Shown in pieces: positions 1-64,000 of a stretch of DNA of 64,000 nt. The position numbers and the translations under genes were made by a program. Below the pieces are notes generated by a model. The model was not told the DNA's origin. It worked only from the letters and a program-made list of their open reading frames with translations, and made no database searches. The number at the start of each line of letters is the position of its first letter. Position 1 is the first letter of the stretch. This DNA comes from an uncultured Gemmatimonadales bacterium (GTDB lineage: Bacteria; Gemmatimonadota; Gemmatimonadetes; Longimicrobiales; RSA9), in assembly GCA_963741945.1 (NCBI GenBank), contig CAVUKA010000003.1, positions 691,998 through 755,997 on the forward strand. The letters are read 5' to 3'.

Positions 1-877
1 CGTACGCCGTGCCCTCGATCTGTTCAGGCGTGCGTGCGCCCACAATGGCCACGTCCACGGAAGGGTGGGCCAGCACCCACGCCACGGCCAGCTGGGCCAC
101 GGTGAGGTCCCGCTCGTCGGCGTACTCCTTAAGCCGATCCACGATGCCCAGGTTGTGCGCGAACACCTCGCCCGTGAACGCGCTGCTCTGGCTCCGCCAG
201 TCGCCATCCGGGAACGTGGTGTCCTCGTCGTACTTCCCGCCCAGCAGCCCATGGGCGAGCGGGCCATAGACGAGCGTGCCGACGCCGTGGGCCTCGCAAT
301 ACGGCAGGATGTGCTTCTCGATGTCGCGCCGGAAGAGGTGGTACGGCGGCTGGAGCGTGTCCAGATCGTGGAACCGCTCGAACGCCAGCATCTGCTTGGC
401 GCTGTAGTTCGACACGCCCACGTACCTCGCCTTCCCCTCGGCAACGAGCTCCGCCAGCGCGTCCGCGGTCTCTTCCGGCGCCACTTCGTCGTCCGGCCAG
501 TGCACCTGGTAGAGGTCGACGTAATCGGTGCCCAGGTGGCGCAGGCTCTCCTCGATCCCCTGCCGCAGCCAGTCGCGGCCCGCGTCGCGGATCATGCCGC
601 CATCCCCCGGCCGCAGCCCCCCCTTCGTGGCGATCACCAGCTCGTCCCGGTGGTTCCGGATCTCAGGCCGGAGCGCATCGGCCAGCAGCGACTCCGACTT
701 CCCGAAGCCGTACGCCTGCGCCGTGTCGAAGAAGTTGATCCCCAGGTCCAGCGCCCGCCGCACGGCCGCCTTCGCGTCGTCCGTGTCCAGGCTGCCCCAG
801 TCGCCGCCGAACTGCCAGCTGCCGAAGCAGATCCGGGAAACCTCGAGGTCCGTCTCGCCCAGCCGAGTGTATTCCAT
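1..877 (-). CDS. Aldo/keto reductase (3' end runs off window)
   Basis: Manual translation from ATG at 877: MEYTRLGETDLEVSRICFGSWQFGGDWG...GINFFDTAQAYGFGKSE...DLYQVHWP. AAAGGA SD upstream. Missing from the ORF track because it is truncated. Confidence 0.93.
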   Translation of the reverse strand, partial: MEYTRLGETDLEVSRICFGSWQFGGDWGSLDTDDAKAAVRRALDLGINFFDTAQAYGFGKSESLLADALRPEIRNHRDELVIATKGGLRPGDGGMIRDAGRDWLRQGIEESLRHLGTDYVDLYQVHWPDDEVAPEETADALAELVAEGKARYVGVSNYSAKQMLAFERFHDLDTLQPPYHLFRRDIEKHILPYCEAHGVGTLVYGPLAHGLLGGKYDEDTTFPDGDWRSQSSAFTGEVFAHNLGIVDRLKEYADERDLTVAQLAVAWVLAHPSVDVAIVGARTPEQIEGTAY

Positions 878-1056
878 CGCCGCCGTTCCTTTCGTTCCGT
901 TCAGGCACCGTTCGACCATTCGACACCGGGAACGCACGCCCCGCGCCGCCCGAGCATCCTCCGCCCGCCCGCATCCTGCGCCGCCGGCGGCCATTCCACA
1001 ACGGTCGGCCCCGATTCGAGCGATGATTCGGGAAACTGCGACCCGCCCCGACGACC

Positions 1057-1240
1057 CCCGAGCGCGATCTGCATCCCAACGCCCCTTGGCGGAACCGGAT
1101 GCCTATCGATCCCGGATCGCGAGCCCAATGTGCATCCGGACCCCACGCCGGCGATGTCCCGATGCACATTTGTCTCGCAATCCGATCGAAAAGGCACACG
1201 CGACCGATCCAGGCGCGTCCAGAAGCACGTTCGTCTCGGA
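1057..1240. repeat. Long imperfect intergenic palindrome (decayed MITE/REP-like element or structured RNA)
   Basis: AATGTGCATC (1127-1136) pairs with GATGCACATT (1161-1170). Pairing extends outward (GCGAG/CTCGC, TCGATC/GATCGA, TGCCT/AGGCA, CCGAG/CTCGG). Flanked by CGATGATTC at 1021-1029 and 1255-1263. Confidence 0.55.
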
Positions 1241-1311
1241 CGCTGGCCGGCCGACGATGATTCCCGGGCTCCCACACCCTCCGCGCCCTGCGGCCCGGGC
1301 TTCGGGGCGCG

Positions 1312-2652
1312 TCAGGCCCCCGCCGGCTCCCCACGACCGCGCCGGACCCCGCGGAGCGTCACCCCCAGGTAGCTCACGCCCGCGAGCCGCCCGGCGACGA
1401 ACGCGGCGAACGCTGCCGTCGCCCCCACCAGTCCGACGCCCCAGCCGAGCGCCACGAACAGCGTCGCCACGCCGGTCACCTCGATGGCTGTGGCGACCGT
1501 AATGGGCCTCGTGCGCCGTTCCTGCACGAGCAGCGCCCGCTGGAAGGAGAGCAGGACCGTGAGCGCGGGCAGGGCGACGACGATGCGGGTCGGGACGATT
1601 GCGAACGCCGCCAGCTCGGGAGTGAGTCCGGACACGGTCACGAACCAGACGTGCGCGAGCGGGGTGAACGCCACCACGGCCATGCCGGCAGTGGCGACGA
1701 TGCCGAGCACCGTCGCGAACCGGGCCAGCTCCGGGAAGTGCTCGTTGCGCCGCCCGAGCAGCGCGATGGCGGCCTCCTGGAAGCTGAGCCCCAGCGCGCG
1801 GAAGAGGAACGAGAGTGAGTGCACCACCGGGAATACGGCGAGCGATTCGATGGGCGAAGGAGCGCGCCCCATGAAGAACGTGAGCATCGGCTGGACGGTC
1901 AGCCCGATGAGCGACGTCAGCGCCAGCGGATAGTAGAACCGGGCGACGTCGTCGTACCCGAGCGCGGGCGCCGCCGGATCCAGGCGGTCGGGCCCCTCGA
2001 GGATCTCCACCACGGTCCGCCGCGCATACAGGAACGCCGCGACCGCCTCGCTCGTCACCCCCATCGACAGCGCCCCCGCGCCCACCCACGCCCCCGGAAA
2101 GCCGGTGAGCGTCGCCAGCAGGAGGGCCGTGACCCCCATTGCCGCCACGCGGATCACCGTGCCGTACGCCACAAGCCGCGTGCGGCCCGAGCGGATGAGC
2201 AGCCCGTGCCGAAAGCGCCGGAATCCGATCGCCCCCGGCCACGGAAGCAGCAGCCAGAGCGCGCCGTACGTGATCGAAGTGATCTCCGGCGGAAGCCCCA
2301 GCCCGCGGCTCATGATCTCATCGTAGACCGGCGGGATCAGCACCAGGACCAGCAGCGCGGTGGCCCCCACGTTCAATGCGTTGGCGAAGTTGCGCAGCTT
2401 GAAATAGCTGTGGCGATCCTCCACCAGCGCCGTGGACGCGCTCATCAGCATGATGACCGGCGACTCCGTCAGCAGCGCGAACGCGAACGCCACGCCGTAC
2501 GCCGCCAGGTTGAACTTCGGGTCCGGGTGCCGCGCGATCACCGCGGCCAGGAACGGCCCCTCCACCCCCATCATGATCCACGTGGCGGCGAGGGGGAGCC
2601 AGAAGAGGAGGATGGAGCGGGCGGAGCGGGGGCGAAGCTGGGAGCGGCTCAC
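1312..2652 (-). CDS. MOP-superfamily (MATE/ANKH-like) multi-TM membrane transporter
   Basis: 446 aa, about 12 hydrophobic segments, two homologous halves starting FWLPLAATW and FYYPLALTS, LAAYGVAF motif. Confidence 0.7.
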   Translation of the reverse strand: MSRSQLRPRSARSILLFWLPLAATWIMMGVEGPFLAAVIARHPDPKFNLAAYGVAFAFALLTESPVIMLMSASTALVEDRHSYFKLRNFANALNVGATALLVLVLIPPVYDEIMSRGLGLPPEITSITYGALWLLLPWPGAIGFRRFRHGLLIRSGRTRLVAYGTVIRVAAMGVTALLLATLTGFPGAWVGAGALSMGVTSEAVAAFLYARRTVVEILEGPDRLDPAAPALGYDDVARFYYPLALTSLIGLTVQPMLTFFMGRAPSPIESLAVFPVVHSLSFLFRALGLSFQEAAIALLGRRNEHFPELARFATVLGIVATAGMAVVAFTPLAHVWFVTVSGLTPELAAFAIVPTRIVVALPALTVLLSFQRALLVQERRTRPITVATAIEVTGVATLFVALGWGVGLVGATAAFAAFVAGRLAGVSYLGVTLRGVRRGRGEPAGA

Positions 2653-2907
2653 GTTCGTTGGAGGCCTGGCATTCGTTTGGGGCCTGGCACCAAAATCCAG
2701 ATTCGGCGGATTTCGCTAGCTTCCGATTTCCGGATCGGCCTCGCCGAGGACGTCGGCGGCTGCCGAAGCGGCTGAGGCGTGGCATAATGGGACGTCAGAG
2801 ACACGCGCGCAGGGGGGCAGGGCGAGAATGTGGAATTTGGAGCCAGGTCCGCGAGGGTGTGAACCAGGTCCGGGACGGTGTCCGCGAGGGTATGGGGGGA
2901 GGGCGGG

Positions 2908-3681
2908 ATGACCAGCAGCCAGCTGCTCCCGCGCGAGCACGGCGCCTATGCCCAGCTCGCGTTCCCCCTCCTCACCGGCCTCGCCCTCGCGCGGTTCGCC
3001 CCCGGCGCCCTCGCTTTCGCGGTCGGGGTGGTGTCCGTCTTCCTGGCTCATGAGCCGGTGGCGATCCTGGCGGGCGTCCGCGGCCCGAGGCTCCGCGACA
3101 AGCTCGCCGCCGCCGCGCACAAGCGCCTGGCATTTCTCGGCGGGGCGGCCATCCTGGCGTTGGTGGCCGCCGCGGGCCTCGCCCCCGGGCGCGCGTGGCT
3201 CGCGGCCGGCGCCCCGGCAGTGCTCGCGGCACCGCTGGCCTCCTTTTTCGGCCGCCGGGCAATCAAGTCCGTGGCGGGGGAAATGCTGGTCGCGGGCGCG
3301 CTGTCCGCGCTGGTGCTCCCGCTGGCTCTCACGACGCCGGTGACTTGGGCGCGCGCGGGCACGGCCGCGCTGGTCTGGATGGGCGCCTACCTGCCTGCCG
3401 TTCTGGCGGTGCACGCCGTCAAAGCCAGGCACCTGCGCCGGGCGCGGCACCCATGGACGCTGTGGGCGACGCCGGTCGCCGCCGCGATCGTGGTCGTGGC
3501 CGCGCTCGTCGCCGCCGCGCTGCTACCGTGGCCCGCGCTGACGACACTGGCCGTCCTGCCGCCCGCGCTGGCCGTCCTCGCCATCGGACTGGCCCCGCCG
3601 CACCCCCGGCACCTGAAGCGGATCGGCTGGGCCATGGTGGCCGCCGACACCCTCGCGCTCGTCCTCGTGCTGGCGCTGTAG
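2908..3681 (+). CDS. YwiC-like membrane protein
   Basis: N-terminal LPREHGAY (YwiC PxxHGAW-type motif), hydrophobic, C-terminal LKRIGW. ATG 2908 follows GGAGG. Confidence 0.75.
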   Translation: MTSSQLLPREHGAYAQLAFPLLTGLALARFAPGALAFAVGVVSVFLAHEPVAILAGVRGPRLRDKLAAAAHKRLAFLGGAAILALVAAAGLAPGRAWLAAGAPAVLAAPLASFFGRRAIKSVAGEMLVAGALSALVLPLALTTPVTWARAGTAALVWMGAYLPAVLAVHAVKARHLRRARHPWTLWATPVAAAIVVVAALVAAALLPWPALTTLAVLPPALAVLAIGLAPPHPRHLKRIGWAMVAADTLALVLVLAL

Positions 3682-3690
3682 CCGCGGGCC

Positions 3691-3812
3691 GCCCATCCAC
3701 GCCCATCCACGCCCATCGGCGCCCCCGGCGCCCCCGGCGCCCCCGGCGCCCCCGGCGCCCCCGGCGCCCCCGGCGCCCCCGGCGCCCCCCGCCCCCGGCG
3801 CCCCCCGCCCCC
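3691..3812. repeat. Tandem repeats between convergent genes: (GCCCATCCAC)x2.7 then (GGCGCCCCC)x8 plus degenerate tail
   Basis: Read directly. 9-bp unit perfect from 3718 to 3789. Confidence 0.95.
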
Positions 3813-3831
3813 TGCCTGACCGCCCTGCCCG

Positions 3832-4596
3832 TCAGTGCAGGCCGAGCGTATACGTACCGACCTCGAAGTTGTAGTAGCTGGTCGCTTCCACGCGGTAGCA
3901 GCCGGGGTCCAGCGTGGTCTGGATCTCCGCGTTGCTCGTGGTGTCGCTGGCGTCGTCGTTGGAGTCGAGCAGGTTCCCGGCCTCGTCGTACAGGGCCAGG
4001 TAGGCGTCGAACTGGCTGGACGCGAGCGTCAGGTCCACTTGCCGGGACTCCGCGAGCGTGAAGTGGTACGGCGCGAAGAAGGCGTAGCCGAGCCACTCGT
4101 CCGAGGAGTCGAGCACGCCGGAGATGTCCTCACCCACCTGGATTTCCGGCAGGTCGGCGCACGTGTACTGGGCATCACCCGCGCCGGTGGGGCAGATCTC
4201 CAGCTGCGACAGGTCCGTGTCCGTGCGGTCCATGGAGATCGTGGAGCCGCCCTCACCCACGGTCAGCTGGTCGGTGGTGGCGCTCAGTGTGATCACGAAC
4301 GTGTCGGCGGCCGTGCCACCGTGCGACTGCAGGGTGTAGCTGTTCCCCGTCTGGCTCACGATATCGTACGCGAATCGGCCAAAGCAGTGGGCGGGGTCTC
4401 CCTGGTAGGTGACGAGCATGTCCTGCGTGATGTCGAAGTAGAGCGTCAGCCCACCGGTCGTGCCCTGCCAGGTGCCGATGATGGACTCGTTGCCGGGCGA
4501 TGGCGACGTGCCGTTGTCGCACGCTCCCAGCGCCAGCGCCGGAACCAGCAGCATGCCCAGGGCCAGCCGCCGGGCGTGGATGTATGGGTTCCTCAA
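3832..4596 (-). CDS. Lipoprotein with C-terminal PPC (pre-peptidase C-terminal) domain
   Basis: Lipobox LGAC. C-terminal FDAYLALYD...SNDD...LDPGCYRVEATSY...GTYTL is typical of PPC. Likely TTG start at 4596 after GGAGG. Confidence 0.75.
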   Translation of the reverse strand: MRNPYIHARRLALGMLLVPALALGACDNGTSPSPGNESIIGTWQGTTGGLTLYFDITQDMLVTYQGDPAHCFGRFAYDIVSQTGNSYTLQSHGGTAADTFVITLSATTDQLTVGEGGSTISMDRTDTDLSQLEICPTGAGDAQYTCADLPEIQVGEDISGVLDSSDEWLGYAFFAPYHFTLAESRQVDLTLASSQFDAYLALYDEAGNLLDSNDDASDTTSNAEIQTTLDPGCYRVEATSYYNFEVGTYTLGLH

Positions 4597-4645
4597 GGGG
4601 CCCTCCGGTGCATTGGGGAGTCGAGAGTCGGTGGGCGCTGGGCCA

Positions 4646-4661
4646 CGCAAGCTCCGGTCCC
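4646..4661 (-). promoter_or_regulatory. Candidate sigma54 -24/-12 promoter
   Basis: Minus strand GG-ACCGGAGCTT-GC (GG-N10-GC with TTGC), 50 nt upstream of the lipoprotein start. Confidence 0.35.
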
Positions 4662-4767
4662 CGCCCCTGTCAACGGTTGATGCGACGGGCCCCTCCCGCC
4701 ACCTTCAGGCGGCGCGACGCGCGGACGGCGTGCGCCGGCCGCAGAAACCGAAGCCGGTGAAGTAGAT

Positions 4768-7074
4768 ATGACGCAGAACATCTCCGCCCGGGTGGCCTCC
4801 GAGCTCGGCCTCTCCACCACGCAGGTGAGCGCTACGCTCCGCCTCTTCGACGAGGGGAGCACCCTCCCGTTCATCGCACGCTACCGGAAGGAGGCCACCG
4901 GGGGTCTCGATGAAGTTCAGCTCCGGGATGTGCGTGACCGCGCGGCCTACCTGACGGAGCTGGAGGAGCGCCGGGCGACGATCCTCGCGTCCATCGAGGA
5001 GCAGGGTAAGCTGGACGCCGTGTTGCGCGCCCGCATCGAGGCGGCGGAGACGAAGCAGGAGCTGGAAGACCTGTACCTGCCGTACAAGCCGAAGCGGCGA
5101 ACGCGCGCGACCATCGCAAGGGAGAAGGGGCTCGAGCCGCTGGCCGACGCGCTCTGGGAGAGCGAGCTGGATGACGACGCTGCCGCGGCCGCCGCCGAGG
5201 GCTACGTCGACGCGGAGAAGGGGGTCGAGACTGCGGCCGACGCCCTCCAGGGGGCGCGCGACATCCTGGCCGAGCGCGTGGCGGAGGACGCCGACCTGCG
5301 CGGCTGGCTGCGGGACGAGACGCGGGCGAAGGGCCTCGTCGTTTCGAAGGTGATCCAGGGCAAGGAGTCCACCACGGAGGCGGCGCGCTTCCGCGACTAC
5401 TTCGACTTCAGCCAGAAGGCCACGGACATCCCGAGCCACCGCATGCTCGCCATCCGGCGGGGCGAGGCGGAGGAAGTGCTGACGTGGTCCATCGAGGCGC
5501 CCGGGGAAGAGCTGCTGGCGGGGGTCGTCGCCCGCGTGGTGCGGGACCGCCCGGCGCGCGCCCAGATGACGCGGGTGGCGGAGGACGCGTTCAGGCGCCT
5601 GCTGACCACGTCGATCCAGACGGAGCTGCGCCTCGAGCTGAAGGACCGCGCCAATGTGGACGCCATTGACATCTTCGGCCGGAACCTCGAGCAGCTCCTG
5701 CTGGCACCGCCCGCCGGCGAGCGTGCGGTGATCGGGCTCGATCCCGGCTTCCGCACGGGCGTGAAAGTGGCCGTGGTGTCGCGCACGGGCGCGCTCCTGG
5801 ACACGGACACGCTCTACCTCCACCAGTCCGACCGCTTCGCCGCCGGGCTGAAAGCGCTCGTCCACAAGCACTCGCCCGACCTCATCGCCATCGGCAACGG
5901 CACGGCTTCCCGCGAGACGGACGAGGCCGTTCGCGGAGCGCTCGACGGCCTCGATGCGTGCCCCGGCATCGTTGTGGTGAACGAGTCCGGCGCCAGCGTC
6001 TATTCCGCTTCCGACATCGCCCGCGACGAGCTCCCGGAGCTGGACGTCTCCCTGCGCGGCGCCGTCTCCATCGCGCGTCGCCTGCAGGACCCGCTGGCGG
6101 AGCTGGTGAAGATCGACCCCAAGTCCATCGGCGTGGGGCAGTACCAGCACGACGTGGATCAGCCGGAGCTGAAGCGCCGCCTCGACGAAGTGGTCCAGAT
6201 CTGCGTGAACCGCGTGGGCGTCGAAGTGAACACCGCGTCCCCATCACTCCTCGCCTACATCGCCGGGCTCGGCCCCACGCTCGCCCGCAACATTGTGGCG
6301 TACCGCGACTCCAAGGGGGGGCTCGGCTCCCGCCGCGAGCTGCTGCAGGTCACGCGTCTCGGGCCCAAGGCCTTCGAGCAGGCCGCCGGCTTCCTGCGCA
6401 TCCGCGCCGCCGAGAACCCGCTCGACCGCACTGCCGTCCATCCCGAGCGCTACGACCTGGTCCAGCGCATGGCTGCGGATGTCGGCGTCGCGCTTGACGA
6501 CCTGGTGGAGAACGAGGCCGCCGTGTCGCAGATCCGGCTCGACCGCTACGTCTCCGACGACGTGGGGCGCCCCACCCTCGAGGACATCCTCGACGAGCTC
6601 CGCCGCCCCGGCCGCGACCCCCGGGCCACGTTCGAAGCGCCCTCCTTCCGCGAGGACGTCAAGGAGGTGAAGGACCTGCAGAAGGGGATGCAGCTCGACG
6701 GTGTGGTCACCAACGTCGTGGCATTCGGCGCGTTCGTGGACATCGGCGTCCACCAGGACGGCCTCGTCCACGTCTCCCAGCTCGCCGACCGCTTCATCAA
6801 GGACCCCGCCGACGTGGTCCACGTGGGCGACCGGGTGAAAGTCACCGTCATCTCCGTCGACCTGGAGCGGAACCGGATCGGGCTCTCCATGAAGTCCGAC
6901 CCCTTCGCAGAACCCGGCCAGCGGACGGGCGGCAGCGCCGGCACCGACGCCGGCGGCAGGAACGAAGGCAAGGGCGCCCGCTCCGGTCGGGGTCGCTCCG
7001 GCCGGGGGCGCGGGAAGAAGCCGGCGGTGCCGAAGCCGGGCACGGTGGCGCCGAACGGGATCCGCTTCACCTGA
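4768..7074 (+). CDS. tex: Tex family RNA-binding transcriptional accessory protein
   Basis: PFIARYRKEATG, LDPGFRTGVK, IGNGTASRET, VNESGASVYSAS, GVGQYQHDV, C-terminal S1 domain FGAFVDIGVHQDGLVHVS. Confidence 0.97.
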   Translation: MTQNISARVASELGLSTTQVSATLRLFDEGSTLPFIARYRKEATGGLDEVQLRDVRDRAAYLTELEERRATILASIEEQGKLDAVLRARIEAAETKQELEDLYLPYKPKRRTRATIAREKGLEPLADALWESELDDDAAAAAAEGYVDAEKGVETAADALQGARDILAERVAEDADLRGWLRDETRAKGLVVSKVIQGKESTTEAARFRDYFDFSQKATDIPSHRMLAIRRGEAEEVLTWSIEAPGEELLAGVVARVVRDRPARAQMTRVAEDAFRRLLTTSIQTELRLELKDRANVDAIDIFGRNLEQLLLAPPAGERAVIGLDPGFRTGVKVAVVSRTGALLDTDTLYLHQSDRFAAGLKALVHKHSPDLIAIGNGTASRETDEAVRGALDGLDACPGIVVVNESGASVYSASDIARDELPELDVSLRGAVSIARRLQDPLAELVKIDPKSIGVGQYQHDVDQPELKRRLDEVVQICVNRVGVEVNTASPSLLAYIAGLGPTLARNIVAYRDSKGGLGSRRELLQVTRLGPKAFEQAAGFLRIRAAENPLDRTAVHPERYDLVQRMAADVGVALDDLVENEAAVSQIRLDRYVSDDVGRPTLEDILDELRRPGRDPRATFEAPSFREDVKEVKDLQKGMQLDGVVTNVVAFGAFVDIGVHQDGLVHVSQLADRFIKDPADVVHVGDRVKVTVISVDLERNRIGLSMKSDPFAEPGQRTGGSAGTDAGGRNEGKGARSGRGRSGRGRGKKPAVPKPGTVAPNGIRFT

Positions 7075-7098
7075 CGCGCGATCGGGTGGGGCGCGGGA

Positions 7099-7127
7099 TT
7101 GACCGGGGGCGCGCGGGCGCGTAGCCT
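7099..7127 (+). promoter_or_regulatory. Sigma70-type promoter
   Basis: TTGACC-17 nt-TAGCCT upstream of ATG 7170. Confidence 0.55.
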
Positions 7128-7169
7128 GGACGGAGCAGGCGTCCGCTCCCCTTCGATCCGGCTGCTACC

Positions 7170-7583
7170 ATGAAAGTGCTCCGACTCACCCGCCGCCCCG
7201 GGTCCCTGGCCGTGGTCACCGCCGCGCTCCTCCTGGCCGCATGCAACCCGCTGGACCTGGGTCACAACACCGTGACTCTCGAGGTCGACAGCGAGGACGG
7301 CTCCGCCGTCCGCCTCATCACGTCCTACGACTTCAGCATCTACTACGAGCAGACCGGGCAGGAGCAGTTCGTCCTGAGCGACGCGGACACCACGTGGGTC
7401 GATACGCCGTTCAGTCACGATTACGAGCTTTCCCGCACCGGCCGCTTCTACGCCCGCGCCATGGAAGCCGAGAACCCGCAAGCGAGCGTGTCGCTGCGCG
7501 CGCTCGTGGATGGGAATGAGATCTTCTTCCGGGATGTGGTCCTTACTGGCGACGGAACCCAGTTCTACTACCGGCAGCGCTGA
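7170..7583 (+). CDS. Hypothetical lipoprotein
   Basis: Lipobox LAAC, beta-rich body, coding-like codon usage. Confidence 0.75.
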   Translation: MKVLRLTRRPGSLAVVTAALLLAACNPLDLGHNTVTLEVDSEDGSAVRLITSYDFSIYYEQTGQEQFVLSDADTTWVDTPFSHDYELSRTGRFYARAMEAENPQASVSLRALVDGNEIFFRDVVLTGDGTQFYYRQR

Positions 7584-7620
7584 CCCCCCCCACCTGCGTC
7601 CGGGACACGCTCCACATTGC

Positions 7621-7650
7621 TTGACAGGCCTTCCGTCCGGCTCATATCTT
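7621..7650 (+). promoter_or_regulatory. Sigma70-type promoter for SusC/D locus
   Basis: Perfect TTGACA (7621-7626), 18 nt, TATCTT (7645-7650). Confidence 0.6.
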
Positions 7651-7790
7651 GGGCCTCAACCTGCCGAAATCGATGACCAAAGGGCCGGTTCACCTTCCCC
7701 CCGCCGTCGGGCGCGAGCCAGCGGCGTGCGTGGCCCGCCCTCATAGCAGCTCTAAATAGAAAGCGTTCTCTCCCGGCCAAGGAGGTCACC

Positions 7791-7817
7791 ATGCGTGGCG
7801 TTCTCGTCCCGCCTTAG
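7791..7817 (+). promoter_or_regulatory. Putative leader peptide (uORF) MRGVLVPP*
   Basis: AAGGAGGT SD at 7779-7786, then ATG CGT GGC GTT CTC GTC CCG CCT TAG. Lies within the roughly 245-nt leader of susC. Confidence 0.55.
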
Positions 7818-7901
7818 TCGTTGTGTATCGTCCCGGCACACGGATGTCCCCTGCCCCGCCCCTGGGTAGGTCCGGAGCATCATCCCCCATTGGAGGCGTT
7901 T

Positions 7902-10900
7902 ATGAACAGGAGATTTGGTTCGGTTGTGCTCCTGCTTGCGGCGCTGTTCCTGCCGGCAGCGGTTGCCGCGCAGGGTGCAGTCATCACCGGCACGGTCCAC
8001 AATCAGTCGATGGAGCCCGTGCGCGGCGCGGCCGTGTCCGTACAGGGCATGCGCCTGTCGACGGTGAGCAACGAGCAGGGTTTCTACCGCCTGCAGCTGC
8101 CCGAGGGCGCGCGCGGGCAGGTCACCCTGGCCGTGGAAATCATCGGGTATCGCCCGGCCACCGTGGAAGTGACGGTCACGGGAGGCACGGTCCGCCAGGA
8201 CATTTCCCTCGTGGAGCAGGCCATTGCCCTCGACGAGATCGTGGTCACCGGCACGGCGGGGCGGCAGTCCCGGCGAGCCCAGTCGGCCGTGGTCTCAACG
8301 GTGGACGCGGCGCAGGTCGCGCAGGTCGCCCCCGTCTCGTCCATCACGCAGCTGCTTCAGTCGCGCGTCCCCGGCATGGACGTGCAGGTCTCGGGCGGGA
8401 ACCTGGGCGGCACGCAGGTGATCCGCATGCGTGGCCAGGCCTCGCTCACGTTGTCCAACGAGCCGCTCATCTTCATTGATGGCGTGCGTGCGGACCAGCG
8501 GAACGGCGCCAACTACTACGCGGTAGGCGGTCAGGAGACGAGCCGTTTGAACGACCTCCGTCCCGAGGACATCGCGGACATCGAGGTGATCAAGGGCCCC
8601 GCGGCCGCCGCGCTCTACGGTGCGGACGCGTCGGCGGGCGTGATCCAGATCATCACGAAGCAGGGCCAGCAGAATTCGTCATTCTCGCAGACGCTCTCCG
8701 CCGAGTACCAGGCGCTCGACTGGGGCTACTGGACACCGCCGGACAACTGGGCCGCGTGCACCACCTCCGCAGTGGCGAACGCGGACAATCCGTGCTACGG
8801 CCAGTCGGTGGGCGCGCTGGTGCACGACAACCCGCTGGTGCGGACCGGTGCGATCCAGCAGGGCTACCGCCAGTCGCTGAACTGGTCGGGGACCGGCGGC
8901 GGCTCGAACTACGGCTACTACCTCTCGCTGGGTGGTGACAAGGGCGAGGGCGCCTTCGTCAACAACAAGCAGAACACGCAGTCGGCCCGCGGCAACTTCA
9001 ACTTCCAGCCGTCGCCCAAGCTGCGCATCGAGATGGGGATGGGCGTGGTGCGCTCGGATATCCAGCTGCCGCGCAACGACAACGACATCTACGGCTGGCT
9101 GGGCGGCGCCATGCTGGGCAACCCGACCAGCGTGGGCACGTCACGGGACGGCTGGTACGCGCCGAACCGGCAGAACGCCGCCATCGCGGCGTACGAGAAC
9201 ATCAACACGACCATGCGGACCACGCCGCGTCTCCAGGTCAACTACAGTCCGTATCAGTGGATGACGAACCGGCTGACCATGGGGCTGGACGCCAGCCGGT
9301 CCGAGCAGCACTACTTCTACCCGAAGAACGACAACGGGTGGTACTCGGGCGTGTACAACACCGGGCAGATCGGGCAGGCGCGTCAGAACTATGACCGCTA
9401 CACCTTCGACTACCTGGGCAACATCGCGAACGCGCTGACGAGCACCATCAGTTCGGACCTGTCGCTCGGGACGCAGCTCCTGTACACCCGCTACGACCGG
9501 ACCAGCGCCACGGGGATCGGGCTGACCACGAACGCGGCCAACGCCATCGACCAGGCGGCGCAGACCACGGGCGGGCAGACGTTCAACGAGGAAGCGCAGG
9601 TCGGGTTCTTCGGACAGTGGCAGGTCGGCTTCTCCGAGCGGCTCTACCTCCAGATGGCCGGCCGGATGGACCAGCACTCGGCGTTCGGCGTGAACGCGGA
9701 CTGGTTCTTCAGCCCGAAGATCGGCGCCTCCTGGGTGCTGTCCGAGGAGCCTTTCTTCCAGGCACACATGCCGGATCTGATCAGCACGCTGCGCCTGCGG
9801 GCCGCGTACGGGACCACCGGCCGCTCGCCCACGCAGGGCGCGCTGGCCACCTACACCGCGTCCCCGTTCGCCTTCGTCGACCGCAGCGTGGGCTCGGGCG
9901 TGCAGGCGGAGGACATGGGCAACCCCGATCTCAAGCCGGAGCGCGGGACCGAGATCGAGGCGGGCTTCGAGGCCGGTCTCTTCGATGAGCGCCTGGGCCT
10001 CGAGCTGACCTACTTCAACAAGGTCGGCACGGACGTGATCCTGCGGCGGCCGCTGCCGCCGTCGGCGGGCTTCACGGACAACCAGCTGGTCAACATCGGC
10101 AAGGTGCTGAACAGCGGCTTCGAGATCTCGGCGAACGCCCGCGTCCTGACCGCGAGCGACCTGTCCTGGGATGTCCGCGTGGGCATGAACACCCTCCACA
10201 GCGAGATCCAGGACCTGGGCGGCGTGGAGCCGTACTGGACTGGCTGGGCGCAGCAGAACAAGGAAGGGTACGAGGCGCACGCGTTCTTCACCCGCCAGGT
10301 GGAGCACTTCGTCGTCGACGCCAGCGACCCGCAGGCTTCCATCTGCGGCACGAGCGGCGGCGAGTTCCAGCAGTGCGCCATCGTGACGGCGGAGGAGACG
10401 TACAAGGGGCACTACATGCCCACCTTCGAGGGCAACCTGTCCTCCACTCTCACGTTCCTGCGCAACTTCCGGGTCTATGCGCTGCTGGACTGGAAGAACA
10501 ACTTCATGATCTACAACAACACGGACCAGTTCCGTGAGCGGCAGTTCGGGCAGGGCGAGCGCTGGGTCCGCCGTAACGACCCCACGTTCAACCAGAGCGA
10601 CGAGGAGCGCCTCCGCCGCTTCGGGCCGTTCTACTACCTGGACGACCAGGGCAATTACCAGCCCATTTCGGCCGGCAACGTCGACGACGCATACGTGGAG
10701 CCGGGTGACTTCACCCGTCTGCGCGAGGTGTCGCTGCACTACACCATCCCCGACCAGGTCGCGGCCCTGGCCCACGTCTCCGGCGCAACGCTCTCCGTCG
10801 GCGGACGCAACCTGGCGCTGTGGACGAAGTACTCGGGCCCGGACCCGGAGGTGTCGCTGTATCTCACCACCGACGAGCGCTCCGACTTCCTGACGCTGCC

Positions 10901-10943
10901 GTCAGCGCGGAGCGGGTTCGTCAAGCTCACCTTCCGGTTCTGA
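7902..10943 (+). CDS. SusC/RagA-like TonB-dependent outer membrane transporter
   Basis: Signal peptide, carboxypeptidase-regulatory-like N-domain, LDEIVVTG, EPLIFIDGV, DIEVIKGPAAAALYGADASAGVIQIITK, GNPDLKPE, C-terminal Phe. ATG 7902 follows GGAGG. Confidence 0.95.
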   Translation: MNRRFGSVVLLLAALFLPAAVAAQGAVITGTVHNQSMEPVRGAAVSVQGMRLSTVSNEQGFYRLQLPEGARGQVTLAVEIIGYRPATVEVTVTGGTVRQDISLVEQAIALDEIVVTGTAGRQSRRAQSAVVSTVDAAQVAQVAPVSSITQLLQSRVPGMDVQVSGGNLGGTQVIRMRGQASLTLSNEPLIFIDGVRADQRNGANYYAVGGQETSRLNDLRPEDIADIEVIKGPAAAALYGADASAGVIQIITKQGQQNSSFSQTLSAEYQALDWGYWTPPDNWAACTTSAVANADNPCYGQSVGALVHDNPLVRTGAIQQGYRQSLNWSGTGGGSNYGYYLSLGGDKGEGAFVNNKQNTQSARGNFNFQPSPKLRIEMGMGVVRSDIQLPRNDNDIYGWLGGAMLGNPTSVGTSRDGWYAPNRQNAAIAAYENINTTMRTTPRLQVNYSPYQWMTNRLTMGLDASRSEQHYFYPKNDNGWYSGVYNTGQIGQARQNYDRYTFDYLGNIANALTSTISSDLSLGTQLLYTRYDRTSATGIGLTTNAANAIDQAAQTTGGQTFNEEAQVGFFGQWQVGFSERLYLQMAGRMDQHSAFGVNADWFFSPKIGASWVLSEEPFFQAHMPDLISTLRLRAAYGTTGRSPTQGALATYTASPFAFVDRSVGSGVQAEDMGNPDLKPERGTEIEAGFEAGLFDERLGLELTYFNKVGTDVILRRPLPPSAGFTDNQLVNIGKVLNSGFEISANARVLTASDLSWDVRVGMNTLHSEIQDLGGVEPYWTGWAQQNKEGYEAHAFFTRQVEHFVVDASDPQASICGTSGGEFQQCAIVTAEETYKGHYMPTFEGNLSSTLTFLRNFRVYALLDWKNNFMIYNNTDQFRERQFGQGERWVRRNDPTFNQSDEERLRRFGPFYYLDDQGNYQPISAGNVDDAYVEPGDFTRLREVSLHYTIPDQVAALAHVSGATLSVGGRNLALWTKYSGPDPEVSLYLTTDERSDFLTLPSARSGFVKLTFRF

Positions 10944-10952
10944 GGAGGAGCC

Positions 10953-12299
10953 ATGAACACGACGATCCGAAGCGGTTTCGCCGTCGCGCTCCTCGCCGCC
11001 GCAAGTGTGGCGGTCACGGGGTGCGACAACTTCCTGGATGTGAAGACTCCCTACACGATCGCGGCAGCGAGCGTCGATCCGGTGAACGACGCACTCGCGT
11101 TCTCGAGCTCCTCGTGGCAGAACTACGTGGAGGCGCTGGGCGATTTCGCGGTCTACGAGGCGTGGTTCACCAACTCGCTGCGCGTGGGCGACACGTTCCC
11201 TACGCGGAACGAGTTCGGCCGCCGATTCATCGATGACCGTACCAACGGCACGCTTAACACCGAGCTGTGGACGCCCATCTCCACGGCAGTGGCTTCGGCC
11301 GAGGACGGCCTGGTCCTGCTCGAGGAGCTGGATGACAGCAACATCAACCGGACCCGCCTGTACCTGACCTCGGCTTTCGGGTCGCTGACCATGGCCGAGA
11401 GCTTCTGCACGGGCGTGATCCGCGAGGGACCCGGCGCACCGTCGCCGGAGCTGACGAAGTCGCAGATGCTGGAGCACGCCATCGAGCGCTTCCAGCAGAC
11501 CATCTCCTCCGGCACGGCCAATGGCACGGCCGACGGGGTGGCGATGGCGAACGCGGCGCGCGTGGGCCTGGCCCGGGCGCACCTGTTCCACGGCGACCTG
11601 TCCGCCGTGGCGGGTGACGTGAGCGCGGTACCGGCCGGTTTCCAGTACAACGCCACGTATGTCGACGACCCGGGCAACCGGGGTCGGCTGGGCAACACGG
11701 TGTTCGCGTTCTCCGGGCGCACGGCCAACCGCGAAAGTGGCGTGGTGGGTCCTGAGTGGCGGGCGCTCGGCCAGGGGGTGGACGTTTCCAGCACGCAGCC
11801 GTTCGCCGGCGAGGTCGACGGCGATGCACGGGTGAGCTGGCGCTACGAGGGTCGCACGGCGCAGGACGGCGTGCACGCCTTCGTGTTCCAGACCACGCAT
11901 GACGGCTGGGATGCCCCGCTGGTGGTGGCCAGTGAGCTCGAGGCGAGATACCTCGTGCAGCAGGCCAGCGGCACGGAAGCGAGCCGGATCGCGCTCATCA
12001 ACGAGCGACGGGCGGCCAACGGCCAGCCCACGATGGACGCCGGTGACTTCACCGGCCCGGACGCCGTCCTGGAGGAGCTGCTCTTCCAGAAGAGCCTCGA
12101 TTTCTGGCTCACGGCCCGCCGCATGGCGGACTGGCGCTGGTACACCGGTGACGGTGCCACCGCGCGCGGCACGCATTTCCGGTACGTTCTCGAGCCCACC
12201 GATGCCTACTACAAGCCGGAAGTGGGCGGCATGGGGGACCAGGTGTGTTTCCCGCTGCCGTACAACGAGTACTCGCGGAACACGGACATCAACCGGTAG
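10953..12299 (+). CDS. SusD/RagB-like substrate-binding lipoprotein
   Basis: Directly after susC. Lipobox VTGC-DNFLDV, ALINERRAA, RRMADWR, CFPLPYNE. Confidence 0.9.
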   Translation: MNTTIRSGFAVALLAAASVAVTGCDNFLDVKTPYTIAAASVDPVNDALAFSSSSWQNYVEALGDFAVYEAWFTNSLRVGDTFPTRNEFGRRFIDDRTNGTLNTELWTPISTAVASAEDGLVLLEELDDSNINRTRLYLTSAFGSLTMAESFCTGVIREGPGAPSPELTKSQMLEHAIERFQQTISSGTANGTADGVAMANAARVGLARAHLFHGDLSAVAGDVSAVPAGFQYNATYVDDPGNRGRLGNTVFAFSGRTANRESGVVGPEWRALGQGVDVSSTQPFAGEVDGDARVSWRYEGRTAQDGVHAFVFQTTHDGWDAPLVVASELEARYLVQQASGTEASRIALINERRAANGQPTMDAGDFTGPDAVLEELLFQKSLDFWLTARRMADWRWYTGDGATARGTHFRYVLEPTDAYYKPEVGGMGDQVCFPLPYNEYSRNTDINR

Positions 12300-12311
12300 T
12301 CACGACAACCA

Positions 12312-12387
12312 GGCGGGGCGGCGAGCGCCGCCCCGCCGCTGCCCGGGTGCCCGGCGCGAGCCTCGTCTTGTGCCGGGCACGCCTTTT
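12312..12387 (+). terminator. Two GC-rich hairpins between susD and peptidase; the second is followed by CCTTTT
   Basis: GGCGGGGCGGC-GAGC-GCCGCCCCGCC (12312-12337) and GTGCCCGGCGCGAG...CTTGTGCCGGGCAC (12347-12380). Confidence 0.5.
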
Positions 12388-12397
12388 GGGAGGCGTC

Positions 12398-14442
12398 ATG
12401 CACCGAACTCCGTTGTTCGCGCTCCTGGTCGCGCTGGCCACCCTCACCCCCCGCTCCGTTCCCGCACAGCAGCCGGGCGACCGGCTCCAGCTGGGCTCCT
12501 ACCTCGAGTGGGAGACCGTGTCCGGACCCCGCCTTTCGCCCGATGGGCGGCAGGTCCTCTTCACCCGGCGGCACGTGGACAAGATCAACGACCGCTGGAC
12601 CGGGTCGCTCTGGCTGATGAACGCCGACGGCACGAAGCTCCGCTTCCTGGCCGACGGCGGTGCCGCCGAATGGTCACCCGACGGCGCGCGCATCGCCTAC
12701 ACGGCCCGCGGGGAGCCCGTGGGGAGCCAGCTCTTCGTCCGCTGGATGGACGCGGAGGGCGCCACAACGCAGGTCACCCACGTGACGGAATCGCCGTCGG
12801 ACGTGGCGTGGAGCCCGGACGGGGAGTGGCTCGCCTTCTCCATGCTGGTGCCGAAGTCGGAGAGCTGGAAGATCGCCATGCCCGCGAAGCCGGAGGGGGC
12901 GAAGTGGACGGAAGCGCCACGCATCGTCCAGAGCCTGGACTACCGCCAGGATCGCCGCGGCTTCAACGAGGAGGGGCACCGGCACATCTTCGTGGTCCCC
13001 GCCACCGGCGGCACGCCGCGGCAGGTCACCAGCGGCGACTGGGACCACACCGGCCCGGAATGGACCCCCGACGGCCGCGCCATCCTCTTCTCCACCCTGC
13101 GTACCGAGGATTCGGAGTACGCCTGGCGCGAGTCCGAGATCTACGGCGTGGACGTGGCCACCGGGAAGATCACGCAGCTCACAGACCGGAAAGGCCCGGA
13201 CTATGCCCCGCGTGTGTCCCCCGACGGCCGGCGCGTCGCGTACGTGGGCTATGACTGGAGCGATGACACGTTCCGCGAGTCCGTCCTCTACGTCATGGAC
13301 GCGGACGGCTCCAACCCGCGGGCGCTCACGGCGTCGCTGGACCGCTCGCCCAGCGGGCACCAATGGGCGCCTGACGGCAGCGGCGTGTACTTCAACGTGA
13401 GTCGCGAAGGCGTGCGCGATCTGTACTTCGCATCCCTGGACGGGAACGTGCGCCGGGTCACGGAAGGGAACCACGTCCTGGACGTGGCGGACATCCGGGG
13501 GCGTACGGCGGTGGGCGTGCTGGAGGGGCCGCAGGCGCCCGGCGACATCGTCGCCTTCGACCTCCGTCGCCCGAAGGAGATGCGGCAGCTGACCGCGGTG
13601 AACGCGGACGTGCTGCACGGCGTGGCGCTGGGCGAGGTGGAGGAGATCTGGTATCCATCGCTGGACGGCTTCCGGATCCAGGGGTGGGTGGTCAAGCCGC
13701 CGGACTTCGACCCGGCGAGGAAGTACCCGCTCATGCTCAATATCCACGGGGGGCCGCACGCCATGTACGACGTGGGCTTCAACTTCGGCTGGCAGGAGCA
13801 CGCGGCGCACGACTACGTGGTGCTCTACCTCAACCCCCGCGGCAGCTCCGGCTACGGCAGCGCGTTCGGCAATGCCATCAAGAACGACTACCCGAACAAG
13901 GATTACGAGGACCTGATGGCGGGCGTGGACACGGTCATCGCCCGCGGGTACATCGACAGCGACAACATGTTCGTGTACGGGTGCAGCGGCGGGGGAGTCC
14001 TCACGGCGTGGACGGTGGGGCACACGGACCGCTTCCGCGCGGCGTCGGCCAACTGCCCCGTCATCGACTGGATCAGCTTCGTGGGCAACACGGACTCGCC
14101 GGGCTGGTATCGCAATTTCGCGAACTACCCGTGGGAGGACCCGAGCGAGCACCTGCGCCGCTCACCGCTGATGTACGCGGGCAACGTGAAGACCCCCACC
14201 ATGCTCATGACCGGCGTGCTGGACCTGCGCACGCCGATCCCGCAGACGGAGGAGTTCTACGAAGCGCTCAAAGTCCTGAAGGTGCCCACCGCCATGGTCC
14301 GCTTCAACAACGAGTGGCACGGCACCAGCTCCACTCCGTCGAACTTCCTGCGCACGCAGCTCTACCTTCGCTACTGGTTCGAGAAGTGGGGGACCCACGA
14401 CGACGGGGCGAGGGGGCGCTGGGCGACCAGGGCAGCCACTGA
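12398..14442 (+). CDS. Secreted S9 family (acylaminoacyl/prolyl oligopeptidase) serine peptidase; probable 1-nt indel near the 3' end
   Basis: Signal peptide, PD40-type WSPDG repeats, IHGGPH, NPRGSSGYG, nucleophile GCSGGG, DLRTP, EWHG. As written it reads to 14635, overlapping the next gene by 155 nt. One extra G at 14405-14408 gives a stop at 14442. Confidence 0.9.
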
Positions 14443-14480
14443 GCCGGCCCCCCGTTCATGGCATTCCACGAGGAGGATCG

Positions 14481-14885
14481 ATGAAGAAGATGATGCTGGG
14501 CCTGACGCTCGCGCTCGCGGTCACCGGCGCCTGTGCCACATCGGGTGCACCGGGCGGGCAGAGCGGGACCTCCCGCGACACGATCGAGCGCGACGAGATC
14601 GCCGCGGAAGGCGGGCAGATCCGCACCGCCTATGACGCGGTGGAGCAGCTCCGGCCCCAGTTCCTGCGCAACCGCACGAACGCGACGGCCGGCGTGGGGG
14701 CGGCCACGGTCGAGCCGGTGGTGGTCTACGTGGACGGGGTGCGCCGGGGCGGCGTGGACGAGCTGCGGAACATCCCCATCGAGTACGTGGTGCGGATCCA
14801 CTACGTTCGGCCTACGGACGCGCAGACACTGTACGGGATGGGTCACGGCAGCGGTGTCATCCAGGTGGCCACCACCACCGGCTGA
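14481..14885 (+). CDS. Small lipoprotein resembling a stand-alone TonB-receptor plug domain
   Basis: GAGGAGG SD, lipobox TGAC, AYDAVEQLRPQFL, VVYVDGV, YGMGHGSGVIQV. Confidence 0.75.
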   Translation: MKKMMLGLTLALAVTGACATSGAPGGQSGTSRDTIERDEIAAEGGQIRTAYDAVEQLRPQFLRNRTNATAGVGAATVEPVVVYVDGVRRGGVDELRNIPIEYVVRIHYVRPTDAQTLYGMGHGSGVIQVATTTG

Positions 14886-14888
14886 GGG

Positions 14889-17378
14889 TCAGCGGGACAC
14901 CGTGTCCGGCAGCAGCACCGAATCGGGGCGCAGCAGCGAATCAGCGCCCGGGACACTCCCGGCCGGAATCACCGGCCGGGGCGCCGGCAGTGAGTCCGGG
15001 AATCCGAACGAGTCCACGGGCACACCCAGCGGCGCCTCCGCGGTGTCACGCGGGCTGATGGGCGCGGCAGCGGGCTCGCCCTCACGCGGGAGACGCGGCC
15101 GCCCCAGGTAGCGCTCCCGCTCCTGCTCCGTCCGCGCCTTCTCCCCACCCCCGCCGAACAGGCCGGCCACCCACCGCCCGGCGGCGGCGAACGCGCCGCG
15201 CACCCCGTCCCATGCCCGGGCGAGGACGCCTTCCTCCGTCTCGCCCGCGGGGCAGATGGTGGCGGGAAGCTCCGATTCGAGGAAGAGTTCGCTGCGGGCG
15301 CGCCCCTGCGCCGGACGGCACCCGTGGGCGAGCACCAGTCCGCTCGCCGGGTCGATCTTCCGCTCCACCACGGACTCCGGCCGCTCCCACGCGTCCGGCG
15401 CCTTCCGGTCCCGGTAGGCCGCGCGCATGATCCGTCCCCACACGGGCGCGGCCAGCTCGCCGCCCGTCGCGCCCGCGGCGATGGGCTGTGGCCGGTCCAT
15501 CCCGATCCAGACGCCGCCGGCCAGGTCCGGCGTGTAGCCCACGAACCAGGCGTCGAACCCCTCGTTCGTCGTCCCCGTCTTCCCGGCGGCCGGGACGCGC
15601 AGCCCCACATCGCGCACTTCGTGCCCGGTCCCGCGGTCCACCACGTCACGCAACAGGCTCGTGACCAGGTATGCGACGCCGGCCGAGAACGCCCGGTGCC
15701 GATGGACGTTCGAGCGCCATACCACCTTCCCGGCCGTATCCTCCACGGTGGTGACCAGCCGCGGCGCCACGCCGCGACCCCCTTCGGCGAACGGCGTGTA
15801 GGCCGCAGTGAGCTGGAGCAGCGGGATCCCGATCGCACCCAGCGCCAGCGACGGCAGGACCACCATCCGCTCGTCGATCCCCGCGTCCCTCGCCGCACGC
15901 ACCACGTTGTCCAGTCCCACCGCCAGCGCCAGACGCGCGGTGGCGATGTTCACGGAGTGGACGGCCGCCTCGCGCAGCGTCACTTCCCCGCCCGAGCGAC
16001 CGCTGAAGTTCTCCGGTTCCCACACTTCGCCGCCCGGCAGCTTCACGACCAGCGGCTCGTCGCTCAGCTCCTGGCTGGGAGCGTAGCCGCTCTCCAGCGC
16101 GGCGGCGAAAACGAACGGCTTGAACGCGCTCCCGACCTGCCGCCTCGCCTGCGTGGCGCGGTCGTACGGCGAGTCGGCGTAGTCGCGACCGCCCACGAGC
16201 GCCAGCACGTCCCCGCTGTCCGCCCGCATCACCACCGCCGCCCCCTGGACGTAGCGCGTCCCCGCGGAGTCCACCGCGTCCTCGTCACCGTGGCGTCGGT
16301 CGCCGCGATACCGGCCATACACGCCGGCCTCGATGGCCGACAGCTGCCGATCGATCGCCCGCTCCGCCGCGTGCTGCACCACCGGGTCGAGCGTCGTGTG
16401 GACGCGGAGCGGGGCGGCGTAGAGCCCGTCGCCGAGCTCGTGCTCGAGCATGCGACGCACGGCCCGCACGAAGTACGGCGCCGGCGGCGGCTTGGCTTCG
16501 GGCAGCGGCCGCTCGGGCACGACGTGGAGGCGCGTGGACTGCGCCCGCTCGGCCGAGTCGGCCGACACGCGCCCCTGCGCGGCCATCAGCGAGAGTACCA
16601 GGTCCCGCCGCTGGCGGGCCCGGTCGGGGTGCTCGCGCGGGTCGTAGGCGTTCGGCGCTTTCGGCATGGCGGCCAGCGTGGCCGCCTGGGCGAGGCTCAG
16701 GTGCGTGGCCGGGCGCCCGAAATAGGCCCGGCTGGCCGCCTGGATCCCGTAAACGGAGCCGCCGAAGTAGATGTGGTTGAGATAGAGCTCGAGGACCTCG
16801 TTCTTGCTGAAGCGGTCTTCGATGGCGCCCGCCACGCGCATCTCCAGCAGCTTCCTGTCGAGCGTCCGCTGCTGACCGGGGAGCCGGTCCGGGAAGACGT
16901 TCCGGGCCAGCTGCATCGTGATCGTGCTCCCACCCTGCGCCACCCCACCCGCCCTCACGTTGGCCAGCAGCGACCCGGCCATCCGGCGCCAGTCCACGCC
17001 CCCATGGTGGTAGAAACGGCGGTCCTCGATTGCGACGAAGGCGGCCGGCACGTACGCCGGCAGAGAGTCGAGCCGCACGAGCGTTTGGGGCGACGGCGTC
17101 AGCCGGGCCAGCTGGTCGCCATTCCGGTCCAGCAGCACGGGCGCACCCCCCGGCTGGAGCGCCGACAGCCGCTCCACGGCCGGACAGCCACGCAGCCCGC
17201 AGCTCTGCCACGTCAGCCACCCGAGCAGGAGCGATGCCGCGGCGGCCACCAGCAGCCAGCGCAGCGGCGGCAGCCACCAGGCCCGGCCCCGCCGCCCCCG
17301 TCCCGTGGGGTCGCGGCGCCAGAGCGCGAGCACCGCGGATCGCGCGCGTGCGGGAATGGTTCGTGCACTTTTCGGCAT
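14889..17378 (-). CDS. Class A penicillin-binding protein (PBP1A family)
   Basis: Transglycosylase EDRRFYHHGG, QGGSTITMQLARN, RKLLE, LYLN. Transpeptidase SAFK, SVN, KTGT. Exact start uncertain (17378/17387/17420). Confidence 0.95.
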   Translation of the reverse strand: MPKSARTIPARARSAVLALWRRDPTGRGRRGRAWWLPPLRWLLVAAAASLLLGWLTWQSCGLRGCPAVERLSALQPGGAPVLLDRNGDQLARLTPSPQTLVRLDSLPAYVPAAFVAIEDRRFYHHGGVDWRRMAGSLLANVRAGGVAQGGSTITMQLARNVFPDRLPGQQRTLDRKLLEMRVAGAIEDRFSKNEVLELYLNHIYFGGSVYGIQAASRAYFGRPATHLSLAQAATLAAMPKAPNAYDPREHPDRARQRRDLVLSLMAAQGRVSADSAERAQSTRLHVVPERPLPEAKPPPAPYFVRAVRRMLEHELGDGLYAAPLRVHTTLDPVVQHAAERAIDRQLSAIEAGVYGRYRGDRRHGDEDAVDSAGTRYVQGAAVVMRADSGDVLALVGGRDYADSPYDRATQARRQVGSAFKPFVFAAALESGYAPSQELSDEPLVVKLPGGEVWEPENFSGRSGGEVTLREAAVHSVNIATARLALAVGLDNVVRAARDAGIDERMVVLPSLALGAIGIPLLQLTAAYTPFAEGGRGVAPRLVTTVEDTAGKVVWRSNVHRHRAFSAGVAYLVTSLLRDVVDRGTGHEVRDVGLRVPAAGKTGTTNEGFDAWFVGYTPDLAGGVWIGMDRPQPIAAGATGGELAAPVWGRIMRAAYRDRKAPDAWERPESVVERKIDPASGLVLAHGCRPAQGRARSELFLESELPATICPAGETEEGVLARAWDGVRGAFAAAGRWVAGLFGGGGEKARTEQERERYLGRPRLPREGEPAAAPISPRDTAEAPLGVPVDSFGFPDSLPAPRPVIPAGSVPGADSLLRPDSVLLPDTVSR

Positions 17379-17407
17379 GGGATTCATTCTAAGCAGAGGA
17401 GCCCACA

Positions 17408-17779
17408 ATGAAGAAGGCATACATGCCCCGTGCCGCCGCTCTGGTGGCCCTGCTCGCCGCCCTCACTCTCGGCGGCTGCGGCATCATGGGAGGCAGCAAG
17501 GAGCCCGAGCCCGCGTACGCCACCGTCACGGTGAACAACGACAGCCCCACAACGGTCACGGCGTTCGCGGTCCGCCCGAACGGCGTCCGCTACCGCCTCG
17601 GTACTGTACCCGGACTGACCGAGAAGCACTTCGATCTCCGCGCCGACATGGTCGGCCAGACCGGCGAGATGCAGCTGGTGGTGGACGTCCTCGGCACGTC
17701 GCGCCTCTACACGTCCGACCAGGTGTTCATCGACCAGGGCGACAGCGTGGAGTTCACGGTAAGCCACATGGTGCGCTAG
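17408..17779 (+). CDS. Hypothetical lipoprotein
   Basis: AGAGGAG SD, lipobox LGGC, RYRLGTV motif. A GG-N10-GC sigma54-like motif lies at 17353-17366. Confidence 0.75.
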   Translation: MKKAYMPRAAALVALLAALTLGGCGIMGGSKEPEPAYATVTVNNDSPTTVTAFAVRPNGVRYRLGTVPGLTEKHFDLRADMVGQTGEMQLVVDVLGTSRLYTSDQVFIDQGDSVEFTVSHMVR

Positions 17780-17900
17780 CTGCGGCGGCGAGTCCAGGCC
17801 GAAGCGGGCTTCGTGGCGAGCGGGCCTCCGGTTGCCGTTCGGAGTGCGACGGCCGAAACTGGCCACGACGGCTGCACTGCGCCCTCGAACCCTGGAAACC

Positions 17901-18470
17901 ATGAGCGACGCCGGAACCGATGCCCCGATCACGCCCGACCCCTCTTCCGGGCCGCCCGCGCCACCCCCGCCGCTGGACCTTCGCGTGGCCGCGGTCACGG
18001 AGGCGGGCGAGCACCCGAACGCGGACCGCCTGCTCGTCCTCCGCATCGACCTCGGCTTCGAGCACCGGCAGCTGGTCGCGGGGCTGGCCGGCATCTACGA
18101 GCCGGCGGAGCTGGTGGGGAAGCGCATCGTGGTCGTGGCGAACCTGAAGCCGGCAAAGCTGCGCGGCGAGATCAGCCAGGGGATGCTTCTCGCGGCCCAC
18201 GGCCAGGAGAACGTGGGGCTGATCCTGGCGCCGGACGCCCCATCCGGGACGCGGCTGGAAACGGCGGCGGCTACCGGAGCGATCCAGTCCCGGGCCGCGT
18301 CGGCAGGTGAGCCGGAGACGGGGCCCGGTGACGTGGCCGCGGAGATCACGATCGACGACTTCGCCCGCCACGCCATCGTCGCCCGGCCCGACGCGGTGAC
18401 GCTGGATGGCCGCCCGATCGAGCGCCCGCGGCTGGTCGTGGACCGCGACGCCTGGGGGCCCGTGAAGTAG
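17901..18470 (+). CDS. Stand-alone tRNA-binding OB-fold protein (Trbp111/CsaA/MetRS C-terminal-like)
   Basis: LDLRVAAV, HPNADRLL, RQLVAGL, VVVANLKPAKLRGEISQGMLLAA. Confidence 0.88.
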   Translation: MSDAGTDAPITPDPSSGPPAPPPPLDLRVAAVTEAGEHPNADRLLVLRIDLGFEHRQLVAGLAGIYEPAELVGKRIVVVANLKPAKLRGEISQGMLLAAHGQENVGLILAPDAPSGTRLETAAATGAIQSRAASAGEPETGPGDVAAEITIDDFARHAIVARPDAVTLDGRPIERPRLVVDRDAWGPVK

Positions 18471-18559
18471 CCCTCGCCCAACGAACCCCTTGCCGACCGC
18501 ACCGTTCGTCGCCATCAAGGGAGGAAGCGGGGATGTTCTTCCGAATGGCGGCGACGAGG

Positions 18560-18856
18560 ATGAACCGGATGATCGCCTACTGCGGGTCCGACTGCGACGC
18601 CTGTCCCATCTACCTGGCCACGCCCGACGCCTGGGGCATCGAATCCGTCGCCGCGGCCATAACCGACTGCGACGGCTGCCGCGCCGGCGAGCGCCTCTTC
18701 GCCGAGTGCGAGGAGTGTGAGATCCGCACATGCGCCGTGGCCAGCGGCCTGGACGGCTGCGCCGCGTGCGACGAGTATCCCTGCGACTTCCTCCGCCCCC
18801 ACCTCGCCTGCGATCCCGACGCTCGCGCACGACTGGAGCAGATCCGGGTCGGCTGA
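18560..18856 (+). CDS. Cys-rich DUF3795-like protein
   Basis: IAYCGSDCDACP, CDGCR, CEECEIRTCA, CAACDEYPC. Confidence 0.8.
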   Translation: MNRMIAYCGSDCDACPIYLATPDAWGIESVAAAITDCDGCRAGERLFAECEECEIRTCAVASGLDGCAACDEYPCDFLRPHLACDPDARARLEQIRVG

Positions 18857-18901
18857 GGACTGCCGCCGGGCCGCCGCGGCCGCCCGCGCCCCCCCGCCGG
18901 C

Positions 18902-19294
18902 TCAGGGGGCGAACAACCCCACCACGGCGAAGCAGAGGGCGAGGACCGTCGCCAGCGGCGTCATCACCCATCGCTCCACCCGCGACCGCGACGACGCGTT
19001 CCCCACCGCGTTCAGCGCGAAGAACACCGCCGAGACCCACGTGGCCGCGTGCACCGACACCGGCTCCGGCCCCGGCCGTACCAGTCCCGCCCGCGCCAGG
19101 ACCACCCACCCCGCCACCGCCAGCATGAACACCGCCGCGACACTCCCCAGCCGCAGCCTCGGAGGCAGCACGCGGTGCTCACCCCCCCATGCCGCGCGCC
19201 CGAGCGGGAACCCCGCGGCAAGGAGGGCCTGGAGGAGGATGACCCCGGCCAGCACGGCCGCGGCCACCAACGCTGCGATTTCTGGAAGTGTCAT
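18902..19294 (-). CDS. Small 4-TM membrane protein
   Basis: QALLAAGFPLGRAAWGG, LRLGS, NASSRSRVERW; conserved-looking hypothetical family. Confidence 0.7.
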   Translation of the reverse strand: MTLPEIAALVAAAVLAGVILLQALLAAGFPLGRAAWGGEHRVLPPRLRLGSVAAVFMLAVAGWVVLARAGLVRPGPEPVSVHAATWVSAVFFALNAVGNASSRSRVERWVMTPLATVLALCFAVVGLFAP

Positions 19295-19620
19295 GCGTCC
19301 GTCCCGGGTCCGGGCGCAACCTATGCCGCGCCCGCCCATGGCGCACGGCCGGCCCCATCGCCCCCCCGGGGCGGGGTCGGCGCCATTGTGCTTGAAAATG
19401 TGACGATCGTTGAACATATTGCGTCATTGACCGGGCGGCCCGCTGGATGGGCAGCCGGAGACTCACACGTCGGCCTGTGCGATCCGCGTCGTTTTCCCCA
19501 CCCCCTGGGCGCACCACCCGATCGCGGGCGGACCTGAAATGCTGGAGCATCCAGCCCACGCCCGGTCCGCGACACGTGCTCGCGCCAGGTGGAGGGCCCG
19601 GAGACTCCCGGGGTGGGAGC

Positions 19621-19866
19621 ATGCGACTCACGCGGTACCGAACCGTACTCTCTCTTCTGCTCGCACTCGTCGCGGGCGCGACCTCACTGTTCATCACGCT
19701 GCGGTTCACGGACTGGCAGCGGATCACCTGCGTGGCGGTGTCGGCGCTGGTGTTCGCGGCTCCACTGCTGCTGCGCAGTGAAATCGAGCTGCGCAGGAAG
19801 CGCGCGCGATCCGAGCGGTTCATGCGGGAGATCATGGGGGAGGCCGACGACGGTCGCGAGATGTGA
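19621..19866 (+). CDS. Hypothetical 2-TM protein
   Basis: 81 aa, two hydrophobic helices and a charged tail. Confidence 0.5.
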   Translation: MRLTRYRTVLSLLLALVAGATSLFITLRFTDWQRITCVAVSALVFAAPLLLRSEIELRRKRARSERFMREIMGEADDGREM

Positions 19867-19998
19867 AGCGCGGCCCCGGTGGGCGGCGGAGTGCTGCGCC
19901 GGGGTGGTCGGTGCGCCACCCGCTTGCCCGCCGCCCCGGCCGCCGGTAGCGTTCGGGGCTCACGCACGACAACACGGGACGCACGGCGGGAGAAGCGG

Positions 19999-20616
19999 TT
20001 GGACGCGCTCACGGTACGGGGGCTGACCCGGAGCTTCGGTCCGCTCCGGGTGCTGGACGACATCGATTTCACGGTCCCGCGGGGCAGCGTGGCCGTGCTG
20101 CTGGGACCGAACGGGTCGGGCAAGACCACGCTGCTGCGCTGTGTTGTGGGTGCGGAGCACCCGGACGCGGGGGAGGTGCACCTCGAAGGACACCGCATGG
20201 ACGAGACGGATCCATGGGTCCGGGCTGCCGTGGCCGCGGTGCTGGACGACATGGATTTCTTCCCCGACCTTTCGGTGGTCGAGCACCTGGAGTTGCTGGC
20301 GCTTGCCCACGGCGGGGATCCTGCGGCCGTCGCGGGAGTGGTGACGGAGCTGGGTCTCGACCCGGCGCGGGATCAGCTGCCGGCGACGTTGTCCAGCGGC
20401 CAGCGTCGCCGGCTGGCGCTGGCCTCGTGCTTCGTCCGCCCTCGTCGCCTGCTCGTGCTGGACGAGCCCGAACAGCGCCTCGATGTGGGCGGCAGGGCGT
20501 GGCTGCGGGACCGGCTCCTCCGCGAGAAGGCCAGCGGCACGGCCGTGCTGATGGCGTCCCACGACCCCGAGCTCGTGGACGCCGTGGCCGATGTCCGGAT
20601 CGAGCTGGGCGCGTGA
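19999..20616 (+). CDS. ABC transporter ATP-binding protein
   Basis: Walker A GPNGSGKTT, signature LSSGQ, Walker B LLVLDEPE, SHD. Probable TTG start. Confidence 0.92.
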   Translation: MDALTVRGLTRSFGPLRVLDDIDFTVPRGSVAVLLGPNGSGKTTLLRCVVGAEHPDAGEVHLEGHRMDETDPWVRAAVAAVLDDMDFFPDLSVVEHLELLALAHGGDPAAVAGVVTELGLDPARDQLPATLSSGQRRRLALASCFVRPRRLLVLDEPEQRLDVGGRAWLRDRLLREKASGTAVLMASHDPELVDAVADVRIELGA

Positions 20617-22049
20617 GCGCCACGGCGCTGGACGCCGGGCGGATCCCCGCGCCTTCCACCTGGCGACGACGGCTCCGGCGCGCGCGTCGCACCCACCACC
20701 CTCGCTCCACCGGCGACCTCCTCACGGACCTGTACATGCTGCTCTGGGTCCTGGTGGTGTACGGGGGCGCGCTGGTGTCCGTCGTGCGGGAGCACCTGCG
20801 CACTCCGGTGGGCGTTCCGGGTGTGGCGGTGGAGCGACTGTGGATTGCCAGCGCGGTGCTGCTGGCGGGCGCCGGCCTGACCTGGCGCGGCCTGCGCGCG
20901 GTGGGCCCCATCGTCGCCTCTCCGTCCGAGCAGTCGTGGGGCGTGGCCACGCCCATGGACCGGCGACGCTGGCTCCTGCCGCGCTTCCTGATCCTGCTGC
21001 TGGCCGGGCTGCTGGGCGGCGCGGCGGCCGCGGGGCTGGTGGTGGTGCTCGGGATGCAGGGCCACGGCTTCCGCGCGGCCCTGATCGCCGGCGGCGTCTG
21101 GGGGCTGGGAAGCGTCGCGGCCGCCGTGGCGGCGCAGGCGAGTGCACGACCGCGGGGCCATGGGCGCCGGCGCCGCCGGGTCGCGCTCGCCGGCCCGGTC
21201 CTGACGCTCGCCGGGGCCGCCGCCGCGGGCGCGGTGGTGGCGGCGCATTACGGCGGCCGCCTCCTCCCGCGACCGCCAGCCGCGCTCGTGCCGGGGCTCG
21301 TTGCCATGGGCGCCGTTTTCGCCACCGTAGCTCTGGCCGCGGCCATTCTCGCGCTGCGGCGCATCGACCGCGCCGCCCTCGGCGCCGGCGCTGACATCGC
21401 GGCGGCCGCGCTCAGCGCCACCGCCTGGACCGATCCCACGCTCCTCACCCGTGTTCTCGAAGTCCGCCGCTGGCGACGCGTGGGCCGGGTGCGCAGCCGA
21501 CACTTCCTCCCTGCCGTGCCCGGGCTGTCGCCCCGCGTGTGGGCCCTGCTGCAGGGCGATGCCCGGCGGGTGGCGAGGCGCCCGATGTCGCTCGTGGTGT
21601 GGGCCGCGCTGGGGCTGGCGCAGTACGCCATCGCGGTGGTGGCGCCACCGGTGGCGGGCGTGGCCCACGTGATCGCCGCGTACGTGGCGGCGGGCCGCCT
21701 GACGAGCGGACTTCGCACCGTGGCCGGCTCGGCGGGGCTGCGGCGCTCGATCGGCGGCGGGGAGGCGGAGCTCCGGCTCGTGCACCTGGTCGTGCCCGCC
21801 GTGGGCACGGCCCTCTGGTGGGTCCTGACCTGGCCCGCCGGCGGGCCGCCACTGGGGTCCGCCGAAGTGTTCCTGGTCCTCGGCATCGTGGCGGCTGCGT
21901 ACCGCTCCGCAACGCGTCCTCCCATGCGGTATGGCGCGTCCACCATGGACTCCCCCGTGGGCCTCTTCCCCACGGACCTGCTGCTGCAGATCGCGCGAGG
22001 GCCGGATCTCCTGGGCGTGGTGCTGATCGTGCGACTGATCCTCCGTTGA
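20613..22049 (+). CDS. ABC-associated membrane protein (DUF6297-like)
   Basis: GTGA overlap with the ATPase, multi-TM, SEQSWGVATPMDRRRWL motif. Confidence 0.65.
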   Translation: MSATALDAGRIPAPSTWRRRLRRARRTHHPRSTGDLLTDLYMLLWVLVVYGGALVSVVREHLRTPVGVPGVAVERLWIASAVLLAGAGLTWRGLRAVGPIVASPSEQSWGVATPMDRRRWLLPRFLILLLAGLLGGAAAAGLVVVLGMQGHGFRAALIAGGVWGLGSVAAAVAAQASARPRGHGRRRRRVALAGPVLTLAGAAAAGAVVAAHYGGRLLPRPPAALVPGLVAMGAVFATVALAAAILALRRIDRAALGAGADIAAAALSATAWTDPTLLTRVLEVRRWRRVGRVRSRHFLPAVPGLSPRVWALLQGDARRVARRPMSLVVWAALGLAQYAIAVVAPPVAGVAHVIAAYVAAGRLTSGLRTVAGSAGLRRSIGGGEAELRLVHLVVPAVGTALWWVLTWPAGGPPLGSAEVFLVLGIVAAAYRSATRPPMRYGASTMDSPVGLFPTDLLLQIARGPDLLGVVLIVRLILR

Positions 22050-22185
22050 GCGGACCGGGAGACCGCGACCGGAGAGACGGTGGCGGCGGACGCCGGGCAT
22101 TGCCACGGCCCCGTGTCCCTCACCACTCTACTTCCCGCAGCGTGCGCGGACCGGGCGCACCACGACTCTCGGCCGGAGGACGGAG

Positions 22186-23049
22186 ATGAGGAGGACGGGG
22201 GCCGCGTTTCTCGTGGCCGGCCTCGCGTGGATGGCCATCTCGGGATGCGACGATGGCACTTCACCCGGCAGCGACCTGATCGGGGAGTACACGGCCGTCG
22301 AAGTCGACGGGGGCTCGCTCCCGACCCGGTGGCGCCCCGCGGTCGACCTGACCGGCGCCCTCCTCACCATCGGAGACGCCCCTACCCGGCAGTTCGCCAT
22401 CGCGTATCTGCTCGCGGTGCACGACACCACCCCACCCCCACCCCCGGACACCACGACGCCGCCCGACACCACCGGCTCGCCGCCGGACACGAGCGCGGCC
22501 AGCCCGGCGGAGGCGCGGCTCGCCCGTGCGCTCCGCGGGGCCGGGGCCCCCGCGGCCCCCGCTGACCGCATCACCACCGACACCTGCTTCGTCCACGGCA
22601 GCTGGAAGATGGAGGGCGGCTCGTTCGTGGTGCTGGACAGCACCATCGCTGTGGCGGGGAGCATGTGCGGTCCCGAGATCGCACTGTCCGAAGCGTCGGG
22701 CGCCATCGCCGCCGACGTGGACGCGACGGAAGAGGAGGGGGGACCCTACCACGCTCTCCGGTTCGAGCCCCGGCGAGTGGCGCAACTGGCGGCCTCGCCG
22801 GACTCGCTGCTCTTCGGCGCGCTCCAGCAGACCCGGACGTTCCACGTCCTGCTCACGGACCAGGCGGGCGTCGCCTACGACGCGCGCACCGAGCTCGGCC
22901 TCGCGCTCCAGGGCGCGCCCATCGTGGCGCTGGTGCAGAGCGGTGCCCCCGACTCGCTGTCGCTCATGTCCATCGGCACCGGGCGGGCGCAGCTGATCCT
23001 CTTCGGTGGAGCGCGCGCCGACACCATCGGGATCACGGTGATCCAGTAG
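22186..23049 (+). CDS. Hypothetical lipoprotein with Pro/Thr linker
   Basis: Lipobox ISGC, DTTPPPPPDTTTPPDTT repeat, Ig-like C-terminus. Confidence 0.65.
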   Translation: MRRTGAAFLVAGLAWMAISGCDDGTSPGSDLIGEYTAVEVDGGSLPTRWRPAVDLTGALLTIGDAPTRQFAIAYLLAVHDTTPPPPPDTTTPPDTTGSPPDTSAASPAEARLARALRGAGAPAAPADRITTDTCFVHGSWKMEGGSFVVLDSTIAVAGSMCGPEIALSEASGAIAADVDATEEEGGPYHALRFEPRRVAQLAASPDSLLFGALQQTRTFHVLLTDQAGVAYDARTELGLALQGAPIVALVQSGAPDSLSLMSIGTGRAQLILFGGARADTIGITVIQ

Positions 23050-23126
23050 CGAGGCCACCCCCTTCCCACGCGTCCCGCGCCCCGCCATACTCCCCACGTT
23101 CACGCAACCGAATCAGGGCGAAGGTG

Positions 23127-24038
23127 ATGAAGCAGGCACGGACGATCGGTGGCGCCGCGGCGCTGCTGGCAATGGTGGTGGGAACGGCCAGCGCGGCCAT
23201 GTGGGGAGCGACCGGTCACGAGATCGTGGGCGAAGTGGCAGCGGCGGGGCTGCCCGGCGACATGCCCGCCTTCTTCCGGGACGCCGCGCCCCAGCTCCGC
23301 TGGCTCGACCCGGAGCCGGACCGGTGGCGCGACCGTCAGGCCACGGCGATGGACGAGGCGTTCAAGTACGACCACTTCATCGACCTGGAGAACGTCCCTG
23401 CCGCGGCGCTCGCGGCGCCCGACCGGTACACGTACCTGGAAGCGCTCTTCGCCGCGGGGCTGAAGAACCCGCAGCAGTCGGCCGGGTTCCTGCCCTTCCG
23501 CATCCTGGAGCTGCAGGAGCGGGTGACGAACGGCTTCGCCCGCTGGCGGCGAGCCGGTAGCGAGCAGGAGCGGCGCTGGATCGAGGCGAGGGTCATCAAC
23601 GACGCCGGAATCCTCGGGCACTACGTGGCCGACGGCTCCAACCCGCACCACACCACCATCCACTACAACGGCTGGGCCGAGGAGGCCCCGAACCCGCGGG
23701 GGTTCACCACGGCCCACGACATCCACTGGCGCTTCGAGAGCCTGTTCGTGGACGCACACGTGAACGTCACGGACGTGGCCGCGGCGGTCCCGGCCGGCAC
23801 GCACGTCGTGCCGGACGTGCGGCAGGGGATCATGGACTACCTCATGGCCACGCACGCGCAGGTGGTCCCGCTCTACGAGATCGAGCAGAACGTGGGCTTT
23901 CCCGGCGACTCCGCCACCGCCGCGCCGGCCGCGCAGGCGTTCGTCGTCGACCGCCTCGCCGCGGGCGCCGAGATGCTGCGCGCACTCTGGTACACGGCCT
24001 GGGTCGACAGCGACGCCGTGGCGAAGCGCCTCCGCTGA
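23127..24038 (+). CDS. Secreted S1/P1 nuclease-like zinc enzyme
   Basis: Signal peptide then WGATGH, HFID, HYVADGSNPHH, HWRFE. Confidence 0.85.
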   Translation: MKQARTIGGAAALLAMVVGTASAAMWGATGHEIVGEVAAAGLPGDMPAFFRDAAPQLRWLDPEPDRWRDRQATAMDEAFKYDHFIDLENVPAAALAAPDRYTYLEALFAAGLKNPQQSAGFLPFRILELQERVTNGFARWRRAGSEQERRWIEARVINDAGILGHYVADGSNPHHTTIHYNGWAEEAPNPRGFTTAHDIHWRFESLFVDAHVNVTDVAAAVPAGTHVVPDVRQGIMDYLMATHAQVVPLYEIEQNVGFPGDSATAAPAAQAFVVDRLAAGAEMLRALWYTAWVDSDAVAKRLR

Positions 24039-24044
24039 GGGGAC

Positions 24045-25274
24045 ATGGACATGATCGATCGCATACGCGCGCAGTTCCCCGCCCTGGCCCGGCAGGTGAA
24101 CGGGCACCCCGTCGCCTATTTCGACGGCCCGGGCGGCACACAGGTGCCCGCGGCCGTGGCGGACGCGGTGCGCTCCTACCTGCTGGAGCACAACGCTAAC
24201 GAAGGGTGGAACTATCCCACCAGTCAGGAGACCGACGCGCTGCTGTCGGAGGGGCGCGCGGCCATGGCCGACCTTTTCGGCGCGCTGCCTGACGAGATCG
24301 CGTTCGGTCAGAACATGACCACGCTCACGCTGCGGCTGTCACGGGCGCTCGGGCGCGAGCTGGAGCCGGGCGACCGGGTGGTGGTGACCGAGCTGGACCA
24401 CCACGCCAACGTGGACCCGTGGAAAGCGCTGGCGGATGAGCGCGGGGCCGAGATCCGGGTGGTGCGCATGAATCCCGGCTCCGGCACGCTGGACCTGGAC
24501 GACCTCCACAGCGCCCTGGCCGAGCCCACGAGCCTCGTCGCCATCGGGGCCGCATCGAACGCGCTGGGCACCATCTCCAATGTGGCCGAGGCGGCCGCCC
24601 TCGCGCACGACGCCGGCGCCACGGTGTTCGTGGACGCCGTCCATTACGCGCCCCACGAGCTGGTGGACGTCCACGCCCTCGGTGCTGACTTCCTGGCGGC
24701 CTCCCCGTACAAGTTCTACGGCCCCCACCTGGGCGTCCTCTGGGGGCCCGGCGAGGCCATGGAGCGGCTGCGTCTCCCCCGCGTGGCATCCGCGCCGGAC
24801 CACGCGCCGGAGCGGTTCGAGACGGGGACCATCAGCTTCGAGGCCGTGGCCGGCGCCACCGCGGCCGTGGATTTCCTCGCCTCATTCGGTGATGACGCCG
24901 CGGCCGGCGACAACCGCCGCGCCCGTCTGCGGCGGGCCTACGAAGCGCTGAAGGAGCGTGGAGAGGGTCTGTTCCGGGCACTGTGGGACGGGATGAACGA
25001 GATCCCCGGCGTCGCCACCTACGGCCCGCCTCCGGGCGCCCGCCGCACGCCCACACTGGGCTTCGCCATTGCGGACCGGGATCCCCGGGATGCCGTGGCC
25101 GCTTACGCAGCGGAAGGGATCTTCGTCACGCACGGCGACTTCTACGCCACCACGGTCATCCAGCGCCTCGGACGCGGGGGGCCCGGGATCCTGCGCGCGG
25201 GGTGCGTCGCGTACACGTCGGACGAGGAAGTCCAGCGGCTCGTGGACGCCACGGCGAGGATCGCCGCCGGCTGA
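24045..25274 (+). CDS. Cysteine desulfurase-like PLP enzyme (VC1184 family)
   Basis: YFDGPGGTQVP, LDHHANVDPW, ASNALGT, VDAVHYAPH, SPYKFYGPH, FETGT. Confidence 0.92.
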   Translation: MDMIDRIRAQFPALARQVNGHPVAYFDGPGGTQVPAAVADAVRSYLLEHNANEGWNYPTSQETDALLSEGRAAMADLFGALPDEIAFGQNMTTLTLRLSRALGRELEPGDRVVVTELDHHANVDPWKALADERGAEIRVVRMNPGSGTLDLDDLHSALAEPTSLVAIGAASNALGTISNVAEAAALAHDAGATVFVDAVHYAPHELVDVHALGADFLAASPYKFYGPHLGVLWGPGEAMERLRLPRVASAPDHAPERFETGTISFEAVAGATAAVDFLASFGDDAAAGDNRRARLRRAYEALKERGEGLFRALWDGMNEIPGVATYGPPPGARRTPTLGFAIADRDPRDAVAAYAAEGIFVTHGDFYATTVIQRLGRGGPGILRAGCVAYTSDEEVQRLVDATARIAAG

Positions 25275-25316
25275 CGACCGGGGACGGCCGGTCTCTCTCC
25301 TCCCGGCCCGCCCGTC

Positions 25317-26429
25317 TCAGAGCCGAACCGCCGCGCCTCCCCGGGAGACCGTGTCAGCGGCCGACCCCTCCGGCTCGAGCCACGCCTCCAGCTGCTCGGC
25401 GCGCCGCTCCTTCGTGTGTTCGGCCAGTACCCGCGCCCTCGCCGCCTCGCCGATGGACCGGCGGTCCGCCGCGTGCATCGTCAGCGCTTCCAGCACGCCG
25501 TCCGGCCCGCCGGGGAGCACGATCTCACGGCCGGGCGTGAACAGCTCTTCCAGCCCCTCCCACCGATCCGACAGCATCGGCGCGCCGCACGCCGCCGCTT
25601 CGAACAAACGCACGGAAGGTGACCATCCGGCCCGCTTCATGTCCGCTCGTGTCAGGTTCAGCTGCCACGCCGAGCTGGAATAGAACGCGGCGTGACGGGC
25701 GGGCGGGACGTGGTCGATGTGACGGACGTTCCGCGGCCAGCTCCCGGGATCGGGATACTGGGGCCCGCCCACGACGAAGCTCGCCGCCGCGCGTCGGCGC
25801 GCCGGCTCCAGCAGCAGCCGCTCCATCCCGGGAGCGCGGTCGTCGCTGTACGTGCCCATGTACGCCAGGTCGGCCACGAACTCGGGATCCGGATCCACCG
25901 GTCGATACAGCTCGGCGTCCACGGAGCAGTAGAGCGGCCTGGCGTCGCGGGCCCCCAGCTCCGCTTCCAGCACTTCGGACAGGAACGGGCCCCCGGTGAA
26001 CGAGAAATAGCGGTGGAAGAGCGGTACCTGGTCCGGCCGCAGCGACACGGTCTCCCCCCGGCGCAGCTGCGCCACCGTGACGGGCGTGTCAATGTCATAG
26101 AAGCAGAGCCGCTGGGCGCCCGCGCCGGCCAGGGCATCGATCACTCTCGGCCCTTCGTGGACGTACGACCCCACGATCGTGGCATCGGCCTCCCGCGCTT
26201 CGGCCAGCGCCCGCCCGGCCACGGCGTCCCACGACGCGTACAGCTCCAGCCGGCAGAAGTCGGGGTCCGGCAGGTCACGATGCTCGCCCCAGTACCACGG
26301 CGCGTCCCACTCGTAGAACACCACCTCGTGGCCCCGGGCCGAGAACGCACGGAGCAGCGCCCGGTACGTGGTGGCGTGACCGTTCCCCCAGCTCGAGCTC
26401 AATGACAGTCCGACCACCACGACCTTCAT
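25317..26429 (-). CDS. CgeB-family glycosyltransferase
   Basis: MKVVVVGLSLSSSWGNGHATTYR, YDIDTPVT, SPSVRLFEAAACG. Confidence 0.9.
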   Translation of the reverse strand: MKVVVVGLSLSSSWGNGHATTYRALLRAFSARGHEVVFYEWDAPWYWGEHRDLPDPDFCRLELYASWDAVAGRALAEAREADATIVGSYVHEGPRVIDALAGAGAQRLCFYDIDTPVTVAQLRRGETVSLRPDQVPLFHRYFSFTGGPFLSEVLEAELGARDARPLYCSVDAELYRPVDPDPEFVADLAYMGTYSDDRAPGMERLLLEPARRRAAASFVVGGPQYPDPGSWPRNVRHIDHVPPARHAAFYSSSAWQLNLTRADMKRAGWSPSVRLFEAAACGAPMLSDRWEGLEELFTPGREIVLPGGPDGVLEALTMHAADRRSIGEAARARVLAEHTKERRAEQLEAWLEPEGSAADTVSRGGAAVRL

Positions 26430-27547
26430 CGGCTCGCCCCCTCCCGGAGGATCGCGTCCACCTGCTCCGCCCGGCTCGCGTACGTGTGATCGCGCAGCGC
26501 GCGGCGTCGCCCGGCGTCGCCCACCTCGCGCGCCCGCTCGAGCCCCACGTCCCGGACCATCCCGGCCACGTCGTCGGGCGTCCGCGCCACCAGGATCTCC
26601 CGTCCCGGCTCGAAGAACGCTTCGATCCCCGTCCAGGCGTCGCTCACCTGGCACGCGGCGGCGCCGGCCGCTTCGAACATGCGCGTGGCGGGCGAGTACC
26701 CGTTCTCCACCATTGAATCCCGGTGGATGTTCAGCACCAGCCGGGCGGCACCGTTCAGCTCGTTGTGCCTCGCCGTGGGCACATGCCCGAGGTAATCGAC
26801 ATTCCCGGGCATGGCGCGATCGCCCCAGCCGCTCCCGCCCAGCGCGAACGAGTGGTGCGGGCACGCCGCCGCCACGTCGAAGAAGAACGCGTCGACCCTC
26901 GCCTCACGGTCCGGGAGGCGGTTCCCCATGAAGAACGCATCCCAGCGCGGGGGTCCGCCGTTCCGCTCCGGCCGGTGCTCGGCCGGGTCCAGCCCGTTGT
27001 AGACGGGGGTGCACGCCCGAGCCCCCAGCCGCTCGTACTCCCGCACCACCGGCGGGCCGCCGCCGTACGTGAACACGTGGTCGAAGAGCGGGAGGTGGCG
27101 GTGGAAGGGGTCGTCCGGGTCCACGCGCAGCCGGGCGAGCGTGGCCGGAGCGTCCACGTCCCAGAACGCGGTCCTTGCGACGCCGGGCGCCCGCGCCGCT
27201 CCGGCCGATCCGGCGGCGCGGGATTCCACGGCCCCGCCGGCGGCGATGGCACGCTCCAGCGCGGCGTCCCACACGCCCACGCCGCTGCACTTGATGACCC
27301 AGTCGCTGTGGCGGAGGGCCTCGGCCACCAGCCGGTCCCGCTCCTCCTCCGAATCGTAGACCACGACACGTGCGTAGTCCGGGTCCTCGGTCAGGTCGCG
27401 GTTCGCCTGGCGGTCGAACGCATCGGGCTCGCAGAACGTGATGTCGAACCCGCGCTCCGCCAGCGCGCGCAGGAGGCCGCGGTAGTAGGTGGCCGCGCCG
27501 TTCCAGTACGCGGAAACCAGGGAAGATCCGAAGAAGGTGAGCTTCAT
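26426..27547 (-). CDS. CgeB-family glycosyltransferase
   Basis: MKLTFFGSSLVSAYWNGAATYYRG, FWDVDAPAT, SPATRMFEAAGA. Confidence 0.9.
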   Translation of the reverse strand: MKLTFFGSSLVSAYWNGAATYYRGLLRALAERGFDITFCEPDAFDRQANRDLTEDPDYARVVVYDSEEERDRLVAEALRHSDWVIKCSGVGVWDAALERAIAAGGAVESRAAGSAGAARAPGVARTAFWDVDAPATLARLRVDPDDPFHRHLPLFDHVFTYGGGPPVVREYERLGARACTPVYNGLDPAEHRPERNGGPPRWDAFFMGNRLPDREARVDAFFFDVAAACPHHSFALGGSGWGDRAMPGNVDYLGHVPTARHNELNGAARLVLNIHRDSMVENGYSPATRMFEAAGAAACQVSDAWTGIEAFFEPGREILVARTPDDVAGMVRDVGLERAREVGDAGRRRALRDHTYASRAEQVDAILREGASR

Positions 27548-27561
27548 CGCGTTCCGGGCGT

Positions 27562-28686
27562 TCAGGATACCGCGCGCAGCGCGGCCTTGCCCGGGTTGTT
27601 CCGGCCACCACGGCCGGTGAGCTCGAAATAGAGCGCCTCGTAGCGATCGGCCATGTGCGCGGCCGTGTAGTCGGTCCGGGCGCGGATCCTGGCCTGCCAC
27701 GCCTGCTCGTTCAGCTGCTGCGCATCCTCGAGCAGGTTCTCCAGGCGCACCGCCAGGTCCGCGGCGCTCCCCGGCTCGAAGAAGGAGGCCGCGTCCGTCC
27801 ACAGCTCCCGGAAGGAGCCGATCCCACTCAGCAGGAGCGCGCAGCCGTGCGCGGCCGCCTCCAGCGGGGAAAGCCCGAACGGCTCGTACAGTGACGACCC
27901 GATATAGACGCGCGTGTTCTGGTAGAAACGGTCCATGGCCGCGCCCGGGACTTCCCCGTGGGCAATGAGGCGGTTCACCACCGCCCGCTCGCCCGCCGGC
28001 CCCTCCAGCGGACCCACCAGGTGGACCGACGGCGCCTGGTCCCCCATACGCTCGAGCGCCTGTTCCACCACGGCCACGCCCTTGGCCTCGTCCCACGCCC
28101 GCCCGGCCAGCAGCACCATGGGACGGTGCGACGCCCGCACTTCGTCGCGCGGCACGTCCGGTGGACGGATGCCGTTGTGGATCACGCGCGCGGCCGTTCG
28201 ACCGTAGTGCTGCGCCAGCCGCCCCGACTGGTACGCCGTGGGCGCCACCACGGCGCTCGCCGCGGTCAGGGCGGCGCGCACCAGCTTCGTGTACGCATCC
28301 CAGGCGGGGGGCGGGTCGACGCCTTGGACATCGACGAACCAGGAGCGCACATCGCTGTGGGCCGTGACCAGGACCGGGGCGTCGAACCGGCCCACGGCGT
28401 ACGCGAACTGATTCAGGTGAATGACGTCGGGCCGCCAGCGTGCGGCCACCCGCTCCAGCCACTCCGTCCCCCGCTCCAGGTCCTGACCGGGGTCGGGCAT
28501 CCATTCGAGCGCCAGCGCCTGGCTGACCACTTCCACGTCCGTCGGGAGCGACGCCGCGCGCTCGTCCGACAGCTCGCCGAGCACCGCGATGGCGCAGCTG
28601 TGCCCGCGCTCGAGAAGCTCGCGCACGAGCGTGTCCGTGTACCGCCAGACTCCGCCGACAGTATCCGTCGTGAGAAGAATCCTCAT
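27562..28686 (-). CDS. GT4 glycosyltransferase
   Basis: MRILLTTDTVGGVW, GRAWDEAKG, YEPFGLSPLEAA. Confidence 0.92.
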   Translation of the reverse strand: MRILLTTDTVGGVWRYTDTLVRELLERGHSCAIAVLGELSDERAASLPTDVEVVSQALALEWMPDPGQDLERGTEWLERVAARWRPDVIHLNQFAYAVGRFDAPVLVTAHSDVRSWFVDVQGVDPPPAWDAYTKLVRAALTAASAVVAPTAYQSGRLAQHYGRTAARVIHNGIRPPDVPRDEVRASHRPMVLLAGRAWDEAKGVAVVEQALERMGDQAPSVHLVGPLEGPAGERAVVNRLIAHGEVPGAAMDRFYQNTRVYIGSSLYEPFGLSPLEAAAHGCALLLSGIGSFRELWTDAASFFEPGSAADLAVRLENLLEDAQQLNEQAWQARIRARTDYTAAHMADRYEALYFELTGRGGRNNPGKAALRAVS

Positions 28687-29714
28687 GGTCCGTATATGCG
28701 GTCAATGACCTCCGCGACGGCCACCAGCTCCTCTGCCGCCGCATCATACGACGGATCGTCCGAGACCCGTCCGGCCCACGCGATCGCCGCCCGCCCGCCC
28801 CAGCTGTCCGGCGGCTCCACGAGCGTTTCCGCCCCGGTCCCACGGTACAGCTCCGCCCGGAAGTCGTAGAACGAGCCATCCACGTTCAGCATGGCCGCGC
28901 CCCCGTCCGTGCCATGGAAGCGCGCTTCGATCACCGCGTCCCGGCCCGCGTCGAGGTTCCAGGAGCAGGAGAGCCGCACCACGCGGCCGCCATCCAGCTC
29001 CAGTTGAACTTCCGCGTGGTCCTCCACTTCGGCAACATCGCGCGCGCGAACGCCACCGGCGAACAGGGCGGCGTCCACCGCTTCGACGCGCCCGCCCATG
29101 ACCCAGAGCGCCAGGTCCACGAGGTGGATGCCGAGATCCATCACGCACCCGCCACCGGAGAGCGCGCGGTCGTAGAACCACTCCTTGTCGGGGCCGTACG
29201 CGTTGTGGAAGACGAGGTCGGCCGCGTACACGTCACCCAGGTCGCCGGCCCGGATCCGCTCCCGCAGCGCCCGCATGGCGGCAGTGTGCCGGTACGACAT
29301 GTCGACCCCGAGCAGCCGGTCCGCCCGCCGCGCGGCATGCACCACCCTTCGCACTTCGTCGGCCGTGCGGCCCAGCGGCTTCTGGCAGAACACCGGGAGC
29401 CCACGCTCCAGCGCCGCCCTGGCCTGCGGGGCGTGGAGCGCGCTGGGCGTCGCGATCACCACGCCATCGATGTCGGCGTCCAGAACGTCGTCCAGCCCCG
29501 CGCCGTAGCGGGCGCCCGGGTACGCGCGGCGGAGCGCCGCGAGAGCGTCGTCCGACGGATCGGCCACGGCCGCCACCGTGGCCGCGCCCGCCTCGACCAG
29601 CGCGTCCATCCGGTTGCGGCCGATCCAGCCCACGCCCACGAACGCCAGCGCCGGGGAGCGGGAGAGCGCCCGCGGCGGTCGGCTCTCGGGCGTCCTGGAG
29701 GCGACGGTGGTCAT
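28683..29714 (-). CDS. Gfo/Idh/MocA oxidoreductase
   Basis: GVGWIG, IATPSALHA, FCQKP, GGGCVMDLGIH. Confidence 0.92.
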   Translation of the reverse strand: MTTVASRTPESRPPRALSRSPALAFVGVGWIGRNRMDALVEAGAATVAAVADPSDDALAALRRAYPGARYGAGLDDVLDADIDGVVIATPSALHAPQARAALERGLPVFCQKPLGRTADEVRRVVHAARRADRLLGVDMSYRHTAAMRALRERIRAGDLGDVYAADLVFHNAYGPDKEWFYDRALSGGGCVMDLGIHLVDLALWVMGGRVEAVDAALFAGGVRARDVAEVEDHAEVQLELDGGRVVRLSCSWNLDAGRDAVIEARFHGTDGGAAMLNVDGSFYDFRAELYRGTGAETLVEPPDSWGGRAAIAWAGRVSDDPSYDAAAEELVAVAEVIDRIYGP

Positions 29715-30715
29715 GACCGGACGATCGCTTTAAGGAAGCCATCGGGGCGGTCGCGGGTGGCGTCCAGGGCGTCGCCGAGCCGCTCCAGCGCGAAGGCATC
29801 CGTGATGAGCGGCTCGGGGTCGAGCCGACCGTCCACCGTGGCCTCGACCGCCTGGCGCACACCGCCCAGGTACTGGGACGGATCGCGCTCGTGGGCATTG
29901 ATGACGTCCAGCCCGCGCCAGTTCCACAGCTGCATGTCCACCTGCCGCGTACCATCCTGATGGTACCCGGCAATGACCAGACGACCGCGCACCCGCGTCA
30001 GCCGCCCCGCCAGATCCAGCGGGCCCTGCTTCCCGGTGGCTTCCACGACGACGTCGCACAGCATGCCGCCCGTCTCTTCCTCGATTGCCGCCACCGCCGC
30101 GTCGTGGTTCGTGACGTCCAGCGTGCGGTACGCACCCGCGCGCGCGGCCACGTCCCGGGCGAACGGCCGCCTGGACAGGCCGATCACCCGCGCGCCCGCG
30201 GCCACCGCGAGCTGCGTCACCAGCGCGCCGAGGAAGCCGATCCCCACCACGGCCACGGTCCGCCCCTCTTCGATCCCGCTCCGCTGGAACACGTTCATTG
30301 CGCAGCCCAGCGGCTCACCGGGAAACGGGATCGCGTCGAGCTCGGGCGGGAGCGGAACGACCTCCGCCGCCGGCACCGTCATGTAGTCGGCAAACGCCCG
30401 GTCGCCCAGCGTCGCCACCCGGTCGCCTTCGCGGACGTTGTGCACGTCCGCACCGATCACTTCGACCAGGCCCCACCCTTCGTGGCCGGGGCTCCCCGGC
30501 GGGAACGGGTAGTCGAACCAGGGCGCGCCCTTCCACGGGCCCAGGTTCGAGCCGCACACTCCGCACCCCTGCAGCCGCACGACCACGTCCGTGGGGCCCG
30601 GATCCGGAAGCGGAATCTCCCCCACCTCGATTCGGCCGGGCTGCGCGAGCACCGCCGCCCGGGTGGTCTCCGGCGCCGCACGCGCTGCGGCTTCCTTCGC
30701 GACCCCCACCTTCAC
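29711..30715 (-). CDS. Zinc-binding (polyol/sugar) dehydrogenase
   Basis: GVCGSN, PGHEGWG, EPLGC, GIGFLG. GTG start overlaps the upstream stop. Confidence 0.9.
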   Translation of the reverse strand: MKVGVAKEAAARAAPETTRAAVLAQPGRIEVGEIPLPDPGPTDVVVRLQGCGVCGSNLGPWKGAPWFDYPFPPGSPGHEGWGLVEVIGADVHNVREGDRVATLGDRAFADYMTVPAAEVVPLPPELDAIPFPGEPLGCAMNVFQRSGIEEGRTVAVVGIGFLGALVTQLAVAAGARVIGLSRRPFARDVAARAGAYRTLDVTNHDAAVAAIEEETGGMLCDVVVEATGKQGPLDLAGRLTRVRGRLVIAGYHQDGTRQVDMQLWNWRGLDVINAHERDPSQYLGGVRQAVEATVDGRLDPEPLITDAFALERLGDALDATRDRPDGFLKAIVRS

Positions 30716-31788
30716 GACACCGCCTTGAGGCGACTGGCGCGGCGAACTGCGGCAGGACGAGGAAGGTCCGCCGCCTCCGCCGACTCCAGCCATTGTACCA
30801 GCCGCCCCAGCCCCTCGTCCACGCCCACGCGCGGGCGCCAGTCCAGCCGCTCGCGGATCTTGCGCGTGTCGGAGATGTACACGCGCTGGTCGCCCGGACG
30901 CCACCCGGCCATGCGCACCGGGACGTCCCTCCCGGTGATCCGGCTCAGCCGGTCCACCACCTCGCGGACGGACACGGCATTCGACGGACCGCCGCCCACG
31001 TTGAACACTTCGCCGGCGACCTCATGGGACCGATCGAGCGCCGACCGCATCACGCGGACGAGATCCTCCACCCAGAGGATGTCGCGGACCTGGTGGCCGT
31101 CGCCGTAGATCGTGATCGGGTCGCCCGCCAGGATCGCCCGGGCGAAATGGGCCACCCACCCCTGGTCCTCCGTGCCCCACTGCCGGTGCCCGAAGATGCA
31201 GCTCATGCGCAGCACCACGGTGGGAATGTCGAAGATGCGCGCGTAGTCGTGGACGTACTGGTCCGCCGCGCCTTTCGAACAGCCGTAGGGCGAGTGGAAA
31301 TCCAGCGGCGTGTCCTCGCCCACGCCCTCACGCCCGCCCGCGAAGACGTAGCGGTCGCGGTCGTGCTCCACCCCCACGCCATCGAGCGCGCCATACACCT
31401 TGTTGGTGGACGTGAACAGGATCGCCGGCGGGCGGTCCAGCTTCCGCGCGGCCTCCAGGATGTTGAACGTCCCCACCAGGTTCGTGCGCAGGTCGTCCGC
31501 CGGATCCTCCAACGACGTCGTCACCGCCACCTGCGCCGCCAGGTGGAAGACCCGGTCGGCGCCGCTCACGAGCCGCTTCACCAGGTCCGCGTCTCCCACG
31601 TCGCCTACCTCGAGGCGGGCGGCGCCATTGTAGCGGCGCTTCAGCCATTCCGCGTTCCGGACCACGCCCGGACGGGAGAGGTTGTCCAGCAGCACCACGC
31701 CCTCGCCGTTCCGCAGATGCGCGTCGGCGAGGTTGGAGCCGATGAACCCGGCGCCCCCCGTGATCAGTGTATAGCCGTTTCCCTTCAT
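30712..31788 (-). CDS. NAD-dependent epimerase/dehydratase (CDP-tyvelose epimerase-like)
   Basis: TGGAGFIG, HLAAQVAVTTS, STNKVYG, YGCSK, GTEDQGWVAHF. Confidence 0.93.
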   Translation of the reverse strand: MKGNGYTLITGGAGFIGSNLADAHLRNGEGVVLLDNLSRPGVVRNAEWLKRRYNGAARLEVGDVGDADLVKRLVSGADRVFHLAAQVAVTTSLEDPADDLRTNLVGTFNILEAARKLDRPPAILFTSTNKVYGALDGVGVEHDRDRYVFAGGREGVGEDTPLDFHSPYGCSKGAADQYVHDYARIFDIPTVVLRMSCIFGHRQWGTEDQGWVAHFARAILAGDPITIYGDGHQVRDILWVEDLVRVMRSALDRSHEVAGEVFNVGGGPSNAVSVREVVDRLSRITGRDVPVRMAGWRPGDQRVYISDTRKIRERLDWRPRVGVDEGLGRLVQWLESAEAADLPRPAAVRRASRLKAVS

Positions 31789-31799
31789 TCTTCCCTCAC

Positions 31800-32925
31800 T
31801 CAGAATGCGAGACCGCGAGCGGCCAGGTCGGCTGCGTGTTCGCCCGCTTTCGAATCGGGACGATCCTGCGTCCGCAGCCACCCCAGCAGCTCCGTCATTC
31901 CGTCCTCCAGCATCACCTGCGGCTCGTAGCCCAGCAGTTCCCTCGCACGACCAATGTCCGCCGTGCAGTGCCGGACATCACCGACGCGGTACCGCCCGGT
32001 CACCTCAGGATTCGATGTCCTCGCCCAGCACCTCCGCCAGCATCCGGGCCACTCCCGCGATCGTCACCGGCTGGCCCGAACCGATGTTCAGCACTTCACC
32101 CACCGCCGCCTGCCTCTCGGCCGCGAGCAGAAGAGCGCGCACGATGTCGTGCACGGAGACGAAGTCCCGCTGCTGGGCGCCATCCTCGTAGATCAGTGGC
32201 GACTCACCATTGAGGAGGCGGGAGGAGAAGATGGCCACGACCCCCGTATACGGATTGGACAGGGCCTGGCGCGGTCCGTAGATGTTGAAGAAGCGCAGTG
32301 CCGTCACCGGGATGTCATACGCCTCCCCGATGATGAGGCTCGCCTGCTCCTGGTCCTTCTTCGTGAGCGCGTAGATCGATGTGGGATCGAGCGCCTTGCC
32401 CTCATCCGTGGGCACCGGCTCCAGTTCCGTGCCGTCCGGGTCCCGCAGCTCCCACCGGTGCGCCTTCAGGTCCTCGGGCCGGCGCCGGCGCGTCTCCGGC
32501 TCGCGTCCGTCCGGTCGCCTGTACCGGCCTTCGCCGTAAATGGACATGGAGCTCGCCACCACCAGACGGTCCAGTGGCGAGCCCCGGTCCACCAGCGCCT
32601 GGAGCAGGTTCGCGGTGCCCTGCGTGTTCGTTTCGGTGTAGTCCGCCACCTGGTACATCGACTGGCCGACGCCCACGGCGGCGGCGAGGTGGTAGACGAC
32701 GTCGACGTCGTCCAGCACCCGGGCCCAGATGCCCCGGTCCCGCACGTCCCCACGCACCAGCTCCGCCGCGGACGAGAGCCACGCCGGTGGCTTCCGCTCG
32801 GGGCCGTGGACCTGCGGATCCAGGTTGTCCAGCACGCGGACCCGATCACCACGCTCGACGAGCGCGTCCACGAGATGGCTGCCGACGAACCCGGCGCCCC
32901 CGGTCACAAGCACGTGCCTGCTCAT
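31800..32925 (-). CDS. NAD-dependent epimerase/dehydratase, split by a 1-nt frameshift at about 32010
   Basis: TGGAGFVG, YALTK, LSNPYTGV. The sequence ATC GAA TCC TGA GGTG becomes ...I(E/D)PEVTGRYRVGDVRHC... if one base is removed. Confidence 0.88.
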
Positions 32926-33764
32926 TCGTCGCCGCCGCCGTTCCCGACCGCCGCATCCCCGGCCGGCCGGATCATTCCCGTGGCTTCCGGTCCTCCCGCT
33001 CCAGGCACTTCGTCCGGTGCGCAGAAGTACACGCCCGGGCCTGCGTGCCTCTCGATGCGGAACCCGGCCGCCCGCAGCAGCGCGGCGGCTCCCGCCTCGT
33101 TGGCCACCCACCAGTTCGTCGGGTCTCCGGCATAGCGCCGCTCGATGAAGTGAAGCCGGGGGAAGCGTGGATCCTCGAAGACGCTGGTCTCTTCGAACGG
33201 GTAATCGGGCGCCACTTCCATGGGCTCGGCATCGCCCCGGACCAGGGTCTGGAAGACGAGCCGCTCGCCCACCACCTGTCGCACGCGGTCGAGTCCGAGG
33301 AGCGGATGCCGCAGGTGGTAGAGGACGCCCATGAAGACCACGTAGTCGAACCGGCGGCCGAGCTCCGCGACGTCGTACGCCTCCATCTCCAGGAAGCGCA
33401 CGTCGCCGTGCCCCAGGACGTCCGCCGCGTAGCGCGCCTGGTCCAGGTACCGCGGGTTGTGGTCCACCCCGGTCACCTCCGCGCCACGGTCCGCCAGCTG
33501 GAACGCATAGAATCCCGCGTTGCAGCCGATGTCCAGCACCGTCTTTCCCGTCATGTCCGCGGGGAACGCCGGCTCCACCGTGCGCCAGAGGTCCCGCAGG
33601 AAATTCCCGAGCGGATGGTCCGGAGCGGTCCGCACGCCATCCAGATTCAGGTCGTGGAACCATGGCCCCAGCGCCTCGACCTCCCTCCGGATTTCGCCGC
33701 GAGACCCGGCCTCCGCTACCGCCGCCCGCCCTGCGTCCCTCACGTTCACCCCCTCCCCGGCCAT
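32922..33764 (-). CDS. TIGR04290-family SAM methyltransferase
   Basis: LGPWFHDLNL, TAPDHPLG, VLDIGCNAGFY, FMGVLYHLRHPLL, DPTNWW. Confidence 0.88.
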   Translation of the reverse strand: MAGEGVNVRDAGRAAVAEAGSRGEIRREVEALGPWFHDLNLDGVRTAPDHPLGNFLRDLWRTVEPAFPADMTGKTVLDIGCNAGFYAFQLADRGAEVTGVDHNPRYLDQARYAADVLGHGDVRFLEMEAYDVAELGRRFDYVVFMGVLYHLRHPLLGLDRVRQVVGERLVFQTLVRGDAEPMEVAPDYPFEETSVFEDPRFPRLHFIERRYAGDPTNWWVANEAGAAALLRAAGFRIERHAGPGVYFCAPDEVPGAGGPEATGMIRPAGDAAVGNGGGDE

Positions 33765-33885
33765 TCGTTCGCGTCCCCCAATGCAGGAGAGCCGCGTCCA
33801 GTGCTGGCGGCGCGGCTCTGCAATTTCGTGAACTCGGCAACGCCCTTCGCTCAGCGGTCGCTGCCCATGTGGCGAAAAGCTCTAC

Positions 33886-33900
33886 GCAAGCTCTCTGCCA
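33886..33900 (-). promoter_or_regulatory. Sigma54 promoter for methyltransferase/glycosyltransferase operon
   Basis: Minus strand TGGCA-GAGAGC-TTGC (near-consensus GG-N10-GC). A leader hairpin GAGCCGCG...CGCGGCTC lies at about 33789-33818. Confidence 0.6.
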
Positions 33901-33991
33901 TCATCTCAGAACGCGTATGTAGATGCGAAGGTCGGGCGGCGCACCGGCTCGGAGCGGCGCTGGCCGGGCCGCGGGGTGGAGGCTCGCCCCG

Positions 33992-34318
33992 TCAGGCGAC
34001 CTGGGTGCCCTCGCGTTCGACGGCCTCGGTATCCGCCCCGGTGGCGGACGGCTGGTCGGGGGCGGGGTCGTCGTCGTGGAGGACGCGGCCGTCGCTGCCG
34101 AGGTGGCGGGCGGCGATGGGGTGCAGCTCCTTCAGCTTCCCCTGGACATGGTCGAGGTGCGGCAGCACGTGCGCCCTGTAGCAGGCCGGGCAGAGATGGA
34201 AGTAGCCGTGATCCGGGCGCAGGTCGATGAACGGGCCGAACCACAGGGTCATCAGCCCGATCATCTTCTGCGGGTTGGAGGACCCGCACCGCTGGCAAAG
34301 CGGCATCGCCACATTCAC
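33992..34318 (-). CDS. Small putative zinc-binding protein
   Basis: CQRC...CPAC, acidic tail. Confidence 0.6.
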   Translation of the reverse strand: MNVAMPLCQRCGSSNPQKMIGLMTLWFGPFIDLRPDHGYFHLCPACYRAHVLPHLDHVQGKLKELHPIAARHLGSDGRVLHDDDPAPDQPSATGADTEAVEREGTQVA

Positions 34319-34465
34319 CTCCGGCCGGGAGGACCACGTCTCAATTTCGCTGGTCGTGGCAGGGAACGACAGGTTGAAGGCGACGCGTGGCCCGTTCCCG
34401 TGGCGAGGGAGTGCCCGCTCGCCGGTGAGGCGGGGCCGCCGGCCAGGCTGGCGGAATCCTGGCCG

Positions 34466-36175
34466 TCAGCTTCCGCTGACCACCAGGACCTCGCCTTCGC
34501 GGAGCGGCCGCGCGCGGCCCATGGAGTTCCAGCGCACCAGGTCGTTGATGTGGACCCCGTATCGCCGGGCCACGGACGTCAGCGTCTCACCGCGCGCCAC
34601 CCGGTGCCGCTCCGCTGCCGGCGGAGCCACGCGGATGACCTCTCCCGTGCGCAGCGGCCGCGCCCGCTCCATTCCGTTCCAGCGCACCAGGTCGTCCAGG
34701 CTCACGCCGAGCGAAACCGCCAGCTCGCTCATGGTGTCGCCGGGGCCCACGCGGTGGGTCTCTCGGTCGGCGACGGCGGGTGTGGCCCGCGCGGCCGCCG
34801 CCACCTTGCCCGCGGGGGCGACGGCCGTGGTGCTGGACGGGTGGCCTTCGCCGGCCGCGGACGCCACGGCACCAGCCGAGCGGGCGCTCGACTGGCCGGC
34901 CGTCGTGGCCAGCTGGGAGTCCGTCACGATGGTACGGTCCACGAGGAGGCGCATCCCGGGCTGGATGATGTCCCGCACTTTCGGGTTGAGGGCGCGGAGC
35001 TGCTTGAGCGTCACACCGTGCGCACGGGCGATCCGCCAGAGCGAGTCCCCGGACTTCACCACCACCCAGACCTCCCGGTATTCCGGCAGGATTCGATCCG
35101 GCAGGGGGAGTGCCGCGAGCCGGTCCCCGAACTCGGGTTGGAGTGCGCCCACGGGCACGCGAATCGGGTATTTCAACCCCGGAGGCGCCGCCCCGCGCAC
35201 CAGGTGCGGGTTGAGGTTCTTGACCGAGTCGACGGAGATGCCGGAGGCCCGCGCCACTGCGCTCAGGCGGGTGCGGCCGTCCACCAGAACGGTGTCGTAC
35301 GCCAGTGGTGGCTCCTCCGCCACCTCCGTGAACCCGTACCGCTCCCGGTTGCGGGCCACGTGCGCCGCGGCCAGGATCAGCGGTACGTAGCTCCGGGTTT
35401 CCGCCGGCAGGCGACCCTCGCGGACCAGCTGGAAGTACCCGGCCCCCGATCCGTTCTGCGCCCGGCGAACCCGTCCCAGGCCGGCGTTGTACGCAGCCGC
35501 CGCCAGCGCCCAGTCGCCGAGTTCGTCGTGGAGCAAGGCCAGATGCACCACGGCCGCCCGCGTCGCCGCCACCGGGTCCCGCCGCTCGTCCACCCAGTCG
35601 TCGATCCTCAGACCGGAATAGCGGCCGGTGCTGCGCATGAATTGCCACAGCCCCACCGCCTTCGCACGCGACACCACCGTGGCTGAGAAGCCGCTCTCCA
35701 GCATCGCCAGGTAGAGCAGCTCCTCCGGGAGACCCGCGCTCCGCAGCTCCCCCAGGATCAGGTCCCGGTATCGCCCCTCGCGCGACAGCCACCTCTCGAA
35801 GTTGGCTCGCGCCCTACCGGCATGGAACAGCTCCACATCCCGCTCCACCTCCGCAGCGATCTCTGGAGGAAGGGTCCCGTCCTCTCCGGCGAACAACCCG
35901 TTCAGCGTCAGCGCCTCCGCCGCATCCAGCTCCGCAGGCAGCGATCCGTCCGCCTCCTCCAGCGCCGCGTCCCCCAGCTCCTCCAGGCCGGCCGGATCCC
36001 CCATTCCATCCGCGGAGCCGTCCAGGTACGCCGTCTCCGCGGCATCCGCCATCTCGCTTCCGACCTCCTCCGGGACCGGACCGGCTACGCGCACGCCTCC
36101 GCAGCCGGCCAGCGCGAACGCGAGTGCGAGGGGGACCAGGGTACCGGGACCGCGTCGTCGCTGGGTATCAGGCAT
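34466..36175 (-). CDS. MltD-like lytic transglycosylase lipoprotein with 3 LysM domains
   Basis: Lipobox LAGC, SLT motifs MLESGF, GLWQFM, AYNAG, ETRSYVP, LysM repeats GDSLWRIA/GDTMSELA/GETLTSVA. Confidence 0.92.
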   Translation of the reverse strand: MPDTQRRRGPGTLVPLALAFALAGCGGVRVAGPVPEEVGSEMADAAETAYLDGSADGMGDPAGLEELGDAALEEADGSLPAELDAAEALTLNGLFAGEDGTLPPEIAAEVERDVELFHAGRARANFERWLSREGRYRDLILGELRSAGLPEELLYLAMLESGFSATVVSRAKAVGLWQFMRSTGRYSGLRIDDWVDERRDPVAATRAAVVHLALLHDELGDWALAAAAYNAGLGRVRRAQNGSGAGYFQLVREGRLPAETRSYVPLILAAAHVARNRERYGFTEVAEEPPLAYDTVLVDGRTRLSAVARASGISVDSVKNLNPHLVRGAAPPGLKYPIRVPVGALQPEFGDRLAALPLPDRILPEYREVWVVVKSGDSLWRIARAHGVTLKQLRALNPKVRDIIQPGMRLLVDRTIVTDSQLATTAGQSSARSAGAVASAAGEGHPSSTTAVAPAGKVAAAARATPAVADRETHRVGPGDTMSELAVSLGVSLDDLVRWNGMERARPLRTGEVIRVAPPAAERHRVARGETLTSVARRYGVHINDLVRWNSMGRARPLREGEVLVVSGS

Positions 36176-36249
36176 TCGTTCTCTGGCTTTGGGGCGGTGC
36201 GAGGGGACGCACAAACATCTGTCGGATCCCCGCACCTCCGCAACCCCCA

Positions 36250-39100
36250 TCAGCCCCCGGGATCCGGATCGCTGAGGTAGCCCACCGCCTCGTCCTGGTC
36301 GCCGTTCATCAGGACGCGCAGGATCCTGCCACCGGTCACGGCCGGGACATCGATCACGCGGAGCGCGGACGCCACGTGGGCGAACTCCGGCACCAGCTCC
36401 GGCAGCAGGTTGGGCGACTCGAGGAAGAACGCGTCCATGAACCGGTTGCCCGGCTCGTCGGGGTAGAGCGGGAGGTAGCGGATCTCCGCTTCCACGAGGT
36501 CCTGGAAGAAATGGGTGCCGAAGGACAGGTCCGGCAGGTAGCTCCCCTTGCGACGGGCGATCTCGGCGAGCACCGCCGTGTTGTTGATGTCCGCGTAGGT
36601 GACGCTCACGCCCAGGTGGATGTCGCCCCGGCTGCCCCATCGTCCGGGGCCCATGAGGATGAAGCGGCGGCGTGGGAGCAGCTTGTTGAGCCGCCCCACG
36701 GCCCGGCCGACGTCCAGGAGGTGCTTGCGGTCCGGCAGCTCGGCATACGCATCCGGATCCACGTAGACGACGTGCGTCAGCTCGGGGGCCGCGCCGTTGG
36801 AAATGTGCCGCTGACCGGTGAAGAGGATGCGGTCGTCCGACAGGTCCCGGGGGATGAGGGCGCCGACGGCCGCGCCGAGTGCCGACTGCGGCCGGCACTG
36901 GAGCAGGTAGAAAGTGTCCCCGTCGGACGCGAACTCGACGTCCACGGGCATGCCGAGGCGGGCACCCAGCACGTCCAGCAGCGTGGCCACCTGCGCCATG
37001 AACGGGGAGTCGTCGGTGAGGCCTTCGAACGTGACCACGGCGTCTTCGTTTTCGAAATCGACGGCGAGGCCGCGTGGGCGCCGCGCGCGCCCGTTCTCCA
37101 GGACGGAAACGATCTTCTTGATCTGGGGCAGCTCCCGGCCGCATTCCCGGAGCATGCGGTCCACCGGCACGGTCTCCAGCTCGTTGGACTCCAGGTTGAT
37201 CACATCCATGAAGCGCGGGGCGTACCGCACCATCTCCTCGACGGTCGTGTTGACCCGCAGCCCCGGCTGGCGGGGCGCCAGGAGCACGGAATAGTCGTCG
37301 CTGGTGCGATCCACGGCGCGCGTGCCGAGCCCCGGGACGAGCCGGACGAGCCCGTCCTCGCGCCGGATCCGGGGTGACCACCGGAACTCGTTGTGGCTCA
37401 ACGCCACACCCGAGTAGGCGGGGAGGAAGTACCGGCCCACCCGATTGCCCACCACTTCCTGGATCATGATCCCCATCTCCTCGTGGACGTCGAGGAGGCC
37501 GCGCTCGGCGCGGTATTCGATGGGGTCCGGCGCGAAAATGGAGGCGTAGACCTCGGCTACGGCGTCCTGCAGCGCGCTCAGCCGCTCGGCCTTGCTCCCC
37601 TGGTTGGCCAGGAACAGGCTCTTGTACTTGCCACTGAACGCGGAGCCGGTGCGGTCCTCCAGCAGGCTCGAGCTGCGCACGATGAGCGGCACGTCGCCGA
37701 GATCGTCCAGCGCAGCCGCCAGCCCCTTCTCCAGCTCCGGCGGGAACGCGGCGCTCTTGAACACCTGGACCACGTGCGGATACTGCTGTCGCACCCGGTC
37801 GATCTCCAGGTACTTGTGGTCGTAGATGTCGTCCAGGTTGTTGTAGCGGACGAACGCCAGCACCGCGTCCGAGGCGATGTACCAGGTGCGGGGCACCCGC
37901 ACGTTCGACAGCACGCCCTGGAATTCCGCCGAGCTCTCCACCACCCGCTGGGCCAGGAACACGCCCGCGCTCTTGCCGCCCAGGCGGCCGTGGCTGCCGT
38001 GGGGCGCCAGGAGGTGGCGGGCCAGGCGGTGGAAATCGGACACCTGGACCACGCTCCGGGCCGTGTTGATGAACCCGATCTGGTCCGTGAAGAACCGGCG
38101 CAGCAGTGCCACGCGCAGCATGGTCTGGACGGAACGGGGAAGCTCGGCCTCGTCCACTCCGAGCGCCTGGAACCGCTCCAGCGCCTCGGTGACCTCCCCG
38201 AGCGATGAGCCCTGGTCTTCCAGCAGGTGGATCAGGAAGCTGGCCTTGTCCTGGCTGATCCACATCTCGGATGTGGCCGAGGATGTCCTCCTCCGGCAGG
38301 TGCTCCGCCGCCACCCGGAACACCTCCTCCGTGGACGGCGTCGCGGCACCCGGCGTCACACGGGAGAGCGGCCGGTTCTCATCCTGGTCCGACCCGCCGC
38401 TCTCCTCCCGCGACGCCCCCGGCACCAGCGCGTCCGCCTGCGCCACACCCTTCCAGCGGAGGTGGTTCAGCATCTTGCGCGTGATCCACTCCACCAGCCC
38501 CGGGTCCGTGCGGCGGAGGAAGTCCACGATGACCCGCCACTTGGCCCGACGCTCCTCGCCGAACCACTCCACTTCCCTGCCGCGCCGCCGCTCCCGGGCC
38601 GCTGCCAGCTCCTGGCGCATGATGAAGAACGCGAGGCGCTCCGCCACCGCCCGGAGCAGCTGGCGCTCTTCCTTCAGGAACGGTCCGTGATCCGCCTCGG
38701 GCCGCGGTTCCGTGTAGTAGAGGCTGAGCTCGCCAACCGCGTCGTCGCCCACCACCACGGGCGCGCGCTGCACCCACGGCGTCTCGCGGAAGCCGGGGAG
38801 GTGGAACTCCCGGCCGCCCAGGACCAGCGCCGGCTGTGCGACGCCCGGGTACTGCCAGCCACCGGGGAGCGTCTCGAGCACGCGGCGAAAGAGCTCGTCC
38901 TCGGGCTCTTCCCGGCTCAGAATGTCGTCCACCCGGTACAGGCAGCTCAGCTCTTTCGCGCGCTCCCGCAGCGCCCCCATGACGGGGTCGTTCAGCAGGT
39001 GCTCCTCGGCCGTCGCCCCATCCATGCTCTCTTCGTCCACCTCTTCTGCCCGGCCACCCTGGCCGCTCCCCGCCAGCTGGCGGTGCTCATCACTGCTCAT
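36250..39100 (-). CDS. GAF-like sensor fused to PEP-synthase/PPDK-type ATP-grasp plus phospho-His domain; 1-nt frameshift at about 38270
   Basis: N-part RERAKELSCLY...WQYP...PFLKEE. C-part GGKSAG, VRSSSLLED, FSGKYKS, IQEVVG, GLGTRAV, DVEFA, LLQCRP, GRWGS, SFGTHFF. The two frames join at CAC ATC C GAG ATG TGG. Confidence 0.85.
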
Positions 39101-40836
39101 CTCTCCCCTTCCGGCCGGCGAACCACCCCGCGTCTCGCGCGGCCATCCACCCGGATCCGCAACGGCTGCTCGAGCCGTACATGTCGCACGTGTTCCATCT
39201 CCCTCAACGCCGGCTGCCGGTCCAGCCAGTCCCAATCGATGCCGGCACCGAGACCGTGCCGGACGGTGAAGTAGAGTACTCCGAAGCTGGACAGATTATG
39301 GAAGAAGTGCGACCCCTGGCTCGGCTCCACATCCATGTGCGGGAGCGTCGCTTCCACAAGCGCCCGCGCAGAGGCCACGTGGCTCCACTGTACCGGGATT
39401 CCCAGCCACGGATCCGAGCTGCCCCACCGGCCGAAGCCGATCAGCATGCACTCTCGTCCCTCCTCCAGCAGGGAAGCGTTCACCTCGGCCACTTCCCTGG
39501 CGATCGCCGGCGTCCGCTTCGCCTCGAACCGGTCGGGGCGCACGTACACCACATCCCGAACATCGTCCCACTCGCCGTTCCCCATGGCCGCCCGGGACGC
39601 CAGGAGCACGTCCGCACCCTCCAGCTCTTCCGTATTCACGTCCACCGCCTCCCCCGGCGCCACCATCCCACGGAGCTGCACCAGCCCCATCCGCATCTCG
39701 GGCGAAGCCGCGGTGGGGAGCGTCGCCGCCAGCTCGATCTCCACGGGGCCGCCCAGCGCCTGCGACGACACGTCCAGCAGCCTCCGGACCACGTCATTGA
39801 GCGGGTGCTGCCGAAGCTCCAGGAGCGGCGCGAAGTTCAGCACCCGGGGGCCATCCATGCCGGTCCCCGGCCGGAGGCGGTCGGCGGATGCGTCGTACGT
39901 GGAAGCCAGATAGCGCAGCGCGCCATCCGCCTCGGCGTCGGCCAGGGAGCCCTCCACCAGGTACTCCTTCTCCTCCACCGGGTCGTACGCCGGCGGCCGA
40001 CCCATGTTCACGGCCCAGAACCGCGTCTGTGTCTCGGCCAGGACCCGCCGGGTCGACGCGAACGGAGCGGGCGCCCGCGGATGCGCGGGCGAGTAGGTCC
40101 AGACCACACCGCCATCCACGATGGTCTTGCCCAACCCGAGAGCCAGGTCCACCACCCCATCCTCCGGCTTCGCTTTCCCGATCGGGTAGTAGCTGTAGGA
40201 GCGGGCCACGGCGGAGAGGTGTGGATAGAAGCGGGGGCCGTGCCGGGCGCCCACGATCTCCTGGATCATGACCGCCATCGACTCGTCGGAGTCTTCCACG
40301 CCGATGACCCTTCGGTACGTCCGCGCGGCCGAGAAGTGGGTGGAGGCATAGACGAACTTCACCGCCTCCAGGAGGCGCGCGAACCGGGCGCGCGGGTCGA
40401 GCTCGAGGTTCGGGATCATCTTGGTCTCGTAGATCCCGGCGAACGGGCGGCCGAGCGCGTCCTCGAGGCGGCTGGAGGAGCGGATGGCCAGGGGCCGCGT
40501 CGCTTCCTCCGCCACGGCGACGAGGTCGCCCACCACCTCACTCGGCAGGTCGGCCGACTGGAAGGCGTGCGCGATCCGTCGATCGGAGAGCCCGGCCAGG
40601 TCGGCCGGATCGAGGCCGTTCCGCCTCATGAACGCATCGAATACGTCCGTGGCGAGCACGACCAGGCGAGGGATGGTGACCACCACCCCACGGAATGCGT
40701 CCCTCAGCTCCGCCGCGCCCGCGTCGTGCGCGCGCAGCAGTCCTTCCGCCTTTCCACCCAGACCGCCGCCTCCGATCCGGGAAAAGACGTCCCCGGATCG
40801 GAAGAAGCGGCGATCGAACCTGGGGACTGGCCCCAT
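39097..40836 (-). CDS. PEP-synthase/PPDK-type ATP-grasp plus phospho-His domain protein (no PEP-binding barrel)
   Basis: GGKAEGL, IRSSSRLED, FAGIYET, IQEIVG, GLGKTIVDG, EIELA, GRWGS, SQGSHFF. ATGA-coupled to the next gene. Confidence 0.88.
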   Translation of the reverse strand: MGPVPRFDRRFFRSGDVFSRIGGGGLGGKAEGLLRAHDAGAAELRDAFRGVVVTIPRLVVLATDVFDAFMRRNGLDPADLAGLSDRRIAHAFQSADLPSEVVGDLVAVAEEATRPLAIRSSSRLEDALGRPFAGIYETKMIPNLELDPRARFARLLEAVKFVYASTHFSAARTYRRVIGVEDSDESMAVMIQEIVGARHGPRFYPHLSAVARSYSYYPIGKAKPEDGVVDLALGLGKTIVDGGVVWTYSPAHPRAPAPFASTRRVLAETQTRFWAVNMGRPPAYDPVEEKEYLVEGSLADAEADGALRYLASTYDASADRLRPGTGMDGPRVLNFAPLLELRQHPLNDVVRRLLDVSSQALGGPVEIELAATLPTAASPEMRMGLVQLRGMVAPGEAVDVNTEELEGADVLLASRAAMGNGEWDDVRDVVYVRPDRFEAKRTPAIAREVAEVNASLLEEGRECMLIGFGRWGSSDPWLGIPVQWSHVASARALVEATLPHMDVEPSQGSHFFHNLSSFGVLYFTVRHGLGAGIDWDWLDRQPALREMEHVRHVRLEQPLRIRVDGRARRGVVRRPEGER

Positions 40837-40860
40837 GGTCTCTTTCGCGCGGTGCCTGGG

Positions 40861-42153
40861 CTAGACCCAGCCGCGATCCCGGCAGGCCTGGGCCACCCGG
40901 TCCACTGCAATGACGTACGCGGCGTCGCGCGTGAACAGGTTCTGCTGCTTCGCCACTTCGCTCACGGCGACGAACGCGGAGGTCATCTTCACGTCCAGCT
41001 TGCCCAGGACCTCGTCGCGCTCCCAGAAGTAGTTCATGTTGCTCTGCACCTGCTCGAAATAGCTGGTGGTCACGCCGCCGGCATTGGCGAGCAGGTCCGG
41101 GACCAGGAACACCCCGCGCTGGTGCAACACCCGGTCCGCCTCCGGGCTGGTGGGCCCGTTGGCACCCTCGGCGATGATCTTCACCCTCGCCGGAATCCGG
41201 TCCACGTTCTCCGCGTTGATCTGGTTCTCCAGCGCGGCGGGGATCAGGATGTCCACGTCCTGAGCGAGCCAGTCGTCGCCATCCAGGATCTCGTAGCCCA
41301 GCTCTTTCGCCCGCGTCTTGTCGATCCCGCCAAAGCGGTCCGCGATCCCCTGGAGCTCCGCCAGGTCCACACCGCCGGCCCGGCTGAACGCGTAGCTCAC
41401 CTGGTCCGCCTGGTCCCACGAGCTGACGCAGACCACCTTCCCGCCCAGCTGCGTGTACAGCTCGATGGCGTACTGCGCCACGTTGCCGAAGCCCTGCACG
41501 CTCGCCACGGTGCCGCTCGCCTCCATGCCCAGTTCGCGCAGCGCTTCCCGGATCGTGAAGACGACGCCGTACCCCGTCGCCTCCTTCCGCCCCAGGCTGC
41601 CACCGAGCCCCACCGGCTTCCCGGTGATGAATCCCGGCAGGCGCTGCCCGTAAATGGTCTCGAATTCATCGAGCATCCACAGCATGTGCTGCGGCGTGGT
41701 CATGACGTCCGGCGCCGGCACGTCCCGGGTCGGGCCCACGTCTCGCGCGATCTGGCGTACCCAACCGCGCGAGATCTGCTCCTGCTCCCGCAGGCTAAGG
41801 TCGTGCGGATCGCAGATCACGCCGCCCTTGCCACCGCCGAGCGGGATATCCACCACGGCGCACTTCCATGTCATCCACATGCCCAGCGCGCGCACGGTGT
41901 CCAGGCTCTCCTGCGGGTGGAAGCGAATGCCACCCTTGCTCGGACCGCGCGCGTCGTTGTGCTGCACCCGGAAGCCGCGGAACACCCGCACGCTGCCATC
42001 ATCCATCCGAACGGGGATCGCGAAGCTGTATTCCCGCATCGGCCACCGAAGCAGATCGCGCGTGCTCGCCTCCAGCTCCAGCAGGTCCGCGATGCGATCG
42101 AACTGCGCCTGAGCCATCTCGAACGAGTTGTAGGCTCGAGTGCTCTTCTTCAT
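40861..42153 (-). CDS. gdhA: Glu/Leu/Phe/Val dehydrogenase (glutamate dehydrogenase)
   Basis: RGPSKGGIRFHP, MTWKC, GGGKGG, DVPAPDV, TGKP, QGFGNV, EGANGP, ANAGGV. Confidence 0.95.
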   Translation of the reverse strand: MKKSTRAYNSFEMAQAQFDRIADLLELEASTRDLLRWPMREYSFAIPVRMDDGSVRVFRGFRVQHNDARGPSKGGIRFHPQESLDTVRALGMWMTWKCAVVDIPLGGGKGGVICDPHDLSLREQEQISRGWVRQIARDVGPTRDVPAPDVMTTPQHMLWMLDEFETIYGQRLPGFITGKPVGLGGSLGRKEATGYGVVFTIREALRELGMEASGTVASVQGFGNVAQYAIELYTQLGGKVVCVSSWDQADQVSYAFSRAGGVDLAELQGIADRFGGIDKTRAKELGYEILDGDDWLAQDVDILIPAALENQINAENVDRIPARVKIIAEGANGPTSPEADRVLHQRGVFLVPDLLANAGGVTTSYFEQVQSNMNYFWERDEVLGKLDVKMTSAFVAVSEVAKQQNLFTRDAAYVIAVDRVAQACRDRGWV

Positions 42154-42345
42154 ATTATCGGACTTTCGACGTGATCATGGTTGCGATTGCCTGCCCCACC
42201 CCCCACCCCAGCCCGCACCAAGATAGCCCGGCCGGCCGGGGCCGTATAGTAGGGAAAAGCGCGCAACGCGTGTAGGGCGGGAACAGAGGGAAACCAGGGT
42301 CGGGCGGGAACGGTGGGGTCGGTCCTGTCCCGGGCCCCCGCATCG

Positions 42346-42354
42346 TGCTAGCAT
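42346..42354 (+). promoter_or_regulatory. Extended -10 promoter candidate for yhbY
   Basis: TG-C-TAGCAT about 40 nt upstream of the gene start. Confidence 0.4.
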
Positions 42355-42396
42355 CCCGGCGGGAATCCGCGTTTCAAACGCTCTCCGGAGGCTCTC

Positions 42397-42699
42397 ATCG
42401 ACACGCTCACTTCCAAACAGCGCGGCCACCTCCGTACACTGGCGCACCACCTGAAGCCGCTGCTCCAGATCGGCACCGACGGGGTCACTGACGCGGTGGC
42501 CGACGCCATCCGCGACGCGCTCAACACGCGGGAGCTGCTCAAGGTCAAAGTGCTCGACGGCGCGCCCGTGGATGCGCGCGAGGCGGCAGACGAGCTGATG
42601 CGGAAGATCGATGGGGCGCACGTGCCCCAGGTGATCGGCCGCACGGTGGTGCTGTACCGCCAGCACCCGGAATCGCCGCAGATCCGCCTTCCCGACTGA
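42397..42699 (+). CDS. yhbY: YhbY/CRM-domain ribosome-assembly RNA-binding protein; apparent ATC start
   Basis: (I)DTLTSKQRGHLRTLAHHLKPLLQIG...ELLKVKVL...QVIGRTVVLYR. GGAGG 5 nt before ATC; in-frame TAG at 42349. Confidence 0.9.
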   Translation: MDTLTSKQRGHLRTLAHHLKPLLQIGTDGVTDAVADAIRDALNTRELLKVKVLDGAPVDAREAADELMRKIDGAHVPQVIGRTVVLYRQHPESPQIRLPD

Positions 42700-42832
42700 G
42701 GCGCCGGATGCGCGGCACGGCCGCCGCGTCGCTGAACGGGCACGAGTCCTGCCCCGGCCGTGACGTCGATAGCCAGGCCGCGTCCGCAGTGCGAGGGATG
42801 ACGGCCCGACCTCGTCCTGCGATCCCGAGCCG

Positions 42833-45541
42833 ATGACAGGCAAACCGATCCTCCATACAACCGGGGCGCTCACGGGCACCCTCGTCCTCACCGCTGCTCT
42901 CGCGGCGGGCGCGGCCGCACAGGGCCGCGTGGTGCCGCCCCCGCCGCCCGGCCGCGATACCGTGGTCGCGGCGCCGGGCCCACGCTACGCGGCGGGGGAG
43001 CTCAGGCGCTTCCTGCTGGGCGACGAGTGGCGAGACCTCTGGCAGGTCCCGCTGACGCTCCCTGTCCTGGACATCGAGACGTTCGCCGGCGGGCTGGAGC
43101 CGGACGAGGAGGGTGGCGGCAACCAGTCCATCACGCTCCACCTGCGCGACGCGCGCGGCCGCGACTGGATCTTCCGCTCCCTCGACAAGTACCCCGGCAA
43201 GAAGCTGGAGGAGGGCGGGCTGCTGGCCTGGATCGCCGCGGACCAGGTGAGCGCACTGCATCCGGCGGGCCAGCTCGTCGTCCCCACGCTGCTCGACGCC
43301 CTCGGGATCCTGCACGTCACGCCCACGCTCTACGTGATGCCGGACGACCCCGCGCTGGGGAAGTTCAGGAGCCAGTTCGCCGGGATGATCGGGGCGCTGG
43401 AGCTCATCCCCAACGAGGGGGCGGATGACTCGCCCGGCTTCGCGGGATCGAAGAAGATCGTGAAGACGGAGACGCTGTTCGATCATCTGGGGGAGACCCC
43501 GCTCAACCGCGTCGACCAGCGCGAGCTGTTCCGGGCGAGGCTGCTCGATTTCATCATCGGGGACACGGATCGCGGCCTGGACCAGTGGCGCTGGGCCAGG
43601 TTCCCGGACCCGCAGCGGGCGGACGGACGCATCTGGCGCCCGATCCCCCGCGACCGGGACTGGGCCTTCGTCTCGGGCGACGGGGTGGCCGGCGCGGGAA
43701 TCGGCCTGTTCTACCCGAAGCACACCGCCTACCGCGCAAGGTATGCGGATCTCCAGGCATACACCTTCACGTCCCACATCCTGGACCGCCGGCTTCTCAC
43801 GTCCATCGATCGCGCGGACGCGGAAGCGGAGATCCAGCGCGTCCGGAGCGCGCTGACGGACTCGGTGATCCGCGCCGCCGTCGGCCATCTACCCCGCCGC
43901 TATCCCGAGTCGCACCGGCAGCGCCTCACGCGGCTGATCGAGAGCCGGCGCGACCGGCTCCCGGGGATCGGGAACGCCTACTACCAGTGGCTGGCCAGCG
44001 CCGTGGACATCCGCGCCACCCAGCAGCCGGACTACGCGCGGGCCGAGCGCCGCGCCGACGGCAGCGTGGATGTCGCTCTCTTCCTCCTCGCCGGAGCCGA
44101 GGACGCCGGTCGCGCCGCCGAGCCGTACTACCGCCGCACCTTCCGGCCATCCGAGACCCACGAGATTCGGATCCACCTCCGAGACGGCGATGACCGCGCC
44201 CTGGTCCGTGGTGCGTCCAACGACGAGATCGCCATCCGCGTCATCGGCGACGCGGGCGACGACGTCCTCGTCGACTCCACCAGCGGCGCCAACGTCCATT
44301 TCTACGACGCCCGCGGGGAAAACCGGTTCATCACGGCGGCCGGGACTTCCGTCAGCACGCGCGCGTGGAACCCACCACCGATCCCGGAAGGCGTTCGCCT
44401 GGGGAGCGACTGGTCCCCCGACTTCGGACAGACGCTCGGCTGGCGACCGGCCGCGGAATACGGCGAGCACGCGGGCGTCGTCGTCGGCTTCGGACCCCGG
44501 TGGACCGGGTACGGCTTCCGTCGCCTGCCGCACGAGTGGCAGGTCGGGGGCACCGCCCTCTTCGCCCTCGGCGCGCTGCGCCCCGGCGCCAGCGCCTTCG
44601 TGGACTGGCGGCCGGAGAACTCCCTCCATTCGCTGCACGCGGACGCCCGATGGAGCACGTTCGACGCGATCCGCTGGTACGGACCCGGGAACAGCTCTCC
44701 GCGCATCGATGACGACCTCTCGCTCGTCCCGCTACGCCGCGCTTCCATCCGCCCCGATCTCATCCTCCGCTTCGGCACCTGGCGCGCCGAGACCAGCCCC
44801 GACTCCCTCGTCATCAACGAGGCCGCGATCAGCGACGAGACACCCTCCGGCTTCCGGACTTCCCTGGCCCTGGGACCGGTGCTCACCTGGACCGATCCCG
44901 CACCACGCACCCCCGCGGACGGCAGCCCCGACGTCATCCCGCCCGGCGCTCCCTCCGACCAGGGACGCGCGCTCGCGGCCGGCACCGTCTTCCAGGCGGG
45001 CGCCGGCGCCCGCTTCGACCTCAGTCAGACCGACCGCGCGGTCGCACCGCGCAGAGGCTATCTCCTCTCCGCTTCCGCCCAGGGGTTCCCCGGCTTCGGC
45101 CGTGGCGATGCCGGCGCCTCCGGCAACGCGGCCGCCGAGATCCGCGCCTACTTCCCGCTCCCCGCCGCCGCCGTGCTCGCCACTCGCATTGGCGCGGCCG
45201 GCGCGTTCGGCGACTTCACCGCCTGGAATGCCGCCACCCTCGGCGGCCGCGCCAACCTGCGTGGCTACCCCTACATGCGGTTCGCCGGTGACGCCGCGGC
45301 CTACGGCAACCTCGAGATCCGCGCCCCCATCGCCTCCGTCCCTCTCATCGTACGAGGAAAACTCGGCCTCCTCGCCCTCGCCGATGCCGGCCGCGTCTGG
45401 TTCCGCGGCCGCTCTCCCGGCGGCTTCCATACCGCCCTCGGCGGCGGCATCTGGTTCGCCGGCGGGGGTGAAGCGGTCTCCCTCTACTACGCCCATGGCG
45501 AGCGCGGCCGCCTCTATCTCTCCTTCGACATGCCCTTCTGA
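42833..45541 (+). CDS. Omp85/BamA-TamA-like outer membrane protein with N-terminal kinase-like region
   Basis: Signal peptide, [37 protein letters not shown]. Barrel motif [18 protein letters not shown], terminal Phe. Confidence 0.8.
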
Positions 45542-45695
45542 GCCCGCGTACGCCGCGCGACCCGGGTACTTCTTCGAAGCCGGCAAGGGCCCGGGCCCGC
45601 TTCGACGCCGCGGTCATGGAACCTTTCCGGAGACCAGTGTATTACTGCCCCGTTATACAACGAACGGTTTACCAGTGAGACCCCGGGGGGACACG

Positions 45696-46031
45696 ATGGC
45701 GGAGAACGTGATGGAGCTGGAGGACGCGCAGTTCGCCAGCGAAGTGGAAGAGAGCGATGGCATTACGGTTGTGGATTTCTGGGCGCCGTGGTGCGCGCCC
45801 TGCCGCCTGGTAGCGCCGGTGGTCGAGGCGCTGGCGACGGAGTACGACGGGCGGGTCCGGTTCGTGAAGGTGAACGTGGACGAGAGCCCGTCCGTTGCGT
45901 CGCGCTATGGAATCCGTTCGATTCCGACGATCGGGATCTTCAAGGACGGCGAGGCGGTGAATGGGGTGGTCGGTGCGGTGCCGAAGCAGGTGCTGATCCA
46001 GGCCATCGAAGAGGTGCTGAGCGCGAACTGA
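45696..46031 (+). CDS. trxA: Thioredoxin
   Basis: [31 protein letters not shown]. Confidence 0.95.
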
Positions 46032-46062
46032 GCGCCAGTCCGGCGTTTCGCCGATTCGCCCG

Positions 46063-46101
46063 GAGAGGGCGCCCGCTGCGGTGGGTGCCCTCTCTTCGTT
46101 T
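46063..46101 (+). terminator. Intrinsic terminator after trxA
   Basis: GAGAGGGCGCCC-loop-GGGTGCCCTCTC followed by TTCGTTT. Confidence 0.7.
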
Positions 46102-46126
46102 CTGCTCGTGGTGAATGTGAGGGTGC

Positions 46127-47251
46127 GTGGCGGATCCGACGGTGGGCGTGGAAGAGGAGTACCAGCTGGTGGACCCGGCAACCGGGGGCCTGCGCAGCGG
46201 TGCGGTGCATGTTCTTCGCTCGTCGTGGACGGACGACCTGCAGCCGGAGCTGCAGGAGACGATGGTAGAGATCCAGACGCCGCCCTCGACCTCGATGGCG
46301 GAAGTGGCGGAGCACCTGCGCAGGCGGCGGCTCACGGCTTCCGCGAGTGCGGGCGTCGAGGGTTTGGAGATCGTCTCGGCCGGAACGCACCCCTTCAGTG
46401 ACTGGCGGGGCCACGTGGTGGCCGAGGGCGAGCGCGCCGACCTGCTGGTGGCCCGCTTCGGTCGCGTCGCATGGACGGAGCACATCTTCGGGCTGCACGT
46501 CCACGTGGCGCAGCCGGTGGGGCTGGATGCCGCCGTGGTCCTGCGGGAAGCGCGCTGGCTCAGTCCTCTCCTGATCGCGCTGTCGTGCAGCTCGCCGTAC
46601 TACCAGGGACAGGACACGGGGTACGCGTCCTACCGGTCCGTCATCCAGCGTCGCCTCCCGCTCACCGGCCCGCCGCCGGCGACGGAGTCGAAAGCCGCCT
46701 ATGATGCCCTCGTGGACGGTCTCCTGCGCGCGGGCGTGCTCCCGGACACCCACACCGTGTATTGGAACGTCCGGCTGAGCGCCGTGCACCCCACCATCGA
46801 ATTCCGTGGGATGGACGCCTGCCCCCGCGTCGAGGACGCGGTGGCGATCGCGGCACTGGCACGGGGCGCCGTGGCGCACGTGGCGACCGGGGGCACGATA
46901 CGCCCGCCCGGCGGAACGGGCGACCTCGACGACACACTGCTCGGATTGAACGAGTGGCAGGCCGCGCGCTTCGGTCTCGAGGCTCCCCTCGCGCTGCCCG
47001 GCGAGCGCGGCATCCGCGGCGGGTCCATCAGGGAGGAGGCGGACCGCGTCCTGCATCTTCTCCGCCCCTGCCTGGTCCGCCTCGGCGATGGCGATGCAGA
47101 AGCCCTGGTCCACGGAATCCTCGAGCGCGGCACCGCGGCGGACCGGCTCCGCGAGCTGCGCTCCGCTGGCCGCGACATGCGCGGCCTCGTAGACTGGCTG
47201 CGGACGGAAAGCCAGCTCGGTCTGGGCTCCGCATCCGGCGATGCGCCGTGA
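46127..47251 (+). CDS. YbdK-family carboxylate-amine ligase (glutamate--cysteine ligase 2-like)
   Basis: TVGVEEEYQLVD, SAGTHPF, IFGLHVHV, SSPYYQGQDTGYASYR, PTIEFRGMD. Confidence 0.92.
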   Translation: MADPTVGVEEEYQLVDPATGGLRSGAVHVLRSSWTDDLQPELQETMVEIQTPPSTSMAEVAEHLRRRRLTASASAGVEGLEIVSAGTHPFSDWRGHVVAEGERADLLVARFGRVAWTEHIFGLHVHVAQPVGLDAAVVLREARWLSPLLIALSCSSPYYQGQDTGYASYRSVIQRRLPLTGPPPATESKAAYDALVDGLLRAGVLPDTHTVYWNVRLSAVHPTIEFRGMDACPRVEDAVAIAALARGAVAHVATGGTIRPPGGTGDLDDTLLGLNEWQAARFGLEAPLALPGERGIRGGSIREEADRVLHLLRPCLVRLGDGDAEALVHGILERGTAADRLRELRSAGRDMRGLVDWLRTESQLGLGSASGDAP

Positions 47252-47282
47252 ACACGCGCCGAGGCGGCGGGTAAGGCGAGGA

Positions 47283-48380
47283 ATGTCGAGCGAACCGACA
47301 GAGCAGCGCCTGAACGGGGGCGAACGGAAGCGATGGAACTGGCGCAGCCACATCCGTTTCCTGCCACTCCTCTCCCTGGCGCTGGGTATTGGTGTGGCCG
47401 CCGTTGTGGCGGCGCGGGCCGGGGCGAGCGTGGCCGATGTCGCGCGCGCGCTCCCCGCCAACGCACACCTCCTTGCGTTTACCGTGATGGCCGTGGAGCT
47501 GGGAGCGCGCGGCATGCGGTGGGTGCTTCTGGCGCGCGGGGTGGGCGTGCCGCTCCGTTTCCGCACATCGCTGCTGGCGCAGCTCGCCGGCGAAGCAGCG
47601 GGGGCGGTGACACCCTCGCGGATGGGGACGGAGCCCGCGAAGATCGCCATCGTCACGCGGAGCTCCATCACGGTGGCGAGCGCGGGGGCCATCCTGGCGG
47701 GCGAGCTGCTGGCGGAGGCCTCCATGCTCATGGTCACCGTGCTCGCGCTGAGCACGATCGTCCCCGCGGGTGAGCGCCTGCCCGTCCTCGGGGTTCTGGT
47801 GTATGCGACCATGATGGCGTGCGGCGCTCTCAGCGTGGTGGTGCTCGCCCGGGCGCGCCCGAAGCGCACGCCGCCCGGCTGGTGGACGCGGCTGCGTCTG
47901 TCGGAGCGGCAATGGCGGAGGCTGCGCGTCACGTCCCATCACCTGCGCTACCGTGTGAAGCGGCTCCGGCGACTGTCGGGCACGGCCATCGCCAGCGTGC
48001 TCGTCGTGACGGCCATCCACATCGCCGCGCGCCTGTCCGTTCTCCCGGTCATGGCCAGCACCGTGGAGACGCCCACGTCGGTGATCCCGCTGGTGACCTG
48101 GCCCCTCTTCTTCTTCTACGCCGGCACCCTCGTCCCGAGCCCGGGGGGCGGTGGCACCATCGAGCTCGGCTTCGCCCACATGCTGGGCGGGTTCCTCACG
48201 GCTCGATCCATGGCCGGCCTGCTCGTCTGGTGGCGTTTCTACACCTTCTATCTGGGTGCCATGATCGGCGGCATTGCGGTGGCCGTCACCGCGCTGCGGG
48301 GCCGCACCCAGCGCCGCCGGGCTCGCGCGCTGGCCCGCGCGGCCGAGAACGCCGAGGACCCGCCGGCGGAGGCGGCATAG
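47283..48380 (+). CDS. Lysylphosphatidylglycerol-synthase TM / UPF0104 flippase-like protein
   Basis: RGMRW, VTPSRMGTEP, PSPGGGGTIE, WWRFYTFYL. Confidence 0.85.
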   Translation: MSSEPTEQRLNGGERKRWNWRSHIRFLPLLSLALGIGVAAVVAARAGASVADVARALPANAHLLAFTVMAVELGARGMRWVLLARGVGVPLRFRTSLLAQLAGEAAGAVTPSRMGTEPAKIAIVTRSSITVASAGAILAGELLAEASMLMVTVLALSTIVPAGERLPVLGVLVYATMMACGALSVVVLARARPKRTPPGWWTRLRLSERQWRRLRVTSHHLRYRVKRLRRLSGTAIASVLVVTAIHIAARLSVLPVMASTVETPTSVIPLVTWPLFFFYAGTLVPSPGGGGTIELGFAHMLGGFLTARSMAGLLVWWRFYTFYLGAMIGGIAVAVTALRGRTQRRRARALARAAENAEDPPAEAA

Positions 48381-48539
48381 GAGGCGGGCCCGCCTCCCCC
48401 CCGGCGCGGGCCGGGAGGGAAGACCGGCTCCGCTCTTGATCGGCGGCCCGGCCGGGCCGACTTTCCGATCGGCGGACGCGGGTATCCGGATTCCGGGTAC
48501 CGTGTCCGCGACGATCCAGGCCACGAACATGGAGTCCAT

Positions 48540-49202
48540 ATGCGCAGCCGAACGCTCATCCTGTTGACCGCCACGGCCCTGGCCGTGTCCGGCTGCCGGC
48601 CCACGCACGAGGCCGAGGCCGCCGAGACCCGGACCAGTCCCGCGGCGGGCGCCACCCAGGACGCGGCCGCCCCCGGGCACCGCCTCGGCCAGACGGACGC
48701 CCCCATTGTCGTGGTCGAGTTCAGCGACTTCGGCTGCCCGTACTGCGCCCGCTTCGCGCGCACCACGTTCCCCGAGCTGCGCGACGACGTGGTGAAGCGC
48801 GGCGTGGTCCGCTGGCGCTACGTCCCCGTGACCTTCGGCTTCCCGGGCGGGCGCCTCATGGCGTCCGCGGCGGAATGCGCCGCGGACCAGGGCGGCGATG
48901 AAGCGTTCTGGCGCATGCACGACATGCTGTACCGGAACCAGACGGCGTTCCGGGCGGACGACGCCCGCGATCGGCTCCTGGCGAACGTGGACTCCCTGGG
49001 ACTGGACCGCGCGCGCATGGAGACCTGCATGCAGTCGCCGAGCATCGCCGGTCGGCTCCAGGCCAACAACCTGGCGGCGCAGGAGTGGATGGTCCGGGGC
49101 ACGCCCACGTTCGTGATCAACGGTGTGCCCACCAGCGGGGCCATGCCGACCCCGTTCTTCCACAAGATGTTCAGCACGCTCCTGGATCCGGCGTCTCTGT
49201 AA
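48540..49202 (+). CDS. DsbA-family thioredoxin-fold lipoprotein
   Basis: Lipobox VSGC, EFSDFGCPYC, VRGTPTFVING. Confidence 0.9.
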   Translation: MRSRTLILLTATALAVSGCRPTHEAEAAETRTSPAAGATQDAAAPGHRLGQTDAPIVVVEFSDFGCPYCARFARTTFPELRDDVVKRGVVRWRYVPVTFGFPGGRLMASAAECAADQGGDEAFWRMHDMLYRNQTAFRADDARDRLLANVDSLGLDRARMETCMQSPSIAGRLQANNLAAQEWMVRGTPTFVINGVPTSGAMPTPFFHKMFSTLLDPASL

Positions 49203-49348
49203 CCCGGGTCCGAAGGCGCGGAGAACTGCAACACCGTCTCACGCGAAGACGGGGCTCTTCCCCGCGCGCCATCCCCGCCCTACCTTGCCGTCGCCCCGCC
49301 CCCGCGCCTGCTCTCCTGAACCCGATGAGCGGCAGGAGGAGAACCGAC

Positions 49349-51133
49349 ATGGCAACCGCTCCCTGGCTCGATCACTACGACCCGGGCGTGCCCCGTACGC
49401 TCCTGCCCTACCCCGACCGCACCCTCCTGGACTACGTCCGCGAGGCCGCCGAGCGGGGGCCGGAGCGGACGGCCGTGCTGTTCCGCGGCGCGGCGCTCAG
49501 CAACGCGCGGCTGGAGCGGGAGAGCGATTCGCTGGCGGCGGCGCTCGTGGCGCGCGGGCTTCGCAAGGGGGATCGCGTCGCGCTGGTGCTGCCCAACTCG
49601 CCCCAGTTCGTGATCGCCGAGCTCGGGATCTGGAAAGCGGGTGGCGTGGTGGCGCCGCTGAACCCGATCTACACCGGGCACGAGCTGGAAGAGGCCATGG
49701 CCCAGAGCCGCCCCCGGCTGGCCATCGTGCTCACGCGCTTCTACGAACGGGTGAAGGCGCTGCAGCCGCGCAGCTCTCTCGAGACGGTCGTCGCCACCAG
49801 CATCAAGGAGTACCTGCCGCCCGTTCTCCGCGTGCTCTACACGCTCCTGCGTGAAAAGAAGGAGGGGGACCGGATCCGGCTTCAGCCAGGCGACGCCTGG
49901 CTGGGCGAGATCATCCGCGAGCACGCCACGTCACCCCGCCCCGCGGTGGACGTGAACCCCGACGATCCGGCGCTCCTCCTCATGAGCGGCGGGACCACGG
50001 GCTCGCCCAAGGCTGCGCTCGGACGCCACCGGTCCATCGTGATGAGCGGTCTCCAGCTCCGCAGCTGGCTGCACCCGATCCTGAGCGAGTGGGACGACCT
50101 CGTCATGCTCCCGCTCCCGCTCTTCCACGTCTACGGGAGCGCCGGCGTCCAGAGCTTCGCCCTCATCGGGCACAACCCGCTCGTCCTGCCGCCCAATCCC
50201 CGGGACATGGACGACCTGATCCATACGGTCCACCGCCTCCGGCCTACCATCTTCGCGGGCGTTCCCGCCCTCTTTTCGGCCATGCTGGAGCACCCGAAAG
50301 TGAAGGCGGGGAAGGTGGACATGAGCTCCATCGACGGGTGCTTCTCCGGGGCGTCGCCCCTGCTGGCGGAGACGAAGCGGCGCTTCGAGTCGCTCACGGG
50401 CGGCGTCATCGTGGAGGGGTACTCCCTCACCGAGGCCATGATGGCGTGCTGTGTCAATCCGGTGCTCGGCGAGAAGAAGGTGGGCTCCGTCGGCATGCCG
50501 ATGCCCGACATGGAAGTCCGGATCGTCGATCCGGAGGATGGCGACCGCACGCTCCCGACCGGCGAGGTGGGCGAGCTGCTGATGCGGGCGCCCCAGCTGA
50601 TGGACGGGTACTGGGAGCAGCCGAACGAGACTGCCGAGACCCTCCGTCGCCACGGGGAGGGCGGCGCGTGGCTCCACACGGGCGACCTGGCCACGCTGGA
50701 CGACGACGGGTATGTCCGCATCGTCGACCGCAAGAAGGACCTGATCAAGGTGAGCGGACTGCAGGTCTGGCCCCGTGAGGTCGAGGAGGTCGTCGCCGCC
50801 CACCCCGCCGTCGCCGACGTCGGATGCGCCGGCATCCCCCACCCGCGCAAGGGCGAGGTGGTCAAGGCGTGGGTCGTGCTCCGGGGCGGCGAGGCCGCCA
50901 CCGAGGACGAGATCCGGGACCACTGTCGCAAGGCGCTGGCGCCGTTCAAGGTGCCGCGCGCCGTGGAATTCTGCGACGAGCTGCCCCGCAACATGATGGG
51001 GAAGGTCCTGCGCCGATCGCTACGCGAGAGCGCGGCCCGGGAAGCCGGCGAGCTCCCGCCGGAGCAGGTAGTCACCGCCGCGGCGTGGGAAGCTGGCGCC
51101 GCAGACGCCATTCAACCGCACCGTGAGATGTGA
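49349..51133 (+). CDS. Long-chain fatty-acid--CoA ligase (AMP-binding)
   Basis: SGGTTGSPK, PLPLFHVYG, EGYSLTE, HTGD, DRKKDLI, GKVLRR. AGGAGG SD. Confidence 0.93.
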   Translation: MATAPWLDHYDPGVPRTLLPYPDRTLLDYVREAAERGPERTAVLFRGAALSNARLERESDSLAAALVARGLRKGDRVALVLPNSPQFVIAELGIWKAGGVVAPLNPIYTGHELEEAMAQSRPRLAIVLTRFYERVKALQPRSSLETVVATSIKEYLPPVLRVLYTLLREKKEGDRIRLQPGDAWLGEIIREHATSPRPAVDVNPDDPALLLMSGGTTGSPKAALGRHRSIVMSGLQLRSWLHPILSEWDDLVMLPLPLFHVYGSAGVQSFALIGHNPLVLPPNPRDMDDLIHTVHRLRPTIFAGVPALFSAMLEHPKVKAGKVDMSSIDGCFSGASPLLAETKRRFESLTGGVIVEGYSLTEAMMACCVNPVLGEKKVGSVGMPMPDMEVRIVDPEDGDRTLPTGEVGELLMRAPQLMDGYWEQPNETAETLRRHGEGGAWLHTGDLATLDDDGYVRIVDRKKDLIKVSGLQVWPREVEEVVAAHPAVADVGCAGIPHPRKGEVVKAWVVLRGGEAATEDEIRDHCRKALAPFKVPRAVEFCDELPRNMMGKVLRRSLRESAAREAGELPPEQVVTAAAWEAGAADAIQPHREM

Positions 51134-51137
51134 CACC

Positions 51138-52757
51138 ATGACCATGCGACGGATACCCACGCTCCTGACGGCGACGATCCTCGCCGCCACTGCGTGCGCG
51201 AAAGCGCCCGAGGCCGCCATCAGCGCTGAAGGCATCATGAACAATGTGCTCGTCCTCTCCGCCGACAGCATGGAGGGGCGCGCTCCTGCGAGCATCGGTG
51301 AGCGGCGAGCCACCGACTACATCGCGGAGCGCTTCGCGGCGGTCGGTCTGGAGCCGGTCGGCGAGAGCTACATCCTCCCGGTGGAGTTGGTGGGTATGAC
51401 CCGCGACGGCGAGGCGTCCACACTGACGCTCAAGGGCCCCGATGGCGCGCTGTCGCTCCGCGACGGCGAGAATTTCACGTTCTGGTCCACCAGTGAGGAG
51501 CCGGTGGTGGAGCTGAGCGACGTTCCCGTGGTCTTCGTGGGCTACGGCGTGGAAGCGCCCGAGCACGACTGGGACGACTTCAAGGGCCAGGACGTGAGCG
51601 GGAAGGTTCTGCTCTTCCTCAACGATGACCCGCAGGTGGAGGAGGACGGCGATCCCCTCTTCGGCGGGCCCGCGCGCACGTACTACGGACGCTGGACGTA
51701 CAAGTTCGAGCAGGCGCAGAAGCACGGCGCCGTGGGCGCCATCGTGGTCCACACCACGAAATCCGCCAGCTACGGCTTCAGCGTCATCGGCGACACGGGC
51801 GAGCGCCAGATCTGGCAACGGAACTACCGCGTGCCCCTGCTGGCCTGGATGGACTCGACGCTCTCCGAGCAGGTGGCGCATTCCATGGGCACGGACCTCA
51901 CCGCCCTCTCCCGGCAGGCCGACACCCGCGAGTTCCGGCCGGTGGACACCGGCTACCGGCTCAGCGCCCACGTCGAGACCGCCATCTCCCGCGTTCAGGC
52001 CCGGAACGTGGCAGGCGTGGTCCGTGGCACCGACCCCGACCTCGCCGATCAGTACATCGTCTTCACGGCGCATCACGACCACCTGGGCATGGCGCCCGCC
52101 GCCGACGACCCATCCGCCGACCGCGTCTACAACGGTGCCGCGGACAACGCCCTCGGCGTCGCGTCCATCATCGCGGCCGCCGACGCCTTCGCACGCGCAC
52201 CCGCCCGGCGCCCCGTCATGTTCGTGGCCGTCACCGCCGAGGAGGGCGGCCTCCTCGGCAGCGGTGCCTTCGTCGCCAACCCGCCCATCCCGCTGCACGA
52301 GATCGTGGCCGACTTCAACGTCGACTCGCCCCAGATGTTCGGCGTCACGCGCGACGTGGCGGCCATCGGGCTCGACGTGAGCGACCTCGGCGATGCGTTC
52401 GCCGGCGTCGTGGAGGAGCTCGGCCTCACCCCCGTCGGCGACCCGAACCCGGCCGCCGGCAGCTTCTACCGCTCCGACCAGGTCAGCTTCGCCAGGATGG
52501 GCATCCCCGCGCTCTACCTGCAGGCCGGCCGCGAATACGTGGACTCCCTTGGGTTCGACCCGCAGGAGTACCACGCTCAGCGCTACCACCAGGTGGCCGA
52601 CGAGGTCTCCGACTCCTGGAACCTCGCCGGCACCGAGCGCGACATGCGGATCCTCGTCGAGACCGCCCGCCGCGTCGCTGACGCCCCGCTGCCGCCCCGC
52701 TGGCGCCCCGGCAGCGAGTTCGAGTCCGAGTACGAGGCGCTGTACGGCGGCCACTGA
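51138..52757 (+). CDS. M28 family metallopeptidase lipoprotein with PA domain
   Basis: Lipobox ATAC, YYGRWTYKFE, TAHHDHLG, NGAADNA, TAEEGGLLGS, YRSDQ, YHQVAD. Confidence 0.93.
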   Translation: MTMRRIPTLLTATILAATACAKAPEAAISAEGIMNNVLVLSADSMEGRAPASIGERRATDYIAERFAAVGLEPVGESYILPVELVGMTRDGEASTLTLKGPDGALSLRDGENFTFWSTSEEPVVELSDVPVVFVGYGVEAPEHDWDDFKGQDVSGKVLLFLNDDPQVEEDGDPLFGGPARTYYGRWTYKFEQAQKHGAVGAIVVHTTKSASYGFSVIGDTGERQIWQRNYRVPLLAWMDSTLSEQVAHSMGTDLTALSRQADTREFRPVDTGYRLSAHVETAISRVQARNVAGVVRGTDPDLADQYIVFTAHHDHLGMAPAADDPSADRVYNGAADNALGVASIIAAADAFARAPARRPVMFVAVTAEEGGLLGSGAFVANPPIPLHEIVADFNVDSPQMFGVTRDVAAIGLDVSDLGDAFAGVVEELGLTPVGDPNPAAGSFYRSDQVSFARMGIPALYLQAGREYVDSLGFDPQEYHAQRYHQVADEVSDSWNLAGTERDMRILVETARRVADAPLPPRWRPGSEFESEYEALYGGH

Positions 52758-52940
52758 CCCGATTCCCAGGCCCCGCCGGCGAGCAGGGGCCGAACGGCAG
52801 CCGGCGCGGGCATGCCCGCGCCGGCTGTCCGCCGGGCGGCCGGAGGAGCGCGCGGACGGTCTGGCACCGGAGGGACCGGCCTACTATGCTGAAAGAGGGT
52901 GAAGCTCCGAATTCACTCATCGATCAGGTGAGAAGTACGT

Positions 52941-53303
52941 ATGGCCACAACAAAGGGCTCGACCCTCACCCGCTGCCGCGTCTGTGACGCCGAGCTCGAC
53001 GCGCGTGTCCTCCAGTGCCCGGAATGCGGGACCTGCTGCCCCGGCTGTACCTCGGACGGCCTGCGCATCCGCCTCACGGATACACCCACAGGCCGCCGCC
53101 TGGCCCTCGCCAGGAGCGGGGTCTGTGGCAAGCTGCAGGCCATGCACGAGGAGATCGGACACGCCCTCATGGAAGCGATCTGGGAGCTGGACAACCTCCC
53201 GGTGCATACCGACGAAGCCATGGCCCGCCTCTTCGCCGTGCTGGACGATGTCGAAGATGCGGTCACTCGGACCCGGGCGCTCGACGAGCTGATCGAGGAG
53301 TAG
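52941..53303 (+). CDS. Hypothetical Cys-rich (zinc ribbon) protein with helical C-terminus
   Basis: CRVC...CPECGTCCPGC. Confidence 0.6.
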   Translation: MATTKGSTLTRCRVCDAELDARVLQCPECGTCCPGCTSDGLRIRLTDTPTGRRLALARSGVCGKLQAMHEEIGHALMEAIWELDNLPVHTDEAMARLFAVLDDVEDAVTRTRALDELIEE

Positions 53304-53402
53304 CGACGGCCGGGTTCCCCCCGGCTATTCCTCGCGTTCCGGCCACCCCTGCCGCCCGCGCGCTCCGGCGCTCGCGCGCCCACCGACTCCACTTCCCATC
53401 CG

Positions 53403-53418
53403 CGGAATGCCCCTTGCT
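53403..53418 (+). promoter_or_regulatory. Candidate sigma54 promoter
   Basis: C-GG-AATGCCCCTT-GC-T, 40 nt upstream of ATG 53457. Confidence 0.5.
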
Positions 53419-53456
53419 ACAGATGTTTGTGAACTCAACTGCGGAGGAGGCCCGCA

Positions 53457-54134
53457 ATGGCGAACGGAGATATCGAACGGAGGCCGCGGCGACGCCGTGG
53501 CGCGAACTGGGTTTGGTGGATCGTCGGCGCGCTGGTGATCGTCCTCATCGTCTGGTGGTGGGTTGGCGACTGGGGCGTCAACAAGGACAACGGCTACGCC
53601 CTCGACAACACGGAGCAGGTCGCGCCTGCGCCGGCAGCGACCCCGGCGCCCGGCGCTGCGACAACGGACATCCCGGTGAACGACATCGTCGCGAACCCGG
53701 GCACGTATCGCGGCCAGAGCTTCTCGGGGCCGATCGAGGTGACCGGTGCGCCGACGGCGCGCGGCTTCTGGGCGCAGAGCACGACCAGCGAGCCGGGCAT
53801 GACGAGCGCACCGCGGATCTTCGTGGTGGTCACGGACCAGCCGCAGGGTCAGCCGTTGAACGTTACTTCCGGAGCGCGCTATACGCTCCAGAACGCGATG
53901 GTCCGTGAGTCGTCGGCGGCGAGCACGGTGCCAGGCGAGCCGCTGGATCAGCAGACGCGCTCGATCGTGAGCAGCCAGCCGGTGTTCCTGACGGTGTCCG
54001 CCATGGACATCAAGCCGGCGAACGGGACACAGGGGCAAACCGGTAACCAGCCCGGTGCCTACGGCGGCGCCGCGCAGGATGGCGTGAATGAGCCGGCGGC
54101 GGTTTCGCCGGGCAATGACCAGGGCGGGATGTAA
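53457..54134 (+). CDS. Membrane-anchored hypothetical protein
   Basis: GGAGGAGG SD, basic N-terminus, Trp-rich TM helix, soluble domain. Confidence 0.8.
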   Translation: MANGDIERRPRRRRGANWVWWIVGALVIVLIVWWWVGDWGVNKDNGYALDNTEQVAPAPAATPAPGAATTDIPVNDIVANPGTYRGQSFSGPIEVTGAPTARGFWAQSTTSEPGMTSAPRIFVVVTDQPQGQPLNVTSGARYTLQNAMVRESSAASTVPGEPLDQQTRSIVSSQPVFLTVSAMDIKPANGTQGQTGNQPGAYGGAAQDGVNEPAAVSPGNDQGGM

Positions 54135-54293
54135 CGCACCGCCGCACAGCCGGACGGCGCCTGCCGCGGTCTTTCCGCGGCGGGCGTTCGTGCGTCCGTG
54201 GCGGGCGCGACGCTGCCGGGGGTTCTTTCCTCGCGCCCGGAGCTTGCATATTGGAACGGCTGCAGCAACTCCCACTCAGTCCGAAAGGTGACC

Positions 54294-55178
54294 GTGCATC
54301 GATCCATGGAAGCGCTTCTCGCGGAAGCGCGAGAGCGGGGTGATGCGCTCCCCGACGTCGTGATCCGGATGGAGACATCGGAGAGCGGCCGGAGCGAGGA
54401 GGAGATCCGCGCCCGGGTCCGGAAGACGCTCCAGGTGATGCGCGACGCCATCAGCGAGGGTCTCGCGGGCGACGTCCGATCGCCGTCCGGCCTCACCGGC
54501 GGCCGGGCCGCGCGTCTGCACGCGGACGGGCCCCGCCTGCTGGGGGACCGCCTCACCACCATGCTCTCGCGGGCCATTGCCACGCTGGAAGTGAACGCCG
54601 CCATGGGACTCATCGTTGCGGCGCCCACGGCCGGGGCGGCCGGAGTGCTCCCGGCTATTCTCATGTCCGCGGGGGAGATCCTGGAAGCGGACGAAGATCG
54701 GCTGGTGGACGCCATGCTGGTGGCTGGCGGCGTCGGCGGAGTGATCGCGCACCGGGCGTCGCTGTCGGGCGCTGCCGGCGGCTGCCAGGCCGAGACGGGT
54801 TCGGCCGCGGCCATGGGCGCCGCGGCCGTGACATGGCTCGCGGGCGGCACGCATGAGCAGGTCGCCACCTCGGTGGCGCTGGCGCTCCAGGGGATGCTCG
54901 GCCTGATCTGCGACCCGATCGGCGGACTCGTCGAGATCCCGTGCATCTACCGGAACGCGTCCGCGGCCATGCAGGCGCTCGCGGCCGCGGAGATGGCGCT
55001 CGCGGGCCTGGACTTCCCGATCCCCGCCGACGAGGTCATCGACGTCATGGGTGAAGTCGGGCGGAAGATGCCGGTCGCCTACCGCGAGACGGCGCAGGGC
55101 GGCCTCGCCGCCACGCCCTCCGCCCGCCGCCTCGTCCAGATCCAGCCATCGCGCAGCCCGGCCGGCATCAGCGCGTAG
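54294..55178 (+). CDS. sdaAA: L-serine ammonia-lyase, iron-sulfur-dependent, alpha subunit
   Basis: EVNAAMGLIVAAPTAGAAGVLP, SGAAGGCQAETG, GLICDPIGGLVEIPC, RETAQGGLA. Confidence 0.95.
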   Translation: MHRSMEALLAEARERGDALPDVVIRMETSESGRSEEEIRARVRKTLQVMRDAISEGLAGDVRSPSGLTGGRAARLHADGPRLLGDRLTTMLSRAIATLEVNAAMGLIVAAPTAGAAGVLPAILMSAGEILEADEDRLVDAMLVAGGVGGVIAHRASLSGAAGGCQAETGSAAAMGAAAVTWLAGGTHEQVATSVALALQGMLGLICDPIGGLVEIPCIYRNASAAMQALAAAEMALAGLDFPIPADEVIDVMGEVGRKMPVAYRETAQGGLAATPSARRLVQIQPSRSPAGISA

Positions 55179-55213
55179 ACAGAACCCGAAGCCCCTGGAA
55201 CCGAGAACCTGAA

Positions 55214-55879
55214 ATGGTCGGACTCTTCGACATCCTCGGCCCCGTCATGGTGGGGCCCTCGTCGTCGCACACGGCCGGCGCGTGCCGCCTCGGGCTGCTC
55301 GCACGCGCCATTTTCGGCGAAACGCCCGAGCGGGCGACGATCCGCCTCCACGGCTCCTTCGCCGCCACCGGCGAGGGGCACGGCACCCAGCGAGCCATCG
55401 TGGGCGGACTCATGGGCACCGCACCGGATGATCTCCGCCTCCGCTCTGCGTTCGAGGACGCTGAAGCCGCCCGCCTGGACTACCGCTTCGAGACTGTCGA
55501 CCTCGGCGACGACGCCCATCCGAACACGGCCGTCTTCGAGCTCGAGGGCGGCGGCGACACGCTCCACGTTCGCGGCGCGTCCGTGGGCGGTGGCCGGGTC
55601 CGGATCACCGAGATCGACGAGTTCCCCGTCGACCTGGGCGGCGACTTTCACACCCTCGTCCTCGCCGCCCACGACCGCCCCGGGACCATCGCCACCATCA
55701 GCAGCCTGTTCGCCGAGGAGGGCGTGAACCTCGCCACCATGCGAGTGGACCGCACCGGCCGTCACCGGGAAGCGCTCATGACGCTGGAGGTGGACGCGCC
55801 CATCAGTGACGGCGTCCTGGAGCGGGTCCGTGCCTTCGACTGGGTGCTCTGGGCGAGGCGGATCGAACAGATCGCGTAG
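55214..55879 (+). CDS. sdaAB: L-serine ammonia-lyase, beta subunit (with ACT domain)
   Basis: FDILGPVMVGPSSSHTAGA, HGSFAATGEGHGT, HPNT, SVGGG, DRPGTIA. Confidence 0.95.
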   Translation: MVGLFDILGPVMVGPSSSHTAGACRLGLLARAIFGETPERATIRLHGSFAATGEGHGTQRAIVGGLMGTAPDDLRLRSAFEDAEAARLDYRFETVDLGDDAHPNTAVFELEGGGDTLHVRGASVGGGRVRITEIDEFPVDLGGDFHTLVLAAHDRPGTIATISSLFAEEGVNLATMRVDRTGRHREALMTLEVDAPISDGVLERVRAFDWVLWARRIEQIA

Positions 55880-56028
55880 GCCTCTTTCTCCGTCGAGAAC
55901 CTACCGCGCCGCCGGCGGCGGTCGTATCGTGGACAGCGCCGCATGCTGAACCTCCCGCCCGCGCCGGTGGACCGGCCGCACAGTGCCCGCCCGCGGAGAT
56001 CACGCAACGTCTTGCCGGAGAGAGCATC

Positions 56029-56370
56029 ATGGAAACGATGACCACGCCGACGGACACCACGATCGTGATCGGATTCAGGGACGGTGTGCTGACGTTCACC
56101 GACGCGCAGACCGGGCGGGACGCCACCGTTGCCCATGCGTGGCCCGGTCGGACCGTCGAGTGGACAGCCGAGAGCCCCGTCGACCAGTGGGTGGTCATCC
56201 TCGAAGAGAATGTCCCTTTCGGTCACCGCCTCCTGGCCAGCTCGGGCAAGCACGGCGGCACGGTCGAGGGTCGTGGAAAGCTGGAGGCCATCAAGTACTG
56301 GGTGGTGGGCATCGTGGAAGGCGAGATGAAGGTGATCGATCCGATCCTGGTGATCCGGGACCAGACGTAG
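56029..56370 (+). CDS. Small beta-rich hypothetical protein ending in DPILVI
   Basis: GGAGAG SD, GRTVEW, KYWV, IDPILVIR. Confidence 0.7.
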   Translation: METMTTPTDTTIVIGFRDGVLTFTDAQTGRDATVAHAWPGRTVEWTAESPVDQWVVILEENVPFGHRLLASSGKHGGTVEGRGKLEAIKYWVVGIVEGEMKVIDPILVIRDQT

Positions 56371-56446
56371 CAGCCGCGGCCAGCATGGAGGCCGCTGCGG
56401 AGCTTCCGTCCGTCTCACCCGAGCGCGGGGCGTCCGGCCGCGGCCC

Positions 56447-58333
56447 CTACTCCGCCGGTCTCACGAGGCGGATGAACGCCGGATCGGAGTGCAGGGGATG
56501 GAAGATCCAGTCGCGGGCGGCTACGTCGCGCCAGGAGGGATACTCCTCCAGGTAGCGCCGCAGGAGATCGAGCGCTCTCGGCAGGTCGCCGAGCTCGACC
56601 GCGATCTGCGCCTCATCGTAGCCCCACAGCGCGGCGGGCTCCTCGCCGAGGGCCCTGTGGACGATGGACCACGCGCTGTCCGCCAGCCCCGCCCGCGCGG
56701 CCGTTTTCGCCACCTGTAGCGCGCCGAAGAGGCGGAAGTCGCTCTGCCTGCCCGCGCTGGCGGAGACGACGAGCGTGTCCACGAGGCTCCAGGCCCGGTC
56801 CACGTCCGGCTCCACCTGCGGGAACGTACCGAGCACCATCAACTCCAGCTGGAGCAGGCTCGCGTCTTCGGGATAGCGGGCGCGCCCCTCGACTACCTGC
56901 TTCACGACGGCGTCGTCGGGGCCGAACTGCATGGTGCTGTAGGCTGCCGCGAAGAGCGCCGCGGGCTCCCGCTCCAGGAACTGATCGGCCTCGATGGCGT
57001 GCTGCGCCGCCAGACGCGCTTCCTCGAACCGTGCCTGATTCGTGAGCATGACGCTGAGCTCGCTCCACGCCGCGGCGCGGTCCGGATCGATTTCCACGGC
57101 CCGCCGGAGGTCGCTCTCGGCCAGGGCCTGCATGGCGGACAGGTCGCCCGACAGCGCAGGTGCGGATCGGGCACGGACGATGCCACGCAGCTCCAGCGCC
57201 CGCGCGGAGTCGGTGCCGAGGGCGACCGCGCGTTCCGCGTGCTCCAGCGCGCGCCGGCACCAGGCGGAGTCCGGCACGGTGGCGGAGCCGGTCGCCACGG
57301 CCATGGCCCTCGCCACGCCGCCGCGCCGGAGCGGCGGCTCGATCCACTGGGGGTCCAGCCGCTCCGCCCTTGCCAGGAGGGAATCCTCACGCAGCAGGAC
57401 CGCCCGGGCCGCCGCCACACTCTCGGTCCGGAGCGTGTCGTAGTCGGCCTGCAGCCGTCCGGCCCGGGCGACGAGTGCCCACGCCTCGTCGCTCTGGTTC
57501 CCCTGCCGCTGGCGGCGGAGCTGCAGCTCGCCACCCAGCACCTTGCGGAGCGCCCGGGCCACGCCCCCGACCAGGCTGTCCTGGAGCGCGATCCACTCGC
57601 CCACCGGCGCATCCACGTACTCGCTGTGAACGTGGCTCAGGTCGCTGCCGCGGATGAGCTGGAAAGTGACCCGGATGTCGCCGCCGGGCCCCGGCGCCAC
57701 GCTCCCTTCCACGATGCTGCCGGCCCGAAGCGCGGTCACCATCTGGTCGATGTCCACCTTCTGACCCCGGTACGGCTTCACGCCGTTGCGCGAGATCACG
57801 TCCAGCGAGCGCACCTGCCCCAGCTGGTGGATGAGCGCTTCCGTCAGCGCGTCGGCCAGGAACGCGGAGTGGCCGTCCTGCGTGTAGTCGTCGAAGTAGA
57901 GGACGGCCACGCGCGCGGGGTCCAGCGGCTGCGGGTCACCGATGCCCGCCTCGGTCGCCGTCGTCTCACGCACGCCCCAGAAATGCCAGCCGGAGACACC
58001 CATCCCGACACTCAACAGCACCACGAACAGGACGAGGACGATCCGCCCGCCCCCGCCCAGGAACTCGCTCAGTCGCTTTCCCGTCTCCGCGCGCACCCCG
58101 CCACCCGTGAACTGGAGCGCCCAGGCCAGGACCACCGCGATCGGGAAGCCCGCCGCGCCCACGATGATCGCCAGGTCGAGGAGCCAGAAAGGGTAGCCCA
58201 GGGCGGAAACGATGATCGTGTCCACGAACTGGACCACCGCGTACGCGGCCACGAGGTACAGGATCGCGGCCCGGGAAACGCGGCGTCGTCGCAGCTCCTG
58301 AAGGAACGACCGGAGGCGTGATCCGATCGGCAT
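56447..58333 (-). CDS. Membrane-anchored TolB-N-like/TPR protein
   Basis: FLQELRRRRV..Y, GFPIAVVLAW (3 TM), VAVLYF, LTEALIHQL, VISRNGV, VEGSV, TPR repeats, LHSDPAF. Confidence 0.85.
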   Translation of the reverse strand: MPIGSRLRSFLQELRRRRVSRAAILYLVAAYAVVQFVDTIIVSALGYPFWLLDLAIIVGAAGFPIAVVLAWALQFTGGGVRAETGKRLSEFLGGGGRIVLVLFVVLLSVGMGVSGWHFWGVRETTATEAGIGDPQPLDPARVAVLYFDDYTQDGHSAFLADALTEALIHQLGQVRSLDVISRNGVKPYRGQKVDIDQMVTALRAGSIVEGSVAPGPGGDIRVTFQLIRGSDLSHVHSEYVDAPVGEWIALQDSLVGGVARALRKVLGGELQLRRQRQGNQSDEAWALVARAGRLQADYDTLRTESVAAARAVLLREDSLLARAERLDPQWIEPPLRRGGVARAMAVATGSATVPDSAWCRRALEHAERAVALGTDSARALELRGIVRARSAPALSGDLSAMQALAESDLRRAVEIDPDRAAAWSELSVMLTNQARFEEARLAAQHAIEADQFLEREPAALFAAAYSTMQFGPDDAVVKQVVEGRARYPEDASLLQLELMVLGTFPQVEPDVDRAWSLVDTLVVSASAGRQSDFRLFGALQVAKTAARAGLADSAWSIVHRALGEEPAALWGYDEAQIAVELGDLPRALDLLRRYLEEYPSWRDVAARDWIFHPLHSDPAFIRLVRPAE

Positions 58334-58635
58334 GGGGCTCTTCTGCGGGTTGGGGGCAAGCCGTGCGGTGTACTGTTTCACTATGCCAGACGGCGGCGGC
58401 GCGGACAAGAGTGGTGATCGCGCCGAGTTCGCCGGGTCATGGCCATCGGGAGCCACCACCGTGCACCTGCGGGGGCACACGGATCGACTGCGAAGACCGG
58501 TCCACCCCCGCCCCCCCTTTCCCCGCCCCGCCCCCGCCCGCATCATCCGGGGCGCCCCGCTCGCCAGTCAGAGCCGTGAATCAGTCGGGGAACGACCCCG
58601 CACAGGGGCGGGGCCCATGGAGCGCATGACGCAGA

Positions 58636-60762
58636 ATGCCTGAACACGATGACCGATACGGGGCCATCCGCCCGCCCGAAGAGCTGAATCCGAGGCGGGA
58701 GGCGGCCCTCGATTTTGCCGACCGCCCGCTGAAGGAGATGACGGCTGCGGATTACGACGCCATCGGCTTCCTCTCGGGGCTCGAGGTGCACCAGCAGCTC
58801 CGCACGCCATCGAAGCTGTTCTGCCGCTGCCCCGCGGGCCGACGGGCGGACCGTGCGGACGCCGAAGTGCTGCGGCACATGCGCCCCACGCTCAGCGAGC
58901 TGGGTGAGTACGACGGCACCGCGCTGATGGAGTTCAAGACGCGCAAGGAGATCGTCTACCTCCTGGAGCGGGGCACGGTCTGTACGTACGAGATGGACGA
59001 CACGCCGCCGTTCCCCGTCGATGACGACGCGGTCCGCATCGCCGTCGAGCTGGCGCTGCTCTTCGACCTGAAGCTCGTTTCGGAGCTCCACGTCATGCGC
59101 AAGCAGTATCTGGACGGCTCGATCCCCACCGGGTTCCAGCGCACGGCCATGGTGGGCGTGGGCGGGAGCATCCCGTTCCGGGTCCCGGAGCTCGGTGTGG
59201 ACCGGCCGCTCTCCATCCGGCAGCTGTCGCTGGAGGAGGACTCCTGCCGCGAGGTCAGCGACCTCGGCCACCGCATCGTCTTCCGCGCCGACCGGCTGGG
59301 GGTCCCGCTCACCGAAGTGGTGACGGAGCCCGAGCTGCGGACGCCATGGGAGCTGCAGGCCGCCGCGCGTCTCATTGCCCGGACGGCGCGCGCCACCGGG
59401 CACGTGCGCCGCGGCGCCGGCGCGGCCCGCCAGGACGTGAATGTGTCGGTAGCGGGCGGGCGTCGCGTCGAGATCAAGGGCGTGCCCCGCCATCGCGGTC
59501 TGCCGCTGCTGGTTCACATCGAGGCGTTCCGTCAGCTGGCGCTCCTGCGGGTGAAGGCGGAGCTGGAGCGCCGGGGCGTCACCCTGGACCTGCTCCCGCT
59601 CCCGGGGCAGGCCCCGGCGTGGGAAGCGTCGAAGCTGGTCGTGGACGCGTCGTCGATCCTCGCACGCACGGGCCACGCACCCCTCCGCCGCGCGCTGGAG
59701 CGGGGCGACACTGCCGTCGCCGTCCGGCTCCCGGGCTTCGCCGGCCTCCTCGACCGTCCTGCGCAGCCGGGAATCCCGTTCGGCCACGAGCTGGCCGAGC
59801 GCGTGCGCGTCATCGCCTGCCCGATCGAACGCCCGTTCACGACCTGGGCGAACGTCGGCGCCGGCGCGGCACCGGTGACGGCGGGATCGGACGCGGGCGG
59901 CCGCGTCCGCGCGCACCCGGGCGCCGCCGACCTGTCGCGGGCGCACTGGCGGGCGATCGAGCAGGCGCTCGGCGCCGAGGGGGGCGACGCCATGATCGTC
60001 GCCTGGGCCCCGGCCGCCGACGCGGACACCGCCGCCCGGGAGATCCTGATCCGCGCCCGCGAAGCGCTGGCGGGCGTGCCCGCGGAAACGCGCCAGGCGC
60101 GGGCGGACGGGACCACGGGCTTCGAGCGCATCCTCCCCGGCGCCGACCGGATGTACCCCGACACGGACACGCCACCGCTCCCCATCGCGGATGCGCTGAT
60201 CGAGCGGGTGGTCGCCGAACTGCCGGAGACCCCATGGGCGCGGGCGGACCGCTACACCGGCCTCGGCCTCGACGTGCGGGAGGCGCAGCGCCTGTCGGCG
60301 GCGCCGTGGGCCGACCTCTTCGACGATGTCGCCCCGGAGGCAGGCGACGTCGCCCGCACCCTCGCCCGCGCACTCCAGCACCGGCTCCCCTTCCACGCCC
60401 GCCGCAGCGGGGCGGCCCCGCCCTCACCCGAGCGCCTGCGTCCGCTCGTCCGGGCACTGGAGGACGGGGACCTGCTTCCGGCCGCCATGGAGCCCGCCCT
60501 GGACGCGCTGGTCACCGGCCCGGAAGTCGCCGCCGCGGAGATCGTTGCCCGCTTCCGCGCTTCGCCGGAAGCCGCGACAGACGTGGAGACCAGGATCCCG
60601 GATGCCGCGGCGCGGGCGCGCAACCTGGGTCCGGCTGAGCCGGCGGCGGCAGTGCGGCGGGCGATGGGGGAGGTCATGCGGGGGTATCACGGGCGAGTGG
60701 ACGCCGCGGACGTGCGGCGCCGCGTCGTCGCCGCGCTGGGGTTCGAAGTGGAGGCAGCGTGA
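58636..60762 (+). CDS. gatE: Glu-tRNA(Gln) amidotransferase subunit E (archaeal-type)
   Basis: GLEVHQQL, KLFCRCP, RPTLSELGEYD, CTYEMDDTPP, MRKQYLDGSIPTGFQRT, LEEDSCR, DRLGVPLTE, RQDVNVSV, RVEIKGV, AspRS-like insert VRLPGFAGLL..QPG, GVPAETR, PGADRMYPDTD, tail MGEVMRGYHGRVD. Confidence 0.95.
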   Translation: MPEHDDRYGAIRPPEELNPRREAALDFADRPLKEMTAADYDAIGFLSGLEVHQQLRTPSKLFCRCPAGRRADRADAEVLRHMRPTLSELGEYDGTALMEFKTRKEIVYLLERGTVCTYEMDDTPPFPVDDDAVRIAVELALLFDLKLVSELHVMRKQYLDGSIPTGFQRTAMVGVGGSIPFRVPELGVDRPLSIRQLSLEEDSCREVSDLGHRIVFRADRLGVPLTEVVTEPELRTPWELQAAARLIARTARATGHVRRGAGAARQDVNVSVAGGRRVEIKGVPRHRGLPLLVHIEAFRQLALLRVKAELERRGVTLDLLPLPGQAPAWEASKLVVDASSILARTGHAPLRRALERGDTAVAVRLPGFAGLLDRPAQPGIPFGHELAERVRVIACPIERPFTTWANVGAGAAPVTAGSDAGGRVRAHPGAADLSRAHWRAIEQALGAEGGDAMIVAWAPAADADTAAREILIRAREALAGVPAETRQARADGTTGFERILPGADRMYPDTDTPPLPIADALIERVVAELPETPWARADRYTGLGLDVREAQRLSAAPWADLFDDVAPEAGDVARTLARALQHRLPFHARRSGAAPPSPERLRPLVRALEDGDLLPAAMEPALDALVTGPEVAAAEIVARFRASPEAATDVETRIPDAAARARNLGPAEPAAAVRRAMGEVMRGYHGRVDAADVRRRVVAALGFEVEAA

Positions 60763-60838
60763 TGGCCGGGGAGACGCTAGGGGAGGTCGGCCGTGCGGGT
60801 CGGCGGCGGGGCCGGCGGCGGCAGAGGGAGGAGCCGGC

Positions 60839-62218
60839 GTGAAGCGCGGTGGCTATCGGGGGCCGGCATGGGAGGTCATGCAGCGTTTCGGCATCACGGC
60901 GTGGTGCGAAGTGCGGGCGACGACCACGCGGGGCGCCTTCATCGGCCTGGTCCTGCCGCGCTCCGAAACCAGCGATGACCTGCACCTGGTCCTGAAGCTC
61001 GGCTCCGGGTACAACGTGGGCCTCCGTCACGACACCCTGCTCGATCTCGAGAAGATCGGCTACCGGGAAGCGCACTACCGGATCCCGGAGAAGGCGTTCC
61101 CCGTCACGCCCGACCTCCCGCGCGTCAAGCTGCTGGGGACGGGCGGGACGATCGCCTCGCGGCTGGACTACCGCACCGGCGCCGTGATCCCGGCGTTCAC
61201 GCCGGGCGAGCTGTACGGCTCCGTCCCGGAGCTGGCGGACGTGTGCAACCTGGAGACGGAGAAGCTGTTCGGCGTGTTCTCGGAGAACATGGGCCCCGAG
61301 CAGTACATCGTGATGGCCGAGAAGATCGGCGAGGCCATCCGCGACGGTTACGAGGGCGTGATGGTCGGCCACGGCACGGACACCATGCACCACACCGCCG
61401 CCGTGCTCAGCTTCATGGTGCAGGACCCGCCGGTCCCCGTGGTCCTGGTGGGGAGCCAGCGCTCGTCGGACCGGCCATCGTCGGACGCAGCCCGCAACCT
61501 CATCAACGCCGCCTGGGCCGCCGGGCACGGACCGATCGCGGAGGTCATGATCTGCATGTTCGGACCGACGTCGGACGTGTACAACCTGCTCCACCGCGGC
61601 ACACGCGTCCGCAAGATGCACAGCTCCGTGCGCAGCACGTTCCGCACGCTGGGCGACATCCCGCTGGCCATGGTGGAGCACGGCTCCCTCACGCCGTTGA
61701 AGGACGACTGGAAGCCCCGCCGCGACGACCGCGACGTGACCATTCTCGCCGCGTTCGATTCCCGGGTCACCCTGGTCTACTACTATCCCGGGATGCAGCC
61801 GGACATCATCGATGCCCTCGTGGAGCGCGGCTACCGCGGGATCGTGCTGGCGGGCACGGGGCTCGGCCACGTCAATCGCCTGATCTACCCCGCGCTGGAG
61901 CGCGCCCGCGACGCCGGCGTCCAGGTCTACATGACGCTTCAGACGCTCTGGGGCTTCGTCCAGATGCACGTCTACGAGACCGGCCGCGAGATCCTGGAGC
62001 TGGGCGTGGTGCCCCTCGCCAACATGCTCCCGGAAGTGGCGTACGTGAAGCTCGGCTGGGCGCTCGGTCTCCACCCGGACGATCCGGACGCGGTGCGCGA
62101 CCTGATGACCACCACGCTCGCCGGCGAGATGACCGAGCGCGAGCCCCACGACGGCTATCTCATCCTCCAGGGCGGTGTGCCCGAGGTACAGGAAGCGCTC
62201 GCGGGCATATGGCGGTGA
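60839..62218 (+). CDS. gatD: Glu-tRNA(Gln) amidotransferase subunit D (archaeal-type)
   Basis: GatD-specific N-domain GLVLPR...HLVLKLGSGYNVG, TGGTIASRLDYRTGAV, HGTDTM, GSQRSSDRPSSD, RVRKMHSS, GTGLGHV, VYETGR, PEVAYVKLGW. GGAGGAG SD before GTG. Confidence 0.95.
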   Translation: MKRGGYRGPAWEVMQRFGITAWCEVRATTTRGAFIGLVLPRSETSDDLHLVLKLGSGYNVGLRHDTLLDLEKIGYREAHYRIPEKAFPVTPDLPRVKLLGTGGTIASRLDYRTGAVIPAFTPGELYGSVPELADVCNLETEKLFGVFSENMGPEQYIVMAEKIGEAIRDGYEGVMVGHGTDTMHHTAAVLSFMVQDPPVPVVLVGSQRSSDRPSSDAARNLINAAWAAGHGPIAEVMICMFGPTSDVYNLLHRGTRVRKMHSSVRSTFRTLGDIPLAMVEHGSLTPLKDDWKPRRDDRDVTILAAFDSRVTLVYYYPGMQPDIIDALVERGYRGIVLAGTGLGHVNRLIYPALERARDAGVQVYMTLQTLWGFVQMHVYETGREILELGVVPLANMLPEVAYVKLGWALGLHPDDPDAVRDLMTTTLAGEMTEREPHDGYLILQGGVPEVQEALAGIWR

Positions 62219-62317
62219 CTCCCCGCCTGATTCCGCGGCGGCGGCCCGGTAGTCAATGGGCCGCCCCCGGGCTACCTTTCGGGCTGCTCCATGGCCTGCA
62301 ATGACGACGATGCCTCG

Positions 62318-64000
62318 ATGACGAATAGATGCCGCCGGTCGCTCGGGCGCCTCGCGACGTTCGCTGCGCTCCTCTCCTTCGCCGCGTGCGGCGCCCCGGT
62401 GAGTCCTGCGCCCCGCGCTGCGCGGCCGGAAACGGCGCCGCAGGCCGCGGGCGGCGCGGCGGAGGCCGCGGCCTGGGACACCGTCACCCGGACGCTGCCC
62501 ACCGGCGTAACGCTGGATCCGGCCGGCCAGCTGGTGGAGATGGGGTCGTTCCCGCTGGCGTTCGTGCTGGCGCCGGACCCGCGCTACGCCGTCGCCATCC
62601 TGAGCGGCTGGCGTCGTCAGGGACTGGACGTGGTGGACCGGGCGGCCGGCCGCGTGGTGCAGCGCGTGTCCCAGCCGGCCGCGTTCCTGGGTCTGACCTT
62701 CTCGCCCGATGGCCGGACGGTCTACGCCTCGGGCGGCAACCAGGACGTGGTCTACCGGTACGACTGGGGCCCCGAGCTGTTGACGTTCCGGGACAGCATC
62801 CCGCTGGCGCCGCCGAACCGTGCGACGGGGCACGTGCCGGGCGAGCCGATGATGGAGAGCGGAGCGCAGCAGGTGGGTCAGCGCTTCCCGGCCGGCCTGG
62901 CGCTGTCGCCCGATGGACACCGCCTCTACGTCGCGGAGAACCTGGGCGATGCGCTGGCCGTGCTGGACGTGGACAGCGGACGGGTGGTGCAGCGGCTCCC
63001 CGCCGGGCGGTATCCGTACGAAGTGGTGGTGGCCCCGGACGGGACCGTCTACGTATCGGCATGGTCCCAGGCCACGGTATCGGTGTTCCGCCCGGAAGGT
63101 GGCGGGCTCGCGCCCGATGGCACCATGGTGGTGGGACGCCATCCCTCGGCCATGGCCTTGAGCCGCGACGGCAGCCGCCTGTTCGTGGCATCGGCGAGCA
63201 CGGACCGGGTGGTGGTGGTGAACACCCGCGAGCGGCGCGTGATCACGGAGCTCTTCGACCGTGCGCCCCACGGCCCCGGTGAGGGGAGCACCCCGAACGC
63301 GCTGGCGCTGTCCCGCGACGGGCGCCGGCTCTTCGTCGCCGAAGCGGACAACAACGCCATCGCGGTATTCGACCTCTCGCCGCGCACGGCCGGGCTGGCC
63401 GCGGGCACCGGGGAGGACCGGCTGGCGGGGAGGATCCCCGTGGACTGGTACCCCACCGACGTCCTCGTGCGGGGCGACACGCTCCTGGCGCTCTCCGGCA
63501 AGGGACTCGGCACGGGGCCGAACCCCGGGCTGCCGCAGCCGGGGCAGCGGGGAACGCGCCGCACGGTCGAGGAGAGCTATACGCTCGGGCAGCTCAATGG
63601 CACCATTCGCTCGATCCCCGGTGGGACGACGCTGCGCGGCCAGGGGCTGGAACGGATGACGCAGCGGGTGGTGGCCGCGAACCACTGGACGCTCCCCCGT
63701 CGGGCGGCCGCGGAGGTCTACCCGCCGTTCGAGCACGTCATCTACGTCATCAAGGAGAACCGGACGTACGACCAGGTGTTCGGGGACATGAGCCCGGGGG
63801 ATGGCGACTCGACGCTCACGCTCTTCCCACGCCACGTCTCGCCCAACCACCACGCCCTGGCCGACCGCTTCGGACTGTTCGACCGCTTCTTCGTGAATGC
63901 CGAGGTGAGTGCCGACGGCCACAACTGGTCGACCGCCGCCTACGCCACCGACTACGTGGAGAAGACGGTCCCGTCCAACTACGCGGGGCTCCGGCCGAGC
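62318..64000 (+). CDS. YncE/YVTN beta-propeller plus phosphoesterase lipoprotein (runs off window)
   Basis: Manual translation: MTNRCRRSLGRLATFAALLSFAAC..., propeller repeats (LSPDGHRLYVAE, GRIPVDWYP), HVIYVIKENRTYDQVFGD, PNHHALA, AEVSADGHNWS. Confidence 0.88.
   Translation, partial: MTNRCRRSLGRLATFAALLSFAACGAPVSPAPRAARPETAPQAAGGAAEAAAWDTVTRTLPTGVTLDPAGQLVEMGSFPLAFVLAPDPRYAVAILSGWRRQGLDVVDRAAGRVVQRVSQPAAFLGLTFSPDGRTVYASGGNQDVVYRYDWGPELLTFRDSIPLAPPNRATGHVPGEPMMESGAQQVGQRFPAGLALSPDGHRLYVAENLGDALAVLDVDSGRVVQRLPAGRYPYEVVVAPDGTVYVSAWSQATVSVFRPEGGGLAPDGTMVVGRHPSAMALSRDGSRLFVASASTDRVVVVNTRERRVITELFDRAPHGPGEGSTPNALALSRDGRRLFVAEADNNAIAVFDLSPRTAGLAAGTGEDRLAGRIPVDWYPTDVLVRGDTLLALSGKGLGTGPNPGLPQPGQRGTRRTVEESYTLGQLNGTIRSIPGGTTLRGQGLERMTQRVVAANHWTLPRRAAAEVYPPFEHVIYVIKENRTYDQVFGDMSPGDGDSTLTLFPRHVSPNHHALADRFGLFDRFFVNAEVSADGHNWSTAAYATDYVEKTVPSNYAGLRPS

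Follow-up and report, generated by a model that had tools for sequence, protein, structure and literature searches.

An intact archaeal-type gatE-gatD operon in a Gemmatimonadota chromosome and a broad bacterial GatDE clade

Introduction

Passages of a 2022 review (PMC9499178) and of PMC2811023 state that the tRNA-dependent amidotransferase GatDE exists in archaea only. The sections concerned of the review name the A1-U72 first pair as the archaeal tRNA-Gln identity element and state that no archaeon has GlnRS, and passages of both sources invoke the co-evolution of GatDE with archaeal A1-U72 tRNA-Gln to account for archaea never having acquired GlnRS. Two tRNA-reading elements of GatE are set out in parts of PMC2811023. 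The first is a short basic cradle loop lying by tRNA pair 1-72, in place of the 3-10 turn of GatB. The second is a tail motif, GXXAXGX, which is named there as GatE-specific and linked to discrimination against Asp-tRNA(Asn).

The locus described here lies in a 64,000-nucleotide stretch (the window) of a contig from an uncultured Gemmatimonadales bacterium, and its host is bacterial, not archaeal. An earlier note on this DNA, made from the letters alone, proposed that the window holds a GatDE operon of archaeal type, intact and set within a bacterial chromosome, and this is borne out by HMM scores, structure-chain alignments, GC3 and synteny.

Results

Organization of the gatE-gatD operon

The operon and its surrounding intervals have the following layout (window coordinates).

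58547..58635, no strand: divergent intergenic region of 89 bp between a minus-strand TPR-protein gene and gatE
58636..60762, plus strand: gatE, a 708-aa open reading frame passing the NCBIfam GatE equivalogs; predicted tRNA-binding and kinase/transamidase subunit of GatDE with cradle, AspRS-like insertion, helical and YqeY-like tail domains
60763..60838, plus strand: gatE-gatD spacer of 76 nt, with a Shine-Dalgarno-like GGGAGGAG just 5′ of the gatD GTG
60839..62218, plus strand: gatD, 459 aa from the GTG at 60839; predicted asparaginase-type glutaminase subunit

Comparison at the sequence level confirms the first gene as full-length gatE. Its product scores 464.8 bits with NF003107 (cut-off 456) and 396.3 bits with TIGR00134 (cut-off 319.55), and fails the GatB equivalog test with only 134.5 bits for the best GatB model (cut-off 338). 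It aligns over nearly its full length with the archaeal GatE chains 1zq1_C and 2d6f_C (298.5 and 282.3 bits), and scores 56–71 bits with GatB structures. The 277-position Pfam GatB_N profile is stretched across residues 48–523, which leaves space for a GatE-specific insertion domain, and residues ~300–391, which align with the archaeal GatE chains, correspond to the AspRS-like insertion that is not present in GatB. The Pfam GAD model has no match in this protein at E≤0.01, and is recorded for some close relatives. A second stretch aligning to 1zq1_C spans residues 442–694; within the tail, residues 504–701 match positions 295–499 of a GatB model and the YqeY fusion model matches at 526–701. 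The motifs GLEVH, LEED and PLTE are present in columns that are invariant in a 26-sequence GatE alignment, and the cradle catalytic residues (the His of GLExH, both Glu of LEED, the Glu of PLxE, and RQD..N.S) are all kept. The insertion, the YqeY-like tail and these three motifs had been recognized in the earlier note, and each of them stands, as does the separation from GatB that it proposed to examine with HMMs.

The best start for gatD is the GTG at 60839, with GGGAGGAG upstream; an alternative ATG at 60878 would give a 446-aa product. A longer reading frame opening at 60326 overlaps gatE and was rejected as the gatD start. GatD scores 482.5 bits with TIGR02153 (cut-off 324), contains a GatD_N domain (36.6 bits; cut-off 25.7) together with Asparaginase and Asparaginase_C domains, and aligns along almost all of its length with the GatD chains 1zq1_A and 2d6f_A (382.4 and 374.3 bits) with TGGT, HGTDT and RKMH in register, in agreement with the specific N-domain and intact glutaminase residues described previously. 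It also passes the type I asparaginase subfamily model (361.3 bits; cut-off 260.5), as is expected of a GatD. Assignment as an ordinary type I L-asparaginase was rejected on the higher GatD equivalog score, the presence of the N-domain, and scores of 374–382 bits with GatD structures versus at most 151 bits with asparaginases. By HMM and structure-chain scores neither protein groups with GatB or ordinary asparaginases, an outcome that the earlier note had named as counting against its reading.

The divergent region upstream of gatE presumably holds the promoter. A scan of positions 58300–62500 for sigma-70 consensus promoters and terminators returned 0 sites.

The locus is part of a bacterial chromosome and is under selection

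The operon is located ~750 kb into an 892-kb contig. GC3 is 0.90 in both gatE and gatD and 0.84–0.92 in the neighbouring genes, and the order SDHa-SDHb-TPR-gatE-gatD-propeller is collinear in the host and in a genome of a second species of the same genus (G001), which is an independent assembly. The bacterial setting and neighbour-like codon usage claimed earlier are upheld by this GC3 match and synteny. The nearest relatives of the locus are hundreds of bacterial proteins with 60–81% identity, and the best archaeal match has 40%. Relative to the orthologues in G001, GatE has a dN/dS of 0.17 and GatD one of 0.067, at a dS of ~0.6; both genes are under purifying selection. One public DNA run contains 0.43 of the sequence words of the stretch, solely as contigs of 0.3–0.55 kb, and no RNA run holding the stretch is listed among public sequencing runs. 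Among the 8 of 25 pieces examined from that DNA run none bridges a flank junction. Nothing was found in favor of an artefact in which assembly or binning fused archaeal DNA to a bacterial contig. The depth of the locus within its contig, the shared GC3 and the bacterial relatives all speak against such an artefact, and the same gene order in the independent same-genus assembly practically refutes it; its probability is negligible.

Glutaminyl-tRNA inventory of the host

The host genome also encodes GlnRS-YqeY (680 bits), GatCAB, AsnRS and two GluRS. The GatB gene is elsewhere in the genome (506.9 bits), GatA scores 562.4 bits, and 11 of the 12 organism-named best matches of GatB are Gemmatimonadota. 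GlnRS is encoded on contig C6 and has a YqeY-type tail that matches the tail region of GatB with 124.3 bits. With both GlnRS-YqeY and GatCAB present, GatDE is a third, redundant route to Gln-tRNA and not the host's only one. Nothing in the host genome requires GatDE. Most GatDE-bearing bacteria likewise have GlnRS (21/24 in the phylum, 47/55 elsewhere), so that a rationale based on missing GlnRS fails.

The 1-72 pair of tRNA-Gln, which the earlier note had singled out for inspection, is U1-A72 in all three host genes and never the archaeal A1-U72, and tRNA-Asn is also U1-A72. A bacterial GatDE acting on these tRNAs must therefore accept the bacterial first pair.

tRNA-reading elements of bacterial GatE

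The two elements were compared in 27 bacterial and 30 archaeal GatE rows. The cradle loop of the host protein (GHVRRG-AG-AARQD) is without GatB-type insertions and retains the short basic form, and differs by a clade-wide change: the archaeal Ile is present in 27/30 archaeal and 0/27 bacterial rows. The tail motif reads P-A-A-A-V-R-R in the host, in place of GXXAXGX. Its first Gly is found in 20/30 archaeal versus 0/27 bacterial rows and its third Gly in 11/30 versus 0/27, the motif being loose in archaea too. Clade-specific substitutions in both elements would fit a retuning to U1-A72. Because the bacterial clade has lost a motif that the literature links to Asp-tRNA(Asn) rejection, its specificity may differ from that of the archaeal enzyme.

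Distribution and phylogeny

GatE has a patchy distribution in the phylum Gemmatimonadota (21/401 sampled genomes) and is found in many further bacterial phyla. The best 80 GatE loci in species genomes are all bacterial by title; gatD was found at 70 of these and is immediately 3′ of gatE in 65 of the 70. Clustering of the neighbours at the 80 loci revealed none conserved across phyla beyond gatD. In a quick tree with AU test and 30 archaeal rows, bacterial GatE sequences are a single clade separate from archaeal GatE: constraining each group to be monophyletic gives a likelihood 17.1 log units above that of the free quick search (p-AU 0.728). The free search had placed a Heimdallarchaeota GatE as sister of the bacterial sequences (SH-aLRT 98), an arrangement not upheld by the better-scoring tree that keeps the archaeal rows together. 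The archaea-to-bacteria transfer that the earlier note offered has to be recast, as the genes are not private to this genome and belong to a broad multi-phylum clade, and the AU-tested tree gives no support for the direction.

The GatDE clade is a large, old bacterial branch extending over many phyla, and is apparently undescribed. On prior description, about which the note was undecided, annotation pipelines already label such bacterial genes GatE, and no published description of bacterial GatDE was found in the literature searched. A broader reading, offered tentatively and rather less probable than its opposite, is that bacterial GatDE is an old domain-level sister of the archaeal enzyme and not a stray archaeal gene; it would be present in the FCB group, Planctomycetota, Acidobacteriota, Myxococcota and candidate phyla, would have both tRNA-reading elements retuned to U1-A72 tRNA-Gln with a specificity that is possibly widened, and together with GlnRS would have displaced GatCAB in some lineages.

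Linkage to gltX and glnS, and apparent replacement of GatCAB

At five of the 80 loci (L060, L061, L063, L068, L074) glnS adjoins gatD, and in four of these gltX adjoins gatE. The same gltX<>gatE-gatD-glnS cluster recurs in two genomes of the phylum (G100 and G233), and a third (G099) has gatE-gatD-glnS with gltX ~8 kb distant. No tRNA-Gln gene adjoins the operon at any of the 80 loci. The gatE-linked gltX products are 45–51% identical to the host GluRS encoded on contig C7 and just 32–37% to that on contig C8; orthologues of the C7 gene are head-to-head with gatE in related genomes, and in the host the C7 gene adjoins a tRNA-Gln(CUG) gene. The C7 protein scores 378.9 bits with chains named GluRS2 (including a GatCAB-transamidosome fusion) versus 330.1 bits with GluRS1, and the C8 protein shows the reverse (363.7 bits with GluRS1, 302.9 with GluRS2). 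From these relative scores and the gene linkage, the C7 GluRS is a candidate non-discriminating partner of GatDE.

One family in the phylum (f4) has a contrast, with GatB in 2/13 and GlnRS in 10/13 of its GatE-positive genomes versus 146/153 and 27/153 of its GatE-negative ones, although these genomes are related and not independent and the contrast may reflect one or few events. In this family GatCAB has apparently given way to a module of GatDE and GlnRS, gltX<>gatE-gatD-glnS. Candidates for GatDE as sole route are 6 of the 55 GatDE-bearing genomes from other phyla, in which neither GlnRS nor GatB was found; these are MAGs of unknown completeness, one of them with just 19 tRNA matches in an Rfam scan of five. 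A BLAST search of the five MAGs with the host tRNA-Gln located tRNA-Gln in two, and all three genes are U1-A72. Within the phylum, gatE is at a contig end in 2/3 of the GatDE-only cases. At least one carrier, Perlabentimonas gracilis M08_MB (locus L082), bears a strain designation and not a MAG label; it has GlnRS and is without GatCAB.

Discussion

Proposed function and alternatives

On balance, gatE and gatD probably constitute a working member of the bacterial GatDE clade, a heterodimeric tRNA-dependent amidotransferase, for which Glu-tRNA(Gln) transamidation is the most likely role. If the archaeal homologue is a guide, GatD would hydrolyse Gln (or Asn) to release ammonia, and GatE would bind Glu-tRNA(Gln), phosphorylate the glutamyl side chain and then amidate it, yielding Gln-tRNA(Gln). 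The GluRS2-like paralogue on contig C7 would supply the Glu-tRNA(Gln), and the U1-A72 first pair would be accepted through retuned GatE elements.

In Thermus and Deinococcus, Asn is supplied by GatCAB. A GatDE of broadened or switched specificity could act similarly, amidating Asp-tRNA(Asn) either alone or in addition to Glu-tRNA(Gln), and this would suit the replacement, in 27/27 bacterial rows, of the tail motif that parts of PMC2811023 tie to Asp-tRNA(Asn) rejection, as well as the U1-A72 pair of host tRNA-Asn, the occupation by GatDE in f4 of the usual place of dual-specificity GatCAB, and the failure to find AsnA or AsnB in the host or in genome G430. It is nonetheless unlikely: AsnRS is encoded in 24/24 GatE-positive genomes of the phylum, AsnB or AsnA is present in 7/8 of the GatB-lacking GatDE carriers that were tested, the genes linked to the operon over the 80 loci are gltX and glnS and never aspS or asnS, and the host keeps GatCAB for such a need. 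Slightly less probable again is repurposing towards another aminoacyl-tRNA, a non-tRNA substrate or a regulatory or other non-translational role. Retention of every catalytic column and of the insertion, helical and tail domains that make up the complete tRNA-binding architecture argues against it, as do the gltX and glnS linkage, the anticorrelation with GatCAB in f4 and the candidate sole-route genomes, even though GlnRS accompanies GatDE in most carriers, both tRNA-reading elements are changed and the operon has no adjoining tRNA-Gln gene.

The three side-by-side routes to Gln-tRNA(Gln) in the host and the patchy occurrence in the phylum could also mark the operon as a redundant relic, heading for loss and without present function. 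This is improbable, since both genes are intact with low dN/dS, the same-genus genome also retains the operon, and gatD is preceded by a good ribosome-binding site. A functional Glu-tRNA(Gln) amidotransferase is accordingly the preferred reading.

Implications

In the genome that holds the window the biology is less dramatic, GatDE being a redundant third route. A broad bacterial GatDE clade found beside GlnRS and U1-A72 tRNA-Gln is a natural counter-example to the co-evolution argument. It opens to test how reading of the first base pair and the D-loop is encoded in GatE, why an indirect Gln route is retained despite GlnRS, and whether GatDE is older than the domain split. Were the domain-level sister relationship true, GatDE would no longer be an archaeal signature and LUCA-era scenarios for both amidotransferases would need redrawing. 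Experiments appear feasible in P. gracilis M08_MB, with its GlnRS and no GatCAB.

Comparison with known systems

The bacterial GatDE resembles the archaeal enzymes (1zq1 and 2d6f) in having both subunits, the same domain order, the catalytic motifs in each, equivalog-level HMM scores, and a short basic GatE cradle loop where GatB has the 3-10 turn. It differs in its bacterial host, with U1-A72 rather than A1-U72 tRNA-Gln, in its coexistence with GlnRS, in a cradle loop reading G-A-A-RQD versus archaeal G-T-I-RQD, and in a tail with a basic and aromatic motif in place of GXXAXGX. The host GatE is in addition extended by 38 aa at its N terminus, and its linker at residues 392–441 is ~25 aa longer.

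Bacterial GatCAB shares the reaction class, a paralogous subunit (GatB, paralogue of GatE) and, in f4, the same genomic place. Its glutaminase is unrelated, however (the amidase GatA versus the asparaginase-type GatD), and GatDE is without GatC, while GatE has the insertion domain and does not have the 3-10 turn insert of GatB. The C6 GlnRS of the host, of the Deinococcus type with a C-terminal YqeY domain (PRK14703), is a second protein with a YqeY-type tRNA-Gln sensor, but is a direct charging enzyme and not an amidotransferase, and its gene is outside the window. Finally, in two-GluRS amidotransferase systems (PDB 'Glutamyl-tRNA synthetase 2'; GatC fusion in 3al0) the amidotransferase of the solved complex is GatCAB and not GatDE; like them, the host has paralogues that split by score into GluRS1-like and GluRS2-like, and a GluRS2-like gene of the host type is linked to gatE in its relatives.

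The GatDE operon and its genomic setting

The operon is on an 892-kb contig, ~750 kb from its start, in a 4.09 Mb genome (8 contigs; completeness 96.7%, contamination 2.2%) and consists of two genes:

58636-60762, + strand: gatE, a 708-aa ORF identified by NCBIfam GatE models and GatE structure alignments
60839-62218, + strand: gatD (TIGR02153), most plausibly starting at GTG 60839, just downstream of GGGAGGAG

GatE, the tRNA-binding transamidase subunit, scores above the cut-offs of NF003107 (464.8 bits vs 456) and TIGR00134 (396.3 bits vs 319.55), whereas models for its bacterial paralogue GatB, the comparison proposed in the earlier note, reach at most 134.5 bits against cut-offs of at least 315. 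Structure chains rank similarly (1zq1_C 298.5 bits, 2d6f_C 282.3 bits; GatB structures 39-71 bits). The alignment with these two archaeal GatE chains covers residues 39-391 and 442-694, and the window protein exceeds them by 38 residues at the N-terminus and by ~25 residues in a linker (392-441). GatD, the asparaginase-type glutaminase, passes TIGR02153 with 482.5 bits against a cut-off of 324, contains GatD_N, Asparaginase and Asparaginase_C domains, and aligns nearly end to end with 1zq1_A (382.4 bits) and 2d6f_A (374.3 bits), with the TGGT, HGTDT and RKMH motifs kept. Every motif quoted in the earlier note is found in the translations, and its observation of a GatDE pair is right: the genes are real, intact and under selection, with dN/dS values of 0.112/0.667 (gatE) and 0.038/0.567 (gatD) relative to a second species of the genus (G001).

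The locus is not the chimeric join that the earlier note had considered. G+C content across the operon is ~70%, as in the surrounding DNA, and GC3 is 0.90 in both genes (neighbours 0.84-0.92). The flanking genes are ordinary, encoding a GCS2 ligase, an LPG-synthase-like membrane protein, a DsbA-like protein, an AMP-binding enzyme, an M28 peptidase, serine dehydratase alpha and beta subunits (SDHa, SDHb), a TPR protein and a beta-propeller protein. G001 has the same order, SDHa-SDHb-TPR(-)-gatE-gatD-propeller, with protein identities of 90, 91, 62, 81, 93 and 80%, respectively. A public metagenome run contains related fragments, with no junction-bridging piece among the pieces listed.

Distribution of bacterial GatE

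All of the best organism-named relatives of the window GatE are Gemmatimonadota (five named among the best 120 and one in a further search). Within 41 close relatives, GatE is above cut-off in five, counting the host, with a split match in a sixth (G010:C19:10890-12333, locus L023); its two adjacent pieces are both below cut-off, one lies inside a 1998-aa frame, and the split may represent a frameshift or a fusion. At E<=1e-40, GatE is present in 21 of 401 genomes and 14 of 148 genera of the phylum sample; these tallies include single rows of seven genomes flagged unpublished (G016, G017, G020, G026, G097, G187 and G210), none of them GatE-positive.

A 90%-cluster protein database yields 8000 scored GatE matches, the best 120 being 60-81% identical, and a 50%-cluster library yields 579 clusters at E<=1e-30. 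The latter fall into identity tiers of 59-68% (the window's own clade), 43-52% (one named member, a candidate bacterial division) and 32-40%, in which the named members are archaeal (Heimdall-, Thor-, Odin- and Parvarchaeota, Thermoprotei and Methanofastidiosum). A species-genome scan with a 26-sequence GatE profile confirms at least 599 stretches, and the best 80 are all under bacterial titles. These include Bacteroidota (Bacteroidales, Lentimicrobiaceae, Rhodothermaceae, Kapaibacteria), Ignavibacteria, Melioribacteraceae, Caldithrix, Cloacimonetes, Fermentibacteria, Aegiribacteria, Krumholzibacteria, Zixibacteria, Gemmatimonadota, Phycisphaerae and other Planctomycetota, Acidobacteriota (Aminicenantes, Thermoanaerobaculia, Holophaga), Myxococcota, Coatesbacteria and Lentisphaeria, with one strain-designated record, Perlabentimonas gracilis M08_MB. 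The earlier note's identification of an archaeal-type GatDE in a bacterium stands, but a transfer private to this genome does not, as the GatE clade is common to many phyla.

Loci titled Eubacteriales, Rickettsiales, Hyphomicrobiales and Thermotogae are placed among FCB-group sequences in the tree and may be mislabelled bins. Two GatE proteins under Ignavibacteria and Zixibacteria titles (L089 and L102) are nearly identical, with end branches of 0.0065 and 0.03, and two under Aminicenantes and 'Eubacteriales' titles (L027 and L039) are also very close; such near-identity across phylum titles could mean that bins are mislabelled or that the gene was transferred very recently.

Phylogeny of GatE

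A FastTree phylogeny of 198 rows (76 full-length sequences of the 80 loci, the window, nine close relatives and every representative 590-720 aa long, with a single GatB row as outgroup) recovers all 119 bacterial rows as one clade (support 95) and 77 archaeal rows as another (support 96), with a Heimdallarchaeota row unresolved. The window GatE is inside a 22-row clade (support 100) together with all seven Gemmatimonadota-titled loci. An IQ-TREE quick search (LG+C20 PMSF) on 61 rows picked for spread (27 bacterial, 30 archaeal and 4 GatB) also recovers the bacterial rows as one clade (SH-aLRT 100, stem 0.41). Many rows are deviant in composition, the branch supports are FastTree and SH-aLRT values, and archaea are sampled only from the 150 best representatives; with this sampling the trees support bacterial GatE as one clade apart from the sampled archaeal GatE, a relationship that implies neither direction nor date of transfer. 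The quick search also puts the Heimdallarchaeota row as sister to the bacteria (SH-aLRT 98), a placement that is not robust: constraining the 30 archaeal rows to one group gives a best tree whose log-likelihood exceeds that of the free search by 17.1 (p-AU 0.728).

Elements for tRNA reading

A section of PMC2811023 describes in GatE a conserved loop, short and basic, at the site of the GatB 3-10 turn, which reads U1-A72 in bacterial GatB; the paper also names a GatE-specific GXXAXGX motif in the tail. In the 61-row alignment all bacterial rows have the GatE-type loop and the GatB insertions are absent; the cradle loop and tail motif differ systematically between the archaeal and bacterial clades.

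Table. Cradle loop and tail motif in the 61-row alignment
Feature; archaeal rows (n=30); bacterial rows (n=27)
Cradle loop consensus; G-[KR]-V-K-R-G-[LI]-G-T-I-R-Q-D; G-[KR]-V-R-[RT]-G-x-G-A-A-R-Q-D
Cradle loop Ile; 27/30; 0/27
Tail motif first Gly; 20/30; 0/27
Tail motif Ala; 20/30; 6/27
Tail motif third Gly; 11/30; 0/27 (Arg in 14)
Residue following tail third Gly; Pro 13/30; Trp/Phe/Tyr 18/27

A strict regular expression of the archaeal tail motif matches 0/119 bacterial-clade rows and 17/78 archaeal rows, so the motif is loose even within archaea. The loop and tail changes may be adaptations to bacterial tRNA-Gln, or may widen the specificity of the enzyme.

Other tRNA routes in the host

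The inventory suggested in the earlier note finds two GluRS genes, GlnRS and GatB/GatA, with U1-A72 in all three tRNA-Gln genes. GatB (506.9 bits) adjoins GatA (562.4 bits) elsewhere in the genome, and 11 of its 12 organism-named best matches are Gemmatimonadota or Longimicrobiales, the twelfth being labelled Planctomycetota. GlnRS (680 bits; contig C6:220992-223253, loci L005, L007 and L009) resembles Deinococcus GlnRS in having a C-terminal YqeY/GatB-tail-like domain (124.3 bits to GatB positions 302-480); GlnRS open frames in relatives range from ~565 to >1000 aa, and only some of the phylum's lineages therefore have this fusion. With GatCAB genes and GlnRS both present, GatDE would be a third route to Gln-tRNA(Gln), and the operon most likely encodes a redundant Glu-tRNA(Gln) amidotransferase.

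The genome has two full GluRS genes, with scores of 523 and 457.7 bits; contigs C7 and C8 carry one each. The C7 protein scores best on chains named GluRS 2, one of them GatC-fused and from a transamidosome entry (378.9 bits vs 330.1 for GluRS 1), and the C8 protein shows the reverse (363.7 bits for GluRS 1 vs 302.9 for GluRS 2). The C8 gene is in a 652-aa open frame (L011, 421-2379) whose first ~170 residues match no GluRS model; either the protein is extended at its N-terminus or the frame's upstream start is false. ARAGORN predicts 57 tRNA genes, including three for tRNA-Gln (two CUG, one UUG), and U1-A72 is also found in tRNA-Asn. One tRNA-Gln(CUG) gene is ~100 bp from the C7 gltX; a tRNA-Gln(CUG) gene is also among 22 tRNA genes packed in ~2.4 kb at C1:1189526-1191883, and a tRNA-SeC gene is at C1:35510-35606.

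That bacterial GatDE generally serves tRNA-dependent asparagine synthesis is unlikely, because AsnRS is present in all 24 GatE-positive phylum genomes and AsnB or AsnA in seven of eight tested carriers without GatB. A local role of this kind is possible in the host and in G430, where neither AsnB nor AsnA is found. The host encodes AsnRS and a bacterial AspRS, has no match to AsnB (TIGR01536) or AsnA (TIGR00669), unlike G001 with two AsnB matches, and may make asparagine by the tRNA-dependent route or carry a synthetase gene in the missing 3% of the genome.

Gene neighbourhoods and co-occurrence

Among the 80 best GatE loci gatD is present in 70 and directly downstream of gatE in 65; in six of the ten loci without it the sequence ends within 1.2 kb of gatE. 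When the flanking ORFs are all clustered, no other neighbour is common across phyla, and no tRNA-Gln gene adjoins the operon in these loci. At the edge of a gatE-bearing Coatesbacteria MAG contig (L070, 16-90) ARAGORN reports a 'tRNA-Stop' with anticodon UUA, which would read UAA.

Four Gemmatimonadota-titled loci share the order gltX (divergent)-gatE-gatD-glnS, and a fifth locus with glnS beside the operon is titled uncultured delta proteobacterium and belongs to the same GatE clade. The gltX/gatE-gatD/glnS cluster is also present in phylum genomes G100 and G233, and G099 has gatE-gatD-glnS with gltX ~8 kb away. The gatD match in G099 is in two overlapping pieces (L114, C10 13699-15064; query residues 5-114 and 91-459), apparently in different frames, which suggests a frameshift or sequencing error. 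The linked gltX products are 45-51% identical to the host C7 copy and 32-37% to the C8 copy.

In one family of the phylum sample (f4, 166 genomes), GatB is present in 2 of 13 GatE-positive genomes and GlnRS in 10, compared with 146 (144/151 without the unpublished-flagged G097 and G210) and 27 of 153 GatE-negative genomes. Three GatE-positive genomes have no GlnRS, but in two of them gatE is at a contig end, which makes that absence unreliable. The usual state in this family is GatCAB without GlnRS, and the GatDE state is GatDE and GlnRS without GatCAB, an apparent displacement of GatCAB; as the genomes are interrelated, the contrast may reflect few events or just one. In the host's own family GatB is kept in all four GatE-positive genomes, and also in the host. 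Within its order, GatB is accompanied by two GluRS copies in genus g25 (4/4 genomes), and the lack of an amidotransferase by one copy in genus g27 (12/12).

Beyond the phylum sample, 55 carriers of named loci were picked before results by phylum spread and contig size (five loci on chromosomes or long contigs, one strain-designated record, 50 of the remaining 75 loci). GlnRS alone is found in 29, GlnRS with GatB in 18, GatB alone in two and neither in six, in genomes that may be incomplete. One of these six has just 19 tRNA matches, and in two of the six all three recovered tRNA-Gln genes have U1-A72 and G73.

Comparison with described GatDE

The searchable literature contains no co-mention of GatDE with a Gemmatimonad- word and none of the phrases 'bacterial GatDE', 'GatDE homolog' or 'GatDE-like', and no treatment of bacterial GatDE was found among the papers listed since 2013 that mention GatDE; subscription journals and supplementary files were outside the search, so an earlier mention elsewhere is possible. 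Annotation pipelines already name bacterial genes GatE. A passage of PMC2811023 states that GatDE 'occurs exclusively in archaea'. Against the searchable literature, the novelty lies in there being a bacterial GatDE clade at all and in how broad it is; the clade has predicted U1-A72 substrates, changed tRNA-reading motifs, regular co-occurrence with GlnRS and, in one family, apparent displacement of GatCAB.
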